Shown: positions 1 through 64,000 of the stretch, piece after piece
Layout: each line of letters starts with the position of its first letter
How positions within the stretch are numbered: the first letter of the stretch is position 1
Assembly (NCBI RefSeq): GCF_022045235.1
Contig: NW_027266297.1
Coordinates: forward strand, 38,006,001-38,070,000
Direction: 5' to 3'
Length of the DNA stretch: 64,000 bases
From: Haliotis cracherodii
Taxonomy: Eukaryota
The notes under the pieces: generated by a model
What the model saw: only the letters and a program-made list of their open reading frames with translations
Database searches by the model: none
Told to the model about the DNA's origin: nothing
Translations under genes and position numbers: made by a program

Positions 1-2548
1 CGCCAATTAACTATGTTTTCTCCCATAACAGGGCTTGATCTTCAATCGCCAGCAGTGGTTTATTCGCAGTGGTTTATTTTTTTTCACCTAATCTGATTGG
101 CTGCCTGAGAGTGGAGAGTTGTGTCATCGTGTTATGATTGGCTGGCTAAAAATAATTGACGGCACTATTTTCGGATCGGGGATACCCGAGGTCGTCTAGT
201 ACAGGAAATCCCCAGCAGGCAAAACATTACCGTAGTGACAATGTTTCCATTGCCGAAAGTTGATGACCGAAGGAAAGTTTGTGGGGGAAGAAGGGGTATG
301 ATATATGGAGATATATCACAGAATTTCGGCTTCCCAAAGTACCAGATTCAGTTGCAGAATGAGAAGACGGTAACCGAAGCGAGATACCGCATCGATATCA
401 CGGGACCAGGGGAGCAACTCCGGTACATTTTTTACTGGGCGTTTTCAAGGCTAATAACAAAGCTCATGAAACAGTTAATTAATTCATGTAAAAATACCGA
501 TGAAATAGTGAAACAAACCATATTGTTTGGTATTTATAAAAAACAACAACTGTCAACCACATAAGAAATGTCACCTTCCAACAAAGTTTTGATCTAGAGC
601 CGATCGATCAAAAACATATTTTATAGATCTATTAAATTAATCGAGACTTAAATTTCATATTTTAAGAAAATAAACACTCAGATAATTTGGATCTAGAGCA
701 ATACTCAATTTTAATGCAGGAAACGATCAATCTTTGTTGGACGGACCGTACATCTCACGACCAAGATGTTTTGCAACCACAGCAGTTGTTTCCCCTTTCA
801 ACAGGTGGAGTTTACCAAGATCAATATAATTAATGTATTTTGGCCTATAATTATTTGGTATTTTTTAAACATTAAGACTTCAATTATTTAAACATACTAT
901 CTCAGGACAATTAAGAAACTCATTATGAAAAAAACAACATTACCCCGTTAAAACTTGAATATATTAAGTCATACCTAAATCTAAATAAACTCCAGAAAGT
1001 AATATATGTATTTATATTTTTTCTTAACTATTTTGATTTATTATAGGGAGCAGACAAAATGATGAAGATAAAGATAGTGGGCACCAATCAACCTTTTTTA
1101 GGTATTTTTTTCAAAAGCAATATTCTTTTTTTTCAACAATGATGTACATTTATGCATCTTAAAATATATTGTGTATTTTAGATAGGATGAAACTCAATAT
1201 CACAGTCAATTATTTTCAGAATTTACAGACAATACAGAGTATTAAGATGTGTAGAATTAGGTTTGTCTCAAGTATATTCTTTAAACCAAAGATTTATTAT
1301 TTACCATGATTACTGAAAAAACCCACTTCTTTAGAAATGCATTAGGAATGTCTAATTTTAATTTAAATACTTTTTGCCAAAAAAAAATCACATATGAACA
1401 GGTCACTCAAATACATATTTATTATTATGTCTTGTTTTCATGAAGATAAAATGAATGTTTAAGAACATGTTAATTTTAAACTACCTTATCAGTAAGTCTT
1501 AATTCTAATCTGATAAAATAACAAAAGAATAAAGTTTGGAGGTAACTGTTGCAGTAAAATTACAATGTAAAATTACAAGGGTATCAAAATGCAAATATTT
1601 GTAGAATTACTGAAATGATAATTTATTGTTTACATACTATCCTATGTATTTATGTTTCACACACAAAAAATTATTGTGCTTGTCAAATTCACATTGTTTC
1701 TTGTCATTCACAAATATGGGGAAATTAGATGACTCATTTAGTAACATTTGGTGTCATGATGTTAAATATTATGTTCAAAAGAAAAACTGTCAACTGAAAA
1801 GGGGTTTTTTTATATCATAAAAACACATGGGCTCACAATGTTCAGGAACAAAAAAAATTGTAAAAAAGATGACATGAAATATTCATCATTTTACACATTA
1901 AATTATTCACTGTAAAACTAGTTTTAAAGAGGTAAATTCGTCCAAAAAATTTACAATCCATTGAAGGATTTGAGAAGATGTAATCAGCTGATCAGTTGCC
2001 TGAGTTGGTAATATTATAAAATCTTGCCTGATCAATCCTGCTGACAGTTCCTTTGGGCACTTGTTTTTCGTTAACAATAGTTCACAATATATAAGACAAT
2101 ATTTAATTTCCTCTTAATTGGGTTTATAACATTTGTTTCTAGCGAACAAATAAACGAATAAAGTATTTACATACACTAAAAAGTGGGCCTATTTAGTGTT
2201 GCGCATTGACAATGATAGTCACGACGAGACGAATGCAAATAAAGTTATGGGCCGAGAAATCCAAAACCATTAACAAATATCAAATCACATTACTAATTCT
2301 CAAAACGTTACCCCCATCAGCTTTTAAAAGTTAACAAAAAACATAACACGAATGCTAACAAGTGGCTTGCCTGTCACGGAAACTTCGTGTGAGTTGTCTT
2401 CGCTAGAACCTTTTTACCTGTTTATGTTACAGTTGTCTTACTGAGCATATTCGAAAACGAGGCTGGGGGGAATCCCGAGTGGTTCCTAAACACGGGAAAT
2501 CTTCAACTACGAGCTCGACTTTTTATGGCGTATTGTTATGGGAGAAAA

Positions 2549-2703
2549 AGGATTAACCACTGTGTTCGGTTGTTACCGAAAAATCTACACACTCGTGATT
2601 AATCTGTCACAATTAGAACTCGGCAAAGCCTCGTTCTAATCGTGACAGATTAATCACTCGTGTGTAGATTTTTCGGTAACAACCGAACACAGTGGTTAAT
2701 CCT
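2549..2703. repeat. Long hairpin element 1 (about 70-bp arms, TC/TC mismatches)
   Basis: Near-perfect inverted repeat with apex AAC-TC-GGCAAAGCC-TC-GTT. Confidence 0.9.
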
Positions 2704-3220
2704 CTATGTAACTAACTAGGCTTATGTTTGCTTCACATTCAGCGTGTTTATTCCACAATCACTTGTACACACCGTCTCCGACACTTGTCAATACAACTGT
2801 AAAAACAGCGGGAATTGATTTCAGCTTCACCGGTTATCACATGTTAGGTCACATGTGCAATATGCAAATGCTTACCGATACTTCCGGCTCTCGAATTACG
2901 GATGTTGATTGTTTTACCGTGTCAGGTGGTTTGACAATCTGCATCGAGGCGAGGGTCATTTCAACTTTATTTGCAGAAATTATTAAACTTTATTCAAGGA
3001 AAGAGATACAAATCATGTTTATGTATGGAAAACGTTATTGGAACAGTTATTTAGGACGAAATGCGAAGTTTTATTGTCAAATGCTGGGCTGGCTATCGGA
3101 CGCCGGTTGACATCGCCAGTGGAAAAAAATGTGAGATCTTCGACTCCGTGTATAAGACGACCCCCCTTAGCCCCCCCATTTAAGGTACGAAAAACTCGCC
3201 TTATACACAGCGATATACGG

Positions 3221-4147
3221 TACATCATTGTGTCCCCAAAGTCATGCTTTCTGTCGGTGTTGAATGTCTATTTAAACGAAAGATATACATCATTGTGTCC
3301 CCAAAGTCATGCTTTCTGTCGGTGTTGAATGTCTATTTAAACGAAAGATATACATCATTGTGTCCCCAAAGTCATGCTTTCTGTCGGTGTTGAATGTCTA
3401 TTTAAACGAAAGATGTACATCATTGTGTCCCCAAAGTCATGCTTTCTGTCGGTGTTGAATGTCTATTTAAACGAAAGATGTACATCATTGTGTCCCCAAA
3501 GTCATGCTTTCTGTCGGTGTTGAATGTCTATTTAAACGAAAGATGTACATCATTGTGTCCCCAAAGTCATGCTTTCTGTCGGTGTTGAATGTCTATTTAA
3601 ACGAAAGATATACATCATTGTGTCCCCAAAGTCATGCTTTCTGTCGGTGTTGAATGTCTATTTAAACGAAAGATATACATCATTGTGTCCCCAAAGTCAT
3701 GCTTTCTGTCGGTGTTGAATGTCTATTTAAACGAAAGATATACATCATTGTGTCCCCAAAGTCATGCTTTCTGTCGGTGTTGAATGTCTATTTAAACGAA
3801 AGATATACATCATTGTGTCCCCAAAGTCATGCTTTCTGTCGGTGTTGAATGTCTATTTAAACGAAAGATATACATCATTGTGTCCCCAAAGTCATGCTTT
3901 CTGTCGGTGTTGAATGTCTATTTAAACGAAAGATATACATCATTGTGTCCCCAAAGTCATGCTTTCTGTCGGTGTTGAATGTCTATTTAAACGAAAGATA
4001 TACATCATTGTGTCCCCAAAGTCATGGCTTTCTGTCGGTGTTGAATGTCTATTTAAACGAAAGATATACATCATTGTGTCCCCAAAGTCATGCTTTCTGT
4101 CGGTGTTGAATGTCTATTTAAATGAAAGATATACATCATTGTGTCCC
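3221..4147. repeat. 65-bp minisatellite, about 14 nearly identical copies, IFT172 intron 10
   Basis: Unit TACATCATTGTGTCCCCAAAGTCATGCTTTCTGTCGGTGTTGAATGTCTATTTAAACGAAAGATA. Confidence 0.97.
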
Positions 4148-4156
4148 ACTACTAAC

Positions 4157-4318
4157 CTCACTGAGTTTGCCAGAGGTCAGATCTCCCAGGAGGATGGTGT
4201 CCGAGGTGTGAGCCACAAGGTAGCGGTCTTTACCCATGATACGAACCTCATCAATCTCATAACCATAGAAAGACTTGAGCACCACGCGCTGGCCACTTGA
4301 CATGTTCTTCACTATCAC
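4157..4318 (-). CDS. IFT172: IFT172 exon 10 ([16 protein letters not shown]...GKLSE); gene continues beyond window start
   Basis: 162 nt, CAG acceptor, GTTAGT donor. I could not recognise the next expected exon in 1-4150. Confidence 0.95.
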
Positions 4319-4839
4319 CTGATACAGACATTACAAACAGATCAGACAAATCCATATAGACAATGAGGGAGGTGAGGTGAGGTGAAATGGCGTTTAACGT
4401 CACGTCCAATATTATTGCACTTATATAGCAACGTGCATACACATGTGTGTATGTCTGCTTGTACTAGACTGGACTGATGCCGATTTTTATGTGCTAGCTC
4501 ACTGAGATACCATACTGCAGTTTAACATGAATACCTCACTCAGCCAAATATGATATATAGTCCTCAGACCAATCTCAATCCATTCCACCAACCACATGAC
4601 ACATGACCAGTCCCTGAATTGTTAACTATGGATAATTGTGATTACCATGCCTAATTTCAGACACATTATCAACAAATTCTATCATGTGTCAAACCAAAGT
4701 GAATCTATGATAATGAGGACCTCATGATATTGAAATTTTATTTAACTTTCAGTTATCTTAAATATGCATTATCAGAAGTTGGTACTTTTTAGATCAGAGT
4801 TTTACTTGACATGGGAAATCCAACAACACAGTAATCTAC

Positions 4840-4935
4840 CTGACTCAGGCCCACGTGAGTTATTTCGAACTTGTTCTTGTAGATAGTTCTCTTCAGGCAG
4901 CAGTCAAACAACTCAACTCCTCCACACAAGGTTCC
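4840..4935 (-). CDS. IFT172: IFT172 exon 9 ([32 protein letters not shown])
   Basis: 96 nt, CAG/GTAG boundaries, near-identical to the known IFT172 sequence. Confidence 0.95.
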
Positions 4936-4957
4936 CTGTTAATCAGAAATCTCAAAA

Positions 4958-5706
4958 TTACTACACACGAGAACTACACACGGGAACTTCACACGGGAAC
5001 TTCACACGGGAACTACACACGGGAACTACACCATGTACACACGGGAACTACACACGGGAACTACACATGGGAACTACCCACGGGAACTTCACACAGGAAC
5101 TACACACGGGAACTACACCATGTACACTCAGGAACTACACATGGGAACTACACATGGGAACTTCACACGGGAACTACACACGGGAACTACACACGGGAAC
5201 TACACCATGTACACTCAGGAACTACACATGGGAACTACACATGGGAACTTCACACGGGAACTACACACGGGAACTACACACGGGAACTACACACGGGAAC
5301 TACACACGGGAACTTCACCATGTACACACAGGAACTACACATGGGAACTACACATGGGAACTACACCATGTACACTCAGGAACTACACACGGGAACTACA
5401 CACGGGAACTACACATGGGAACTACACCATGTACACACAGGAACTACACACGAAAACAACACACGGGAACTACACACGGGAACTACACATGGGAACTACA
5501 CCATGTACACACAGGAACTACACACGAAAACAACACACGGGAACTACACATGGGAACTTCACATGGGAACTACACACGGGAACTACACACGGGAACTACA
5601 CATGGGAACTACACCATGTACACATGGGAACTACACATGGGAACTACACCATGTACACACAGGAACTACACATGGGAACTACACATGGGAACTACACACG
5701 GGAACT
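4958..5706. repeat. 13-bp minisatellite (GGGAACTACACAC) with periodic CATGTACAC variants, IFT172 intron 8
   Basis: Direct inspection. The unit lacks plus-strand stops, which explains the three overlapping ORFs. Confidence 0.95.
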
Positions 5707-6781
5707 CTTACAAACATCATGAAACATTAATAGGCTGCAGAAAATGCTTTATCATGCCTCTAGATCTTTCACATTTGACAACATATGGAAACGAGCTTGA
5801 ACATGGGTTTCCAGCTTCTAAAAAACAATTCACCCGAACACATCCCAACATCACCATGGTCACCACCCAAACAAATGTAATCCTGTGCATAGCCACCAAC
5901 ATGACCTGGTCACATGAATACCCCTGCCACATCATTCTCTTTGGCAAAGCTAAGAGGCTAAAGGAGCTGTGATGAGCAGTAAAGAACAATTAATGCAGCA
6001 TACGACTTATAATTGATCTGGAAGGGGTCTCCAGCAACTTGATTCAATAAAACAGGTCGTAGCACTATGTCCCACAAACATTAACACATCTCAATAATCT
6101 CTTTAACACATCATCAAGGCTGTCAAACCGCCAAGGGAATGAAACATGCTAAGACGCAAAGAGGAATGATGAACAATATTCACGAGAGAATCTTCGAACC
6201 AATACCAGGTAGTACATGCATAAAGCAGAGGTGAGCGGGTAAGGATTCAGGAAAACATTGAAATGTCTGCGCCTTGCAGCGACTTCGATATTGAAGACCC
6301 AAATCTCTACAAACGAGATAATCCACCCTCCGATTGGGTACTCGGTCTGGGAACCAGACTAATAAAATACATTAAACACAGGAGCTTAAGTTGCAGGATT
6401 TTTTCTGTATATACAAGATACGTAGTACAAGGGAAAACTGGAGATGGTACACACATCAACTATCTGCGCTAGTGTGCAGTCGACGGTTGCTGGGATGTGT
6501 TTGGGTGAATTGTTTTTTAGAAGCTGGTAACTTTGTTCAAGCACGTGGAATGAAAGAAGAATCGAAAGAAGAAGGAAGAAATGCATAGTGTGAGATAGGA
6601 TACGTATAAAAAATTATGCAATTTCCAATACACACAATAAATACAATCATATCCAAGGCTCCATTTCACAAAGCAATCTTAGCTGTAAGACACTTGTAAC
6701 TTCAATAAATTAACATGAAACCACAACCGTCATGGCTCTAACAGCGTCTTGTGACAATATTTAATCCATCAGTTGTATTAC

Positions 6782-6905
6782 CGCAGTGACTTTGGATCCA
6801 TCTTTCTTCCAGCACAGAGACGTGATGGTGTACAGGTTAGGGATCTCCTTCAGCTTGGGCTCGTCCCACATCTGCTTCCTGGGGCTCCAGTTGAACACTC
6901 GCAGT
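6782..6905 (-). CDS. IFT172: IFT172 exon 8 ([14 protein letters not shown]...[10 protein letters not shown])
   Basis: 124 nt, phase-consistent, motif [15 protein letters not shown]. Confidence 0.95.
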
Positions 6906-7311
6906 CTGCGGAGGAGGAGGAGGACGTACATACAATAGCACTGCCACGTCATATACAAACTGATGTAACGACTTGTTGTTTATGAATCAAGGATTGTAAC
7001 CAAATAAACAGTTGTGTAACCAAATAAACAGTTGTGTACAATCAACCTGGGAAAGGAGCTTCCCTACAATAATGTATTCCTTGATGCGTAAAATACTGGA
7101 ATACAGTATTTGACTCCTGTTGGACTTGGAATATTAAATGATGCTTTGTTTTGTTTTTTTAAAATGGAAATAAAAATGAAATGTCAGTGAACTTTATGAT
7201 GATGTGGGCAGTGCCTGAGAACCAAGCCTAATATTTGTTTTAGCCTAACCTAATCAAACCTGAAATGTATACAAATCAAATCTCAGCTAACAACAAAATA
7301 ATGAATCCTAC

Positions 7312-7526
7312 CTGTCAAAACTGCCAACAACAACAGACTGTCCACTTGGGGAGCAGATGGCGGTGGTGAATTCATGCTCCTCATCGTCCCGCGTGTAGTC
7401 GAAATGCTGGAAACTACGTCCATCGCGACCGTAGGCCACGATACGCTTGTCGCAACCAGCAGCTACCACTGCATTCTGGGAGAAGGCCAGGGCGTACGGA
7501 GGACAGGAGTGGGTGCAGATCTTGCC
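7312..7526 (-). CDS. IFT172: IFT172 exon 7 ([15 protein letters not shown]...[10 protein letters not shown])
   Basis: 215 nt, TAG acceptor, GTAGG donor, motifs [19 protein letters not shown] and EFTTA. Confidence 0.95.
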
Positions 7527-8230
7527 CTACGTAAAGTCAGTGAGCATGTACAAGAAATACATGTAGAATAACAAATTTCAAGAGTTATGTCCCCTTGACC
7601 CTTTGTCAATTTCAGAAGTTGATTACAATTTGAAAGAAGCAGCGTTGCTATCATAACTGTCAATAATTAAGTCTAGACCTAATTATTAGGAATGGGTATT
7701 AGATGTTTACAGTGTATCACAATATCTTGCAATATGTATCGCGATATATTGTATAATTCTAAATTTGGAATTCAGAAGCAATCTGATACATAAAGGTATG
7801 AATTGTATTTCAAAAATGGAACAAAACAAGATGTTGGTACAACATGATGTTTACTCAGTAAATAAATACGCAGCTATCTTGGGGCCCTGGATGCATACTC
7901 CGGGGCTGCGAAGGCATTTGGCAAGTTCATAACATTAAACACATCATAAAAATCGCTATTTGAAATCACCCGATATATCGAGCATGGAAAAATGATATTG
8001 TGATACGTATCATGGAAAAAATGTACCTACAAGTTACTGATATACAGATAATACTGCACACCCTTACTAATAATGATTTGAATTTAGCCCTAACATACCA
8101 TGGAGTAACAACTACTCCCATATATATATCTGTATATAAGTGGAAGAAAGAGAGCACTTCCCTAATTTCTGTCTAAATGATGAATACCATAACCTATTTC
8201 TACGAAACCTGCATTAATGTTAAATACTAC

Positions 8231-8318
8231 CTGACTGTCACCAGAGCCTTCATCATCAAAGAAGAATCGGACGATGGAGCCATCAGCGTGTCCGGAGAGG
8301 AATCCCTTGCCAGATGGG
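8231..8318 (-). CDS. IFT172: IFT172 exon 6 ([30 protein letters not shown])
   Basis: 88 nt, phase-consistent, motif [17 protein letters not shown]. Confidence 0.95.
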
Positions 8319-8897
8319 CTGCACAGGGGAATAGGATTAGGGATTTGGGTAAATTTGACATATTTATGAAAACTGTTCTATTCAATTAGAAAAGACATGG
8401 TCAGAGTTTTGTCGTGTAGCCAGGTCAGAAACTATCCACTGACAATATATATTCACTCACTTTCAGTTTTCTGTAAGTTTCAGTGATTTCTTAGAACAAT
8501 ATTTCATAACAGTTTGAATTTGATTTTTTTTATGTTAAATTTTCAATTATGATCACTTGAATACCCATAGAAAAAATTCTCCAAAATGCTCTGGAGAAAA
8601 ATGTGTTTGTTTGTATATTGCTGTACCGGTATTTATCATCCAAAACTGGCTCCCACAGGAGATATCGCTTGGATGAGATCAAGCGATATCTACACTGTAG
8701 ATATCGCTGCAATGAAATTACATCACAATGCTTTGCAAACCATTGTGACGTCACTGGTTACCATGACGTCACAATCAAATGACATCACTTATGGCTCTGC
8801 TACTGAAGCTGTTTGCAGTACTTTTTACACTGAAGACACTGCTAATTACTGTCTACAAATTGAAAAAGTTGAAAGAATGATGTTGGATCATAAATAA

Positions 8898-9041
8898 AAT
8901 CTAACCCTCGTGTCTTTTGATATCAAATATATCAACACTCGTTGATAAAAGTGGCAAAAATCCTCGGCAAGCCTCGGAATTTTTCCACTTTTTTCAACTT
9001 GTGTTGATATATTTGATATCAAAAGACACTCGGGTGAGATT
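8898..9041. repeat. Long hairpin element 2 (TC/TC mismatches)
   Basis: Inverted arms with apex CC-TC-GGCAAGCC-TC-GG and further CTCG motifs in direct orientation in both arms. Confidence 0.88.
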
Positions 9042-9135
9042 CTCTATATGTTGACATGTTGTTTGTGTTGTTGTTGTTATCACTGCTATCCTCACAACAC
9101 CAAGGTCTGACAATATACCACTTCATGGAGAGTCA

Positions 9136-9298
9136 GAGTGAGTGAGTATACTTTTATGCCGATTTTAGCAATATTCCAACAATATCATGGCGGGGGACAC
9201 CAGAAATGGGTTTCAGACATTGTACTCATGTTGGAAATCAAACCCGGGTCTTGAGCGTGACAATGAATGCTTTGACCACTAGGCTACCCGACCGCCCC
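9136..9298 (-). mobile_element. tRNA-derived SINE, family 1
   Basis: A box TAGCCTAGTGG, B box-like GGTTTGATTTC, tail GCATAAAAGTATACTCACTCACTC. Confidence 0.85.
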
Positions 9299-9364
9299 TC
9301 TTCATTGAGAAGTGATGTCTTTGTACATCAATAACTAGAGAATGTTAGAGGCGACTGTTCTTAC

Positions 9365-9444
9365 TTTGGTGCAAGTGACACAACGTAGGACTCTGTGGAG
9401 TACACTGTTGAAGATTTATTTGTTCTAATGTTGGCTGCTCGAAC
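9365..9444 (-). CDS. IFT172: IFT172 exon 5 (VRAANIRTNKSSTVYSTESYVVSLAP)
   Basis: CAG acceptor, GTAA donor, 80 nt, matches TNKSSTIYGTESYVVSL. Confidence 0.94.
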
Positions 9445-10212
9445 CTGAAACAGAAATTTACAACTTCAGTAAACATAATAACAAAAATATAAGTCATTCT
9501 CATGTCGCTTTTGTTGAATTCAAACAGACAACAAGAAAGGTATGATGCATGTCATCGCATCCCAATTGCATAGATCGATGCTTCAGATGTCAATCACTGG
9601 ATTGTCTGGTCCAGACTGCTGTCTTATAGCTGGAATATTGCTGAGCACAACATTAAACAAACAAAATAATCTTTATTCTGATCATGTTAAAGCATGACAC
9701 ATGCAACTTTCATTCTTCTGAGCAACAAAACAACTTGTTAGTTACATTCCAAAATGGCGACTGAATATGCTAAAATGTCCTGTTGACTTTCAAAAAGAAA
9801 TGTCTCATAAACGATCTTTTTAATATCTTATGACAAGAAATGTTTACTCGCCAAACTTAATTAAAGGAGCCAGTTGGCGACTGACATGAAAATACCAGTC
9901 GCAAAATACAAAACTAGATCGCCATGGCGATCAATTTAGTCGCAACTTTAAGGCCTGCATATGTTTACTTTTTCCATGTGTTGAGATTTATTCCAATGAA
10001 CACACTATACCACAGGTCTCTCATTTCAAAATATTTACATGCTATGGTCACACTTTGTTTGCATTTAATTCAGCCATTAAGTTCACTGAAACAGGAAAAT
10101 ACTGTAAAATGAGGCCATTTATGAACGACTAAAAGTATAGAACTTTAAAAGACCCACACACACTGGTTGTCACAGCAGAATTTCTTTTTACATACAACTT
10201 CTTCATGTTTAC

Positions 10213-10318
10213 CTTTCCATCTGCCAGGCCAAAGATGATTGGTTGTTCAGCTGGCCATGTCATACACGTGACTGCACTCTGCTGGACGAACTTGTTACAA
10301 ATGACCTTCTTGTCTCCC
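10213..10318 (-). CDS. IFT172: IFT172 exon 4 (WGDKKVICNKFVQQSAVTC...GLADGK)
   Basis: 106 nt, restores frame with exon 3, motif GDKKVICNKF. Confidence 0.95.
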
Positions 10319-10926
10319 CTGAAATTTATGCCACATAACAATTAACTGCACATGCAGCCTGTTTTCCTTACTCTAAGTTGTCATTTATATGGTGAGGTGA
10401 AATGGGGTTTAACGCCGCGTCCAAGATTATTTCAAACTAGTATGTGACCAGATAAACATTTGTGTACCAGATAAACATTTGTGTACCATCAACCTTGGAA
10501 AGGGCCTCCCTACATAAACAAGCATACAAACTCCTATTGCCGCCATGACCACAACACGAGATGCACAGTAAAGCAGTGTGCATGTAAAGGGAAGTAACTG
10601 CATGCTATTATTGTATTGCATTGTTTTTAAGTAATAGGGAGGAAAATGGAAATAAAAATGAAACGTGCAGCAGACTTTTTGATGATGTGTGTGGTGACTG
10701 AGAACCAAGACAATTGTTGTGTTTAACCTTACATTATCTTTCACACTTTTCAAATAAACATGATTTGATATTTAGAGGTTATTATATGCCAAGTTTATTA
10801 TAGACAAGTGATATTTCTGACAGATGTCTAAATTTTCTCAACAATCAAATGAACAAAATGCTGAAGCAAGACATATAAACTATTAACAATTCAACAACTC
10901 ATGAACGACATTAACACACAACTCAC

Positions 10927-11039
10927 CAAGTATCACCAATCTTGTAGACATAGATGATGTTATCAGTCTGTCCAACTGCAAGTTTTGCGGAATCAGGAGA
11001 AAATGCTAGGCCTTTCACAGTGTAGCTTTTCTTCCCGTA
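10927..11039 (-). CDS. IFT172: IFT172 exon 3 ([37 protein letters not shown])
   Basis: TTTTAG acceptor, GTGAGT donor, 113 nt, IFT172 motif [13 protein letters not shown]. Confidence 0.95.
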
Positions 11040-11553
11040 CTAAAATAAACAGATAAAATGTACTCAAACTTTCATACGACCAGAGTTTTACCACATGCAA
11101 ACTATTGCTTCTGATATGCATTATCATAAAGTGAGTGAGTGAGTGAGTATGGTTTTACGCCTCTTAAATCAATATTCCAGCAATATCACGGCAGGGGACA
11201 CCAGAAATGGGCTTCACACACTATACCCATAATTTATTACCATTGAGGTTATAATTTATTACCATGTGTTCCTGGAACAGATCTCACTTTGTATTAAACT
11301 CATAAAGAAAGAAACAAGTCATAATATATTCCAGGAAAAACAAATAATCTTCTCATCACTTTAAGACATATGTATACATGGTAAAGGCAAACTGAGAAGA
11401 AAAAATTACTTTGCATTTCAACTTTCTCTGATGATCAGTGAAAAAAGTCATTATAAATAACGTAAATAGTTGCTGGTGATAATACAACATCAAGTAAAAT
11501 ACATTACATTCAGTAATACAGCCATAAATTGACAGTTAATAAATTTCCTCTAC

Positions 11554-11697
11554 CTTTGAATCTGCAGGTTTGAGAGAGAATTTGTCCCTCTTCTCGCCCT
11601 GTTCATCATATAACAAGATGACCCGATCTGATGTGCACACTGCCATCTTGTTATTGTTCAGCGCCCATGCAATTGCACAGATCTTTGCTGCCCCATC
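11554..11697 (-). CDS. IFT172: IFT172 exon 2 ([11 protein letters not shown]...[10 protein letters not shown])
   Basis: AG/GT-bounded 144-nt exon. The WD40 sequence is near-identical to the IFT172 N-terminal beta-propeller. Confidence 0.95.
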
Positions 11698-11939
11698 CTT
11701 TTTAAAAAAATGTAACATCATGGTTATGAGTAATAGGCTTGTAATGGCTGTAGTTGAATTCATGACCAAGCCAATTTGTAGCCACTCACAACTAGTAGAC
11801 AAAATTCATGGTGAACTCACAGACAAAATCAATACAATTGAGATGTAGACAAAGTAGTCGGATTTGGAGGATTCCGAGACACCAGGGATAACAGAAAAGT
11901 ATGCAGACATTTCACAAACAAGAAATCCATAATCCAGTT

Positions 11940-12077
11940 GTGTTGCATTAGCCAGCGATAAATGGCCGCTGATACCCTAGTGCTGCACTGAAGGTGCTCC
12001 CACTGGCCACAACTGTCACATACAAGTCTATGTTGTCTCTTTCTAACTTCTGTCTCGCATGTAACACAGTTTGCCAT
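11940..12077 (-). pseudogene. PHD-finger-like fragment, probably transposon-derived, IFT172 intron 1
   Basis: CVTC...CDSCGQWEHLQC cysteine/histidine spacing, no supporting gene structure. Confidence 0.5.
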
Positions 12078-12781
12078 TTCGACTTGAATGATATGCAAGT
12101 TCTGCCAGTTATCTTTAAAGACATAAATGCGGAAGCTCTAATTGATCTCCTATGAAAACAGCTTCGATCTCAGCCTGATTAGGAGTAATCCCATACTCCA
12201 GTCACCAATTTATGATCCTCTTGTCCTTCTCAGTTTGGATATACTTTATTCAATTCAAACATTGGAAATGCTTCTGCGAATTCACTCCTAGGTTGTTTAC
12301 GAATTTACCATAAATTGTGTCTACAAGTTGGTGCTATCTAAGAATATAACGTGATAAATGATTGCAGTAATACAGAACTAATCTTTATCATTGTTCACAT
12401 GTTTCAAATATATACTCAAATGCAATCATCAACTTAAAGCAAAAGAAAAAATAGTAAGAATTCCATCATAATCTAGCATATGAAATGGCATGTAAATCTG
12501 TTCCTAAGGCCAAATGTTTACAAGTCAGGCTAATGTTACAATTTGCTCGATAAATAACTGACAATTACATGCTATGTTATGTTCACTTAAACTACTTGGG
12601 TCTTCCTTATCAAAATTATAGATGGTAAACAAATCAATTAACAATCTCCATCTTAAATCACTTATGACATACACAGGTTGTGTCCATGTATTGGACAGTT
12701 AACTAGTTAAACAGTTGGTAAATATGAAAATATCCACGTCTAGAAAATGTAACAACTGTTTACAAAGTTCAGAAATATTAC

Positions 12782-12820
12782 CTGGGGAGCCAGTAATGTT
12801 TTCATGTGTTTTAGTTGCAT
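12782..12820 (-). CDS. IFT172: Intraflagellar transport protein 172, coding exon 1 (MQLKHMKTLLAPQ)
   Basis: ATG at 12820, donor GTAATA after 12782. The peptide matches the known IFT172 N-terminus (MHLKHLRTLLSPQ), phase 0. Confidence 0.93.
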
Positions 12821-13312
12821 TTTAAAGTAGACGTCTTTCTACAGGTTCAGAAAGATCGGTAACAAGCAATGTTCATTTCGACAATGTTTATGGAATGCTA
12901 GCAACAACCTGTGCTGTATTTCCAAAAGCACATACGGAGTACGAATACGGAATTTCATTTGGTTCTTTTTGTTTTAAACGATAGGACAAAGCGCCGTATT
13001 GTTCTGTTTAATACATACGAATTCGAAACAACTAATAAAATACAAATGAGTTCATTTGTGTACAGATAAGTGTTGAAACTTGAGTCTATTCGATCCTAAA
13101 TATTTCGTTTTTTCAATAATACCTATTTTTATGTAATGTTCGTTTTATTGTGTTATTTGCGTATTCAATATGTTTACATTTTTCATATATAATATACATT
13201 TGTACAGTATTTTCAATAGCGCTGTAATAATCACTGTTCAGAAAACATAATATTACACAACAAGATGCTTATGAATATACGAAACTTTCACCAGTCTTGA
13301 TATCTCAGAAAA
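12821..13312. promoter_or_regulatory. Bidirectional promoter region shared by IFT172 and the MARVEL gene
   Basis: Divergent ATGs at 12820 (-) and 13313 (+). An imperfect RFX X-box-like ATGCTAGCAAC lies near 12895-12905. Confidence 0.6.
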
Positions 13313-13375
13313 ATGGCAGGTTTCCGAATTCGTAATTTTGTGCTGCCACCAAATTTACTTCGTCTCATCGAAGTT
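13313..13375 (+). CDS. MARVEL-domain tetraspan membrane protein (CMTM/plasmolipin-like), exon 1 (MAGFRIRNFVLPPNLLRLIEV)
   Basis: AAAATGG start, GTAAGT donor. The P..LLRLIEV pattern is typical of the start of MARVEL helix 1. Confidence 0.8.
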
Positions 13376-13708
13376 GTAAGTAAACGTTACACTGAATGAT
13401 GTTTTTAAACATTTGCATACTCTAAACACATCTCTAGTGTGAACATAAGGCGCCGAAACATTCCTGATTAACCATGTCTCAACGTCTTTTTTTTGGTAAC
13501 ATTGGCACCATGTAAAACTCGGAACAGCAACTCAAGGTTTATGAAATAGAAGAAATTTTAGAGAAAACGTGATAAATGAAACAAGACAGTGAACGATTTC
13601 CATTGACAGTATACTGACGCATTTTCCGATTTTCCTGATCATTGTTAGTTTCTGGCGAAATTGTTACGAGAAGACGATTGATGAAGTAGTCAGTGACTAG
13701 GGCCTGAA

Positions 13709-13932
13709 GACCCGTGAAAATTCGGGTTAGAATAGGTAATATGGCAACACATGCTTGTCGTAAGAGGCGATTAAGCTTGTCATTAGAGCGACTAACAGGA
13801 CATGCCATCGTATCCCAGTTGCGTGATCGATGCTCATGATATCAAGCACCAGATTGTCTGATCCAGACTCGATTATTTACAGACGCCGTCATATAGCTTG
13901 AATATTGCTGTGTGGCGTTAACAACAAACAAA
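13709..13932 (+). mobile_element. Short retroelement family 2 (non-tRNA structured head)
   Basis: GACCCGTGAA...GGGTTAGAATAGG...GCTTGTCGTAAGAGGCGA head and GGCGTTAACAACAAACAAA tail. Confidence 0.85.
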
Positions 13933-14044
13933 TAGGACCTAATGGTTACAGAACCAATTGAAACAAAACTGTATTAACCACTAGAAACTGTTTAATTAGA
14001 TTACAGATTATGATTATCTAATATGTTGTTTTGACACTTTCCAG

Positions 14045-14242
14045 CTTTTGAGTGTAATAGCCGTGTGTTTGGTGACTGGCTGGCGAAGCGAGGGATTTTC
14101 CTACAATGATCTCAACCGAAGTGACTTCAATGTTCTCCACAATCTACAGTACTTTGTTGGCATGTCAACGCTGACATTTCTCAGTGTGGCAGTCCTCTGC
14201 CTCATTGTCCTCATCAAACCAGTTTACCTGTCACCCCTTGTT
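14045..14242 (+). CDS. MARVEL-domain protein exon 2
   Basis: TTTCCAG acceptor, GTGAGT donor, 198 nt, phase 0, hydrophobic helices with a YFVGMSTLTF motif. Confidence 0.85.
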
Positions 14243-14987
14243 GTGAGTAACAATCAATAAAATTTATTTGAAAAAATGATGTCATGCATATGGCAGTTAG
14301 CATGCTGATTTTACATTGACTCTATTTTGGTCCATGAGTTTTTAGTATAACTCATTATATAACTGGTGATGCACCAGTTTGTATTGTAATATGTATCTAT
14401 CTCTGCCCTGATCATGGTGATCAGCTGTGGTCCTAGCCACATGAAATATGATCATGAAATATCGCAATAATTAATTAACAAAGATAGCTGCATATGCGCT
14501 AATACTAAGAAAGCGAAATTAAGCCATTCCGGCATTACGGAATATTACAATATTACAAAATTACAAGAAACTTGTGCTTTTTGAGAAATATCTAATTTGC
14601 TTGTGATAAGCATTGTCATTGAGTTTTGATCACATGGTTACAATCTGATCGAGGATTGGTAGTCAGGTGACTGCAAATGGCTATATGTATTCAGATGTAG
14701 TATTTGAAGCACTATTGACCAAGTTCACTACTAAATATGAACCGCTTGCACAGTCACATGACTGCCACTTCTTACCCAGATTGTAACCTCGTGATCAAAA
14801 CTTCATTGTTTAAAATACTTAGTAAGCATCATCCTCGCAGTAATTTCAGTGATGATTTATGTAAACAAGGAAAATAATTTCCATGAAATTGATGTGCAGA
14901 TATTTTAGCATTTGAAACCTCCGAGAAATCATGCTAACGCCATCATGTGTATCAAGTATCATGTATCATGATTTCTACTGTTTACAG

Positions 14988-15125
14988 GATATGATTCTGA
15001 ATGCTGCGTTGAGCCTCCTCCTCTTCATCGCAGCCATAGTCCTGTGCGTGTCCATCACCCACCTAGGGGAGTCAACTGCTGTCAAGGAGGCCGACCTCAC
15101 CTTCTCCAGTCTCGAGGGAGCTGTG
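14988..15125 (+). CDS. MARVEL-domain protein exon 3
   Basis: TTTACAG acceptor, GTAAGT donor, 138 nt, DMILNAALSLLLFIAAIVL third helix. Confidence 0.85.
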
Positions 15126-15150
15126 GTAAGTGTGCTATTTAATACTCACA

Positions 15151-15341
15151 TCGAATCCCGGTTTGCCCCGATTATGTTTCTAGGTTTCTCAGCACCATAC
15201 CCGTTCTCGTGGATTTCACCGAAGTGGTAAACATCTGAGACCTGCATCAATTCGGGCTTTCCTCCCACATTAAGCTGACATACCGTGATATAACTGGAAT
15301 ACTGTTAAAGAGGACATTAAACCCAACTCACTCACTCACTC
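15151..15341 (+). mobile_element. SINE family 3 (V-domain-like core), 5'-truncated
   Basis: GG(G/A)TTTCACCGAAGTGG...CGGGCTTTCCTCCCACA core, (ACTC)n tail, TSD AATACTCACA. Confidence 0.85.
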
Positions 15342-16176
15342 AATACTCACAGTACCAGGGGTAGCCAGTAATTAGTCTGGTCTATTTGACCTAGTTTAGT
15401 GAACTGTTTCCTGGGCCAGTTTAATTTATCAAATGGTGTGACTTGAGTGTGCTGTTAGCAACCTACATGGTAATCATGGTAAATCATTTATTTCTATATT
15501 AATTATTATACACACTGTTTAATCTGGATCACGAGAGGTCCAACAGAACATTTCTTTCTGCTTGTCCTTGGACTTCCAAAAACCTAGTAGCTGTAGTCAA
15601 ACAGTTAAGTCAAGTGGTCTTGTATAGATCTTCAGTATGTTAGATGCATTATTATATTTTTATTTGGTTTATATGGTTTGTGCCATGCTTCTCTGTGATC
15701 AAACATGAGCAAGATGAGGTGACCATTAGACCGTCCTCTCATCACAGACATAATGGAACAATAGGGGCTCGAGTTACTGTCAGATTATGTCTTTTTTTCA
15801 CCTGAGAAACATAATACAATGTACCATGTATGCAGAAGTTTGAAACTGAAAAATTATAACTGTATCTACCATATGTGTCATAATAAGAGCCCTTGGGTGG
15901 TCAGTAAATTGACAAAGATGGGCCCTTATTTAAACAGGGTGCTTGATATGGCAAATACGGTATGTATGAAATCATTCTATTGCTTCTTAAGGAAATATGG
16001 ATCATGATCATCATGAATTACACTTTTTACACAAAGAAAAAAAAAAGGAAAACGTCAGCACCAGTTTACCACAAGTTAATGCCTAACGAATATTTGATTT
16101 GAGTTTTTATTGTAAGTCATTGAACATTTTTTTGATAAATTGCACATGAATGCAATTGTGTCCCTTCTTGTTTCAG

Positions 16177-16311
16177 GCTCTTGGCTTTATTTGTGCCCTA
16201 GCTCTTGGAGGAAGTGGCTGGTTTGCCTTCCAGAACCACCGCAGACGGAGTGACCTCCCCTTGAACCAGACCCACACCAATGCAGACTTACCTGGGGACA
16301 TTCCAACATGA
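16177..16311 (+). CDS. MARVEL-domain protein exon 4 (terminal; total 177 aa)
   Basis: TTTCAG acceptor, AVALGFICALA fourth helix, TGA at 16309-16311. Confidence 0.82.
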   Translation, partial: ALGFICALALGGSGWFAFQNHRRRSDLPLNQTHTNADLPGDIPT

Positions 16312-16588
16312 AAACATCAAGTTCCAAATGGCGTGGTTGTGAAGAGATTCTATTTTGTTGACTTGTGTAATTTATACTAATGGTCTGAGTGATGGCAACG
16401 CTGTGTGACTGACATTTTTTTCTGTGATTCTTGTTTTGGTTCCTCTGCCTTCTACACAGGGGATGAACTTTGTCATATTATCATGCCATTATCTCTGTAA
16501 CATGCTCAGCCATGGTAACAAACTCCGCATACTCTGTACATACCTAGTTGTCGTGAGTTGATGCTTATGACAAACATTTACCAATATA

Positions 16589-16935
16589 AGGGATTTATCT
16601 AGACCTGCTTAGAACCTGATATTTGTCCCAAGTCTGCAGCAAATGTCTGTTAAAAGTCACAAATTAGAATTAAACATGTCTCCATTCATAGTGTTATTAT
16701 CATAACTAATTTATGGCTTTGTAGCGGTGGCTTGTAATACATTGATAACATGACCAATATGATGGAAGGGGCTTTAAAGCTTAGTTTAACATTATTGCAT
16801 TGAATGGAATGTTACGATTAAGTGTTAAATTACTCTGAATTTATGAAAATAGGAACTTATTTGAAAAAGAATATTGATTTTGTTTCTAGATTTGTGTGTC
16901 AAGCGCACTTAGTTTGGAATCCTAGATAAATCCCT
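16589..16935. mobile_element. MITE-like element in the MARVEL gene 3' region
   Basis: 14-bp TIR AGGGATTTATCTAG / CTAGATAAATCCCT. Confidence 0.6.
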
Positions 16936-19178
16936 GAATATACTGTCATACTGATTACATTTTGGTGAACTGAAGGTAGTCAGTTGTCAATGAAACTAGT
17001 GCCTGAAGCTTGATATAGATCAAAGTGCAAAGAGAGTGGTTAGTGCTTATTTGGCTATGTATCCTATTTGTACTATTCAATCATTCCATACGAGAACACA
17101 AATATTACACTGTTACTACATACTGGTTCACTTTAGGGACTAACCATTTAATTAGCAGGAATGCAGGAAAAAATATGTTTGCATGAGCTTTACACATAGT
17201 AAACATGTTCACAGGACATACTGGATGTTTTGAAATTGGTTTTGTGGTTTTGTAAAAATTGACAAAGGTAAGCGCTTATTGAAGCAGCATGCTTAATACA
17301 GTGAATATGGTATGCATGAAATCATCTTATTGCTACTTGAGAATATATGGATCATGATATGGAATACTGAGTGTTCTGAAATTGTTTTTGTTTTTTGTTG
17401 TTCTCAATGTCTTTAGGCAGTGACAAAAAAATATTATGTCTCCAACAAAAATGAAATGACCATGTAACAAGTTTTTAATAGGCATTGACAGTTTCTAGGT
17501 TTGTCAGTACCACACCTATGTGCTGAAGTTGTAAACGTCTGAGACCTGCATCACTTCAGGCTTTCCTCCCATATTAAGCTGACACGTCTCGATATAACTG
17601 GAATACTGTTAAAAGCGGCGTTAAACCCAACTCACTCACTAATAGTCATGCCAGCTCCTTGATGGTCATATCCAGAGTTTATTGACCTGTAAGTGCTATG
17701 TGTTTATATGTAATTACAAGATGTACAGGCAATAGAGGTGTAATCAAAAGCAGTGACAGTGCTTGTAGTATAGGACATTTGTTCAGTGAACCTCATACCA
17801 CTGCATGTTAATTACTGGATGTGTCACAATATGCCTACCTCATATATCAATAGGTATCACAATGCTTAAATCATGATACAATATGTGTCATTATTTTCTA
17901 CTCAAAACAAGTTAAAGAACATCCACAATTGGAAGGCTGTGTGTTGCAATACCCACAAGCCATGACAGTTTACCTTTTGTCATATGAAAAAATCATGTTC
18001 TTTAACCTCATTTGAGTAGTATACGTAATTTGTGTTCTTCCGTGCCATTCTCAGCCTGACAATGGGCTGTTGCTATCAACCAAGAATTTTGGCTTGTTCT
18101 ACATGTAATAACAATTTGCAGTCAGATGTAGCATTTTGTTTCATGTTAGATGATAAAGTTACACTTGCCTTTGTAGTCAGGCACGTTTTTTACAACACTT
18201 TGTAAATATTCCTTTTTGAAAATTGATACATGATTAGGCATATTGTGTATTGTATCGTCAGATGAGAATTTGTGATGCTTTGATGCATCAGTTTATTGTG
18301 AAGCCCCTATGAGTTGAAGTAATGATGAATCATTTCCTTGTTTTCTTACTCAAAGTAAAGCAAGTTTTGTCATCAGCATTTTGTTATCAGTAATTGTATA
18401 ATCAGGTTTTGATTCAAATTTATTTAAAATGTCTTTGTAAAAGAAATCATTCTAACACATGTCTGTTGGGAAGAGAAATAGTTACCTTTGAGAAAATTCT
18501 TTCAGATCTCATAATGATTTTGACTTGATCGATTATAATAATTATTGTTGTTTTTCTGATTTGTTTTAAATTTGTTTTGCTTCGAGGGCAGTTAACCCTG
18601 ATGTATATCTTGGACTTGACATTTGTAATTTTTCATGTTTATTAAGGGATTGAGGGTCCTACTGAAGTGGATGTGTAAGATGTAACAAAAAGGTTTTTCA
18701 TTATATTTTCAATAAATGGACATTCCATTCTGATGTACAAGTTTTTAAGGGTCCATTGAAACAATGTCAGTTTCAGGCTACTACACCCTGGTTTCATTCT
18801 TTGCATTAGTCATGTTAGTAGACAGGGAGATTTATGTTTCAGTAGACATCCATTAATGTTTCAGACATGGCCTCTCGCTAGTCAGAACCTGGAAGGACTA
18901 CATTTCCTTAAAAACAAAAACTAGTTATTTTTGTATATTTCACTGGTCTGAATTGAGGTGTGAACTTGATCAATTTAACTCATTGTGTCTACCCCTGAGA
19001 ACCATTTGGTTCCAGTTTCAAAGAAAGTGTTAAAGGAGCCTGCTTGAATGAGAAACATTGGGCTGAATCGAATCTGCTTTGTTAATGAATTATTAATACA
19101 TAGTAATGTCCCTTGTGTGTATGTAGATGATCCAAGCAGTAATTGTGCGAAGGGCAGGTTTCCAGACTTAGTGTCTGG

Positions 19179-19346
19179 GGGGCGGTCGGGTAGCCTAGTG
19201 GTTAAAGCGTTCACTCATCACGCCGAAGACCCAGGTTCGATTCCCGACATGGGCACAATGTGTAAAGCCCATTTCTGGTGTCCCCTGCCGTGATATTGCT
19301 GGAATATTGCTGAAAGCGGCGTAAAACCATACTCACTCACTTACTC
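19179..19346 (+). mobile_element. tRNA-derived SINE, family 1
   Basis: GGGGCGGTCGGGTAGCCTAGTGGTTAAAGCG head, GGTTCGATTCC B box, (ACTC)n tail, TSD AGTGTCTGG. Confidence 0.92.
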
Positions 19347-22006
19347 AGTGTCTGGACTATCACTAGTTACCTTGTCACAGGTCTGTACTGTACGTAACAC
19401 TGCTATCAAGCCGGGATATAGGGTTGCTCATACTGTTCCAACATAATTTCCATGCTGATGACAATTTGGTGTATTATTTGTTGCTTATTCTTATCGGGAT
19501 TATTAAATACAGAAGTCAGGTTAAGATGTCATCACGCCTATGATCCTCCGACAGTTGGACTCCAACCAAAGAAAAAACATTCTCCATGGTGTAAATGATG
19601 TTATATGAAGTCTAAGTGAAGGGAAGTTTTGGTTTCCTTTTAATATGTTATTGCATGGATAATTCTTACATACACATTTGTGAGCGTATCACCTGTACCG
19701 TATTTTAATGTAATATTTGCTCTGAATTTTCATCATAAGTTATAGAGTCAGTAGGTTAGCCTAGTGGTTAAGGCATTTACTCATCAAGGCAAAGGCTCAT
19801 GCTTGAATCCTAGCATAGGTAAAATGCATGAAGCCCATTTCTGGTGGCCCCAGATGACATATTGCTGGGATGCTGCTAGAAGAAGCAAAAGACAGTACTC
19901 ACTCCGAGATAATGTGTTGAATAACAAGATCAGAAAAAAGATATTTTACACGCCCTTCTCTAGCCTAGGAGCAACTTCTGTCATTATCTTACTTCCCTTG
20001 GGCATGCCAGGATCTGTGATCATGGGTTTGAATTCCAGATTTCCCCTGATTAAGATCACTGGATTGTATGCACCATGCCCGAGCTCAGTCACTCACTCAC
20101 TTCCTCCTGTTTAGCTGACATGCAGGGATATACTTGAAACTCATTTTTCGGGCAGATGGGATATGTCCATTTGGACTACATAGTTGCTTTTGGGGATGTG
20201 TCATGTTGTTTTCTGCCTAGTATGTAATGAACATGCATTCAGTTGGAAACTACCTTTGCCCAATGCTTGTGTCGTGTGAGTAATCTGTTCTCAAAAAACT
20301 ATAGTCACTCAAGTCACTGTGATCAGTTGGGAAGAACTTTATATAGCATGAAAGTGAGTCTCCAAACATATGATAGTGTACCATTCGATCACTTTTCCTT
20401 CTCTGCAATCATGTTGAGTGGTCTTGAGGTTGAGCCAGGATCTTCTGGTCATTGGTTTGAAGCCCAGCTTCACCAAATTATTGTCATCCTTGGTCGGTCA
20501 GCACTTCCAATTAACAATATAACTGTGCTACTTGTGGCTTTCATCATACTGTAAGCTGACATATGGTGATAGAACACTGTTCTAGGGGTAATTTGTCCAC
20601 TCATTTCAACTCAATCATGTTGACAATTCAAGTTAAGCTTGGCTGGTCACACCAAGACCTGGTTCGATTCCCCACAAGGGTACAATGTGTGTAGCCCACT
20701 TCTAGTATTGCAGGCTAAACGCAGCATGAAACCATACCCACTCAAATTAGAGAACACAAAGAAGGCCCTAATCTTCCAACTCTGCTTGGATTCCTACCGA
20801 TCTAGTCAATGTATTCCAGACAGGTAGGTGTGAGATAGGGATCATGATGTCACGGAAGCAGAAGGTTTAAGCGTCCATACATCAAGCATGAGACTTCTTG
20901 TTTTTAGTTGTTTCCACTTCTATTCAGATACTGTTTATCGACATGTGTTCATTTCAGTCAGTTTGTGACACTTTCTATGTATGTTTGTATTTATGTAGGT
21001 ATACATGAATAAATTTTTAGTAAAATGTCAGTTTGTTTGGTTGTGATATGAGTCAGTTCATGTGTCTCTGATCCCTTCATGGTATCAAGTCTTTGAAAGA
21101 CATTTAGAAGTGATACACATGTGGGAGAGAGTTTATGGATGTCAACTTCTTTATAATGGGGAACACAACGTTTCGGAGTTTATGAGTGTATGCTTACCCG
21201 ATTCCCATGTTGAAGGAGTAAGCGTATACTCCGAAACATGTTGTTCTCCGTAATAATAGAGAAGTTGACACCAATAAATTCTCTTCCTATTGGATGGTGT
21301 TCCCATGGCTTTCGTAAACTGCTTCTTGCCAACCCCATTCATTTACAGGGACGGATCCAGCATTTCAAAAGGGAGATAATTTTACTACAAAACACTGCAT
21401 TGGGTTTTCAAAATTGTGGGGGTGGGCACCCTGTACCCCTCCCCGTGTACCCATCTGGATCCGCATATGATTCATTTGAATTTAGGTTAGAATAGGTTCC
21501 AGCAACCTATGCGTGTCCTTCGATGCGACTTAATGGATGGGGTAGTTTGGCTCCGAGACTTGACTCTCAAGCTTGTCAGAGCTGAAGTATCCACGCAGTG
21601 GGCAGGATCTGTGACGGCTATTTCAGAATGCATCATCATGCTAACAACCACTGATTTGCCTAGCCGAGATCCGATAATCTACAGGCCGCACTGGTATAAC
21701 TTGTCTGGGTGAGACGAGGAACAAATTAACGTTATGCACGTATCATGCGCAAGACGAATAATTTAATAAACATTCTGCATGCTCCCGGGAAAACGTGTTG
21801 TTCCTCAGATGATCTAACAGAACGCAAAACAAAACATCATCTCATTATGTTTTTAATTTATTATTTATAAAATATACATACAGACTTGTTTGATCATATA
21901 GGCAAATACGTGAATGCAAAGAGCACCAGCATAATCAATCATACAAAGTTCTGACTTTAAAATATTGTCCATGCTTTCATTTTTACGGTCACTATTTGGA
22001 ACCGTG

Positions 22007-22259
22007 CTCCTCATCGGTTAATATTGATAAACAACACTTCTTCGTTACTCCTCATCGGTTAATATTGATAAACAACACTTCTTCCTTACTCCTCATCGGT
22101 TAATATTGATAAACAACACTTCTTCGTTACTCCTCATCGGTTAATATTGATAAACAACACTTCTTCCTTACTCCTCATCGGTTAATATTGATAAACAACA
22201 CTTCTTCCTTACTCCTCATCGGTTAATATTGATAAACAACACTTCTTCCTTACTCCTCA
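22007..22259. repeat. 41-bp tandem repeat, about 6 copies
   Basis: Unit CTCCTCATCGGTTAATATTGATAAACAACACTTCTTC(C/G)TTA. Confidence 0.95.
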
Positions 22260-23776
22260 CCGGAACGTGAGACGTGTCGAAACAACATGTTAACCAAAGG
22301 CATATGCTCCTAGAAATAAGTTATGGTCTATAAATACACATATCCCAAACTTCAAAATCTTCTGGAAATATACTACTCAACATTAGATCAGGGATTAGAA
22401 CACCGGCATCAGACCTAATTTTGCGATTCTCAGAGACAATTTATCGAAATGCGACCGAACCTATGTAGACATGAAGCTGAATACTACTACTTTGTGTATG
22501 ACAAAGAAGGACCGACCGTTTGATATTCTGGCTAGGATTTTGTACCAGATTATATATTTACATCGACAACTACAAAATCAGATATATTTCTATTTAATAC
22601 TACGAGCCTGAATTTTGTTTTAAGAATAACATCTTGCAGCAATGCAATTTTTGTGGCAAGCAATTTTCTTTTCAACGGTCTGAAGCATAATTATGTTTTA
22701 TAACAATTTTCGGCGACAATTTATTGTTTTCGATAATATCCCAGCCCCCTCCATCAAATGTTCATCCCCAGCTATAGTCATATCAGAACATATCGGGTGT
22801 CCTTTAACTTCTTTTGAGTACTATTGTAAACCAGTTTACGATGTGAACGATCGGACCGAGCCTTCGGAGTGACGATCGAACGCTTTAACCACTAGGCTAC
22901 CCCATCGCATGCACTTGCAGACATGAACACCAAGCGTGCTCTAGAATGTGCGGGCGTGACTGCAATGAGGCGTTTTAAATCGGTGTTGAAGATAATAATT
23001 ATGCAAGGTCTATACTATAAATAGCAAAGATTGTTTAAATAGTTTGGTACAAGCTATACAACATTAATATATCACAGACCATCATAATGCCTCCACATAC
23101 AGAAGACTAGATGCCTACCAGAATACGCGGGATGCTGGGAGAGTGGTGTGGTGAGATCCGGGTTCTGCTCCTGCTGGCCTTCTTTCATTACAGTTTACTC
23201 CGATACTTAAGGTTGGGTGGTCATCCCACTGTACATTATACCGTGTTACACGGGTTTCGTTTCAAGATTCAACAACAAAATACACGTATACCTACAGTGT
23301 ACAATGTGTTGTGTACATGAATGTGTTTACAAGTGATCGAGTCTCCGTTGACCGTACGTGATGTCGCACTCGCGGTCGTATGTGTTGTTGCAGACCTAAA
23401 TTGTCGAAAAGCAATCCTTTGCTGTCGAGACGTGGTTTCCAGATTAACAGGATCCGGTCTAACGAGGTTTCAGTGTATCTTTGTACAATGTTGACATAAC
23501 ACCAGCAGCTAAGCACCCTTCTTTTACCCAGGCCCACTTTGGTCACCACAGGAATAAGCACTTGACACACCAAAACTAAGCCCAAAATAAAAAAGCAAGG
23601 TCGGAAATGTGTCTTTGGAGACTCGGTGGTATGTTTCACATTGTCACAGAGAGACGAGTCTACATACCCTCGGAAAGCGAAGACCTGCTGTCTTTAGTAG
23701 CCCAGACAGCAGGGCCATGACACCACTTTATTCATTATTCAGTGACCAACTCGACATTGTCATTTGAACAAAACAG

Positions 23777-23838
23777 GTCACTGTCACTAAGACATGTCAC
23801 TGTCACTAAGACATGTCACTGTCACTAAGACATGTCAC
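23777..23838. repeat. 19-bp tandem repeat, about 3 copies
   Basis: GTCACTGTCACTAAGACAT repeated. Confidence 0.85.
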
Positions 23839-24280
23839 ATTATCCATCCGTGAATGAAAGACTACTTTCTGAAGTTCACCTATCAAGGCAATGCGTTCAA
23901 CAATACCTTGATGACTAATGTACCACACCCAAATGCCATTCAAGAACTCCTGAAAGGAATAACTTTCATTAAAACTGAAATCCTAAAATCATAGGTAACT
24001 TTCAACAGCTTAGTAGCCTCAAATAAGAAGGTTGCTACGCGAACGATGCACTCAAGGACGTTGACATTAGACTAGTGTTCCTGATGCAGTGAAACACACA
24101 TCCCTGATTCCTGACACATATTCTTGGTGCAGTATACGTAGTAACTGTGTATACGAATTCGGATCCAATTTTCCGCACCATTAACTGTAGGACATTCAGT
24201 GTTTAAAGCGTATCACAACTTTCTCAACAACATATCGTAACCAACAAAATAGAGTTAATCTAAACGTCTTTCTACAGAGG

Positions 24281-25579
24281 TCATTTCCTGGTCACAGCTG
24301 AACCCCTCTTTGCTGATTTTGCCCCTAATCTTTGGTTAGACGCTCTCTCTGGAATGGCGGCAGATTGCCACCTGGTGGTCTCCTTTAGGCCGTAACGTAT
24401 GGGCGGAAGTCCAGCTTGACTAGCATTGCTACTGGCCACCGACCCGGAAGACCTACCCGTCCCACCCTGTGATGCCCGGATGTGGGAGGTTCTGGAGGCC
24501 ATGGCGGCTCTACTGTTCGACCGGATTAACGGGCTATGGCTTGCCTGGGGCCGGGAAACGTTTTGATTAAGATGATCCAGAGTTCTTCTTGGAGGATTGG
24601 GACTCTGTCCTCTTTTGGGGGGATTTGGGGTTTTAGAAGGAGCTAAGATATACGTGCTCATGTTGATGTTGTTGGTGGATGGCTTTGCTGGAGTAGCTTC
24701 CTCCTCCACGTCTTCCCTTGGCGTCTTCCCCTTCATGATGAGGTCCTTGATATCTTTCACATCACTATGCATTTCTCTGTTCTGCTCCCGTAAGTTCCTC
24801 ATCTCCTCATAGTTCTGGTTCATGACCTCCCTCATCCTCTCCACCTCTTGTCTCATGGCCCTGGATGCCTTGTCCAGTTCCTCCTTGAAGTTCCTCACCA
24901 TCTCGTTCTTCTCCCCTTCAAACTGGGCGAGTTTCATATTCTGTTGAGTGATGATGTTTTTGGCACGTTCCAGTTCCGTCTCCATGGTGGCACACTTGTC
25001 TTTCAACTCTTTCAGCTCCTCGCGTAACTTATGTATCTCATTGTTTTGTTCTTTATACAAAGTATCTGATTCTAGGTGCCGCTTGTCGTCACGCAGCCTA
25101 CTGACCTGTTTGAATAGTTTCCCAGCATACTCCTCGGTTTGTTTCACAAGCTTCTTGAGCTCATTCAACTCCCCTGATTTTTCCTTTATAATCTTATCCT
25201 TTTCACCACTGCATTTGACCAACACGCTTATCCTTTCATCTCTGTTGATCAAGGAGTCCTTTAAGCTACCTATCTCGTCTTCCTTCTTCTCAATTTCTCG
25301 AGTCTTTTCTTTGACGATTCTTTCGTTCTCTGAGGTATGATGCTTGGCCTCAACATCCAGCCGTAGTCTTAAGGCATCAATTTGTCCCTCGAGTGCCTTG
25401 TTCATGGTAATAACACTCTGTAACACGTTGAACGCCTCACCTGGCGCCATTTCAAGAGAAGCAGACGACGGCCTTGATGAGGAAGCGGAAGTGACGTCAA
25501 CACTACTGGCACTCCCATTATCAGCTGCTCTTGAATCTGGTCGAGGGGTGATGCCGGTACCATGAACCTTCAAGTGGTC
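24281..25579 (-). CDS. Coiled-coil protein paralog A, large terminal exon (about 450 aa total)
   Basis: 1299-nt open frame after a TTCCAG acceptor. It encodes a long heptad-rich E/K/L region and a disordered S/R/P-rich tail with GLPPI, and aligns with paralog B. Confidence 0.88.
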   Translation of the reverse strand, partial: DHLKVHGTGITPRPDSRAADNGSASSVDVTSASSSRPSSASLEMAPGEAFNVLQSVITMNKALEGQIDALRLRLDVEAKHHTSENERIVKEKTREIEKKEDEIGSLKDSLINRDERISVLVKCSGEKDKIIKEKSGELNELKKLVKQTEEYAGKLFKQVSRLRDDKRHLESDTLYKEQNNEIHKLREELKELKDKCATMETELERAKNIITQQNMKLAQFEGEKNEMVRNFKEELDKASRAMRQEVERMREVMNQNYEEMRNLREQNREMHSDVKDIKDLIMKGKTPREDVEEEATPAKPSTNNINMSTYILAPSKTPNPPKRGQSPNPPRRTLDHLNQNVSRPQASHSPLIRSNSRAAMASRTSHIRASQGGTGRSSGSVASSNASQAGLPPIRYGLKETTRWQSAAIPERASNQRLGAKSAKRGSAVTRK

Positions 25580-25682
25580 CTGGAAGCCAAATAGAAAGTA
25601 CAACTCATTTCTCTTGATTTGTAATGCCCCCGTGTGATATTGCTAATACAAAAACCCGTACTCACTTGGGCATTTTATTAAT

Positions 25683-25915
25683 TTTGTTGGTTTGTTGTTT
25701 AACGCCACACTCAGCAATATTCCAGCTATACGAAGACGGCGAGTACGTATGGACCAGACAGTCCAGTGATTGTCATAATGAGCAACGATCCACGATGCTT
25801 GGATAGATGAGATGCAATCAACCAGGTTGCCGAGCCAGACCAACGGATCCATTTTGTCGCCTCTTACAACAAGCATAGGTTACATGGGATCAATTCTAAC
25901 CCAGAATCCAAACAT
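25683..25915 (-). mobile_element. Short retroelement family 2
   Basis: Homologous to the 26941-27208 copy. Confidence 0.8.
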
Positions 25916-26273
25916 GGTCAATAACTCTTGTTTTTGTGAATGTTTTAGGACCGACATGGGATTTGAACTTACCTCTATTTAACAGATATTTTTGAAAGTT
26001 TGGAACTTTCCTGACATATGTGGATTTCATTGGAGGAAATGCGGTACTCCACAGTACACAGTATATGCAGATTAACTGAACAAAAACGGGTCATTTTCAT
26101 TTAGGTTGAAGTTCAATAATGAAACTCATTTACATGACTTATGTGCAAATGGCTAACGATGACATAACCATTAGAAATCCTGCTGAGTCATTCACATATT
26201 CAGTGGCCCGGATACCCAGTCTGACTATAGCCTCTTAAACACATTAACATAATCTACATTAATAAACATTTAT

Positions 26274-26408
26274 NNNNNNNNNNNNNNNNNNNNNNNNNNN
26301 NNNNNNNNNNNNNNNNNNNNNNNNNNNNNNNNNNNNNNNNNNNNNNNNNNNNNNNNNNNNNNNNNNNNNNNNNNNNNNNNNNNNNNNNNNNNNNNNNNNN
26401 NNNNNNNN
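26274..26408. other. Assembly gap (135 N)
   Basis: Run of N inside the intron of paralog A. Confidence 1.
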
Positions 26409-26488
26409 GGGGGTCCCCCCATGCACAATCATCTGGAGCGTTGACAGTGCAATGTTTAAAGGGGGTTAAAGCCAAGTGACAGAGTTAC

Positions 26489-26542
26489 CTGGACGGAAAG
26501 CGTGTTTTCCATTCTTTGTGTTATCAAGCCGCCAGACGCCAT
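26489..26542 (-). CDS. Coiled-coil protein paralog A, first coding exon (MASGGLITQRMENTLSVQ)
   Basis: TTTTGTTTTAG acceptor before 26550, AAGATGGCG start, CAG|GTAACT phase-0 donor compatible with the large exon. Confidence 0.75.
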
Positions 26543-26940
26543 CTTGAAATCTAAAACAAAATATAAACATTGGTCATCCATCTTACACAGAACAATCGCA
26601 GTATAGTATATAACAGCAACATTACCAAACGGATTACGACGACAGACAAATACTGCCGACAATTTGGTCACTTTGAAAAAAAAAAGAACATTTCAATAAA
26701 GAGACGAGAGACCATCACTTCTGCCTGAGTGATTGTTGGTAGTCAGATGTATAAGGCTATTGACCCGAGGATGCCATGGACCAGTAGGTTCACGTCTTCC
26801 AATGGGTTTTAACGCATCATCTGTGGCGTAACTCGATCGGCGATTGCTGCACACATCATGGCGTGATCATACGTTGGGCTCGAGACAATGGCATACATTT
26901 ATGTTTTTAGATGTTGGCCCAGTAACGTGAGTTAAGGTAT

Positions 26941-27208
26941 GGTTTGGTTTGTTTGTTGTTTAACGCCGCACTCAGCAATATTCCCGCTATATGACGGCGG
27001 TCTGTATATAATCGAGTCTGGACCAGACAATCCAGTGATTGACATCATGAGCATCGATCCACGCAATTGGGATACGATGACATGCATCAACCAAGTCAGC
27101 GAGCCTGACCACCCGATCCCGTTAGTCGCCTCTTACGACAAGCATAGTCGCCATTTACGGTAAGCATGGGTAGCTGAAGACATATTCTACCCCGGATCTC
27201 CACGGGTC
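26941..27208 (-). mobile_element. Short retroelement family 2, full length
   Basis: Intact head and tail, TSD AGTT(A/T)AGGTAT. Confidence 0.9.
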
Positions 27209-28899
27209 GTAAGTTTAGGTATCACCTTTGTATGTCTGTAGATGTTCTGGTGTGTCTATTACAGTTTCTGTTTAAACTTCCGGATGATTAGTGAGGTCAA
27301 TATTTCAGCTGCATGGGTGTCTGTATATAATCAGGGACAACATAATCCAGTGACTGACGCCATGGGCATTGATCTACGCAATTGGGGTGCGTTGTCATGG
27401 ATCAACCAAGTCAGCAAGCATGACCAACAGATTCGAACCCACCATCACAGGTTTCTGGCACGTCTAAGAGACAACTGTGCCGAGCGAATTGCGTTGCCTT
27501 GACAACTGGGCCACCATTGCACCTACCAACAGTATCTACCTCGACTGGGGCTACGCGGGCTTACACAGTATGTACACGGTTTACGGTTATACCTCCATCA
27601 GCTCAACAAATATACTGGAGTCAATTCTGCACTCGACCCGTGAAGGTTAGAATAGGTCTTCATCAAGCCATGCTTGACCTAAAAGGCGAATATGCTTGTC
27701 GTAAGAGGCAACTGTATAGGGTCGGGTGGTCAGGCTCCGAGTCTTGTTGGGAATCTGCCAGCGTAAAGTATCCTATATAAGTGTCATAGGAAATGATATA
27801 ATCACAGTTATTGTGACCGTTAATTATATTCCCCGGATGATTAACGTTCTGCTGGCTTCGCGTCTGTATCGTGTATAATTACCAGTGAAGGGGTAGACAT
27901 ACGTCTTGGCTGAGAGACATAGACACGCCTTTTACACCAATACATCTATGCTTTTGTATTGGGATTAGCTTTCATGAACTACTTTGCTAAGTCAATCGTA
28001 AATTCTTTAATATAATTCATTTATTTGGCATGATAAGGAAAATCTAAATCACCCCCCGCACCCACCTGTTTTATGGCTTATGACAGCTGTGTAGATTACT
28101 GCATCTTAGACACTGGTTGTCGACAATACGTGTCTCAATACCAATCCTGTACTTATGTAGGGACGGGTGATCTTACCCCACAGTGAGCTTAGGACTTCCT
28201 GGGTCCTCACTGTATGTGAACCCCGTGACCTGTCTATATAGAACGACACGCACCTGCCTTCACTGACACTAAGTCCTAATACGTTTTACCGTCGGACATG
28301 TTCGGGGGCACGGATGGCGGACCAGCGGTCTTATTTGATTTGATTTAAACATATTTTCATTGTCCATGGATTGGGAAAAAACACCCATTGCTTTCCGGAA
28401 CCTCTCCAGACATACATCATGGATATCATCATCATCATCATCATCATCAACAACAACAACATAGAAAATAGAAAATGCGTTTACAAAATAATGTAGCAGG
28501 AGATATGTAACGTACAAATGACCAGCCACAAGACACATGGCAACAACCACTGTACCAGGATCCGCTGGACGTTGTTTTAGCCATAGATTCGCCCAGTTAT
28601 GACCCTTGGTTTGCCAGCACCATGTCCGTTATCAAGTGTTTCACCTAGAACGGTCGTGCACACTCCGGCTCAATGACGACTTTGCAGTACACTTGGTTGA
28701 CCGCAAGGCACTCTGGGTGGGAGAGTGCAAGTACGGTATGCTTCATGATGTAGACCTCGTACGCTGCCTATTATATATACACACAGTTACAGAACTGAAA
28801 AACTCAGTCCAAACTCACTTTCTTATTTGCTGCATCTAAAGTTATCCATACTTAACCATCCTCAAGAGCAATCTACATATTCTCTAAGACAGTTAATAT

Positions 28900-29205
28900 A
28901 TATGTTACACCCAATCTGTGCAACTGTCACTGTCCATTGCCTGTGCAGCGGCCATAAAATTTCCGAGTCCAGTGATGGGATTCGAACCACGGACCTTCCG
29001 ATCCGAGGTCGGACGCCTTGTCGACATGCCCAAAGAGGTTAACCCCGTCAGGAAGCTGACAAGGTAAGGAAGTCATCTGTGGGATAACTCCACGCCCTGC
29101 TACGCCTGCATTAGGCAAGCTGTATTGTCCATTGCACCCATTGGACGGATGGCCTTCCCAATACACGCACGCAGTGGGTAGTTGCACAGATTTGGTGTAA
29201 CATAT
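28900..29205. mobile_element. MITE with 26-bp TIRs carrying a tRNA-like segment
   Basis: ATATGTTACACCCAATCTGTGCAACT / AGTTGCACAGATTTGGTGTAACATAT, internal minus-strand GGTTCGAATCCC B box. Confidence 0.75.
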
Positions 29206-29891
29206 ACCTGGAGAGCAGTTGAACGGCGAAAGATCTTGTGTATATCAAGGAGTTTTGACAAGCACAAATATCTGGACTCTTGTATCTATATTACCTATAC
29301 ACCTGAGGAAATCACTAATACAGAGTTGTAGAAACATGCTTTACTCAGATAGCTGGAACAATGCTGAGTGTGGCGTTAAGCAACAAATATACATAGAGTA
29401 ATAACGTATTACTTATTTACGAATTTGCGTTATTTTTTTCGGTATGATGATTGCATATATGTACATGTGAACCCGCACCTGCAATAGTGGTATGGAAAGT
29501 GATAGGATTTCACGCTATACTCAGTACTGACTGATAAGCACAGGTTGATTAGTCACGGCTTAATCATTTACATATCGGAGGTAGCCTGGTAATCGCTGAT
29601 ACACTTGTTCACATTCGACGGGGCTTCGTGACATAACTGATCTCAACGTGTCAGTGTGGTGGGACTTTCTGTAACCTGGGGAGCCCCATGCACATGTTAG
29701 TTCCCATGTATGTAGCTGTGTGACGACAACCTGGTCATTCTCATTAAACATTACAAAAAATTGTTTTTGTTTTTGTTGTTTAACGCCGCACACAGCAATA
29801 TTCCTGTGTGACGGCGGTCTCTAAATAACAAATAGAGCAGACAATCCAGTGATTGATTTTATTAGCGACGATCCATGTCGTCGGGATACAA

Positions 29892-29983
29892 CATCTTCCC
29901 GAGGCAAGGGGGATAACTGACTCTAAAAGTCCACTGGAAACTGGACTTTTTGAGTCAGTAAACTCCCTTGCCTCGGGAAGATG
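29892..29983. mobile_element. 92-bp hairpin MITE inserted in a family 2 copy
   Basis: CATCTTCCCGAGGCAAGGG / CCCTTGCCTCGGGAAGATG, 8-bp TSD GGATA(C/G)AA. Confidence 0.8.
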
Positions 29984-30322
29984 GGATAGAAAGACAACCA
30001 ACCATGTCACCGTGTCATCCGACCCCTTCAGTCGCCTGTTCGATCAACATATAGGTTGCTGGGGACCTATGCCAACCACAGGCCCCTGAAGCAAGATAGT
30101 ATTTATATATGGGGGTCCAGTGTTTCAGTAACATCACTGTCCTGGTTCAGGGGCCTATGATTCTAACCTTGAATCCCCACGTTGCTGAACAATACTATCC
30201 CCAAATATTTGTAGACCTTAAAAAACCTACTGACTATACTAATTAAAATTGTTATGTAGTGTGTTTTTTCTCATAAAAATAATATTAATAATAATATAAA
30301 TACAATATAAACAATATAAATA

Positions 30323-30540
30323 GTGAGTAAGTGAGTGAGTTGGGTTTAACGCCGCTTTCAACAGTATTCCAGCTATATCACGGCGTGTCGGCTTAATGTG
30401 GGAAGAAAGCCCGAAGTGATGCAGGTCTCAGACGTTTACCACTTCGGTGAAACCCACGAGGTGCTGACAAACCTAGAAACATAATCAGGGCGAACCGGGA
30501 TTCGAACCCACAATCATAGGTTTCTGGCGTGGCCAAGGGA
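30323..30540 (-). mobile_element. SINE family 3
   Basis: B box GGTTCGAATCC, same core and tail, TSD AACAATATAAATA. Confidence 0.85.
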
Positions 30541-32641
30541 AACAATATAAATACAAATCAGTATTATTGTATTAAACTAGCAACGCTTGTTAGTCGTAGA
30601 ACGTTCTTAGTAATATATAACCTCGTCCTGCGCCATGACTGGAATTATATATATATTACTAAAGCCAAGGCAAGTCTAGATCAAACTAAACCAAATCTAG
30701 TTCCCTGTATGAAACCAGCAGAAAAGGAAAGGTTCTTTTAAAGAAATGTTAAAAACAACAGAAGAGGATAGGTCCATTTGAAGAAAGAAAATACAATTAT
30801 TTTGAAGAAATGTCTTCATGGCTTAAGTGTTAGTCTACAAATAACCTTCACCGTGCAGTTTGTTGCTGCGTAATCACCACTGAGTGTATTGTGATGTATA
30901 TTGCCTTCCTCCTGGGTAACACCACCTCGAGTGTCTCGGAGCGACTACCCGTAACAGGTAACTACCACACCTGACCTTATCACCTGTCGGGGTAGCGTGG
31001 CCCGTCAGGCGCAGAGAAGACTATACCTACTGCTGATTACATGGGCAACCCTGGTGACACGGAACTTACTTTGTACATGCAAACAAGCTAACCTAAAGTT
31101 ACTGCCTTGCTGCAAGTGCACCGTTGTGATCGAATACCTCACTGTAGTGCGCAGTTTTCTCACCTTAATACACGTGGATACACATTAAATGCATAAATAA
31201 ACATCACTGTGGATTTCAACTGCAAATGGAAAATAATGAATAATATGAACCTATCAAATGTTACATATTCAAGCCTTAACTGAATTAGTATATCATGATA
31301 TACATGTACGTATATATTGCGCGTGGTATGCAAAGACATATTGACAGCTTTTCAAGTGCTCTTTATTGCAACGGAATCTGTTCAAGCGTTCTGGATAAAC
31401 ATAGGTCCACAAAGTCACAAATGGTCCTGTAGCACATTGTATATCATGACAAGTTATGGACTCCCTGTGAATCAATAGTTGACTAACAGTCTGCATACAA
31501 GTTTGTATTATATCAACATACCTGTGTACATTCCCAGTTGAGCGTGGCGCGCTGCCCACGACCCAGGTAAACCCGTGACCTAACGCCCAGGTATGCCTCG
31601 ATGACGCATGTAGGCAGATTCTACCTTGTCCACTACTGTATACAAATAAGTTTACCCACCGTAGTCCCCCAACAAACTGAACAAGTTAAAACAAACAAAA
31701 ACAAATACGACTTTGGTTTGGGGTAAGTTTATGCAGCGAACCTCGTTGATGCACAGTCCCCATGCGCATTGAAAATACATTAGTAATACGTACGGTGTTC
31801 GAGACGAGCGACAAAAATGATATCTTTTGCGTTGAGAATAGACAGGGACCCAGTTGAATTGGCACCAATTACGTCATAATCTAAGGGGGATAACTCAGGC
31901 CTATTTCGCTCGTAAAACGAAGGCCTCATAACGGCATATCACTTTCACACTATTGTGAGCTTCCTACTTTCACTGTGAAAAAAAATGAGTGTATATTTTC
32001 AAACACAGATACTAACTAATTCTAAAATTGCGTTTTGTTTAGAAAAAGAAAGAAAGTGATTTTTGCGTGTACACTTCCCCTTTAACGCAGGTAAGGATAA
32101 TGCCGGAACCAATAAAAAAAAACTTTGAGAAAGCGAGGCTTCACTTAACCTGCAGCTATTCTCATGATAATTATACTTAATATTATAAAGAATTCTGCAC
32201 TTTGTTCTAAAACAATTAAATACAATAAGCTGTATTTGTAACTTACTTTTATTCTGCCATTTTTCGAGTTGGTTTATCTAAAATCAAGACCAATGAGTTT
32301 GCATTGACAGAGGACAATATCGCCCGATCCTTCCAGTTTGTGAAAGACTTTGGTATACAGCAAACTACGGTTATAACAAACACAAAGGGACCACAAATTT
32401 TAGTTCGTAATAACCGTAGTTCGTTATAAGCATATACACAGCATATATACAACAAATGACCGGGACTAAAAAATAAGTTCGTTATATCGGTCAGTTCGTT
32501 ATAAGCGTGTTCTTTATAAACGTAGCTTACATCTAAATACATATGCATATGCCTGTGGCACACCTTCGTTGAAATTGTGATCATATTGTTAATATTGCCA
32601 TGATGGGACCTGACACAGACAAACCATGTCAGTCGCATGCG

Positions 32642-32820
32642 AGGGACGGTCGGGTAGCCTAGTCGTTAAGGTGTTCGCTCGTCACACCCAAGACCCGGGT
32701 TCGATTCCCGACATGGCTACAATGTGTGAAGCCCATTTCTGGTGTCCCGTGCCGTGCTATTGCTGGCACATTGCTAAAAAACGGTGTAAAACCATACTCA
32801 ATCACTCACTCACTCACTCA
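32642..32820 (+). mobile_element. tRNA-derived SINE, family 1
   Basis: Same head and (ACTC)n tail as the 19179 copy. Confidence 0.9.
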
Positions 32821-35055
32821 GCAGTAACGAGGTCGCTTGTTATCAGTTAATATTGGTATTAACTTACATATACTACATACCAAAAAATTTAATATACACA
32901 GTCTAATTTCAAGATTAACAAAACACTTAGTACATACTTCCACTTATCAGAGATCGACTCTCTCTACAGTTCAGCTGAACTTCTATTATCGATCCGTCTT
33001 ATCGATTGATCAGTATACTATAGCTTATTGATCGAGTTTAAAAACATATAGATCAAATTACTTTCAGTGACAAAGTCTGATAAGAGAGCACACGCTAGAA
33101 CACGTCATTTATGGCGAGTGCCTGTTCATTTTATATACATACTGCAAACACAAGGCAAAACACTGGAAGAACGTGAGAAACAATCACATAGGTCTGGAAG
33201 TACTACCCAGTGTTATGTGGTAAAATAATCTGTTTGACAAATCATAACAGTGCTACAATGAGTTTTGCTCGTATGGGGTATTATGACATAAATATCTAAG
33301 ACCTTAATTTAAAAACTAGTTTCATTAAAATATGATAAATACTTGACATGAGTGCTAGAATATTAAAGTTTTTAAAGTATTTAAGTTCCCTAAAGCTATT
33401 AGATGTTTAGGAAATATTCCAATAAATAAACACCGACTATAATTACATAAATTAGTGAACTAATTATATCTAGTGTCAAAACTACGGTCTGTACATGCAC
33501 TATCACCTTATATATGCAATACTCATTAATATTAGTTACATCTTTTTAGATCTTACTTAATTCTTACATAATCGTCAAATAAACGAACACAAATGAATAA
33601 AATAATACATTGTTTCCTAAAGAATGTTTTATTGACAACGTTTCTTAAATAGATTTTAAACATGATAAGACTTTATGAAAATACAAAATACATTTTCTTT
33701 TGAAACATTGAGTTAGGCATATTCAACACCAAAGCAGAAAAGTATCCTGAGTTATGGCAGTTATTTAGTATCAATTCATTAAATAAACAGACTAGCCCTG
33801 TTCGCAGCAATGACGGGAGTATCGTACTAGCCACGATCTCGCTCACAATGGCCTCCCTGTCCGTGTGTGTAAACAAAAAAAAGTTTCAAAGTTATTTAAA
33901 ACCAGGCCACACATACCTTGTTATTGGAATAAGCCCGTGGTATCATATTATCCGTATGTACATTTTCCAGGAGTGTGTACCATCCGTATAAAAGCATGTA
34001 GATTCCTATTGACCACACTTATTTCAATCAGGGTGCCTGACCTACAAGTCTCGTCATGGGTATCCATGGACGCGCCACCATTACCGCGAGTCCCGTACGC
34101 TGCTGTAATCTCGCCGCGTTCAGCGTGTTGAGTTCGAGGATCGAACCACAATAAGAATGTTGGGAAAATATATCATTAGGTCTTCTTCCTTTTTTTATCG
34201 AAAATTGTGAGAATACTATTTTTTCGTGAAGATGAACAGGAAAACAATTCCCGTGTAACACTGCATTAAGGATAAAACCAAAGAAAACATTTAGAAAATA
34301 CATACATAAATCACCAAGTAATGTATAGTTTACCTAACTCAGATGATATAAATACCATGAAGTCAGTAGCTATCTTTATCACATGTTCTTTAAGGTTTCT
34401 AAGCGTTGTTAATTGGAAGCAAATGTCTTGTCAGTCACTTGACTACAACAGTTACTATATATTGTTCTTATTGTAATCTATCTTGCCCACAATGAAATAC
34501 TGAATATACACGTCTGTCAGTCTATTCCTTCACAACTACTTAAAATATAATGTAAAGGAAAGCAGGCCGTCATACAATTACGAGAACACATTAGACCGAT
34601 CCTACTCGGAAATCACCAATACTTTGTTCCCATGTGATTTAAAAGGGAAAACACTTATTATAATGTAACTTCCGAGTTTTTATAAACCATAATATGAAAT
34701 AATAAAAACTTCTAGTGGCATTGACAGTTGGTTAGTAATACATCACTGATAAATGTATTCACAACTTATTTTTGTTTTCAATCTATTCGACTGGGAATGG
34801 AATGGAAATGAGTTAGGGATTTTAAACAATCGTTTTACTTTAGCTTGGCATTGGGGTTGGTGTATCATGTGTAGAAATATACACTATAGCCAATGAACAT
34901 GTGTTTGACTTATAACAAACGCAATGTTCTAACAATGTTAAAACCGTGACAGAAATAACGACGGCGTGCATATTACCTATCGCCACCCATAACAATCGTA
35001 TGATATAAATAACCCAAAGAAATATGACCATACTTTGTTTTGGCAATATATGAAA

Positions 35056-35097
35056 GTTTTCTTTTGAGTGATATTGGTGGCCCTAAAAAGGGCCGTT
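35056..35097 (-). promoter_or_regulatory. Histone-type 3' end processing signal (SLBP stem-loop plus purine-rich downstream element)
   Basis: Minus strand reads AAC GGCCCT TTTT AGGGCC ACCAA (stem-loop 35094-35079), then CAAAAGAAAAC about 12 nt later. It starts 35 nt after the stop codon. Confidence 0.92.
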
Positions 35098-35129
35098 GAA
35101 AAAGCCAGACAAGGGCACAGTAAATGACT

Positions 35130-35534
35130 TTACTTGACTCTTTTAGCTGATTTCGCCTTAGACTTTCCTTTGGCAGCTTTTTTCATGGGTTTCTTTGCAG
35201 ACTTCTTTGCTGTCTTTTGGGGGGACTTCTTTGCTGATTTCTTTGCTGTCTTTTGGGGGGACCTCTTAGCTGGTTTCTTCGCCTTCTTTGGCTTTGATTT
35301 CTTGGCTGACTTTGCCCTCTTTGCTGGTTTAGGCTTGCTCGAGGATCGGCCGCGAGAGGTGCTCTTCTTTGGTGAAACAGAGCGCTTTCTTTTCTGAGCT
35401 TTGCCGGGGCGCTTACTGATGGATTTGGGCCGTTTAGGAGCAGCTAAAGAGGGCTTGGCAGGAGACTTCGATCGGGATCTGGAGCGAGATCGAGATCGAG
35501 AATGAGAACGCGACATCCTGGTTGGGCTATTCAT
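35130..35534 (-). CDS. Protamine-like / H1-tail-like sperm nuclear basic protein (134 aa, intronless)
   Basis: MNSPTR start followed by an (SR)n run, as in bivalve PL proteins (MPSPTRRS...SRSRS). K/S/A/R/P-rich, no acidic or aromatic residues, SPKK and a duplicated SPQKTAKKSAKK, no winged-helix domain. Confidence 0.88.
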   Translation of the reverse strand: MNSPTRMSRSHSRSRSRSRSRSKSPAKPSLAAPKRPKSISKRPGKAQKRKRSVSPKKSTSRGRSSSKPKPAKRAKSAKKSKPKKAKKPAKRSPQKTAKKSAKKSPQKTAKKSAKKPMKKAAKGKSKAKSAKRVK

Positions 35535-35593
35535 CTCGAAGAACAACACACTTGACAGTCTGCAGAACGTGACGAGAGTGACCTTGGTATCGG

Positions 35594-35609
35594 TTACGTC
35601 ATATTTATA
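35594..35609 (-). promoter_or_regulatory. TATA box with adjacent CRE-like site of the basic-protein gene
   Basis: TATAAATA (35609-35602) overlapping into TGACGTAA (35601-35594), about 70 nt upstream of the ATG. Confidence 0.7.
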
Positions 35610-37507
35610 TGCATCGCGCGGACGTGATAGAAGACAAGCAACAAATGTTCGGTGACGACATAAATGGCGTTAGAAGTATCGCCTTATTGTGTTTGTTGAC
35701 ATATATCAAATTGATGTTATCGTATGCGTAACGTGTGTACCGTCCATATAAATAGTATCACGTCACAGAAAGACCTTTTAATTTTAGGAAAACTCATTCA
35801 TATAATCAGTTGCAGCCAATTTATTCAGAAGTTTGTGTCTCATAATGTACGCGTGGACACTCGTCAGAGCTGTTCGCTGTTTTAGAATACCTAAATCTTA
35901 CAACATGATTCACCATAAATGTGATTCACTTATAGTTTACGAACAGATAATATCTGGGTACCCATAAAACCCGTGACCCGTATGTACTTTATTAAACACG
36001 GGTCAATATATGTCTCTGCAATTGTACAGCGGCGCACAGCGGCAACGTTCAGCCATTTTGAATGTTACCAGTTTCTGAAATAAACAAAATATTATCATAA
36101 ACGACTGATTCGGCCAGTCACAAGGAGTTACATCATTCTCTTTACATTATTTTTAGGCGGCGATCTTTAGATGCATTTAAACTATAGTAACAATACTGCG
36201 ATAGTTAAACACAATCGCGATACTCAGACACTATTAGAGTCTATGTAGAATCTATATGATCTAGATCTACTTCCTCACAGTAGATTTTCCAGCATCGTAT
36301 CACGTCCGCAATAGTTTCTACGTTCAGTAGGTTACTGGGGTAGTTTACTCTGTATGTATTTACTATAAAGTATAGTAAATGTCCTGAAAGAGTATGTGCG
36401 GGGATTCCGGGTTCCGGCAACCTGTGCTGGTCGTAAGAGGCGACTATAAACTAGATCATCGGGTGGTGTCGTACCCTCACGATGTGAGACGTCCATAATA
36501 TCAATCTCTGGTTTGTCTGGTCCTGATTCCTTTATAGACCGCCGACATATTGCTGAAATATGACCAGGCATCCATGCGATAATCTGAAAGCTGACATTCA
36601 AGGAAAAATTATAGATCTACCTGTATTGCAGTAATTAGTACTGTGATTCAGACTGACATTAGGCCTATTTCCTCGAATGTCGTTATAAATTAGATCTCGT
36701 ACGTTTGAAAAGGAAAGGCTCAAGTCAACTGCGCAGTATTTTAACTATTTTTCTAAATCTATTGATTGTCAATAAAGTGTTTGAATCGATTAATTTGGAA
36801 TAGTGAGGTGAAAAAAAAAAGGAAACCCAAGAAAAGGAGTATGCACATCACTTCAAATAAAGCCGCCATGCAGAGCTGTTTTTCCCTTGTCGCACGTCTT
36901 CGATAACTTGACCTGGCATGTGTCGTTACACTTCAAATGTGGTGCAATGTTTGTGTACATGAACGCGTGAAGAACCATCGGCATCGGCATCATTCATATC
37001 GGTCTTAACATTTTACAGCAACTTCAATCGATTGCCCTCGGTTACCAAAGACGCAGTCATTGTGAATAATCTCTTTTGGGAAACTATACAATGCAAAAAA
37101 GGTAAGTGACATTTTGTTTTGAGGTGAAACTACAGAAAAATACACCAATGTCATCAGAAGATTGTTGGCCCGATACCAACAAACACGTTCATAACGTCGA
37201 TGATCGACTCCGATCTGGACGCTCAAGGGCAATTAACAACTCAAGTTCATGACAGATTGGTCGGAACGATGGCGTAAAGAAAGACGTGTTTCAAACTGCC
37301 ACTCAGATAAAGGACCGGTTGCAACGGGCAACTGGTGTAAGAGCACAGGCCCAGACGGAAATCGTCATGCACAGATGGCATTTGCGTGCGCGACGTCCAC
37401 GAGTCTTTCCACAACTTACTGCACTTACTGTCATTTGAATCAAAGGCGTTAGTGGTATAGGGAACGTCGACGATGGGCTAATGTGATGATTTCTGATGTA
37501 TCGAGGT

Positions 37508-37941
37508 TCACTCTCGAATTCCATGACCGAAGCAAGATATTATTTTGGGGTCACTCTCGAATTCCATGACCGAAGCAAGATATTGTTTTGGGATCACTCT
37601 CGAATTCCATGATAGACCGAAGCAAGATATTGTTTTGGGATCACTCTCGAATTCCATGACCGAAGCAAGATATTATTTTGGGGTCACTCTCGAATTCCAT
37701 GATCGAAGCAAGATATTGTTTTGGGGCCACTCTCGAATTCCATGACCGAAGCAAGATATTGTTTTGGGATCACTCTCGAATTCCATGACCGAAGCAAGAT
37801 ATTGTTTTGGGGTCACTCTCGAATTCCATGACCGAAGCAAGATATTGTTTTGGGGTCACTCTCGAATTCCATGACCGAAGCAAGATATTGTTTTGGGGTC
37901 ACTCTCGAATTCCATGACCGAAGCAAGATATTGTTTTGGGG
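37508..37941. repeat. 43-bp tandem repeat, about 10 copies
   Basis: Unit TCACTCTCGAATTCCATGACCGAAGCAAGATATTGTTTTGGGG. Confidence 0.95.
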
Positions 37942-38039
37942 TGGATCCATAATGGTATGAGCTGGTATCAGAATGACTGGTCACAGGTCACTACTAGCAG
38001 GACAACATCACGACACCACTCGTGGCTTCGACTGGAAAT

Positions 38040-38975
38040 TTGGCCAAGAAATTCAGGAAAATCGATGACCTGATATGTTCCTATAACGGTCTAATAGTCA
38101 ATTCCCTTCCAGTGATTTACCAACCTGAACTAGAATTAAAAGAGACCAGTGAGACCACCTCATCTGTTTCATATAACCGTATTCGACGTAATAAGCGCCC
38201 CGCTCTAATAAGCGCCCACGACGATGTTTGCTAATATATTGGCATGTGAACAATCCCAATTAGCACCCCTTCCGATTGATCAATGTACACAAGACCTATT
38301 TATTCATGTATAATACGCACTCGTGTGTTATGTGCACCCTTAATTTATGGGCAATTAAATTCTGGAAAATATATCTGTCGTATATAAACAGTTCAGGCCG
38401 TCAGCATAAAAACCACGAAATTTATCTTTTAACTCTGTTTTTTCCACCAAAATAATATTCTAATAAGAGCACCCTATGTGTAATTTTGAGAGCGCCCTGG
38501 GCGCTCATTACGTCGAATGCGGTAAGATATATATGCATGAAGATTAAGAGTGAGAGGGATGACTCCTACTTTCTAATAGTCAACTTTGCCTTTATGTGGA
38601 GCAATATTCCAGTAATTCCAACCTTTGGTGTCTCCATTTCACAACGTTTTAGTAACAATCGAGCAGACTCTTTTTATGAAGATTTCAAAGAGCCTCATAC
38701 GATTGTTGTTCGAAAGTTGTTTGATCAAAGTTTCAACTTTCAAAGCATCGTTCAAGCGTTCAAAACGTTTAATGGAAGACATGCAGCTGGCATTTCCAAA
38801 TCTGACGCATCAGTGACAAAAAGTATGTTCGATGCAATTCCCTATGTTGACTTGAACCTTATGTTCCCGTGGTTTTTTTTCAGGTGGACAACTGATCTGC
38901 CTTTGCATGTGTTTGTGACGGGTGCAACCGGTGGGGCAGGATATGGTCACCTTTCCGCGAACACCTTGCTATCAT
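38040..38975 (+). mobile_element. Penelope-like retroelement 3' remnant (RT C-terminal part)
   Basis: Decayed FRKIDDL, IYQPELELKET, RDD.YFLIVNF.F..SNIP..P.FGV.ISQ and FKTFNGRH motifs, interrupted by a MITE. Confidence 0.75.
38176..38523. mobile_element. Tc1/pogo-type MITE inserted in the RT remnant
   Basis: TIRs ACCGTATTCGACGTAATAAGCGCCC and GGGCGCTCATTACGTCGAATGCGGT. Confidence 0.8.
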
Positions 38976-39006
38976 CATCATTGTTTGATAGTTAGAGGTC
39001 ATTTTA

Positions 39007-39154
39007 TGGCAGTTTATATACAATACCCCATATCAAACTGAGACCCCCTTATCAGCCCGAGGGTCGAAGGTCGGGGGGGTGATATGGGTGCCGAAGGCCT
39101 GAGGGCTCATATGGGGGTCGAGGGTTGATATGGGGTATAATATGAAAACTGCCA
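39007..39154. repeat. Long hairpin element 3 (GA/GA mismatches, i.e. TC/TC on the other strand), partly rearranged apex
   Basis: TGGCAGTTT...ATACCCCATATCAA and TTGATATGGGGTAT...AAACTGCCA arms, CCGAAGG-type apex duplicated. Confidence 0.75.
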
Positions 39155-39893
39155 CATACTAACCTTTTTATCATATACCATAACATGGAATTGTAAAATG
39201 TATCCATTCATAAAACATCTCTAAATTCCGTCTATGTCCGTAAAAGCAATAAGAAAAAAATATGTTTACCTTCTTTGGAAGATATTGTCACGGGAAAGCT
39301 AGCCTAGCAGACGACGCACCAAGGGACGTAACTCTAATTTCTGACTACCCATGGCTGAAATCGATCGCCCAATCAAAATGCATTGATTGTCATTTAAATT
39401 GCATTTAAAGAAAGTGTTATCAAAATCGTCGACCTTTCATGTTTTGTACCTTGGCAACCAACCATTTCTTGCTCCTTTAACACAATTAAAGCTCATTCCT
39501 CTATTGATCGTTAGTTTGACGTGGCGTAGAACAATAGTCACTCACTCACTGCATCACCCACCCACCCCCCACCCCGTCAAAAAAGTTAACTACGGCCTTG
39601 CTATGTCTCCAAATTCAGCACACAGCACGATGCGTGTATGTATGTACACTTACTAGCAAGACAAAACACAACTACTAAAACACAACACTTTATGTAAAGA
39701 ACACACGATGCATTGCACACTAGTAAAATACAAAATGATAGGATGACTTTACAAAACGAATTTAGCCGTTGTTTTCATTGTAGTATTGCAGTTTGTTAAT
39801 GAAGTCATTCTTTTTATCACAGATGTCTGCCTTCAGTAGCATGGTTGATATTGATTCATAGCACTGAAAGTCTTTACTGGTACCTATAATTCC

Positions 39894-40961
39894 CTATTTT
39901 TTCTTGCTGTGGACGTTGGTCCGTTTTGAATCCTTGCTCAGAGCCGGAAGTGATGGTTTGAACGCCATATGCGCATGTTCTTTAGGTGTCGGCTGCACAT
40001 GTTGGCTATGATGTTCTTTCAATGGCGTCTTCGGGGGCTCATTGATGGTTTCCGACGTTTTCGTAGTACTTTGTTCTACCAGCATGTCTCTGATCTGTTT
40101 AATGTCACTTCGCATAGACTCGTTCTGTTCTCGCAATTCCTTCATCTCTCGCCACTGGCTTCTCATCAATTCTCGCATTTTACCGATTTCAAGTCTCATG
40201 TTCATCGAGACTTTATTCAGTTCCTCCCTGAACTTGACTTGAACGTTTTTATTTTCTTTCTCCAACAACCTGAGCTTTCCGCCATGTTGAGAGATCACCT
40301 CCTTAGCTTTTACCAATTCCTTTTCGAATCGGGAAAGATTTTTTCGGAGATAGCCGATCTCCCTGTGTAGTCCCCTAATCTCGTCCTCCTTCTCTTGATA
40401 AGCCGAGCCAGTCTGAAGTTTCCCTTTATCTCTCTGGAGTGTAGATACCTCGGACTCAAGTTCATCTGCATATACTCTTGTGTCCTCTACATCCCTGCGA
40501 AGATCTTCAATCTGACGTTGTATCTCCTCGATCTCGTTATTTTTCTTGTCGTTATTGTCTGTCAAATGGGTCAAGACTGCTGTCCTCTTCTCAACCTTTG
40601 ACTTCAGATTCGAGAGTTCTGCGTTCTTCTGCTCAAGTTGTGCATCCGTTTCATTCACGATGGAATCCCTCTGTTCCTTGTTGTGTTTGTAGTCGATCTC
40701 CAGACGTAGACGGAGAGCGTCTATCTGTTGCACGAGAGTTTTGTTGAGAGTGACAACCTGACTCATTATCTCATTTCCGCTAGCCTCGCTCTTGGTTTCA
40801 GAGCTTCCATCCGAGACCGGGTCAAGTGACGAGGTGATATGAGAAGTCGTCGCAGCTGATGTAGGTCTGCCATTTCCGGGGCTGTCGTTGCCTTCCACGT
40901 ACATGGACTGGCTTCTCGTCTGCAGGGACAGACCTTTAACCTTGAATGGCGAATTGTCTCC
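39894..40961 (-). CDS. Coiled-coil protein paralog B, large terminal exon (about 361 aa total)
   Basis: TTTTTCAG acceptor, 1068-nt open frame. Shares QIDALRLRL, F.EEL.K.S..MR.E...MRE.M and LREQN..M.SD.K.I motifs with paralog A. Confidence 0.88.
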   Translation of the reverse strand, partial: GDNSPFKVKGLSLQTRSQSMYVEGNDSPGNGRPTSAATTSHITSSLDPVSDGSSETKSEASGNEIMSQVVTLNKTLVQQIDALRLRLEIDYKHNKEQRDSIVNETDAQLEQKNAELSNLKSKVEKRTAVLTHLTDNNDKKNNEIEEIQRQIEDLRRDVEDTRVYADELESEVSTLQRDKGKLQTGSAYQEKEDEIRGLHREIGYLRKNLSRFEKELVKAKEVISQHGGKLRLLEKENKNVQVKFREELNKVSMNMRLEIGKMRELMRSQWREMKELREQNESMRSDIKQIRDMLVEQSTTKTSETINEPPKTPLKEHHSQHVQPTPKEHAHMAFKPSLPALSKDSKRTNVHSKKK

Positions 40962-40981
40962 CTGAAAAAGGACATAGTATT

Positions 40982-41222
40982 AGTTTGTTTGTTGTTTAAC
41001 ACCACACTAAGCAATATTCAAGCTACATGACAGCGGTCTGTAATTGATCGGCTCTGGACCAGACAATCAAGTGATTGACATCATGAGCATCACCCTATAT
41101 CAATTGGGATACAATGACATACATCAGCTAAAGTCATGCAGCGAGCCTGACCACCCGATCCCGTTAGTCGCCTCTTACGACAATCATGAGCTGCGTGAAG
41201 ATTCTAACCCAAATCTTCATGG
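40982..41222 (-). mobile_element. Short retroelement family 2
   Basis: Homologous head and tail. Further copies at about 41290-41500 and 41948-42108. Confidence 0.85.
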
Positions 41223-41803
41223 ATATGGTATCAGTCAAAACGATAAAATAATGTTTATAGTTGGTTAATATCTTTACGCCATCAGTTTGTATGTTTGTTC
41301 GTTGTTTAACCCTCCACTCAGAAATATAATCGAGTCTGGACCAGACAATCCAGTAATTGATATGTGAGCAAGGATCCACGCCGTCGGGGTACGATGACAC
41401 GCTATCAAACATGTCAACAAGCTTTGCCACCGGATCCATTATGTCACCTCTTCCAAGCAAAGGCATCTGCGGACCTATTCTAACCCCGTACCCCCACGGG
41501 GGACGTTTTCAGTCAGTCGGTACCAGGGGGGTGGGGCGTAGGTCGTAAACGCTGACCACGTTGGTGAAACCCATGAGGACGGAAATGGTGCTCACAAAAC
41601 AAGCATCACAGACAGGGTGAACCTGGGTTCGAACCCACGATGAGCTGATCCTTGCACGCCAGAGAATACCAGTAACTCTTCACGGGGATCCGTTATTGAC
41701 CCAGTTCGAGATAGACGCACTGCCAAATATAACATGGTTAATACTAGCCCATTGTTTGTCTGCACAGACATAACAAGGTCATTGACACATTCAGATTACA
41801 TAC

Positions 41804-41821
41804 CGCTGAAGAGGACGCCAT
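41804..41821 (-). CDS. Coiled-coil protein paralog B, first coding exon (MASSSA)
   Basis: TTCCAG acceptor before 41871, ACTATGGCG start, GCG|GTATGT phase-0 donor. Mirrors the MAS exon of paralog A. Confidence 0.68.
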
Positions 41822-42641
41822 AGTGGCTTGGGTGGCGGCGTCTTTTCTGATCAGCTGTATACTCGGGGGATCTGGAATAACAGTCGGAAAAGAGGTAATA
41901 AATATGGAGCAAATACTATCCATTTAACTCAACAAGTTTGGGAGTAAGTTTGTTGTTTGTTTGTTTGTTGTTTAACGCCACACTCAGCAATATTCCAGCA
42001 GTATGACGGCGGTCTGTAAATAATCGGACCAGACAATCCAGTGATTGATATCATAAGCATCGATCCACGCATACGATGACATGAATCAACCAAGTCAGCG
42101 AGCCTGACATACATATAGGTGATACCTAAACTCACGTTACGGGGCCAAGATCGAAAGACTTCACGTATGCCATTGTCTCGATCCCAACGTGTGATCAGTC
42201 ATGCTGTTTACAGCAAGCGCCAAGTTACGTCACAGATGATACCCTAAGACTCATTGGAAGACGTCAAATTACTGGTCCATGATATCCTTGGGTCAATAGC
42301 CTTTTACATCATTCTGAATACCAACAATCACTCAAGCAGCAGTAATGGTCTTTCGTCACTTGAAATGAAATGATCTCTTTTTTTCAAAGCGACCACATTG
42401 TCAGCAGTACAGGCGATGTTCTATTTGTATGTCGTAGTAGAGGTCTGCAAATAAGCGAGTCTGGACCAGACATTCCAATGACGGTGTTAGGCGTTGCTCT
42501 ATATATCAACCACTGGTTTATGTGGCATCTAGACTAGCACGAACAAGGGAAGCAACTCGCAAATCGATATTCGGTATTTGAGGCGACTGGGCCGCCTGTG
42601 CTTCAGGGCGAGAAGGAAGGCCGTGAAACACAAAGTTAATA

Positions 42642-44170
42642 TACTATTTAAAAAAAAAGAAACGCATAACCCGTATTTGCTGAGAAAATGTTGTATATTC
42701 AAACATGAATAACTTGGTAGGAAATGAACTTGAGTACATGGAATTTACATCCGTTTAGGAGACATCAATGTCTATACAATGATGTCCATAACTTGAGGTA
42801 AGGCATTCACAATATTCCTCAAACGTGAATGGAGTATCAATATCTGTTGTGCCCACGACGTGCACGAATAACAGTTCCCACACGCCTTGTCATGGACTGG
42901 ATGAGACGCTGGATAACGGCCTGGGGATACTCCGCCACTCCTCCTGCAGAAATGCAGCTAGTGGTGGAGAGTTTGGGGTTGATGTTGACGCTGACGGCGA
43001 CGGCGATCAAGTTCATCCCACAGGTGCTCTATTGGGTTAAGATCCGGGGAACGGGACGGCCAGGGGAGCACGTTGACATTGTTAGCAGCGAGAAAGGTCA
43101 TTGTGACACGTGCCGTGTGGGGCCGGGCGTTGTCCTGCTGGAAAATCTCACGTTGGACGTCAATGGCTGACAGGAGGTGTGGTAGCAGGATGGTGTCTCT
43201 GTAGCGTACAGCCGTCAGGTTTCCCTGGACATGGACAAGATCGGTACGATCGGTGTAGCATATTTCCGTCCACATCATCACACTACCTCCACTAAATCTG
43301 TCCACTTGATGCACGCAGTTAGGGGCATAACGTTCATGAACACGTCTGTAGACCCGGTTCCTTCATCACGTCTCTGCAACAGGAATCTGGACTCATCGCT
43401 AAACCAAATGCGTCGCCACTTGCGAAGGTTCCAGGCAGTCACGTTGTTACACCAACGGAGATGATGAACACGATGGTGACGACGTAGCACGTTCCCGACG
43501 TAGGGTCGCCTGGCTCTCAGTCCATGTTCTCTCAGCCTGTTCCGTACAGTCTGGCCTGATATCCTCCTAAGTCCTGGCACCCTGGCTGCAGTGCTCTCAC
43601 CCGTAGCAGTACGGTCACGCAAATGGAGGACCCGGATGTAGCGATCCTGGGCTGGTGTGGTGACTCTAGGTCTTCCTGTACGGGGACGGTCATTTGTTGT
43701 GCCTGTTTGGTTGTAGCGAGCTGCAAGCCGTGATATTGTGCTTTGGATAACATTCAGACGTCGGGTAACAGAAGATTGGGACTCTCCAGCCTGCAGTCTT
43801 CCAATGGCGATGTTCCTTGTGGCAGCACCAAGACGTGGCATGTTCATTTGGCTTGGAAACACCTTCTGAACGAATGCCTATTTCCGAAAGCAAACTTGCT
43901 TTTTATTGCCAAACACTGCATGCCTTTCCTGCCCAATTTCAACGTGCAAGATGCCACTTGTTGCGTTGTGGCGATGCATTTCTTACTCATTCTAAAAAAA
44001 TTACATCAAGGTCAACATTTTCAAGCAAAATCGATTTGTTGCAAACGGAAGCGTGTCAATCGATGCTCTTACCAATATTGATACATATTTTGACGATAAT
44101 ATGAATACAATCGGTATTATTTTCGTTTTGACATATCAGTAACACCTATGCGTTTCATTTTTGGATAGTA
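42642..44170 (-). mobile_element. Tc1-family DNA transposon, full length, degenerate
   Basis: Imperfect TIRs (TACTAT..AAAA..GAAACGCATA) at both ends, flanked by TA, enclosing a transposase. Confidence 0.92.
42837..43841 (-). pseudogene. Tc1 transposase with two frameshifts (about 43360 and 42960)
   Basis: Paired-like HTH, GRPRVTT, WFSDESRF, QQDNARPH and SPDLNPIEHLW, with 34 residues between D and E (DD34E). Confidence 0.93.
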
Positions 44171-44332
44171 TATATACATTATACTCATTAAGTCAAAAAG
44201 CATCGTATCCTGTATCTGTCTATCATCAATGTAGCTTTAATTATGTCGTTATAGAAGGGTCTGACGTTATCAGTGTTACTCATGTGTAAATATTAAATGA
44301 TTGATTCGATGGAATTACACAGATCCATTGTG

Positions 44333-44406
44333 AGTGAGTGAGTGAGTATGGTTTTACGCCGCGTTTAGCAATATTCCAGCAATATCACGGCTACCCGACC
44401 GCCCCA
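44333..44406 (-). mobile_element. Family 1 SINE, internally deleted (head fused to tail)
   Basis: Flanked by 12-bp TSD AGATCCATTGTG. Confidence 0.85.
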
Positions 44407-45287
44407 GATCCATTGTGTAGGAAAAAAACACTTTTTCGCGCATATTTGTAACGATAGAAAACACAACGGTATTTAATGCTTATGCTTATATCATGTAGTT
44501 TGGTACACATAATCTTGAACGACGTTTATATCTTTGATATAACTATCCGTTTAAGTGGTTAAATGAAAAAGATTATTATATAACATATAGTTTTTAGAAC
44601 TTATGTGATCATTACAAAAATGCATGTTCAAACAATATAAACAATTGGTGTCAACTGACATCAATCTGCTAACATAATTTAACATGATTCAAATATTCAT
44701 TTATAGTATTATATATTGGATGGCATGCACAGCATAATGGGGGCGATGGGACAGCCTCGTGATTAAAGCGTTCGCTCGTCACGCCGAAGACCCGACATGG
44801 GTACAATGTGTGAAGCCGATTTCTGGTGTCCCACGCCATGATATTTGCTGGAACATTGCTAAAAGCGGCGTGAAACCATACTCACCCAAAGCATAATGTA
44901 TGAGTGAGTTGAGTTTACAACTGTAAAGCAACATTGAAGATATATCACGATGCACACTCCAAGAATGGGACACCAGGACCACAAATGATACCTATCTTGG
45001 GAATCGAACCCGGGCCTTACGCGTGACGAGCCAAATTCTGCCCCACCAAGTATATCATTCTCGGTGAAATACACGAATTCTCATGTCAGTCAAAGAGATC
45101 TTTTATTTTACATTTACCGACGCTTACTTTTAGGCCCAAATAAAAAAACCGAAACATTTGTTATAATCCTTGTTTAGCCTTTGGTACATCTTTCTGAACT
45201 CACGTTATAAACCTACTTTTGCCTATTGTATTTTAGGTATCTTTCTATCCGTTATTAACTCGGTAACATGTGACATTATACAGCCGA

Positions 45288-45600
45288 TTAACGCCGCTCT
45301 TAGCAATATTCCAGCTATATGATGGCGGTCTGTAAATAATCGAGTCTGGACCAGACACAATCTCATTAAAATAAGATCTTCGTTCTCGCTATCGCTAACC
45401 AAAGCAGCGAGAACTTAGATCTGATTTTAGTGAGATTGAACCAGGCACCACAGTGTTTGATATCATGAACATTGATCCACGCAATTGGGATACGATGACA
45501 TGCATCAAACCAGGTCAGCGAGCCTGACCACCCGATCCCGTTAGTCGCTTCCTACGTCAAGCATGGGTTGCTGAAGGCCAAGTCTAACCCGGATCTCTTA
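45288..45600 (-). mobile_element. Short retroelement family 2 with an inserted 81-bp hairpin MITE (45358-45438)
   Basis: Family 2 sequence resumes after the palindrome CAATCTCATTAAAAT...ATTTTAGTGAGATTG. Confidence 0.85.
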
Positions 45601-46050
45601 CAGTTTTTTACAGCACCGACAACGACGTATGGAGATGTCCATAATGTGTATGTATACAGTTTATCTCCATCCTAGCACGCTTATAAGAGGTGACCACTGG
45701 ACCGTTGCACGCTCATTGACTTGGCTCGTTGTAACACCATGCGTTGCTCATAATATCAACCACTGGTTTACAGGCCGCCATGATATAGCCGGAATATGCT
45801 GACTGCGGCGACAAACGATATTCACTCACTAACACATGTACACGAAGAAACGTTTCAGAATACCCCAGACATGTATGCGTTTGCCAGCGTTCATTAAGAC
45901 GGGCTTGACGTAATGTATTTCAGACATGATAAACCCAAGAAAATCAGGTAACGGTTATTCAGACCACACACGCACACTATAGATTATCCCATCTAGTAAC
46001 CGTATATTTCCTTCCCTTAAGGTAATAAATGCGATATTTTGTCTGCTTAC

Positions 46051-46190
46051 CTTCAAATGACCATAATGACGGCGTATTTCGTTGTCTTGTCGACACACAT
46101 TTGCAACAAACGTGACAGGAGCTAGGCAACTCAACTTGCACCCCTGATCGATTTGTTGTTTAGAAGATTTGGGAGTTTGGTCACGTGACG
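46051..46190 (-). promoter_or_regulatory. Candidate non-coding first exon and promoter of paralog B
   Basis: Strong donor GAAG|GTAAGC at 46050, X-box half-site GTTGCCTAG at about 46130-46122, GTCACGTGAC at about 46180-46189. Confidence 0.45.
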
Positions 46191-47569
46191 TGTATACTTC
46201 GCGCCCTCGTTATTCCCGTCTTGTTTGATTTACATTCATAATGTGTTGTGTGTATGATAACTAAATATTAGAAAAGGGGAAAAATATCAGAACAACAACT
46301 TATTCACACGATCAAACAGATGTACCTATTATAATCACTAATATTTCGATAACTGCAATGTGTCTTATCAACTCGTGACAACGAGGTATGGTGTTTCTGC
46401 TGGGTCGTCTGTCATGAAAGGGAGCGATTCAAAAGCGATAAAGGGTATTTCCAGTATATATATGTTCAGTCTCAATCAAACAATATTTCAAATCCATTAT
46501 GCGGATGCAGATAAGGAGAGCCATTTTTACAATAAAACATTGAATGACAAATTCAATACATGTAATTATTTTTTCGAATCGGCCTTATAATGTCCTGAAA
46601 ACAGAATGAGAGTGTCCCTTAACACGTCTGATCCGGCCACGCTTTCCACGCAACGTCAAAGTATATATGTACAGTACTTATCAGATTGCATGCTTCATGT
46701 ACTCTGTCTGAGTACAGTTACACAATACCAAGCTCAGACTGACTATAGATAAGGAAGTCGTCTGTATATTTTATCGCACTTGGAAATGATAGATCACAGA
46801 ACTGTCATGTGAAACCTCACGGGGGTATATGATATAAAGCAGGAGTGAATTATCTTATTTGGCATTCAGTAATCGTTTGTGCCGAAAATATATAATTTAG
46901 AATACCCTATAAAATTCCCGAATGGATGAATGATAAATTTGCACAATAATAGTGTGTGATTGTATGCTTGCGTGCGTGCATTCGTGCGTGCGTGCGTGCG
47001 TAATATGTTCTCTAACTTCTTTTAGGAAGTATGTATGAGAATCACTTCCTATGATATCGTAGATGACAATCAAGATTCACATTTTGTCAGCTATATCTTT
47101 ATGTGGCATTGACGCCAAATATTCTCTTACCATACAACATGAATATTACTAGTATTTTGACAGAAGCTGACTGTCCATAGCTGATAACGATAAATAAACT
47201 GCGTATTTTAAAAATCACAGCGGGTCAGCTTTATCTTGGAGGAAAGCGTAAAGTGACGACCCAACTAACCTGTAGCTGACAAACGAAGGTTCATAATCGG
47301 AATCATTGTAGGATTCGAACCCAGGAACGTTGGATACTGGTTCTGAAAAGGGACACAACAGTGCATCGCGAATTGTGGCCCCTTAGATCAACTCTTTTCA
47401 CAAAGCTGTCTCAACGCTTTAGATGTTCTTACGTTGAAGTTTGAACCTAAAGTTATTAATAGTAGCGACCGCTTGTGCAGCTGGATCCTGGATATGATGT
47501 TGAGGGAGCAGATTGTCCTGTGGAGATTCTGGGTTCTTATGTATTACTTACTCGCTGTGCTGAGATGCG

Positions 47570-47786
47570 TTCCTTGGGCACGCTAGACACTTATGGTCGT
47601 GGGTTCGAATCCCGGTTCGCCCTAATTATGTTTCTAGGTTAGTCAGCACCATACCCGTGCTCGTGAGTTTCACCGAAGTGGTAAACGTCTGAGACCTGCA
47701 TCACTGCAGCCCCTCCCACATTAAGCTGACACGCCGTGATATAACTGGAATACTGGCGGCGTTAAACCCAACTCACTCACTCACTC
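47570..47786 (+). mobile_element. SINE family 3
   Basis: B box GGGTTCGAATCCC, same core and tail. Confidence 0.85.
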
Positions 47787-48063
47787 ATGCTTGCTGTGGG
47801 ACTGGACTAAATGGGGATCGGGTGGTCTCGGAACGGAGGGGCCAAGCAATTTTTTTTTACCCACAATAGTTATTTTTCAGATAACCTAGCATGTCCAGTG
47901 AACGATTTATTTGGAATCTGAGGAAAAGGAATATTTTTCCAGGCATTTTAGGGAAAGGGTTATTTTTATCACAAAAATTACAGTCACGGCCCCTTAAAAG
48001 GGAAGAACGGCAGAGGGGTACCTTTTCAAAGTACCATGCATATAATCACTTCGTTACGCTATA

Positions 48064-48231
48064 GGGGCGGTCGGGTAGCCTAGTGGTTAAAGCGTTCGCT
48101 CGTCACGTCAAAGTCACGTTCTATTCCCGACATGGGTACAATGTGTGAAGCCCGTTTCTGGTGTCGCCCGCCGTGATATTGCTGGAATATTGCTAAAAGC
48201 GGTGTAAAACCATACTCACTCACACACTCAC
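48064..48231 (+). mobile_element. tRNA-derived SINE, family 1
   Basis: Full length, 13-bp TSD TCGTTACGCTATA. Confidence 0.92.
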
Positions 48232-49371
48232 TCGTTACGCTATACAAGCAAGCGAATGTTGTCTTTACGCCACAGGCGGCAATATTTCAGCTATATCGCG
48301 ACGGCCTTTAAATTTTCGAGTCTGGGCCAGGTGATCGGGCAAGGACCTAGTTTATGCATTTCCCTTGGCTTGAGATATTGAGGATCAGAAAAGTGGCCAT
48401 TAAAACTAAATATATAAGCAAATGTACCCAGAGTGTGGAGTCAAGTTATTAGAATTACTAAATTCAAATATTCACTGACATAAACATTCGTCACCACTCG
48501 CCCCTTTCCGTAACCTGCAAGAATTAAGACTCTCGCTATTCGGCGTGTCCCGGAATAACTCGAGTTGGTCACGAATGTGACATAAACTAATACGTTGTTA
48601 ATTCAATAACAACATTCAGCCAGTCTAGGTTTACCGCAAGGAGATCCAGGTAGGAAAGTAGATTATTCTTCATTTTTCGATGAACTTGGCTCTGTCTTTT
48701 CACATCAAAAGTTTACGACGCGCAAAGAACGCCGTCACGAGCATTGTGATGATGTCGTCACAATGACATTAAAATGACGTCATAATCCTGCAACCCGACA
48801 CTGCATTCGTCACCGTCCCTTTGCGTAACCTGCAGGCTTGTCCCGGAATGACACGAGATGGTCACGAGTATTAGACACTGCTGTATAATGTGGCTAGATA
48901 ATGCGTCACGTGTGCTGGAGACACCTTGTTCTGACAGCGGTATGTGTGTACAGTGCTGATGTTGAAAAGTTTATGGGGGCGGTCGGGTAGCTTAGTGGTT
49001 AAAGCGTTCGCTCGTCATGCCGAAGGCCCGGGATCGATTCCCCGCGGGGATACAATTGAGTAATTGTGTGCATTAATTATCAATTATTGATACTACTATG
49101 TGGCTTATAGTATTATCGTTATCATAACGTCTTACCAACGCTATCATTTTGTTCATCGTCATATTTCTCTAAAATAATTATATGGCTTATGACTTTAATC
49201 AGAATATATATTTCTAACGTGTGTGTAATTGTGGCATATGTTTACGCATGAAACATAATTTGAACTAGCCTGATGGGGAATATTACACTGGTCGAAAATG
49301 TGCACATGTCCGATGTTAAAACAGTGTAAAGTCTGCATGCCATTTCAAACAGGGTGTCAAAGTGGTCTGGT

Positions 49372-49578
49372 CTGGTCCGATAGGGTATGCTACTGTGGTA
49401 TAACATATGCACGACTGGTCCGAAAGGGTATGTTACGGTGGTCTAACATATGCACAACTGGTCCGATCGGGTATGTGACGGTGGTCTAACATGTGCACGA
49501 CTGGTCCGATAGGGTATGTAACTGTGGTCTATCATATGCACAACTGGTCCGAAATGGTATGTTACTGTGGTCTAAATA
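49372..49578. repeat. 43-bp diverged tandem repeat, about 5 copies, abutting hairpin 4
   Basis: Unit approximately CTGGTCCGATAGGGTATGTTACTGTGGTCTAACATATGCACAA. Confidence 0.88.
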
Positions 49579-49589
49579 TAGAATGCTTC

Positions 49590-49715
49590 ACTCGCTCCCG
49601 TGTAATACCAATTTTATGAAACTCGTGAATAGTTGTGGTATCGGACTCGCTTTCGCTCGTCAGATACCACAACTATTCACGAGTTTCATAAAATTGGTTT
49701 TACACGGGAGCGAGT
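49590..49715. repeat. Long hairpin element 4
   Basis: Inverted arms of about 55 bp with apex GAC-TC-GCTTTCGC-TC-GTC. Confidence 0.88.
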
Positions 49716-50353
49716 TTAGTATTTTATTTATTACTTGCCATTTATAACTTTTTTAGAATTATACAGTTGAGTATGAATAGGCTGACACCTGCACGATCCA
49801 CGGCATAGTCCAATTGAGTTTAAAAGAATAATACTTCAAACACGTCAAAAGTTGAAACGACTATGAATTCCCAATTTAACAAAGTAAGGATAAACTGTTA
49901 CAAATTACCCTGTACATAGTGGACATGTATGCATGCCATGTTCTGGGAATGATAATGTGAACAATGCGCAGTTCAGAACTATAACAAAGAAAGATTATTC
50001 CTTTAACATATTTTTTTATTCTGGCATTTCTATATTTATAAAATCTCATGTGTGAAGTCAGCTGTAAAGACAGTTGGCAAGAGATTACTTGTGTATAAGT
50101 TCTTACACTGGAGTGAGTGAGTATGGTTTTATGCCGCTTTTAGCAATATTCTAACAATACCCATGTGGGGAATCAAACCCAGACCTCTCGGTAATGAGAA
50201 ACGACTTCACTACAAGGCTACCCAACAGCTCCCCCATTCAGTGGATGAGGATGGGTTTGTAAACCTTGTTGTAGAATACAATATACTGTAAATATCTAAA
50301 TATCATAGTCTATGCATTCAATAATCCAAATGAAATCACTTTCTTTTTATATA

Positions 50354-50480
50354 TACTACTCAAAAGAAGTTAAGGATCACCCGATTCTTTCATATTGGTA
50401 ATATTAATCTTTCATGGCATGAGAGATTAACTATTGTAATATGAAAGAATCAGGTGATCCTTAACTTCTTTTGAGTAGTA
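50354..50480. mobile_element. Tc1/mariner-type palindromic MITE
   Basis: TACTACTCAAAAGAAGTTAAGGATCACC TIRs, TA flanks. Confidence 0.88.
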
Positions 50481-51534
50481 TATTTGAATATGCTCAACCA
50501 TGTCAACAAATATTTCTACAAAATTTACTTTTTCTGGTGTCTTATTTAAATGATCCAATCATCTAAGTATATACAACTAGTTGTAAATAAATAAATATTG
50601 TGACTTACAAGCATGTGATGGGTCCAGCCCTTAAGAAAACAGTCACTTTTCAAGACGTATCTAACAAAAAACAAGTTAAATTGTTGACAAAAGGTGTGTT
50701 TGTATTATTAAATTATTTTAGACTGGGGTAAATATACCTGTACCGACATGCCTGTCATGTTTAGAAAAGATGAAATATTAAATAAGTAACTGAAATAACT
50801 AAAGATGAGTCCTACAAATTCAACAGTCACTTAACTAAATACAATCACAGTTCTTCCCCAACCAATCAAAATAATAACATACTACACCAACATGTTGAGA
50901 GTTTACCTTTAAAATTTAAACACAAAAATGAAGTATTTCTTGTTATAAAATTGATGCAAAATGTAAAAACAGGAACACTACTTCAGCACTTGGGACGAGT
51001 GAATGTTTCTTACTTCACTTCAATGCTAATAAACAGATAAAGTTGAGTAAGGAGTAAACAATTGAGCAGGTTCATATTCCTTTTTAAAGTAAATGTGTCT
51101 TCAGTTCTGCAGTTATGAATGTGAGATTCTAATCAAGAAGGTAGACTAAATACATTTGACAACACACACAAAATAAGTAGATCTCATTACACAGTACAGG
51201 TGTCCAAAAACAGCTCGACTGAACATGAGCCATAGATTTCACAACACTACTGATATGTCAAACCATTCACAACTTTAGTTCTCAGTGTTTCCAGCTATGT
51301 GGCTGTGCTGATGTCATGGGTGGTACAATTCCTTAAATAAGTGTTGCAGAAGAAAACCAAACAGTCAAACATGATTTAGCCCTGCTATAAAACAAAAGGA
51401 ACAGCAAATACCAGGTTCAGGAGATTAAACTGATCAATAATCCAAACTGTACTGATCGACAGGGCCAGGGCAGGATGACACCATATCAACCAAGTCACAG
51501 AGTCAGACCTCCTGATCTGTTTGGTCGCCTCTGA

Positions 51535-51696
51535 GTGTCTGAGTATGGTTTTACGCCGCCTTTAGCAATATTCAAGCAATATATCGGCAGGGGACACCAA
51601 AAATGGACTTCACACATTGTACCCATGTCGGGAATCGTAACCGGGTCTTCGGTGTGACGAGCGAACGCTTTAACCACTAGGCTACCCGACCGCCCC
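51535..51696 (-). mobile_element. tRNA-derived SINE, family 1, nested in a family 2 copy
   Basis: Full length, TSD TTGGTCGCCT(C/G)TGA. Confidence 0.9.
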
Positions 51697-54415
51697 TTGG
51701 TCGCCTGTGACCAGCATAGGTTGCTGGGGACAAAGTCTAACCTGGAATCACTACAGGGTGAAACAGTGGGGACACAGTGCAGATACAACTGACCCACAGT
51801 CACCTCATCCAAGACCTGTCATGATATTATCAAATAATCATGGTCATGTCAAACCTGTATGGCTAAGTATGCAAACAATCAATAGGAATGCTGTAAATTA
51901 TCATTTTCACTGAATGTACCTTGTAAGCTTTAAGTGAGAGGAAATCACAAAGTGATGAATCTATACCACCAGGTGCAGACAAACCAAGAATCGCCTTGGT
52001 CATATCCGGTGATCTTGGACCTGTGACATGAACAAAGGCCGCAACTCTGCACACTGACTTGGGGCACTTTAGTTCACTGGGTCACTTATGCCTTCATACA
52101 AGACTGAATACAAGATCCTCAACTGATGGTACATTGTAAATTCTCGTGTTTGTTCCATTTACCAACAGTGATGTCTATACAAAGACACATAATGTTTGTT
52201 TTTCTGTGAGTATTTTGAGACTTAAGGTTCATAAAAGAACTCATGATTCTGATTCACCAAAACATCTGCAAGCATCTGAACAGTTCATGTCTTGAATTTT
52301 GTAACCAAATTATTTTTACATAATAACACTATAGAATAGGTCTAGACATTTGTGCTGCAGTCTGTTGCACATGTCCAGTGTAGGTCTGGACCCAATAATC
52401 AACTAATTTACTCTGCCGACAGACCGAAATGTGATAGGTTGCCATGACAAACACTATTAATAGCTCCCCGGTACTCCAAGCAGTGTGAGGCTTTGTTCTC
52501 CGCTAAACACAAATAATTTTTTAACATTCCTGTCCCTATTGTTAAATTTAACAACAAATGAAAAAAGGTAATTTGAAATTATATTATTTTCATATCTTTA
52601 TGACCTATTTGTTTTACCAAACATATTAAAGGGCATAATTTTACTTTTGCTTAGTTCTCAAACCCAAGGTTTAGAGAAAAGATACCTGCAAAGTAATTTA
52701 AAAAAAGATGGCCTCAAGCCGAAACACTGTCTCTTGTATAATTAGGGTATTCATTTACCATTTGGTTCAGAATGATCTCAATTATGAATACCTGTTAAGA
52801 CTGAGAATTGCTTTGAAAAGTCATACATTTGTTATAAAATATGCTCACGGTGTCCAAAGTCCTGCTGGTCATATACATTTACGACTTTGGAGAAACTTGA
52901 TGAACATTGGAACGGTGTTGACAAGCCAAGGATAATAATAAGAATAAATCTGGGATTCCAACCAATTCTGGCCACAAAGGGACACAACTCTGCAGACTAC
53001 ACAGTATACAGGGAATGAGTTGGACATAATCATGATAACCAAACAAAATCATGTACCTGTATCTCCTCATACTCAAAAACGTTTAAACTAAATTGAACTC
53101 GGTTGAACAGAAAGTCAGACTACCTGATCACAGATATCAGACCTATACCTCAATGCACTATTCATTGTTACATATTAACATGATTAAGCGAAGTGTCCGA
53201 AACTAAGGGGTCCGAAGGTCCTTGAGGTTTGCTCCTATGGTATTTAAATCTAGGGATCTCTCAACTTTTGAACCATTAACTTCAGGGGTGTCCGACCCAT
53301 ATAAAGTAGAGTGCCAGGCAAGTAGTAAAATATAATCTAGTTGCCCTTGTGCAATTATGAAAATCGGTGGAGCTAACATCATGTGTTTGTCATCTGCAGA
53401 TGAACTACCTGACTAGTCATTTTTGTATTCTGCCATCTCCCATTAGCTGTTGCTTCCGTTAATGAAGTTTTTAAAAAAATTTAAAGTTAATACATTCTTT
53501 TCTCTGATTTACCAGGGCAAGTTGAAAATCAGGCTGGGCAAGTAAAATGTTAAAGTTTGGGTATGTGAACACCCCTGTCATTAACATTAGGGGTATGACA
53601 AAGACCCTTTGACTTCCATCTTGGGGTATCCCCAATACAGTGATCTGTTGGGACATAATTTCATGTGGTAATATCTCTCAAATATAATTCTTTATTATAT
53701 TTTTTCAAAATGATATACTGCCAAATATTGCCTACTGGCTTGCCAAATTATATGTAATCAGATGGTGGGTGCTGTTAAAAGGTGAAAAGTATCAAAATTC
53801 ATGTGGGTAGTTGTAGTATCTCTGACAAATCCATAGTTTCAAAAACAGTGCAGAAATCAGGCATGGGGTATTTTGATGTACATGTACTTGGTGAATGTCA
53901 CAACCATATGAAAGACAAAACATTTGAAGTGAACAAAACTTCTTATTATATTTATTTCATCATGGTCAGTTCAGTTTGATCAGTCTGTTTAGGCTTGGTT
54001 TGTCCTGAAATATTACTTTGTAATATAATTGTGGTAGCCATGGTTACTGGTAACAGTATCACAATGTTTGGCAATATATTGCAGTATCATGACAATTTCT
54101 AATTTCAGCATCAGGATATATAAGACGAAACAAATACTAGTTCTCTGAGGAATTGGATTTGTGGCTAGGAGGGGGTCACCATTACGGGGTCAAGATGGGA
54201 ATACATAGAGAGAAATAATTACACTCCTTGTCATGCCAATGTTCGCCATAACTGTTACAAAGAGATTTTATTTTCTGATGTCCTTGTACATGTCATATAT
54301 GACATTTCACCTGTACTGCTCTATCACTGACTGTTTACATGCTGTCTCAAACTGCATTAAGACATTTGCTTCTGTCCAACATGTTCAAAACTATTATCTA
54401 GCATGACTAGCATTA

Positions 54416-56131
54416 CTAGTAGTCAAACTGTTGCTCTATGTCACCAACATATTCACAGATATCATCATATCCAAGTTTCAGCACAATGTCTCGGTCACTA
54501 AGCAACTGCAGTAAAGCTTCACATTTTTCTTTGCTTCTTTTCACAACTTCTCCTATTTGACCCCTGTACTTTCCAGAGACTATCAAAGCATGTGCATGAT
54601 CATGTTTGGGAATAACAGTCTCAAGGCTTGACTGTGACAGTCCCTCCAGTACTCGCCCTTCCTCTGTCCGACATACACAGTTATCTTCACTGATAACATC
54701 CAGCACTATGACTTTTGACTTGTAATATTTGCCACTCTTAAACTTTTTATCAACAATTCGAACCCTAATGTCTGGCCTTGCCCACAAGAAAATACCATTT
54801 TCTGTGTACCCGTTTTCTCTTTTTGCTTTTTTATCCTCTGGCATATGCCTATGGGAACTTGAACTTTGTTTGACCGAAGTAGTTTCATCATCAGAGAAGT
54901 CTCTGCTGGATTTGTGTTTCCTCTTTCTGTCATGTTCCATGTGTTTTGAGCGCTCCACATCAGGGCTTGAGTATCTTACAAGCGGACTATTATCACCATG
55001 TTTTCTGTCATGTGGACTGCTACTGGGATCATGATGTTTTCTGTCATCATGTGGACTTCTACTGTGACCCCGGTGAGATTTCTTCCTTCTGCTTTTTTCA
55101 TGGGGACTTCTACTTCTAGATCTATGCTTGTCTTTTTTCTTCTTTTCCTGTTCTTTCTTATACTTATCAACTTTTCCCTTGTTGAGATACTTTGAAAACT
55201 TCTCGTAGTCTTTCTTTGACACAAGTTCAATTGAATACTGGGAAATTGTCACAATTTTGCCACTAAGTGTTAATTTCACCATAGTCCTTGCATTGTCATC
55301 ATCTAAACCTTCAATAACTCCATACATATCTCTGCTAGTGCCTTTAGTTATTAAGCAAAATGCACCCTTCTTCAACTCAAGTTCGTCATCTTTAGCATGA
55401 CCCTTTTCAGAGACCGCACCATTTTTCTTCTGTAATGTTTTACTTTTATCTGCACCAAGCCCAAGTCCTTTAGGCCTTAATATTGCCTCGGGTGGTGGGA
55501 CCAGTTCCTTGTTTTTACCAATGCCCTCGCCATCCTTCCACCCCATACCTCTCAACATCGCAAACCCAAACTGGTCTATTGGTATTTGTTCATAGTCAGC
55601 ATCTTCTGGACCATCCGGCCTCAGTGACACATCAAGTTTATCATCTGTTTCAAAACCTTCGGGAACCTTATTACGAACAAGTAAAGGAACGCTTAAACTT
55701 GGATCCGGCTGCCCGCGCCCCTCCCAGTTTTGATTTTCAAGTGCAGTTGCTTCTATAATTTCTCTTGTCGCCTGTTCTATCAGAGTCAGGTTTCCTTTCT
55801 CTGCTTTGGGTGCAATGTCGGGTGCAATGCCTTTGCTGTCGTTTGTGTTTGTCTTATCACATTCTTCCTTTACCTGGTCTTTCTTCTCCAAAAACTGAGT
55901 TCTCCAGTTATTGCTCTTTATCAACGGAATAACAAATGCCTTCGGAGCTGTATCTTTTGGTTTTGAGCTTTTGACTTCCTTACCCTCGAACGAGTACACA
56001 AAATCTGTTTCTTCCTCCTTTTTCTTTTCTGAATCGCTGGCAACCGAATTTTGTAATTTTTTGCTGTCAATTTTCTTGGCAAAACCAAAAGAAAAACCTC
56101 CCTTCTTCGCATTGGTTTCGTCGTCCGCCAT
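54416..56131 (-). CDS. GPKOW: G-patch and KOW motif-containing protein (Spp2/MOS2-like splicing factor), intronless CDS, 571 aa
   Basis: FSFGF N-terminus, LVIPL-like FVIPL motif, G-patch FGFAMLRGMGWK...RPKGLGLGA, a central KOW, and C-terminal KIN17-like KOW repeats (LETVIPK, YDDICEY). Confidence 0.95.
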   Translation of the reverse strand: MADDETNAKKGGFSFGFAKKIDSKKLQNSVASDSEKKKEEETDFVYSFEGKEVKSSKPKDTAPKAFVIPLIKSNNWRTQFLEKKDQVKEECDKTNTNDSKGIAPDIAPKAEKGNLTLIEQATREIIEATALENQNWEGRGQPDPSLSVPLLVRNKVPEGFETDDKLDVSLRPDGPEDADYEQIPIDQFGFAMLRGMGWKDGEGIGKNKELVPPPEAILRPKGLGLGADKSKTLQKKNGAVSEKGHAKDDELELKKGAFCLITKGTSRDMYGVIEGLDDDNARTMVKLTLSGKIVTISQYSIELVSKKDYEKFSKYLNKGKVDKYKKEQEKKKKDKHRSRSRSPHEKSRRKKSHRGHSRSPHDDRKHHDPSSSPHDRKHGDNSPLVRYSSPDVERSKHMEHDRKRKHKSSRDFSDDETTSVKQSSSSHRHMPEDKKAKRENGYTENGIFLWARPDIRVRIVDKKFKSGKYYKSKVIVLDVISEDNCVCRTEEGRVLEGLSQSSLETVIPKHDHAHALIVSGKYRGQIGEVVKRSKEKCEALLQLLSDRDIVLKLGYDDICEYVGDIEQQFDY

Positions 56132-57150
56132 TTTGAGTAACTCACTGAACCAACTTCCTGTTAAACTCGTTTACCCGCTATATGGTATCGTAATGAGGTG
56201 CACGGTGTTCGGTTAAAAGAGTTGTCATACTCAAACAGTAGCCAACAAAGCGTTATCCCTACGTCAGGCGGGATTTGCTTACGAATTCTAACATGACTTT
56301 GTAAAATACTCGATTTTAATTTTGGTCAATCAGAGGTTTCAAATTATGATAATCACCTCTAATATAATAATCACAACTAATATGTATGTGTAAGGGAGAC
56401 TCGAATAGTAATATAGTATCAGAGACCATAATATATGGTCTCTGATAGTGCGTAGGCATTTTGAAAATCATCAATTGTATAAAAATTGGTTACAAATGCA
56501 TAGATCTATATTTTGGGCAGAAAACACGACTGAAGTCGACAGAATGTTTATGAAGTTCTGAGAAGCACAGAGAGCTTGGTGCTCTTCTATTCGCTTGTGA
56601 CGTCATATCTTTTGAGTCACATTGAGTGGTGCGACGTCTCTTTCCGTTTTTTACTATCTTGTGTGTGAATTCATTGAGGGTTCAGTTCATGTTAGTTTAG
56701 TAAATAGCTGTGTCACACATCTTCACATAAGTAAACAAAGGAGAACTGGTGAAAAGGGCCACATGAATATATAAAGCATAACTAGTGTTACTTTCTATGT
56801 GTTTTCACCTATTTCATTAATCCAAAGTATTTACAATATACTTTGATGAATAATGAAACCTGTTGTGTTGTCAAAAGGGGCACACATAAATCTGACAAAA
56901 AGCCTAGCTTAGTAAAAAGGTTTGACCCTATTGACTATAACCCAAACCAGTATATATTACTGGGCGGTTAAAGCAACAGGTCACCTATTTTTACATTGGA
57001 AAAGCAGTATGTGTATGATACTATCTCCTAATTCCACCGATGACATGTATGAACCGATGATGGCGACACTTAATATAAATACAAATAATTTTTTAAAATA
57101 TTTATAATGTACGTCTGATTTGAGTATATTAAATAGTAAAAGTAATAGTT

Positions 57151-57152
57151 CA

Positions 57153-57195
<43 letters not shown>
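57151..57195. repeat. (CACG)n microsatellite
   Basis: About 11 perfect units. Confidence 0.95.
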
Positions 57196-57197
<2 letters not shown>

Positions 57198-57329
57198 ATA
57201 AAACAAATTATATGGTGACTCAAATAATTACGAGACAACATAAGATAACACTGTATTATCCAGAAGGACGTTTGGGTTACACCAGCACAAGGTCTCAGCT
57301 TATTGATAAACACACATACAAGTAAATAA

Positions 57330-57470
57330 CAGCATCCGGGTCCTTAATGTTCTCAACATCGGCAATCGTAGTTGGCGGCCAGAAGGAAGAAGTTGATACT
57401 CCGAATGTAAAACATGCGAGATATCGCTTAATATTTGATTTGATTTATTAACTACTTGCTGTTCATATAT
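57330..57470 (-). pseudogene. Non-LTR retrotransposon (Rex1/Babar-like) ORF2 C-terminal fragment
   Basis: ILSDISHVLHSEYQLLPSGRQLRLPMLRT resembles the I..D.SHPLH.EF.LLPSGRR terminal motif. Confidence 0.6.
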
Positions 57471-58951
57471 ACTGCCAATGTCTGGATAGATATGCCAATG
57501 ATTCCATATGTCCTTAGGACAGCCGGGTGTGACAACACATATTTTTGGAATTAAGGTCTTGTCGGAAATGCCTGTGCAATAGAGTCCCTTGAAATAAGTC
57601 AAATTACAAGCTTCTCGTATGCAGTTTACAAAGGTTATACCATAAGGACCCCCCCCCACACACACACACACCCAACCAACCCAACCCAACCCACCCCGGC
57701 CTTTCTTTGTCTGCCCAGGGTCTGCTCTTTCCACAGATACCACATTGTTAGGGGTTTGCGACATTGTCTTGAGGTATAAGGGTTACAGATAGACAGTTAA
57801 AAATCAGCGAAATTGTTTTTTTTCATAACTTCAAACGGCTATAAAGACGGTATTTTTGTAGTTTTGATTTATTTGAGTGATACTGTCGAATGCACATTTC
57901 CAAGAGCTTTCCATATGTCCATAACACGTGGCATGGTTTCCAAAAAGGGTCATGTGACCAGCCTCTAAAGTATTATGGTGTTGAAGAGCTAAAAAAGACA
58001 ATCTGAAATAAAAAACTCTTCATGACGAGAAATACTAACTGGAGAATAACTGAAGAAAATCCGCTCCGAAACTATTGTCACACTGGAGCTGAATGATCGT
58101 GGATGTATTTCACGCTACCTTTGACTATGTTACTATATAGCCACGAGTAGCCGACTAATACTGGTATTAATGTATTATTCCTACAGAATACCTACATGTG
58201 CATATATATCCTTGGTATATGTTTGTCTCTGATTCAACGAGTTCATTTTGAGCATGGTAATTGTTCTTCGACCACGTGATATCATTTTACCCCCAGAAAT
58301 ATAAAACAAATAGCTTACATACTGTAATGATAAACACTTTACAAAAACACCATGGAAAAAAATGTCATTTATATGTAATATGTAGAACCATTCCTTCATA
58401 AATTTATCAATATTCTATCTACTACTATTTTTTTAAATAATAATATGTCCATATATGTAATTAAAATATGCCCATGAAATTACGAATGTTAAAATATGAG
58501 CGTAATTCTTTTCAGTATACATGTGGCCTTTATTTATTCATGAATAAACGTCTTTATAACTATGCGATAATTGCTGTATAGCAATTGTTATACACATTTT
58601 GTAATGTTATGATATATCAAATATGTACGTTGCAGAATATAGTAAGCACCTCATGTTACAAGACGACACAATCCATCTCAATCATTTATTTAAAAAGATC
58701 CGTTTTATTTTTAGATTTTTTTCCCTTTAGGATTCTATATACATTGAGTTTTTTTGTGAGTTCGTTTTTGGCATAGATCCATTTTAACAATAGCTCATTT
58801 ATGGGGTTATACATCCGTGAATCGGTTCACACAAAAATTGAATGAGATAATTTTCTATTTTGTTTAGCTGTGGGTCCCCGAGTAAGAAATGTGAACCTAT
58901 TCTCTGATTAAATTTCGAGCCGTGTCAAAACATTGCACCGCGCCATCTATA

Positions 58952-58992
58952 AGGTCACGTGACCTATCTAAACACAACAGGCAAGATGGCGG
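58952..58992 (+). promoter_or_regulatory. Promoter elements of unidentified gene: palindromic E-box/CLEAR-type site and YY1-type start motif
   Basis: Perfect 14-bp palindrome AGGTCACGTGACCT (58952-58965). CAAGATGGCGG overlaps the ATG. Confidence 0.6.
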
Positions 58993-59004
58993 ACTCAGTT
59001 GCAG
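58986..59004 (+). CDS. Unidentified gene, exon 1 (MADSVA)
   Basis: AAGATGGCGG start and CAG|GTAGGT donor, phase 1. Confidence 0.65.
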
Positions 59005-59978
59005 GTAGGTTTGCCGGGAAAAAAGTTGAGAAATCAGATGATAACAACAATAAAATGAAAGCATGCATGTCATAAATTAATATTGTAATAAAGTAATTCC
59101 AAGAAACTGTGTATCACTACAAAATCTATCTTCAAAATCACGAATAAAGCATTCGATACTGAAACAAGTGCTCACTCAAAAATCTCGTGCATCCAACTTG
59201 ATCAAGATTTTGGTCGTCGAAAAAGAGGACCATCTCGGTCTTATCATAACGGTAAATAACTGTTATTTTTTCATCAGTTTATGTCAAACTGAACATGTTA
59301 AGTAGGGATGGAGTTGATTGATTGTCAGTGTGATATCTGTGCAAATATTGATGTTGGAAGACGTCTAATCTGCGGATCTGACAATGCATGGAATCCAAAT
59401 AAAGCGGCTTTGGAATGCGATGGTACTTGTGCATTCGATTCTCCAGTATGAATGCACCGGAACTATCTTGTCCAAAGTACTTGTAATTAAGATGCCAACT
59501 TAGAAAAAATAGGGAACACACCATTGACTGTTAGTGTAAATTCAAGTTTTAGTATTTCAGACAGACCTAGATCTACAGTATATTCTAATTTCTAGTCATA
59601 AAGGCCCATGTGAGAGTGAGTGTACTCATTGATATTTCTTGCTTTCTTTGTTATTTAATGATTAACGGGTTTGTCAGTGTGACTTATTAGGGTTGCACCT
59701 TTTTTAACAAGTATATTTGAATATATGCATGGTCATTCATTAGTGTAAGGATATGGATGATTTGTATTGTTTGACTTCATGCTCATGAGGACCTCCAGGG
59801 TTTTACCTTGACTTGCAAAAGTGGGTATCCAGGGGACCCCCGACAATCAGCATTAAGGGGCTTAGCATCTGTTAATCATGTTTATTCCTTTTGGCATGCT
59901 AATGAAGGTGTTTGGTATGTTCAGTTTGAATGCAGTGTGTTGTCTTGCATATGTGATGAAACATAATGATATTTTCAG

Positions 59979-60028
59979 ATTCAACAAAAAGTGAAGATAG
60001 TGAAAACAATACAGAGGGTACTGAGAGG
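59979..60028 (+). CDS. Unidentified gene, exon 2 (DSTKSEDSENNTEGTER)
   Basis: TTTTCAG acceptor, GTGAGT donor, 50 nt, phase-compatible with exon 1. Confidence 0.6.
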
Positions 60029-60316
60029 GTGAGTAAAATTGAATTGAGTCACCAATAGCATGGACCTGTGTTCATGGAACATGTCAAGGGTGGTCCCAGC
60101 GATAACTTACAGGACCACAACCATGGTCCAGTGGATAGAGTGGTTGCCTGGAGAGTGGGAGGTTGGTGGTTCAATCGCCTTACCACATCATACCAAAACA
60201 CAATAAAAGATGGTATTTAATACAGCGTTAGAAACTAACATTTTTGGTCCACAAGTACTTATAATGATAACACATAGCAAAACCCTTAAAAAGGGCAAAT
60301 TTCTACTAGTCCTTAG

Positions 60317-60486
60317 GCCCCGATTATGTTTCTAGGTTTGTCAGCACCATACCCGTGCTCGTGGGTTTCACCGAAGTGGTAAACGTCTCAGACCTGCATC
60401 ACTTCGGGCTTTCCTCCCACATTAAGCTGACACGCCGCATTATAACTGGAATACTGTTAAAAGCGGCGTTAAAGTAAACTCACTCA
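60317..60486 (+). mobile_element. SINE family 3, 5'-truncated, recent
   Basis: Perfect 14-bp TSD CTACTAGTCCTTAG (60303-60316 and 60487-60500). Confidence 0.92.
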
Positions 60487-62389
60487 CTACTAGTCCTTAG
60501 AATACCTTAACTATTGGGCAGGTTGGCAAGGACTATAGCATGTATACAGCGATAGAAACTAACTGTTTTAGTCTACTAGTCCTAATAATGATAACATATA
60601 GCAAAACGGCTATGGCAAATTACTACCAGTCCTTATGATACCTTAACTATTGGGCAGTTTGGCAAGGACTCAAGGACTAGTGCCAATTTCTAAAGCTGTA
60701 TAGGACTAGTGCTAATTTCAAATACTGTATTTGTTGTTATCCTGCCAGGCGCTCAGCATTAAAACAAGGACTGGACGGCTTGGAGTCCATATCATGTTAC
60801 TGACTGGGTGTCCATGTTAAACTGTTGCATGTTATCTCAGTGGGATAGCACTATAAAACCATCACTAGTCCAAACAGTCTCACTCACATGCATGCACTCT
60901 CACTTCCGGTGTATAATGGTAAAGAAATTTTGAACAGAACGTTAAGCCTCATTTCACCTAACATTGATTATTTATAGGCTGCCATGATATAGCTTGAATA
61001 CTGCTGACTGCAGTCTAGAACGTATTCACTTTAATTGTAATCAACATTGAAGTGCTAAGCCTTTGCCTGACAAAGCATACATTTATTGTTTTAAACACTA
61101 TTCGGTGTTTGAGGGGTTTGATTGTCATCAACATGATCAGTTTGTCACATTGCACCAAACAGCCCGGATTTCTAGCAACGAAATACATTAAGTGAACCAA
61201 TACAGTAGTCTCAATATGAAACAAATTTGACGGTGGGCGAGAGAAAGACCCTGTGCAGCATGCAGACAACAGAAGTCATGACATGTAAGATTGAACACCC
61301 TTTCCTCACCTGCACCAGTGGCTCAGTGGGAAAAAAGTGGGTTACAAAACTTAACACGTGTGTGGTTTCAGGTATGATTCACATCAGGGTCTTTTGCATG
61401 TTGAACAACAATGACGTTTAACCAGTCAAAAACTAACATAAGATGCATTATTAAAATGATGTTTATAAACCTTGGGTGATGTAACACCATGCCGTGAGAC
61501 ATACTTCAAAATGTAATAAACATCAAAGGCAGGCAAGATCCGGCAAGTCCGGGCCTACTGATGGAAAGCCCCAGGCATTCTGTATGAATGCCCAGGATTT
61601 CAAAGATTTTGACTACTGGTGAGGTTTATTATCACAAAAGGTTCATAAGAAATGTTCCTGGTTTAGGATACATTTTGGGGTTAAATACATTGGTTGGGAA
61701 TATCAGAACAGAGCTACAGATGAGCTAGAAATAGAAACTAACAGGTTTAGTCCACTAGTCCTTATAATGATAACATATAGCCTTAAAAATGGCAAATTTC
61801 TACTAGTCCTTAGGATACCTTAACTTTTGGGCAGTTTGGCATGGACTACAGGACTAGTGCCAATTTCGAACACTGTAAGCTGTGTATTTGGGTAAAGTAC
61901 CCCCCAAAAATATTCAAAACCCAAATCCTTTCAATCAACTTGCATTATACAGAAATGCATGTATTAAATGAAAAACTCAAATGTATAAAAACAGCACGCG
62001 CAAATACCCAATGAAGCTTTTTCAGCATACATACAACAGCTCATTTCCAAAACACAATTACAAGCAAATTTACTTTCCGGCCTATATTTAGAACCATTAT
62101 ATACATCTAAAACATGATTTCATTTTTTTTAAAAATCTCAGAATGCTTACTCATTTTGGGAAAAACCCAATAGCGTGATGAATAGATGAGTGAAACAATA
62201 TTGCTTACCTAATTAAATATGTTATAACCCAATTTAGAATAGAAACCATCGAGTGAAAACTCAATTGCTCAAAAAGTTATCTGGAGCTCTGTCAGAAAGA
62301 AAAGTCATGGGGCATGGTGCAATGAATTAATGTGATCAGTGTAATTAGTAGAACTTGACTACATTTGTTCTTTTCATGATTGTTTGCAG

Positions 62390-62426
62390 GTATCAACATC
62401 AACTGAAGGCCCAGCGGGAGCTGCAG
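62390..62426 (+). CDS. Unidentified gene, probable exon 3 (VSTSTEGPAGAA)
   Basis: TGTTTGCAG acceptor, GTTAGT donor, phase-compatible with exon 2. Confidence 0.5.
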
Positions 62427-62509
62427 GTTAGTCAGCATTGTTTGCCTTGCAAGAGCCTTGGGTAGCTCAGTAGGGAAAGCATAGCTCATCAGGACAGACA
62501 TCTGGATTT

Positions 62510-63078
62510 GATTCCCCCTTATGTGAAACCTTCCATGGACATTTGTTTGCGTGACTTATAACTTGAAAACTACTTCATAGATTCTTTTCAAACTTGGTGA
62601 ACACTTTTTATACTTATAGGAGAGGTGCAGTGCAAAGTTTGATTTAAATATTTGGATTTTCTGAAAAAACACAGATTTTTTAAAAAATTTTTACTTAAAC
62701 ATTTGTGTGCCCTATGACTTGAAAACTAGTACATAGATTTTTTTTCAAATTTAGGGAACAGTTTCCATACTAATAGAAGAGGTGCAGTTCAAAGTTTGAA
62801 TGTGATATGTGTATTTTCTGACAAAATATGATGTTTTTAATATTGTGAAGTCAGAATATATTTGTTTACTTCAACATTTGTGCAACCTGTGACTTGAAAA
62901 CTACTTCATAGATTCTTTTCCAATTGGGGTTACAGATTCTATAGCAATAGGAGAGGTGCAGTCCAAAGTTATATTTCTATGGGTGGATTTTCTAAGAAAT
63001 TTTTCATTTTTCATGTTTTGAACTTAGAAAGTCAAAGTCGGGGGTATTAGTGAGCCCTGCTCACTTTTTGTCTTGTTT
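62510..63078 (+). mobile_element. Helentron/Helitron-like non-autonomous element with about 3 diverged internal repeats (about 165-175 bp)
   Basis: Repeated ACTTGAAAACTACTTCATAGATT...GAGAGGTGCAGT units ending GGGGGTATT-AGTGAGCCCTGCTCACT hairpin-CTTGTT. Confidence 0.65.
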
Positions 63079-64000
63079 GCAATAAGTTTGTGTGTGCAGT
63101 TTCTGTTTTCTTTATTATGTTTTTGTTGGACCATTTCCAATTACATTAATATTTACACTTTGTGCCTCTTCTGTTTGGAATTGGTCCCCAGTGACCCATC
63201 CCTGGAATAAATGGACTAGGTGGTCAGTTGGGTTTGGGTGACACAGAAAGACACGATACATCATGGAGAATAATGGTCAGGCCTCGAGACCAAGTATCTG
63301 AATTATCATTAGAATTGTTATAGCAGAACTTGCTTAAAATACGCACAAAAATTCGCCATAACTCAATTCATTTTGACTTTCTTGCAGACAAATACACATG
63401 AAAAAAGTGACTACAAACAAAAGTATAACGCCACTGCATATTTACCCAGTTTACCGAGTTTAGCCTATTGAGCTTGTGTATCTGTATGTCGTTGTAGATC
63501 TTTATTTATTGATTGAATGCAGGCATCACATATGCATGAACCCTACTCCAGTGAATAATGCAAAATAAGCTGCCACGCCTGGCTTATTGCATCTTCACAA
63601 GGCAAGTGAGTTCACTGACTATAAAAGTCCAGTTTCCACCCTTGCCGAACTAGGCTGGTATTATGGAGTTACATTTTTTGCTGGACCAACGAGTCTATGC
63701 ATAGTCCAATCAAAGTAGCGTACTGAAATCGAAATCCGGTTCGTAAAGTGTCATGCAGATTTCGGTCGACTGCAGGATTTGCAAAGCATGTGCACCGCTA
63801 ACTCGTTGTCAACAGATATTTTCTAAATCTTTTCATGCTTTTAATCAAGGTGCTCACGAGATTTGATGCACTTCGCGATGTAAGACTCGTTTTATCACAA
63901 TATAGATCTTGATTATCAATCATATCATCTTGACTGGGAGCCACCGTTTTGTTTGAAGCAAATGCAAGTGATACGAGATGTTGAATCTGATTGGTCAATA

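What the first reader, a model, noticed from the sequence alone, without database searches (positions are those of the whole stretch)
2549..2703. Family of long DNA hairpins with unrelated arms but a conserved periodic TC/TC mismatch code (copy 1)
Seen: four 125-155-bp hairpins (2549, 8898, 39007, 49590) whose arm sequences do not resemble each other. All carry C-TC-G (or its complement) in direct orientation at mirror positions, giving 2x2 mismatches beside a short GC apex and, in three copies, again about 17-31 bp down the stem. Copies 1, 2 and 4 are also bounded by TCT(C)TAT-like and A-rich flanks. Established: tyrosine recombinase sites are inverted arms around an asymmetric core, and integron attC sites are recognised as folded single-stranded hairpins by structure rather than sequence. 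Inference: these are recombination or terminal sites of a tyrosine-recombinase (Crypton-like) mobile system under selection for structure. They may already be in repeat libraries without this architecture being noted.
Basis: partly seen in the sequence, partly recalled or inferred. Interest (0 to 1): 0.72.

Follow-up and report, generated by a model that had tools for sequence, protein, structure and literature searches.

The report
Crypton transposon ends that fold up
The hairpin is the end of a recombinase-driven (Crypton) jumping gene, a dozen families in this animal genome end with the same mismatch-marked hairpin, and their landing sites suggest that the enzyme likely swaps only one, probably folded, DNA strand, as bacterial integrons do.

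Summary
Confirmed and extended. Hairpin 2549-2703 ends a 2.69-kb gene-less element (18-2707) derived from a 5.06-kb element, four full copies over 99% alike, with an intact Crypton tyrosine recombinase. Hairpins 8898 and 49590 end derivatives of two other recombinase-coding elements; 39007 follows the same end rules, but no partner gene was found. Of 40 recombinase-domain loci, 20 carry such a hairpin, as do 21 of 80 metagenome relatives. Shared rules: TC/TC loops (GA/GA on the other strand) at fixed distances from a CTCTAT-like end; the element's 5' end is complementary to the bases just inside the stem, so joining the ends completes the hairpin; no target duplication. Targets form a dyad around a 6-bp spacer (A at -8 in 60 of 75, T at +2 in 71 of 75), with the crossover always at one edge. 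By recombinase chemistry that edge is the cut on the GA strand. Likely mechanism (inferred, untested): one-strand exchange of a folded end, resolved by replication. No circle was seen, and a duplex strand-biased route remains possible. Papers searched report no such ends; Repbase was not seen; this scan noted the design in other genomes.

The parts
18..2707 (+). Family 1 non-autonomous Crypton element (2.69 kb), derivative of the 5.06-kb recombinase-coding element L111:3281-8343
   Evidence: 81-87% identity to L111 over both end regions; ends identical in 23 of 23 two-ended copies
18..29 (+). 5' terminal 12-mer, complementary to 2535-2546
   Evidence: sequence
2535..2546 (+). Internal complement of the 5' end, directly outside the left stem arm; would extend the stem once the two ends are joined
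   Evidence: sequence; same rule in 10 families and predicted then found for family 3
2549..2703 (.). Terminal hairpin, 76-nt arms 93% complementary, AAA loop
2620..2632 (.). Apex module: 2x2 TC/TC loop (GA/GA on the minus strand) closing a 3-bp GC stem
   Evidence: TC/TC in 31 of 31 family 1 copies (copies picked by likeness to the window)
2593..2659 (.). Second TC/TC loop (2593-2594 with 2658-2659), 48 nt from the 3' end
   Evidence: TC/TC in 30 of 31 copies, converted to a perfect pair in 1
2702..2707 (+). 3' terminal hexamer, inferred 6-bp recombination spacer; crossover after 2707
10..17 (+). Host half of the target: A at -8 and the 6-bp host spacer left at the 5' junction; joins 2708 directly in the empty site
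   Evidence: reads joining this flank to 2707/2708: 31 in X19, 6 in X18, contigs in X1 and X5 (allele or paralogous repeat copy)
8633..9047 (+). Family 2 non-autonomous element (hairpin 8898-9041), derivative of a 2.4-kb DUF3504 element (L159, L181)
   Evidence: 39 of 39 head-to-tail junctions found in the genome are identical
38992..39386 (-). Family 3 element, decayed and 5'-truncated (hairpin 39007-39154); same apex and end rules, no partner recombinase found
49576..49869 (-). Family 4 element, 5'-truncated copy of a 765-bp family that shares both ends with a 2.41-kb element coding a 522-aa recombinase (L150, L086); apex flipped in this copy (hairpin 49590-49715)

Best explanation
The hairpin is the 3' end of a CryptonA-type tyrosine-recombinase transposon, and it likely works as a folded single-strand recombination site in which only the GA-bearing strand is cut and exchanged. 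Shown: it ends elements that code for, or derive from elements coding for, an intact recombinase; both ends are fixed; insertion duplicates and deletes nothing; targets have a dyad around a 6-bp spacer; the crossover is always at the spacer's right edge; the left arm plus 9-14 nt is complementary to the joined ends. Inferred: (1) recombinases cut each strand at the 5' edge of the spacer, so a right-edge crossover is the minus-strand (GA) cut; (2) during replication this strand folds, and its internal complement would hold the far end next to the hairpin base, templating excision of a single-strand circle; (3) the circle's folded junction (13-bp outer arm, spacer 2 nt longer on one side, inner arm) would recombine with a duplex target, and replication would resolve the junction; (4) tandem G.A pairs would mark and stiffen the right strand while T.C loops weaken the wrong one. 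Step odds: Crypton end 0.97, one-strand exchange 0.8, folded substrate 0.6.
For: Link to the enzyme: 20 of 40 DUF3504 loci carry such a hairpin, mostly 0.8-1.8 kb away; 21 of 80 metagenome relatives carry one downstream, against 2 upstream in equal sequence (judged by eye). End rule in 10 of 10 families with both ends defined; the predicted 5' end was found in 4 of 8 family 3 copies. Empty sites gap-free at the junction, for example L129/L003 into family 2 at 100%, L115, L124, L132, L216. Target: A at -8 in 60 of 75, T at +2 in 71 of 75; 6-bp spacer is the best dyad in 3 of 4 families and pooled, second in family 2. One crossover: in 30 family 4 copies chosen without regard to the 3' end, 28 end in the same 8 letters and left flanks are host-like; two-strand exchange without homology should mix them. 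T at -1 (57 of 75) and A at -2 (43 of 75) match the element's last two bases, where swapped minus-strand ends would pair. Code: 37 of 46 2x2 loops in 22 representatives are TC/TC. Conversion and flips erase it in single copies (family 4: 76 TC/TC, 5 converted, 3 flipped, 5 point-decayed, 1 unread of 90 site pairs; 16 of 100 listed rows with GA at the left apex), yet TC polarity holds at the apex in 11 of 12 family representatives, also when the gene is inverted. Strong stacking of tandem GA-AG in DNA: PMC8163305, passages. Fold is Cre-like.
Against: No circle or single-strand intermediate was seen: no 2707-to-18 joint among the 15 joints shown of 26, at read depth of about 10-25. The unfolded junction also forms an imperfect inverted repeat, so a duplex route can give one crossover. 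Family 1 lacks the -1/-2 match (T 9 of 23, A 9 of 23). Only the apex loop is general: family 1 lacks the outer loop, C13 lacks both outer loops, and 4 of 11 C3 copies lost the outer loop. Two DUF3504-linked families (L173/L120, L180) have perfect hairpins without the code, and 16 of 40 loci have no hairpin near the gene. Computed energy favours the GA strand by only 0.9-4.6 kcal/mol in 11 of 12 families and disfavours it in one. The model is nearer Cre (TM 0.42-0.44) than integron integrase (0.30). An exact 5' complement was found in only 6 of 15 metagenome loci with at least 450 nt upstream.
Confidence: 0.6

Rival explanations
1. Strand-biased recombination on duplex DNA, as in bacterial SE elements and Tn554. 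One strand is exchanged at the 6-bp spacer without folding, and the hairpin does another job (priming the second strand, a cruciform for an accessory factor, or an RNA structure).
For: It explains the dyad and the single crossover. SEs place the target's 6 bp at the left junction and the circle's 6 bp at the right, via a double-stranded circle (PMC10214605, passages). The fold is Cre-like. Some families lack the loops.
Against: It does not explain why the left arm runs on as the exact complement of the far end across the junction in 10 of 10 families, nor the loops' fixed distance from the cut. SEs carry a variable host footprint and need four genes; here the spacer is fixed and one gene is found.
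Confidence: 0.25
2. The textbook Crypton model: a double-stranded circle and two strand exchanges between short direct repeats, with biased repair hiding the heteroduplex.
For: It is the proposed model in print (PMC13565253, passages). A 1-2-bp AT repeat flanks most family 2, 4 and C3 copies.
Against: There is no 4-6-bp direct repeat; family 1 flanks share nothing with the end; ends are unmixed in 28 of 30 unbiased copies; copies whose left flank lacks AT still end in AT.
Confidence: 0.08
3. Helitron2/Helentron-type elements that captured a recombinase gene and move by a Rep-helicase.
For: Asymmetric terminal inverted repeats of 8-15 bp with a 3' hairpin, and insertion without duplication, are Helitron2 features (PMC3627910, passages).
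Against: Full elements of 2.25-5.06 kb hold only the recombinase. Many divergent recombinase families each have their own hairpin. The stem is about 70 bp against a 20-30-bp terminal region in Helitron2. The 6-bp target dyad is a recombinase signature.
Confidence: 0.03
4. The palindrome is a relic of an old inversion, kept symmetric by conversion; the mismatches are inherited and do nothing.
For: Arm-to-arm conversion and flips are seen; families share ancestry.
Against: The same conversion erases TC/TC, yet it survives in fixed register where the arms no longer align, and in distant metagenome relatives.
Confidence: 0.04

Closest known systems
CryptonA DNA transposons of animals (Kojima and Jurka 2011, PMC3212892, passages and section 8; Glomhoppers, PMC13465315, passages)
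   Same: A single DUF3504/Phage_integrase recombinase with intact catalytic residues, abundant non-autonomous derivatives, no target duplication.
   Different: The 2011 paper found no terminal repeats in animal Cryptons, and neither paper contains 'hairpin' or 'palindrom' in the main text. Here the ends are defined: long coded hairpin, end-joining complement, 6-bp target dyad.
Integron attC sites and IntI (Loot et al. 2012, PMC3458562, abstract and most of the introduction)
   Same: Information in structure more than sequence; an unpaired spacer in the folded site; one-strand exchange with replicative resolution (inferred here).
   Different: No cassette array or attI. The enzyme is Cre-like, not IntI-like. 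Marks are symmetric 2x2 loops, not single extrahelical bases. The site is complete only after the ends join.
DIRS1 retrotransposon internal complementary region (Piednoel et al. 2011, PMC3266345, passages)
   Same: An internal stretch near the 3' end complementary to both termini, proposed to template the circle junction; tyrosine recombinase; no duplication.
   Different: No reverse transcriptase, no long terminal repeats, no 3-bp shared junction; the complement is fused to a 70-bp hairpin.
Strand-biased circularizing integrative elements and Tn554 (PMC10214605, passages)
   Same: 6-bp spacer between imperfect inverted repeats; target spacer ends on the left, circle spacer on the right.
   Different: Their spacer is copied from the donor flank and varies; four genes; no 'stem-loop' in that paper's text.
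Helitron2 (Bao and Jurka 2013, PMC3627910, passages)
   Same: Asymmetric terminal inverted repeats plus a 3' hairpin.
   Different: HUH Rep-helicase; short hairpins; no recombinase.

Membership tests
CryptonA | DUF3504-type tyrosine recombinase as the only coded protein | tested here: met
   Pfam DUF3504 and Phage_integrase over cut-off for L150 and L152; DUF3504 exons in L111; one long ORF inside L150
CryptonA | Intact catalytic R-H-R-Y residues (unlike domesticated DUF3504 genes) | tested here: met
   Spliced model of L111 (splice sites predicted, no RNA check); R271, R404, H427, Y436 invariant and H401 nearly so in 26 relatives
CryptonA | No target-site duplication and no classical terminal inverted repeats | tested here: met
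   Gap-free empty sites; the inverted copy of the 5' end is subterminal
CryptonA | Placement in the CryptonA clade by phylogeny against Repbase reference elements | not tested
   No tree built and no reference sequences held; named relatives are mollusc, coral and hemichordate KIAA1958/ZMYM-like entries
Crypton (fungal and oomycete type) | 4-6-bp terminal direct repeats | tested here: not met
   At most a 1-2-bp match in three families, none in family 1; also reported absent in animal Cryptons
Integron attC/IntI | IntI-type integrase with attI and a cassette array | tested here: not met
   Best folds QRICH1 and Cre; IntI at rank 30; no cassette array, only head-to-tail repeats of one element
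Integron attC/IntI | Binding and cleavage of one folded strand; replicative resolution | not testable with these tools
   Indirect support only: single crossover and strand polarity
DIRS1 | Reverse transcriptase/RNase H and inverted long terminal repeats | tested here: not met
   No such ORF within the full elements
DIRS1 | Internal region complementary to both termini | tested here: met
   10 of 10 families
Helitron2/Helentron | Rep-helicase transposase | tested here: not met
   Full elements code only the recombinase
DDE MITE | Terminal inverted repeats with a target duplication | tested here: not met

The most novel reading that the evidence does not exclude
Animal Cryptons are single-strand 'fold-and-paste' DNA transposons: a Cre-like recombinase picks one strand by tandem sheared G.A pairs, an internal complement templates end joining, and only that strand is exchanged with a degenerate duplex target. 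This would be a eukaryotic counterpart of integron cassette recombination, reached without an IntI-type enzyme.
Probability: 0.5. Interest if true: 0.85.

Novelty: new variant of a known kind. Interest (0 to 1): 0.7.

Why it matters
A 2026 review states that Crypton transposition has not been shown experimentally and assumes a double-stranded circle (PMC13565253, passages); animal Cryptons were described as lacking terminal repeats (PMC3212892). This locus gives exact ends, a target rule, a predicted cleaved strand and young intact elements (an intronless 522-aa enzyme in a 2.4-kb element), so the question can be tested directly. It also gives a structural rule for classifying many unassigned hairpin repeats in animal genomes, and a possible compact integrase that leaves no duplication and needs almost no target homology.

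Tried and rejected
genome patterns with too short a gap, uninformative. shuffle control was faulty and was redone; the tallies matched nothing and were redone. Viral contigs: no recombinase relative. Family 1 head-to-tail junction: 0 matches in the assembly. Circle search in reads: nothing listed, depth too low to mean anything. Expression: no RNA holder listed; splicing of the L111 gene is unchecked. Rfam: no family over any hairpin. No recombinase similarity in the window or the 19 family 3 loci. Covariation between arms rejected as evidence because conversion produces it. A 2-bp AT duplication rejected because copies without AT on the left keep it on the right. Literature: nine searches, eight aimed at Crypton or Eulor ends, listed no paper describing this architecture; most hits were seen as listings only. 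The Eulor description paper is not held, and that Eulor5/6 are hairpin-like is recalled, not checked. Repbase, Dfam, subscription journals and the papers' supplements were not seen and may describe the hairpin.

Full report
Observation. The four hairpins are real. The best stem score in the window is 62 against 10-13 in 25 shuffles. Copy 1 has two TC/TC loops, 3 and 28 pairs from the apex. Copy 4 in the window has only the apex loop, and copy 3 is decayed. No Rfam family covers them.

Each hairpin ends a longer repeat. The genome (1.18 Gb) gave 40 scored copies of copy 1 at 94-100% identity. The element spans 18-2707. Five family 1 hairpins lie 1.5-1.8 kb behind DUF3504 exons. The full element is 5.06 kb, with four complete copies 99.2-99.6% alike. 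A six-exon model gives an open frame of about 445 residues with R, HSAR, H and Y (predicted splicing). Family 2 (8633-9047) shares both ends with a 2.4-kb DUF3504 element. Family 4 is a 765-bp family sharing both ends with a 2.41-kb element that codes a 522-aa protein with DUF3504 and Phage_integrase over cut-off. Its model matches QRICH1, then Cre (TM 0.42-0.44), with integron integrase at 0.30. No partner gene was found for family 3.

Link to the enzyme. I fetched 10 kb around 40 of the 151 DUF3504 matches, chosen by hand to be diverse. Twenty carry a hairpin of this type (four with the apex deleted), mostly 0.8-1.8 kb from the domain; 4 carry another hairpin; 16 none nearby. In two groups the hairpin lies upstream of an inverted gene, yet still reads TC/TC towards its own end. 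Of 80 metagenome relatives, 21 have such a hairpin 0.17-1.07 kb downstream (16 of the 31 with at least 1.2 kb downstream), against 2 upstream in 113 kb versus 111 kb (judged by eye; several loci are the same family). The design is therefore not confined to this genome.

Three shared rules. First, with the hairpin at the 3' end, the apex loop reads TC/TC in 11 of 12 family representatives; the twelfth (L163) reads GA/GA and looks like a flipped copy. Of 46 2x2 loops in 22 representatives, 37 are TC/TC. In five families they sit 15-17, 46-49 and 71-75 nt from the end. Second, the end is CT(C/A)TA(T/A/C), and the first 9-14 bases of the element are complementary to the bases just outside the left arm in 10 of 10 families with both ends defined. 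I predicted the family 3 start from this rule and found it in 4 of 8 copies. It also holds in 6 of 15 metagenome loci with enough upstream sequence. Joining the ends extends the stem across the junction with a spacer 2 nt longer on one side; 39 of 39 family 2 head-to-tail junctions show exactly that join. Third, insertion is seamless: joined flanks match intact host repeats without a gap (five of 32 listed cases had a gap elsewhere within 10 nt), and reads join the window element's own two flanks.

Target site. In 75 two-ended insertions of four families (tandem members and mis-anchored rows dropped from 83), T stands at +2 in 71 and A at -8 in 60. The best dyad has a 6-bp spacer 5' of the insertion point in three families and pooled; in family 2 it ranks second. 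The crossover is always at the spacer's right edge. In 30 family 4 copies found by left arm and apex only, 28 end in the same eight letters and left flanks are host-like, apart from two that abut another element end. A two-strand exchange across a non-matching spacer would be expected to mix these. Tyrosine recombinases leave a 3' phosphotyrosine and a free 5'-OH (PMC3458562, introduction), and cut each strand at the 5' edge of the overlap (recalled for Cre). A right-edge crossover is therefore the minus-strand cut, the strand whose loops read GA/GA. The swapped ends would pair at -1 and -2, where T (57 of 75) and A (43 of 75) match the element's last bases in three families but not in family 1.

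Maintenance of the code. Single copies lose it by two-base TC-to-GA conversion or by apex flips: 5 converted and 3 flipped of 90 site pairs in unbiased family 4 copies, and 16 of the first 100 of 349 matches with GA at the left apex (counted by eye). Such events show exchange between the arms, but any long palindrome may do this after insertion, so they do not prove a role in transposition. They do show a pressure that would erase the code, which has nonetheless persisted. Tandem GA-AG mismatches stack strongly in a sheared form in DNA (PMC8163305, passages), which offers a physical basis for strand choice. The folding program gives only a 0.9-4.6 kcal/mol edge to the GA strand.

Mechanism. 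Most likely the GA strand folds when single-stranded, its internal complement captures the far end, the recombinase exchanges that strand to free a circle, the folded junction recombines with a duplex dyad target, and replication resolves the product. Element identity, ends, target rule and single crossover are shown. Strand identity follows from known chemistry. Folding, the circle and the role of the loops are inferred. Against: no circle seen (weak test), only the apex loop is general, two linked families lack the code, and bacterial SE elements give the same junction pattern through duplex circles (PMC10214605, passages).

Comparison. It files as a CryptonA-type element by domain and catalytic residues; no tree was built. 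It works, by inference, like attC, but it is not an integron. It shares the end-templating complement with DIRS1 (PMC3266345, passages) and the asymmetric repeats with Helitron2 (PMC3627910, passages), but lacks their enzymes. Kojima and Jurka found no terminal repeats in animal Cryptons, the Glomhopper paper has no mention of hairpins, and a 2026 review calls the mechanism undemonstrated. Kojima 2018 notes terminal similarity between salmon Cryptons and human Eulor5/6 without describing structure (PMC5753468, passages). Repbase and Dfam entries and supplements were not seen. Earlier notes of this scan report the same design (52 findings in at least 16 genomes, 8 shown); I reached this reading before seeing them (notes), and they are not independent evidence.

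Verdict. A known transposon group with an end architecture I could not find in print and a specific, testable mechanism. Interest 0.70.

Noticed in passing
window 45358-45438: Decayed end of a DUF3504-linked family whose intact hairpin (L180:6243-6330) is perfect and lacks TC/TC; 78% alike.
   Followed up: partly
L173:3081-3242, L120:3002-3161: An 80-bp near-perfect hairpin without the code, 2.2 kb from a DUF3504 hit in L173; possibly another Crypton end type.
   Followed up: no
window 50351-50483, 29892-29983, 21123-21287, 14622-14802, 48168-48304, 30074-30162: Further long hairpins of unassigned repeats; 48168 has an apex resembling the triple-loop metagenome type.
   Followed up: no
L242, L245, L247, L251, L254, L269, L271, L315: Metagenome relatives stack two or three TC/TC loops at the apex, 2 bp apart; L245 and L315 are flipped.
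   Followed up: partly
L003/L129, L216, L229, L096, L220, L225: These elements insert into or next to each other; families 1 and 4 hit the same small palindrome inside family 2, 2 nt apart.
   Followed up: partly
G000:C23:29642890-29644152: Four family 2 junctions at 413-nt spacing, a head-to-tail array of at least five units; could come from rolling replication or self-targeting.
   Followed up: no
G000:C80:2.6-2.9 Mb: Cluster of about a dozen DUF3504 matches in long open frames (515-929 aa), perhaps a domesticated gene array.
   Followed up: no
L191, L195, L204, L205: The 19-nt unit of the family 3 arm has expanded into minisatellites.
   Followed up: no
window 35054-35099 (-), 32648-32719, 48987-49045: Rfam histone 3' stem-loop match and two weak tRNA-like matches.
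   Followed up: no
window 37505-37942: Tandem repeat with a unit of about 44 or 88 nt.
   Followed up: no
L152:7373-8575: A 400-aa ORF that looks like a Tc1/mariner transposase beside a truncated Crypton copy (label from recall).
   Followed up: no

What the first reader, a model, noticed from the sequence alone, without database searches (positions are those of the whole stretch)
35056..35609. Protamine-like gene with no globular domain that ends in a perfect replication-dependent histone stem-loop
Seen: a solitary intronless 134-aa basic protein, with a PL-type MNSPTR-(SR)n head and an H1-tail-like K/A/P-rich body. It has a TATA box, the canonical GGCCCT-TTTT-AGGGCC-ACCA stem-loop 35 nt after the stop, and a purine-rich element at U7-site spacing. 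I saw no AATAAA in the next several hundred bases and no core histone genes in the window. Established: SLBP/U7 processing is essentially confined to replication-dependent histone mRNAs, PL proteins are thought to derive from H1, and characterised protamine mRNAs are generally polyadenylated. Inference: this is a non-histone-fold client of the histone mRNA pathway and a possible H1-to-protamine intermediate, whose non-polyadenylated mRNA would be under-represented in poly(A) transcriptomes.
Basis: partly seen in the sequence, partly recalled or inferred. Interest (0 to 1): 0.85.

Follow-up and report, generated by a model that had tools for sequence, protein, structure and literature searches.

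The report
Protamine-like gene keeping histone RNA signals
An abalone gene for a small, very basic, unstructured sperm-type DNA-packing protein still has the promoter and RNA-end signals of a linker-histone gene, but public RNA data show its transcripts mostly run past the histone signal to a distant ordinary end.

Summary
An intronless 134-aa ORF (35133-35534, minus strand) follows a TATA box. It is 30% K, 21% S, 13% A, 12% R and 10% P, with pI 12 and no detectable domain. Thirty-five nt after its stop lies a histone stem-loop that passes Rfam's cut-off (37.9 bits, cut-off 34).

New evidence here:
- The downstream element matches the genome's tandem H1 genes exactly, in both its 13-nt core (CAAAAGAAAACTT) and its spacing.
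- The promoter has an H1 box and a 23-nt element shared with H1 and core-histone genes.
- A winged-helix "PL type 2" gene 0.70 Mb away on the same contig has the same promoter block and the same stem-loop cassette.

The genome is a Haliotis (abalone). Descent from H1 is therefore well supported, through non-coding sequence rather than protein similarity.

In three likely RNA assemblies, coverage starts just after the TATA box. It crosses the stem-loop in single contigs at about coding-region depth and continues about 1.4 kb, to about 33.66 kb. The first AATAAA on that strand is at 33633-33628. The gene is single-copy, shows no splicing in those assemblies, and is not in a mobile element.

Best reading: a dual-signal gene of the H2A.X type. 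Whether the stem-loop is ever cleaved remains untested. Earlier scan notes report histone stem-loops on other non-histone genes in this genome.

The parts
35688..35694 (-). H1 box (AAACACA), 160 nt before the ATG and about 85 nt before the TATA box
   Evidence: The PL-II-type gene L073 has the same 12-mer context (AACAAACACAAT) at -157, and solitary H1 gene L076 also has an H1 box.
35615..35637 (-). 23-nt histone-type proximal promoter element TTGTCTTCTATCACGTCCGCGCG, lying 5 nt upstream of the TATA box
   Evidence: Shared with L073, the solitary H1 genes L075-77 and the core-histone repeat on C37. Genome-wide there are 33 perfect and 54 one-mismatch copies, against 0 for the reversed control. 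The 39-nt block 35643-35605 is 89.7% identical to L073, E 3.7e-7.
35604..35609 (-). TATA box (TATAAA)
35594..35601 (-). CRE-like octamer TGACGTAA just after the TATA box (L073 has CGACGTCA at the same place)
   Evidence: A regulatory role is inference only.
35556..35580 (-). Approximate transcription start
   Evidence: RNA-type contigs end at 35556 (X1), 35565 (X5) and 35520 (X2). None covers 35672-36339, while the DNA run covers everything evenly. A start 25-35 nt after the TATA box is expected from general knowledge.
35133..35534 (-). Coding sequence of the 134-aa PL-type basic protein (stop codon 35130-35132)
   Evidence: It is 14.7 kDa, pI 12, and K+S+A+R+P make up 86% of residues. It has five S/TPx(K/R) motifs. 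There is no Pfam family, and the Atlas model has pLDDT 0.46. No indel is listed in the CDS in any run, while the 3' UTR has many.
35191..35289 (-). 36-nt tandem repeat inside the CDS, encoding the repeated SPQKTAKKSAKK unit
   Evidence: period 36, 2.5-2.7 copies, 87-90% matches.
35079..35094 (-). Histone 3' stem-loop GGCCCU-UUUU-AGGGCC, with 5' flank CAAC and 3' flank ACCA. Predicted cleavage is near 35074-35075.
35054..35066 (-). Histone downstream element core CAAAAGAAAACTT, 12 nt after the stem
   Evidence: Matches the tandem H1 genes (L007) 13/13 at the same spacing. L073 has CGAAAGAACTTTT at 13 nt.
33661..35129 (-). Long 3' UTR of the read-through transcript, with the stem-loop internal to it
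   Evidence: An X1 contig spans 34760-35556 and the next spans 33661-34756. An X2 contig spans 34594-35160, and cover continues. Depth is similar to the CDS and falls at about 33.66-33.80 kb.
33628..33633 (-). First canonical poly(A) signal (AATAAA) on the gene's strand after the stop, 1.5 kb downstream
   Evidence: A CATAAA variant lies at 33677-33672, just before the X1 contig end. No poly(A) tail was seen in the contigs.

Best explanation
This is a single-copy abalone (Haliotis) gene with no intron seen in RNA assemblies. It encodes a 134-aa, fully disordered protein rich in Lys, Ser, Ala, Arg and Pro, of the protamine-like (PL) sperm-nuclear-basic-protein type. It is closest in kind to bivalve PL-III and the large vetigastropod "protamine".

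It descends from a linker-histone gene that lost the winged-helix domain but kept the histone gene shell:
- an H1 box;
- a 23-nt histone promoter element next to the TATA box;
- a complete histone 3' cassette (stem-loop plus downstream element).

A PL-II-type gene that still has the winged helix lies 0.70 Mb away and has the same shell.

Transcription starts roughly 25-50 nt after the TATA box. In public RNA assemblies, most RNA is not cut at the stem-loop. It runs on about 1.4 kb to about 33.66 kb, near the first AATAAA. The gene therefore behaves like H2A.X and other dual-signal histone genes. A long, presumably polyadenylated mRNA carries the stem-loop internally; the contigs show this form, but no tail was seen. 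A short stem-loop-ended form may be made where SLBP/U7 is active, but that is inferred and untested.

The cassette is preserved in both genes, which suggests it still matters, either for cleavage or as an SLBP-binding control element. A role in packing sperm DNA is inferred from composition and from kinship with the annotated sperm-specific neighbour.
For: Anatomy:
- ORF, TATA box, stem-loop and HDE are all present.
- The Rfam score exceeds the gathering cut-off.

Histone shell:
- The HDE core and its spacing are identical to the tandem H1 genes.
- The gene has an H1 box and the 23-nt element. That element is shared with L073, solitary H1 genes L075-77 and the core-histone repeat: 87 genomic copies against 0 for the reversed control.
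- The promoter block is 89.7% identical to L073, E 3.7e-7, although the two proteins do not align.

The neighbouring gene L073:
- It has a Linker_histone domain at 72.7 bits.
- It is 95% identical to a protein NCBI names [quoted passage not shown], and 56% identical to Mytilus PHI-2B over the aligned part (38% of the query).
- It has its own stem-loop 37 nt after its stop.

Protein:
- No domain, and a disordered model.
- PL-like composition with SPxK motifs.

Transcripts:
- There is zero cover upstream of about 35.57 kb in X1, X2 and X5, against even cover in DNA run X15.
- Single contigs bridge the stem-loop.
- No joints appear in the RNA runs.
- Depth in the 3' UTR is similar to the CDS.
- The only A(A/T)TAAA on that strand is at 33633-33628.

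Precedent: H2A.X makes a stem-loop mRNA in S phase and a longer polyadenylated mRNA otherwise, and many polyadenylated histone mRNAs keep the stem-loop (PMC5100578).
Against: - The RNA runs are only guessed to be RNA, and their library type and tissue are hidden. Contigs cannot show strand, true ends or tails.
- No poly(A) tail and no stem-loop-ended molecule was observed.
- X5 holds only a CDS contig with nothing downstream. That could mean a short form dominates there, or simply that depth is low.
- Homology to any characterised PL could not be shown at protein level.
- Sperm expression and presence in sperm chromatin are untested.
- The 23-nt element is not exclusive to histone genes: about 60 of its copies lie at loci I could not inspect.
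- U7 snRNA was not found, so HDE pairing could not be checked.
Confidence: 0.6

Rival explanations
1. [quoted passage not shown] The long RNA seen here is a minor read-through fraction enriched by poly(A) selection.
For: - The stem-loop and an HDE identical to the H1 array's are intact.
- The cassette is conserved in the paralogue L073.
- X5 shows only a CDS contig and nothing downstream.
- In X2 the CDS contigs are deeper (about 96-116) than the contig crossing the stem-loop (63).
Against: - In X1 the bridging and downstream contigs have the same depth as the CDS (16.6 and 14.2).
- In X2 the 3' UTR bins reach 63-148.
- Fourteen probable RNA runs from 8 studies hold the gene, so it is not obviously under-represented.
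- Per-contig depth is a poor measure either way.
Confidence: 0.15
2. The stem-loop and HDE are inert leftovers of the ancestral H1 gene. The gene is expressed only as an ordinary polyadenylated mRNA.
For: - Transcripts read through at about full depth.
- The gene is solitary, far from any histone cluster.
- The solitary H1 genes L075-77 of this genome have already lost the stem-loop.
Against: - In the 3' flank, the only match to L073 at E below 0.1 is a 19-nt block over the stem-loop. The HDE and about 20 nt beyond it also resemble L073, and the coding sequences no longer align.
- The 13-nt HDE core is still identical to the H1 array's.
- That pattern is what selection leaves, not decay.
Confidence: 0.2
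3. The protein is not a sperm chromatin protein. It is some other disordered basic nuclear protein (an SR/K-rich somatic chromatin or nucleolar protein) that happens to use a histone-type expression cassette.
For: - No tissue information is available.
- No detectable homology to any characterised PL.
- The 23-nt element occurs at about 60 other loci.
Against: - Composition, size, SPxK motifs and an N-terminal (SR)n head resemble PL proteins. The head is very like Mytilus PHI-2B's PSPSRRSRSRSRSRSKSP.
- Promoter and 3' end are shared specifically with the annotated sperm-specific PL type 2 gene nearby.
Confidence: 0.1
4. The gene belongs to a mobile element, like the Polinton-like elements of this genome whose genes end in histone stem-loops.
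For: - Earlier scan notes report such elements.
- I saw SET- and BIR-domain ORFs followed by stem-loops elsewhere in the genome.
Against: - The gene is single-copy.
- No inverted repeats flank it within 30-41 kb.
- Only one of the 15 such stem-loop loci I checked has the promoter element, and there it lies on the opposite strand.
- The DNA-run depth over the gene is single-copy.
Confidence: 0.02

Closest known systems
Bivalve PL-III (Mytilus; GenBank DQ305039) and the 106-residue "largest known protamine" of the vetigastropod Monodonta turbinata (Daban et al. 1995, cited in PMC12216123)
   Same: A small, highly basic sperm-type protein with no globular domain. It is Ser/Arg-rich at the N-terminus and Lys/Ala/Pro-rich beyond. 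It is thought to derive from H1 (PMC5550673; PMC12216123).
   Different: - No sequence homology could be shown.
- The abalone protein is Lys-rich (K/R 2.5).
- I could not read the Mytilus PL gene paper (Eirin-Lopez et al. 2006, not held). Whether Mytilus PL-III also has a stem-loop is therefore unknown to me.
- From memory only, bivalve PL mRNAs are described as polyadenylated.
PL-II / PHI-2B type sperm-specific H1 (Mytilus H1L_MYTCA; NCBI "sperm-specific H1/protamine-like protein type 2" of Haliotis)
   Same: - Same contig, 0.70 Mb away.
- Same H1 box, same 23-nt element plus TATA block, same stem-loop and HDE.
- Similar M-x-S-P-(S/T) and SR-rich head.
   Different: PL-II keeps the winged-helix domain (Pfam 72.7 bits). 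The gene studied here has none.
H2A.X and the subset of replication-dependent histone genes that also make polyadenylated mRNAs
   Same: A histone stem-loop lies close to the stop, with a distal poly(A) site about 1-1.5 kb on. The long mRNA keeps the stem-loop internally (PMC5100578).
   Different: - The product is not a histone.
- The short form has not been seen here.
- The cell types and the switch between forms are unknown.
Testis-specific histone genes with replication-type 3' ends (mammalian H1t, TH2B); from my own knowledge, not checked here
   Same: A germline-specific chromatin protein gene that keeps the stem-loop although it is expressed outside S phase.
   Different: Those proteins keep their histone domains.

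Membership tests
Histone mRNA 3'-end (SLBP/U7) substrates, Rfam RF00032 | A 6-bp stem, 4-nt U-rich loop and conserved flanks shortly after the stop codon | tested here: met
   37.9 bits against a gathering score of 34, E 1.7e-7. It lies 35 nt after the stop. The flanks CAAC and ACCA match other stem-loops in this genome.
Histone mRNA 3'-end (SLBP/U7) substrates, Rfam RF00032 | A purine-rich downstream element at U7 spacing | tested here: met
   CAAAAGAAAACTT lies 12 nt after the stem, identical in core and spacing to the tandem H1 genes. Pairing to U7 could not be checked because U7 was not found.
Histone mRNA 3'-end (SLBP/U7) substrates, Rfam RF00032 | The mature mRNA ends a few nt after the stem and has no poly(A) tail | tested here: inconclusive
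   Contigs of three probable RNA runs cross the stem-loop and go on about 1.4 kb. Stem-loop-ended molecules were neither seen nor excluded, because contigs show no ends and the library types are unknown.
Histone mRNA 3'-end (SLBP/U7) substrates, Rfam RF00032 | The gene lies in a histone cluster and encodes a histone | tested here: not met
   There is no histone-fold or linker-histone hit in the window, and the nearest is 0.70 Mb away. The protein has no histone domain.
PL-type sperm nuclear basic proteins (domain-less, PL-III-like) | A small, very basic K/R/S/A/P-rich protein without a globular domain | tested here: met
   K 30, S 21, A 13, R 12, P 10%; pI 12; 14.7 kDa. No Pfam family. Atlas model pLDDT 0.46, pTM 0.08.
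PL-type sperm nuclear basic proteins (domain-less, PL-III-like) | Evolutionary descent from linker histone H1 | tested here: met
   The evidence is indirect, through non-coding sequence. The H1 box, the histone promoter element and the stem-loop/HDE are shared with H1 genes and with the winged-helix PL-II gene nearby. Protein-level homology is not detectable.
PL-type sperm nuclear basic proteins (domain-less, PL-III-like) | Expressed in male germ cells and present in sperm chromatin | not testable with these tools
   Run metadata are coded, and no proteomics is available.
Linker histone H1/H5 (Pfam PF00538) | A winged-helix globular domain | tested here: not met
   No Pfam hit even at E 10. 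No PF00538 hit in the window. No splice joint to another exon.
Dual-signal (H2A.X-type) histone genes | A proximal stem-loop plus a distal poly(A) site used by a longer mRNA | tested here: inconclusive
   Long read-through RNA is shown as contigs ending at about 33.66 kb, near the AATAAA at 33633-33628. Neither a tail nor the short form was observed.

The most novel reading that the evidence does not exclude
The histone stem-loop of this domain-less protamine-like gene, and of its PL-II neighbour, is functional in male germ cells. One possibility is that SLBP/U7 cleaves the RNA to give a non-polyadenylated PL mRNA in a non-S-phase setting. The other is that the internal stem-loop of the polyadenylated mRNA recruits SLBP to time storage and translation during spermiogenesis. 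Either way, the histone mRNA machinery would have been carried over from H1 to a non-histone sperm protein. Together with the SET/BIR mobile-element genes, this would make abalone a system where the SLBP pathway serves a wider set of clients.
Probability: 0.3. Interest if true: 0.75.

Novelty: new variant of a known kind. Interest (0 to 1): 0.5.

Why it matters
- For domain-less PL proteins and protamines, descent from H1 has been argued from composition and a few special cases, because the proteins are too simple to align. Here the non-coding shell provides that evidence. A domain-less PL gene and a winged-helix PL gene on one chromosome share a histone promoter block and a histone stem-loop/HDE cassette. 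This gives a concrete gene pair for studying the H1-to-PL step.
- It also offers a test of whether the stem-loop has a role outside histone supply, either as a processing site or as an SLBP-binding control element in a stored spermatid mRNA.
- Practically, I found no predicted protein like it in the large public protein sets. It may therefore be unannotated in abalone genomes.

Tried and rejected
- **Protein homology.** The word-indexed search gave no hit at E <= 0.01. Full phmmer over 1.8 billion representatives gave 0 hits. The exact-sequence look-up found nothing. BLASTP against Haliotis, Mizuhopecten and Mytilus PL-II proteins gave only non-significant SR or K-rich scraps. The Atlas feature search gave nothing usable, and its structure rows are meaningless for a disordered model.
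- **U7 snRNA.** The Rfam RF00066 scan of the genome found nothing. A pattern built from the HDE complement plus an Sm-like site gave two loci, neither with a convincing 3' hairpin. Rejected.
- **Closed or exhausted tools.** As a result I could not read the core-histone repeat on C37 or the other loci carrying the 23-nt element.
- **Mobile-element origin.** Rejected: single copy, no flanking inverted repeats, single-copy DNA depth.
- **Plus-strand transcript explaining the 33.0-35.56 kb cover.** Rejected as unlikely. There is no plus-strand poly(A) signal between 34706 and 35991, and the cover stops just after the minus-strand TATA box in three runs.
- **Literature.** The key Mytilus PL gene paper and the JBC review are not held. 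Full-text searches found no paper describing a stem-loop on a mollusc PL gene, and nothing on abalone SNBPs.

Full report
**1. What is in the sequence**

On the minus strand there is an ORF at 35133-35534 (134 aa, stop 35130-35132). It begins MNSPTRMSRSHSRSRSRSRSRSKSP and continues as a K/A/P/S-rich tract.
- TATAAA lies at 35609-35604.
- The 16-nt stem-loop GGCCCTTTTTAGGGCC lies at 35094-35079, 35 nt after the stop, and is followed by ACCA.
- The stem-loop occurs once in the window, against none in 100 shuffles.
- Rfam's Histone3 model scores it at 37.9 bits, above the gathering score of 34 (E 1.7e-7).
- It folds at -12.2 kcal/mol, z -3.6.
- On the gene's strand, no AATAAA or ATTAAA occurs between the stop and 33633.

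The protein is 14.7 kDa with pI 12. It is K 30%, S 21%, A 13%, R 12% and P 10%, and has five S/TPx(K/R) motifs. A 36-nt internal repeat encodes SPQKTAKKSAKK. It matches no Pfam family even at E 10. The Atlas's own model of it is disordered (pLDDT 0.46, pTM 0.08). It is single-copy in the 1.18-Gb assembly.

**2. Whose genome**

Egg-lysin exons are present. The neighbouring linker-histone-type protein is 95% identical to a Haliotis rufescens protein. The genome is therefore an abalone (Haliotis). Earlier scan notes also call it abalone.

**3. The histone shell**

I compared the 3' flank with real histone genes of the same genome. The canonical H1 gene has a winged helix and sits in roughly 3-kb tandem arrays on C23 and C39. 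It has GGCCCTTTTCAGGGCC, then 12 nt, then CAAAAGAAAACTT. The gene studied here also has 12 nt followed by the identical 13-mer. Both halves of the histone 3' processing signal are thus present and canonical for this species.

Upstream, the gene has an H1 box (AAACACA, 35694-35688). Just before the TATA box it has the 23-nt element TTGTCTTCTATCACGTCCGCGCG (35637-35615). That element stands in the same position in three solitary H1 genes (L075-77). A degenerate form occurs in the H1.0-like gene L074 and in an array H1 gene (L005), and a perfect copy recurs once per unit of the core-histone repeat on C37. Genome-wide there are 33 perfect and 54 one-mismatch copies, against none for the reversed control. 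It is a histone-associated promoter element, but not exclusive to histone genes.

**4. A sister gene**

A Pfam Linker_histone scan of the genome found a divergent winged-helix gene about 0.70 Mb away on the same contig (L073; G000:C34:37344437-37345042; 201 aa).
- NCBI names its Haliotis orthologues "sperm-specific H1/protamine-like protein type 2". It is 56% identical to Mytilus PHI-2B over the aligned part, which covers 38% of the query.
- It has the same H1-box context.
- A 39-nt promoter block is 89.7% identical to that of the gene studied here (E 3.7e-7).
- It has a CRE-like octamer after the TATA box.
- Its stem-loop lies 37 nt after its stop, followed by a similar downstream element.

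The two proteins do not align significantly. Their N-terminal heads (M-x-S-P-S/T followed by an SR-rich stretch) and Mytilus PHI-2B's PSPSRRSRSRSRSRSKSP look alike by eye, but that is a resemblance, not a test. Conserved regulatory blocks around unalignable coding sequence point to common descent and continued selection on those blocks. This is the strongest evidence that the domain-less gene descends from H1.

**5. What the RNA shows**

Fourteen runs guessed to be RNA, from 8 studies and five organism labels, hold 41-54% of the gene's sampled words. I laid three of them plus one DNA run on 33000-38000.
- The DNA run (X15) covers the whole stretch evenly.
- The three others have no cover at 35672-36339 and begin at 35556, 35565 and 35520. 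That is just downstream of the TATA box, so they behave as RNA and fix the start.
- No splice joint appears in them, so the ORF is not joined to an upstream exon.
- The cover does not stop at the stem-loop. A 789-nt X1 contig spans 34760-35556, and the next spans 33661-34756. An X2 contig spans 34594-35160, and cover continues.
- Depths are similar to the coding region. In X1 they are 16.6 then 14.2. In X2 they are about 96-116 then about 63, with later bins of 52-148. Depth falls at about 33.66-33.80 kb.
- The first AATAAA on that strand is at 33633-33628, and a CATAAA lies at 33677-33672.
- X5 has only a coding-region contig at low depth.

Caveats: contigs cannot show strand, true ends or tails, and per-contig depth is crude. 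Library types are unknown, and poly(A) selection would hide stem-loop-ended RNA. Even so, a long read-through RNA of about 1.9 kb with the stem-loop inside it clearly exists and is abundant in these data.

**6. Reading**

The gene behaves like a dual-signal histone gene. H2A.X makes a stem-loop mRNA in S phase and a longer polyadenylated one otherwise, and many polyadenylated histone mRNAs retain the stem-loop (PMC5100578). I therefore take this as an H1-derived PL gene that keeps the histone cassette. Its demonstrated product is the long form. Use of the stem-loop for cleavage, or as an SLBP-binding control element, is inferred from its conservation and is untested. Sperm function is inferred from composition and from kinship with the PL-II gene.

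**7. Rivals**
- An inert relic is hard to square with an HDE core still identical to the H1 array's and a cassette kept in both genes.
- A non-sperm basic protein cannot be excluded without tissue data.
- A mobile-element gene is excluded by single copy, absence of flanking inverted repeats and single-copy DNA depth.

**8. Context in this genome**

Histone stem-loops with downstream elements also follow SET-domain and BIR-domain ORFs elsewhere in the genome. Earlier scan notes ascribe such genes to Polinton-like elements. The premise that the stem-loop is confined to histone genes is therefore already weak in this genome.

**9. Novelty**

PL proteins of H1 origin are known, and so are dual-signal histone genes. 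I could not read the 2006 paper on the Mytilus PL genes. No held paper describes a stem-loop on a mollusc PL gene. I rate the finding a new variant of a known kind, of moderate interest.

**10. Limits**

Noticed in passing
L004 (G000:C56:40235791), L040 (C67:53727809), L034 (C12:47712533), L032 (C15:1256258): Histone stem-loops with HDE-like flanks follow non-histone ORFs. Two SET-domain ORFs of 297/302 aa have the stem-loop 14 nt after the stop. BIR-like ORFs have it about 55 nt after (the L034 ORF has a confirmed BIR domain; L032 was judged by eye). Several other loci share an extended CTTTCATC..TTGCTTTG tail, as a dispersed repeat would. This fits earlier notes on Polinton-like elements.
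   Followed up: partly
G000:C34:37344437-37345042 (L073:1938-2543): A PL-II-type sperm-specific H1 gene with a winged helix also ends in a histone stem-loop (37 nt after its stop). Its nearest poly(A) signal is 726 nt downstream. Its transcripts were not examined.
   Followed up: partly
G000:C34:53758484, C34:53776473, C10:10573716, C78:18279978 and about 60 other sites: Further copies of the 23-nt histone-type promoter element. Some carry the TCACGTCCGCGCG subtype seen only in the two PL genes among the genes I inspected. They could mark more sperm-type or histone-regulated genes.
   Followed up: no
L075-L077 (G000:C34:67.46-67.86 Mb) and L074 (C12:34.44 Mb): Three solitary somatic-like H1 genes and one H1.0-like gene carry the promoter element. 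They have no stem-loop within 2.5 kb and have poly(A) signals instead, making them replication-independent-type H1 genes.
   Followed up: partly
window 24281-25603 (-) and 39894-40904 (-): Two paralogous long coiled-coil ORFs (440 and 336 aa, sharing QIDALRLRL...) flank the PL gene on the same strand. They give only weak coiled-coil Pfam hits.
   Followed up: partly
window 36340-36673 and 37008-37675: Very high-copy repeats. DNA-run summed contig depth reaches about 22,850 at 36340-36506 and about 3,000 at 37175-37341, against about 32 for single-copy sequence. Short pieces also appear in the RNA runs.
   Followed up: no
window 32648-32719 (+) and 48987-49045 (+): Two marginal Rfam tRNA hits (about 29.7 bits, cut-off 29). 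They are probably tRNA-derived SINE heads rather than tRNA genes.
   Followed up: no
window 42958-43862 (-): ORFs that look like a Tc1/mariner-type transposase remnant.
   Followed up: no
window 35137-35405: All five coding differences listed between the window and the laid runs change the amino acid, but they keep the composition (V>A, R>K, S>A, Q>K, G>S). No indel is listed in the CDS, while the 3' UTR has many. This is the pattern expected of a fast-evolving protein constrained mainly in composition.
   Followed up: partly
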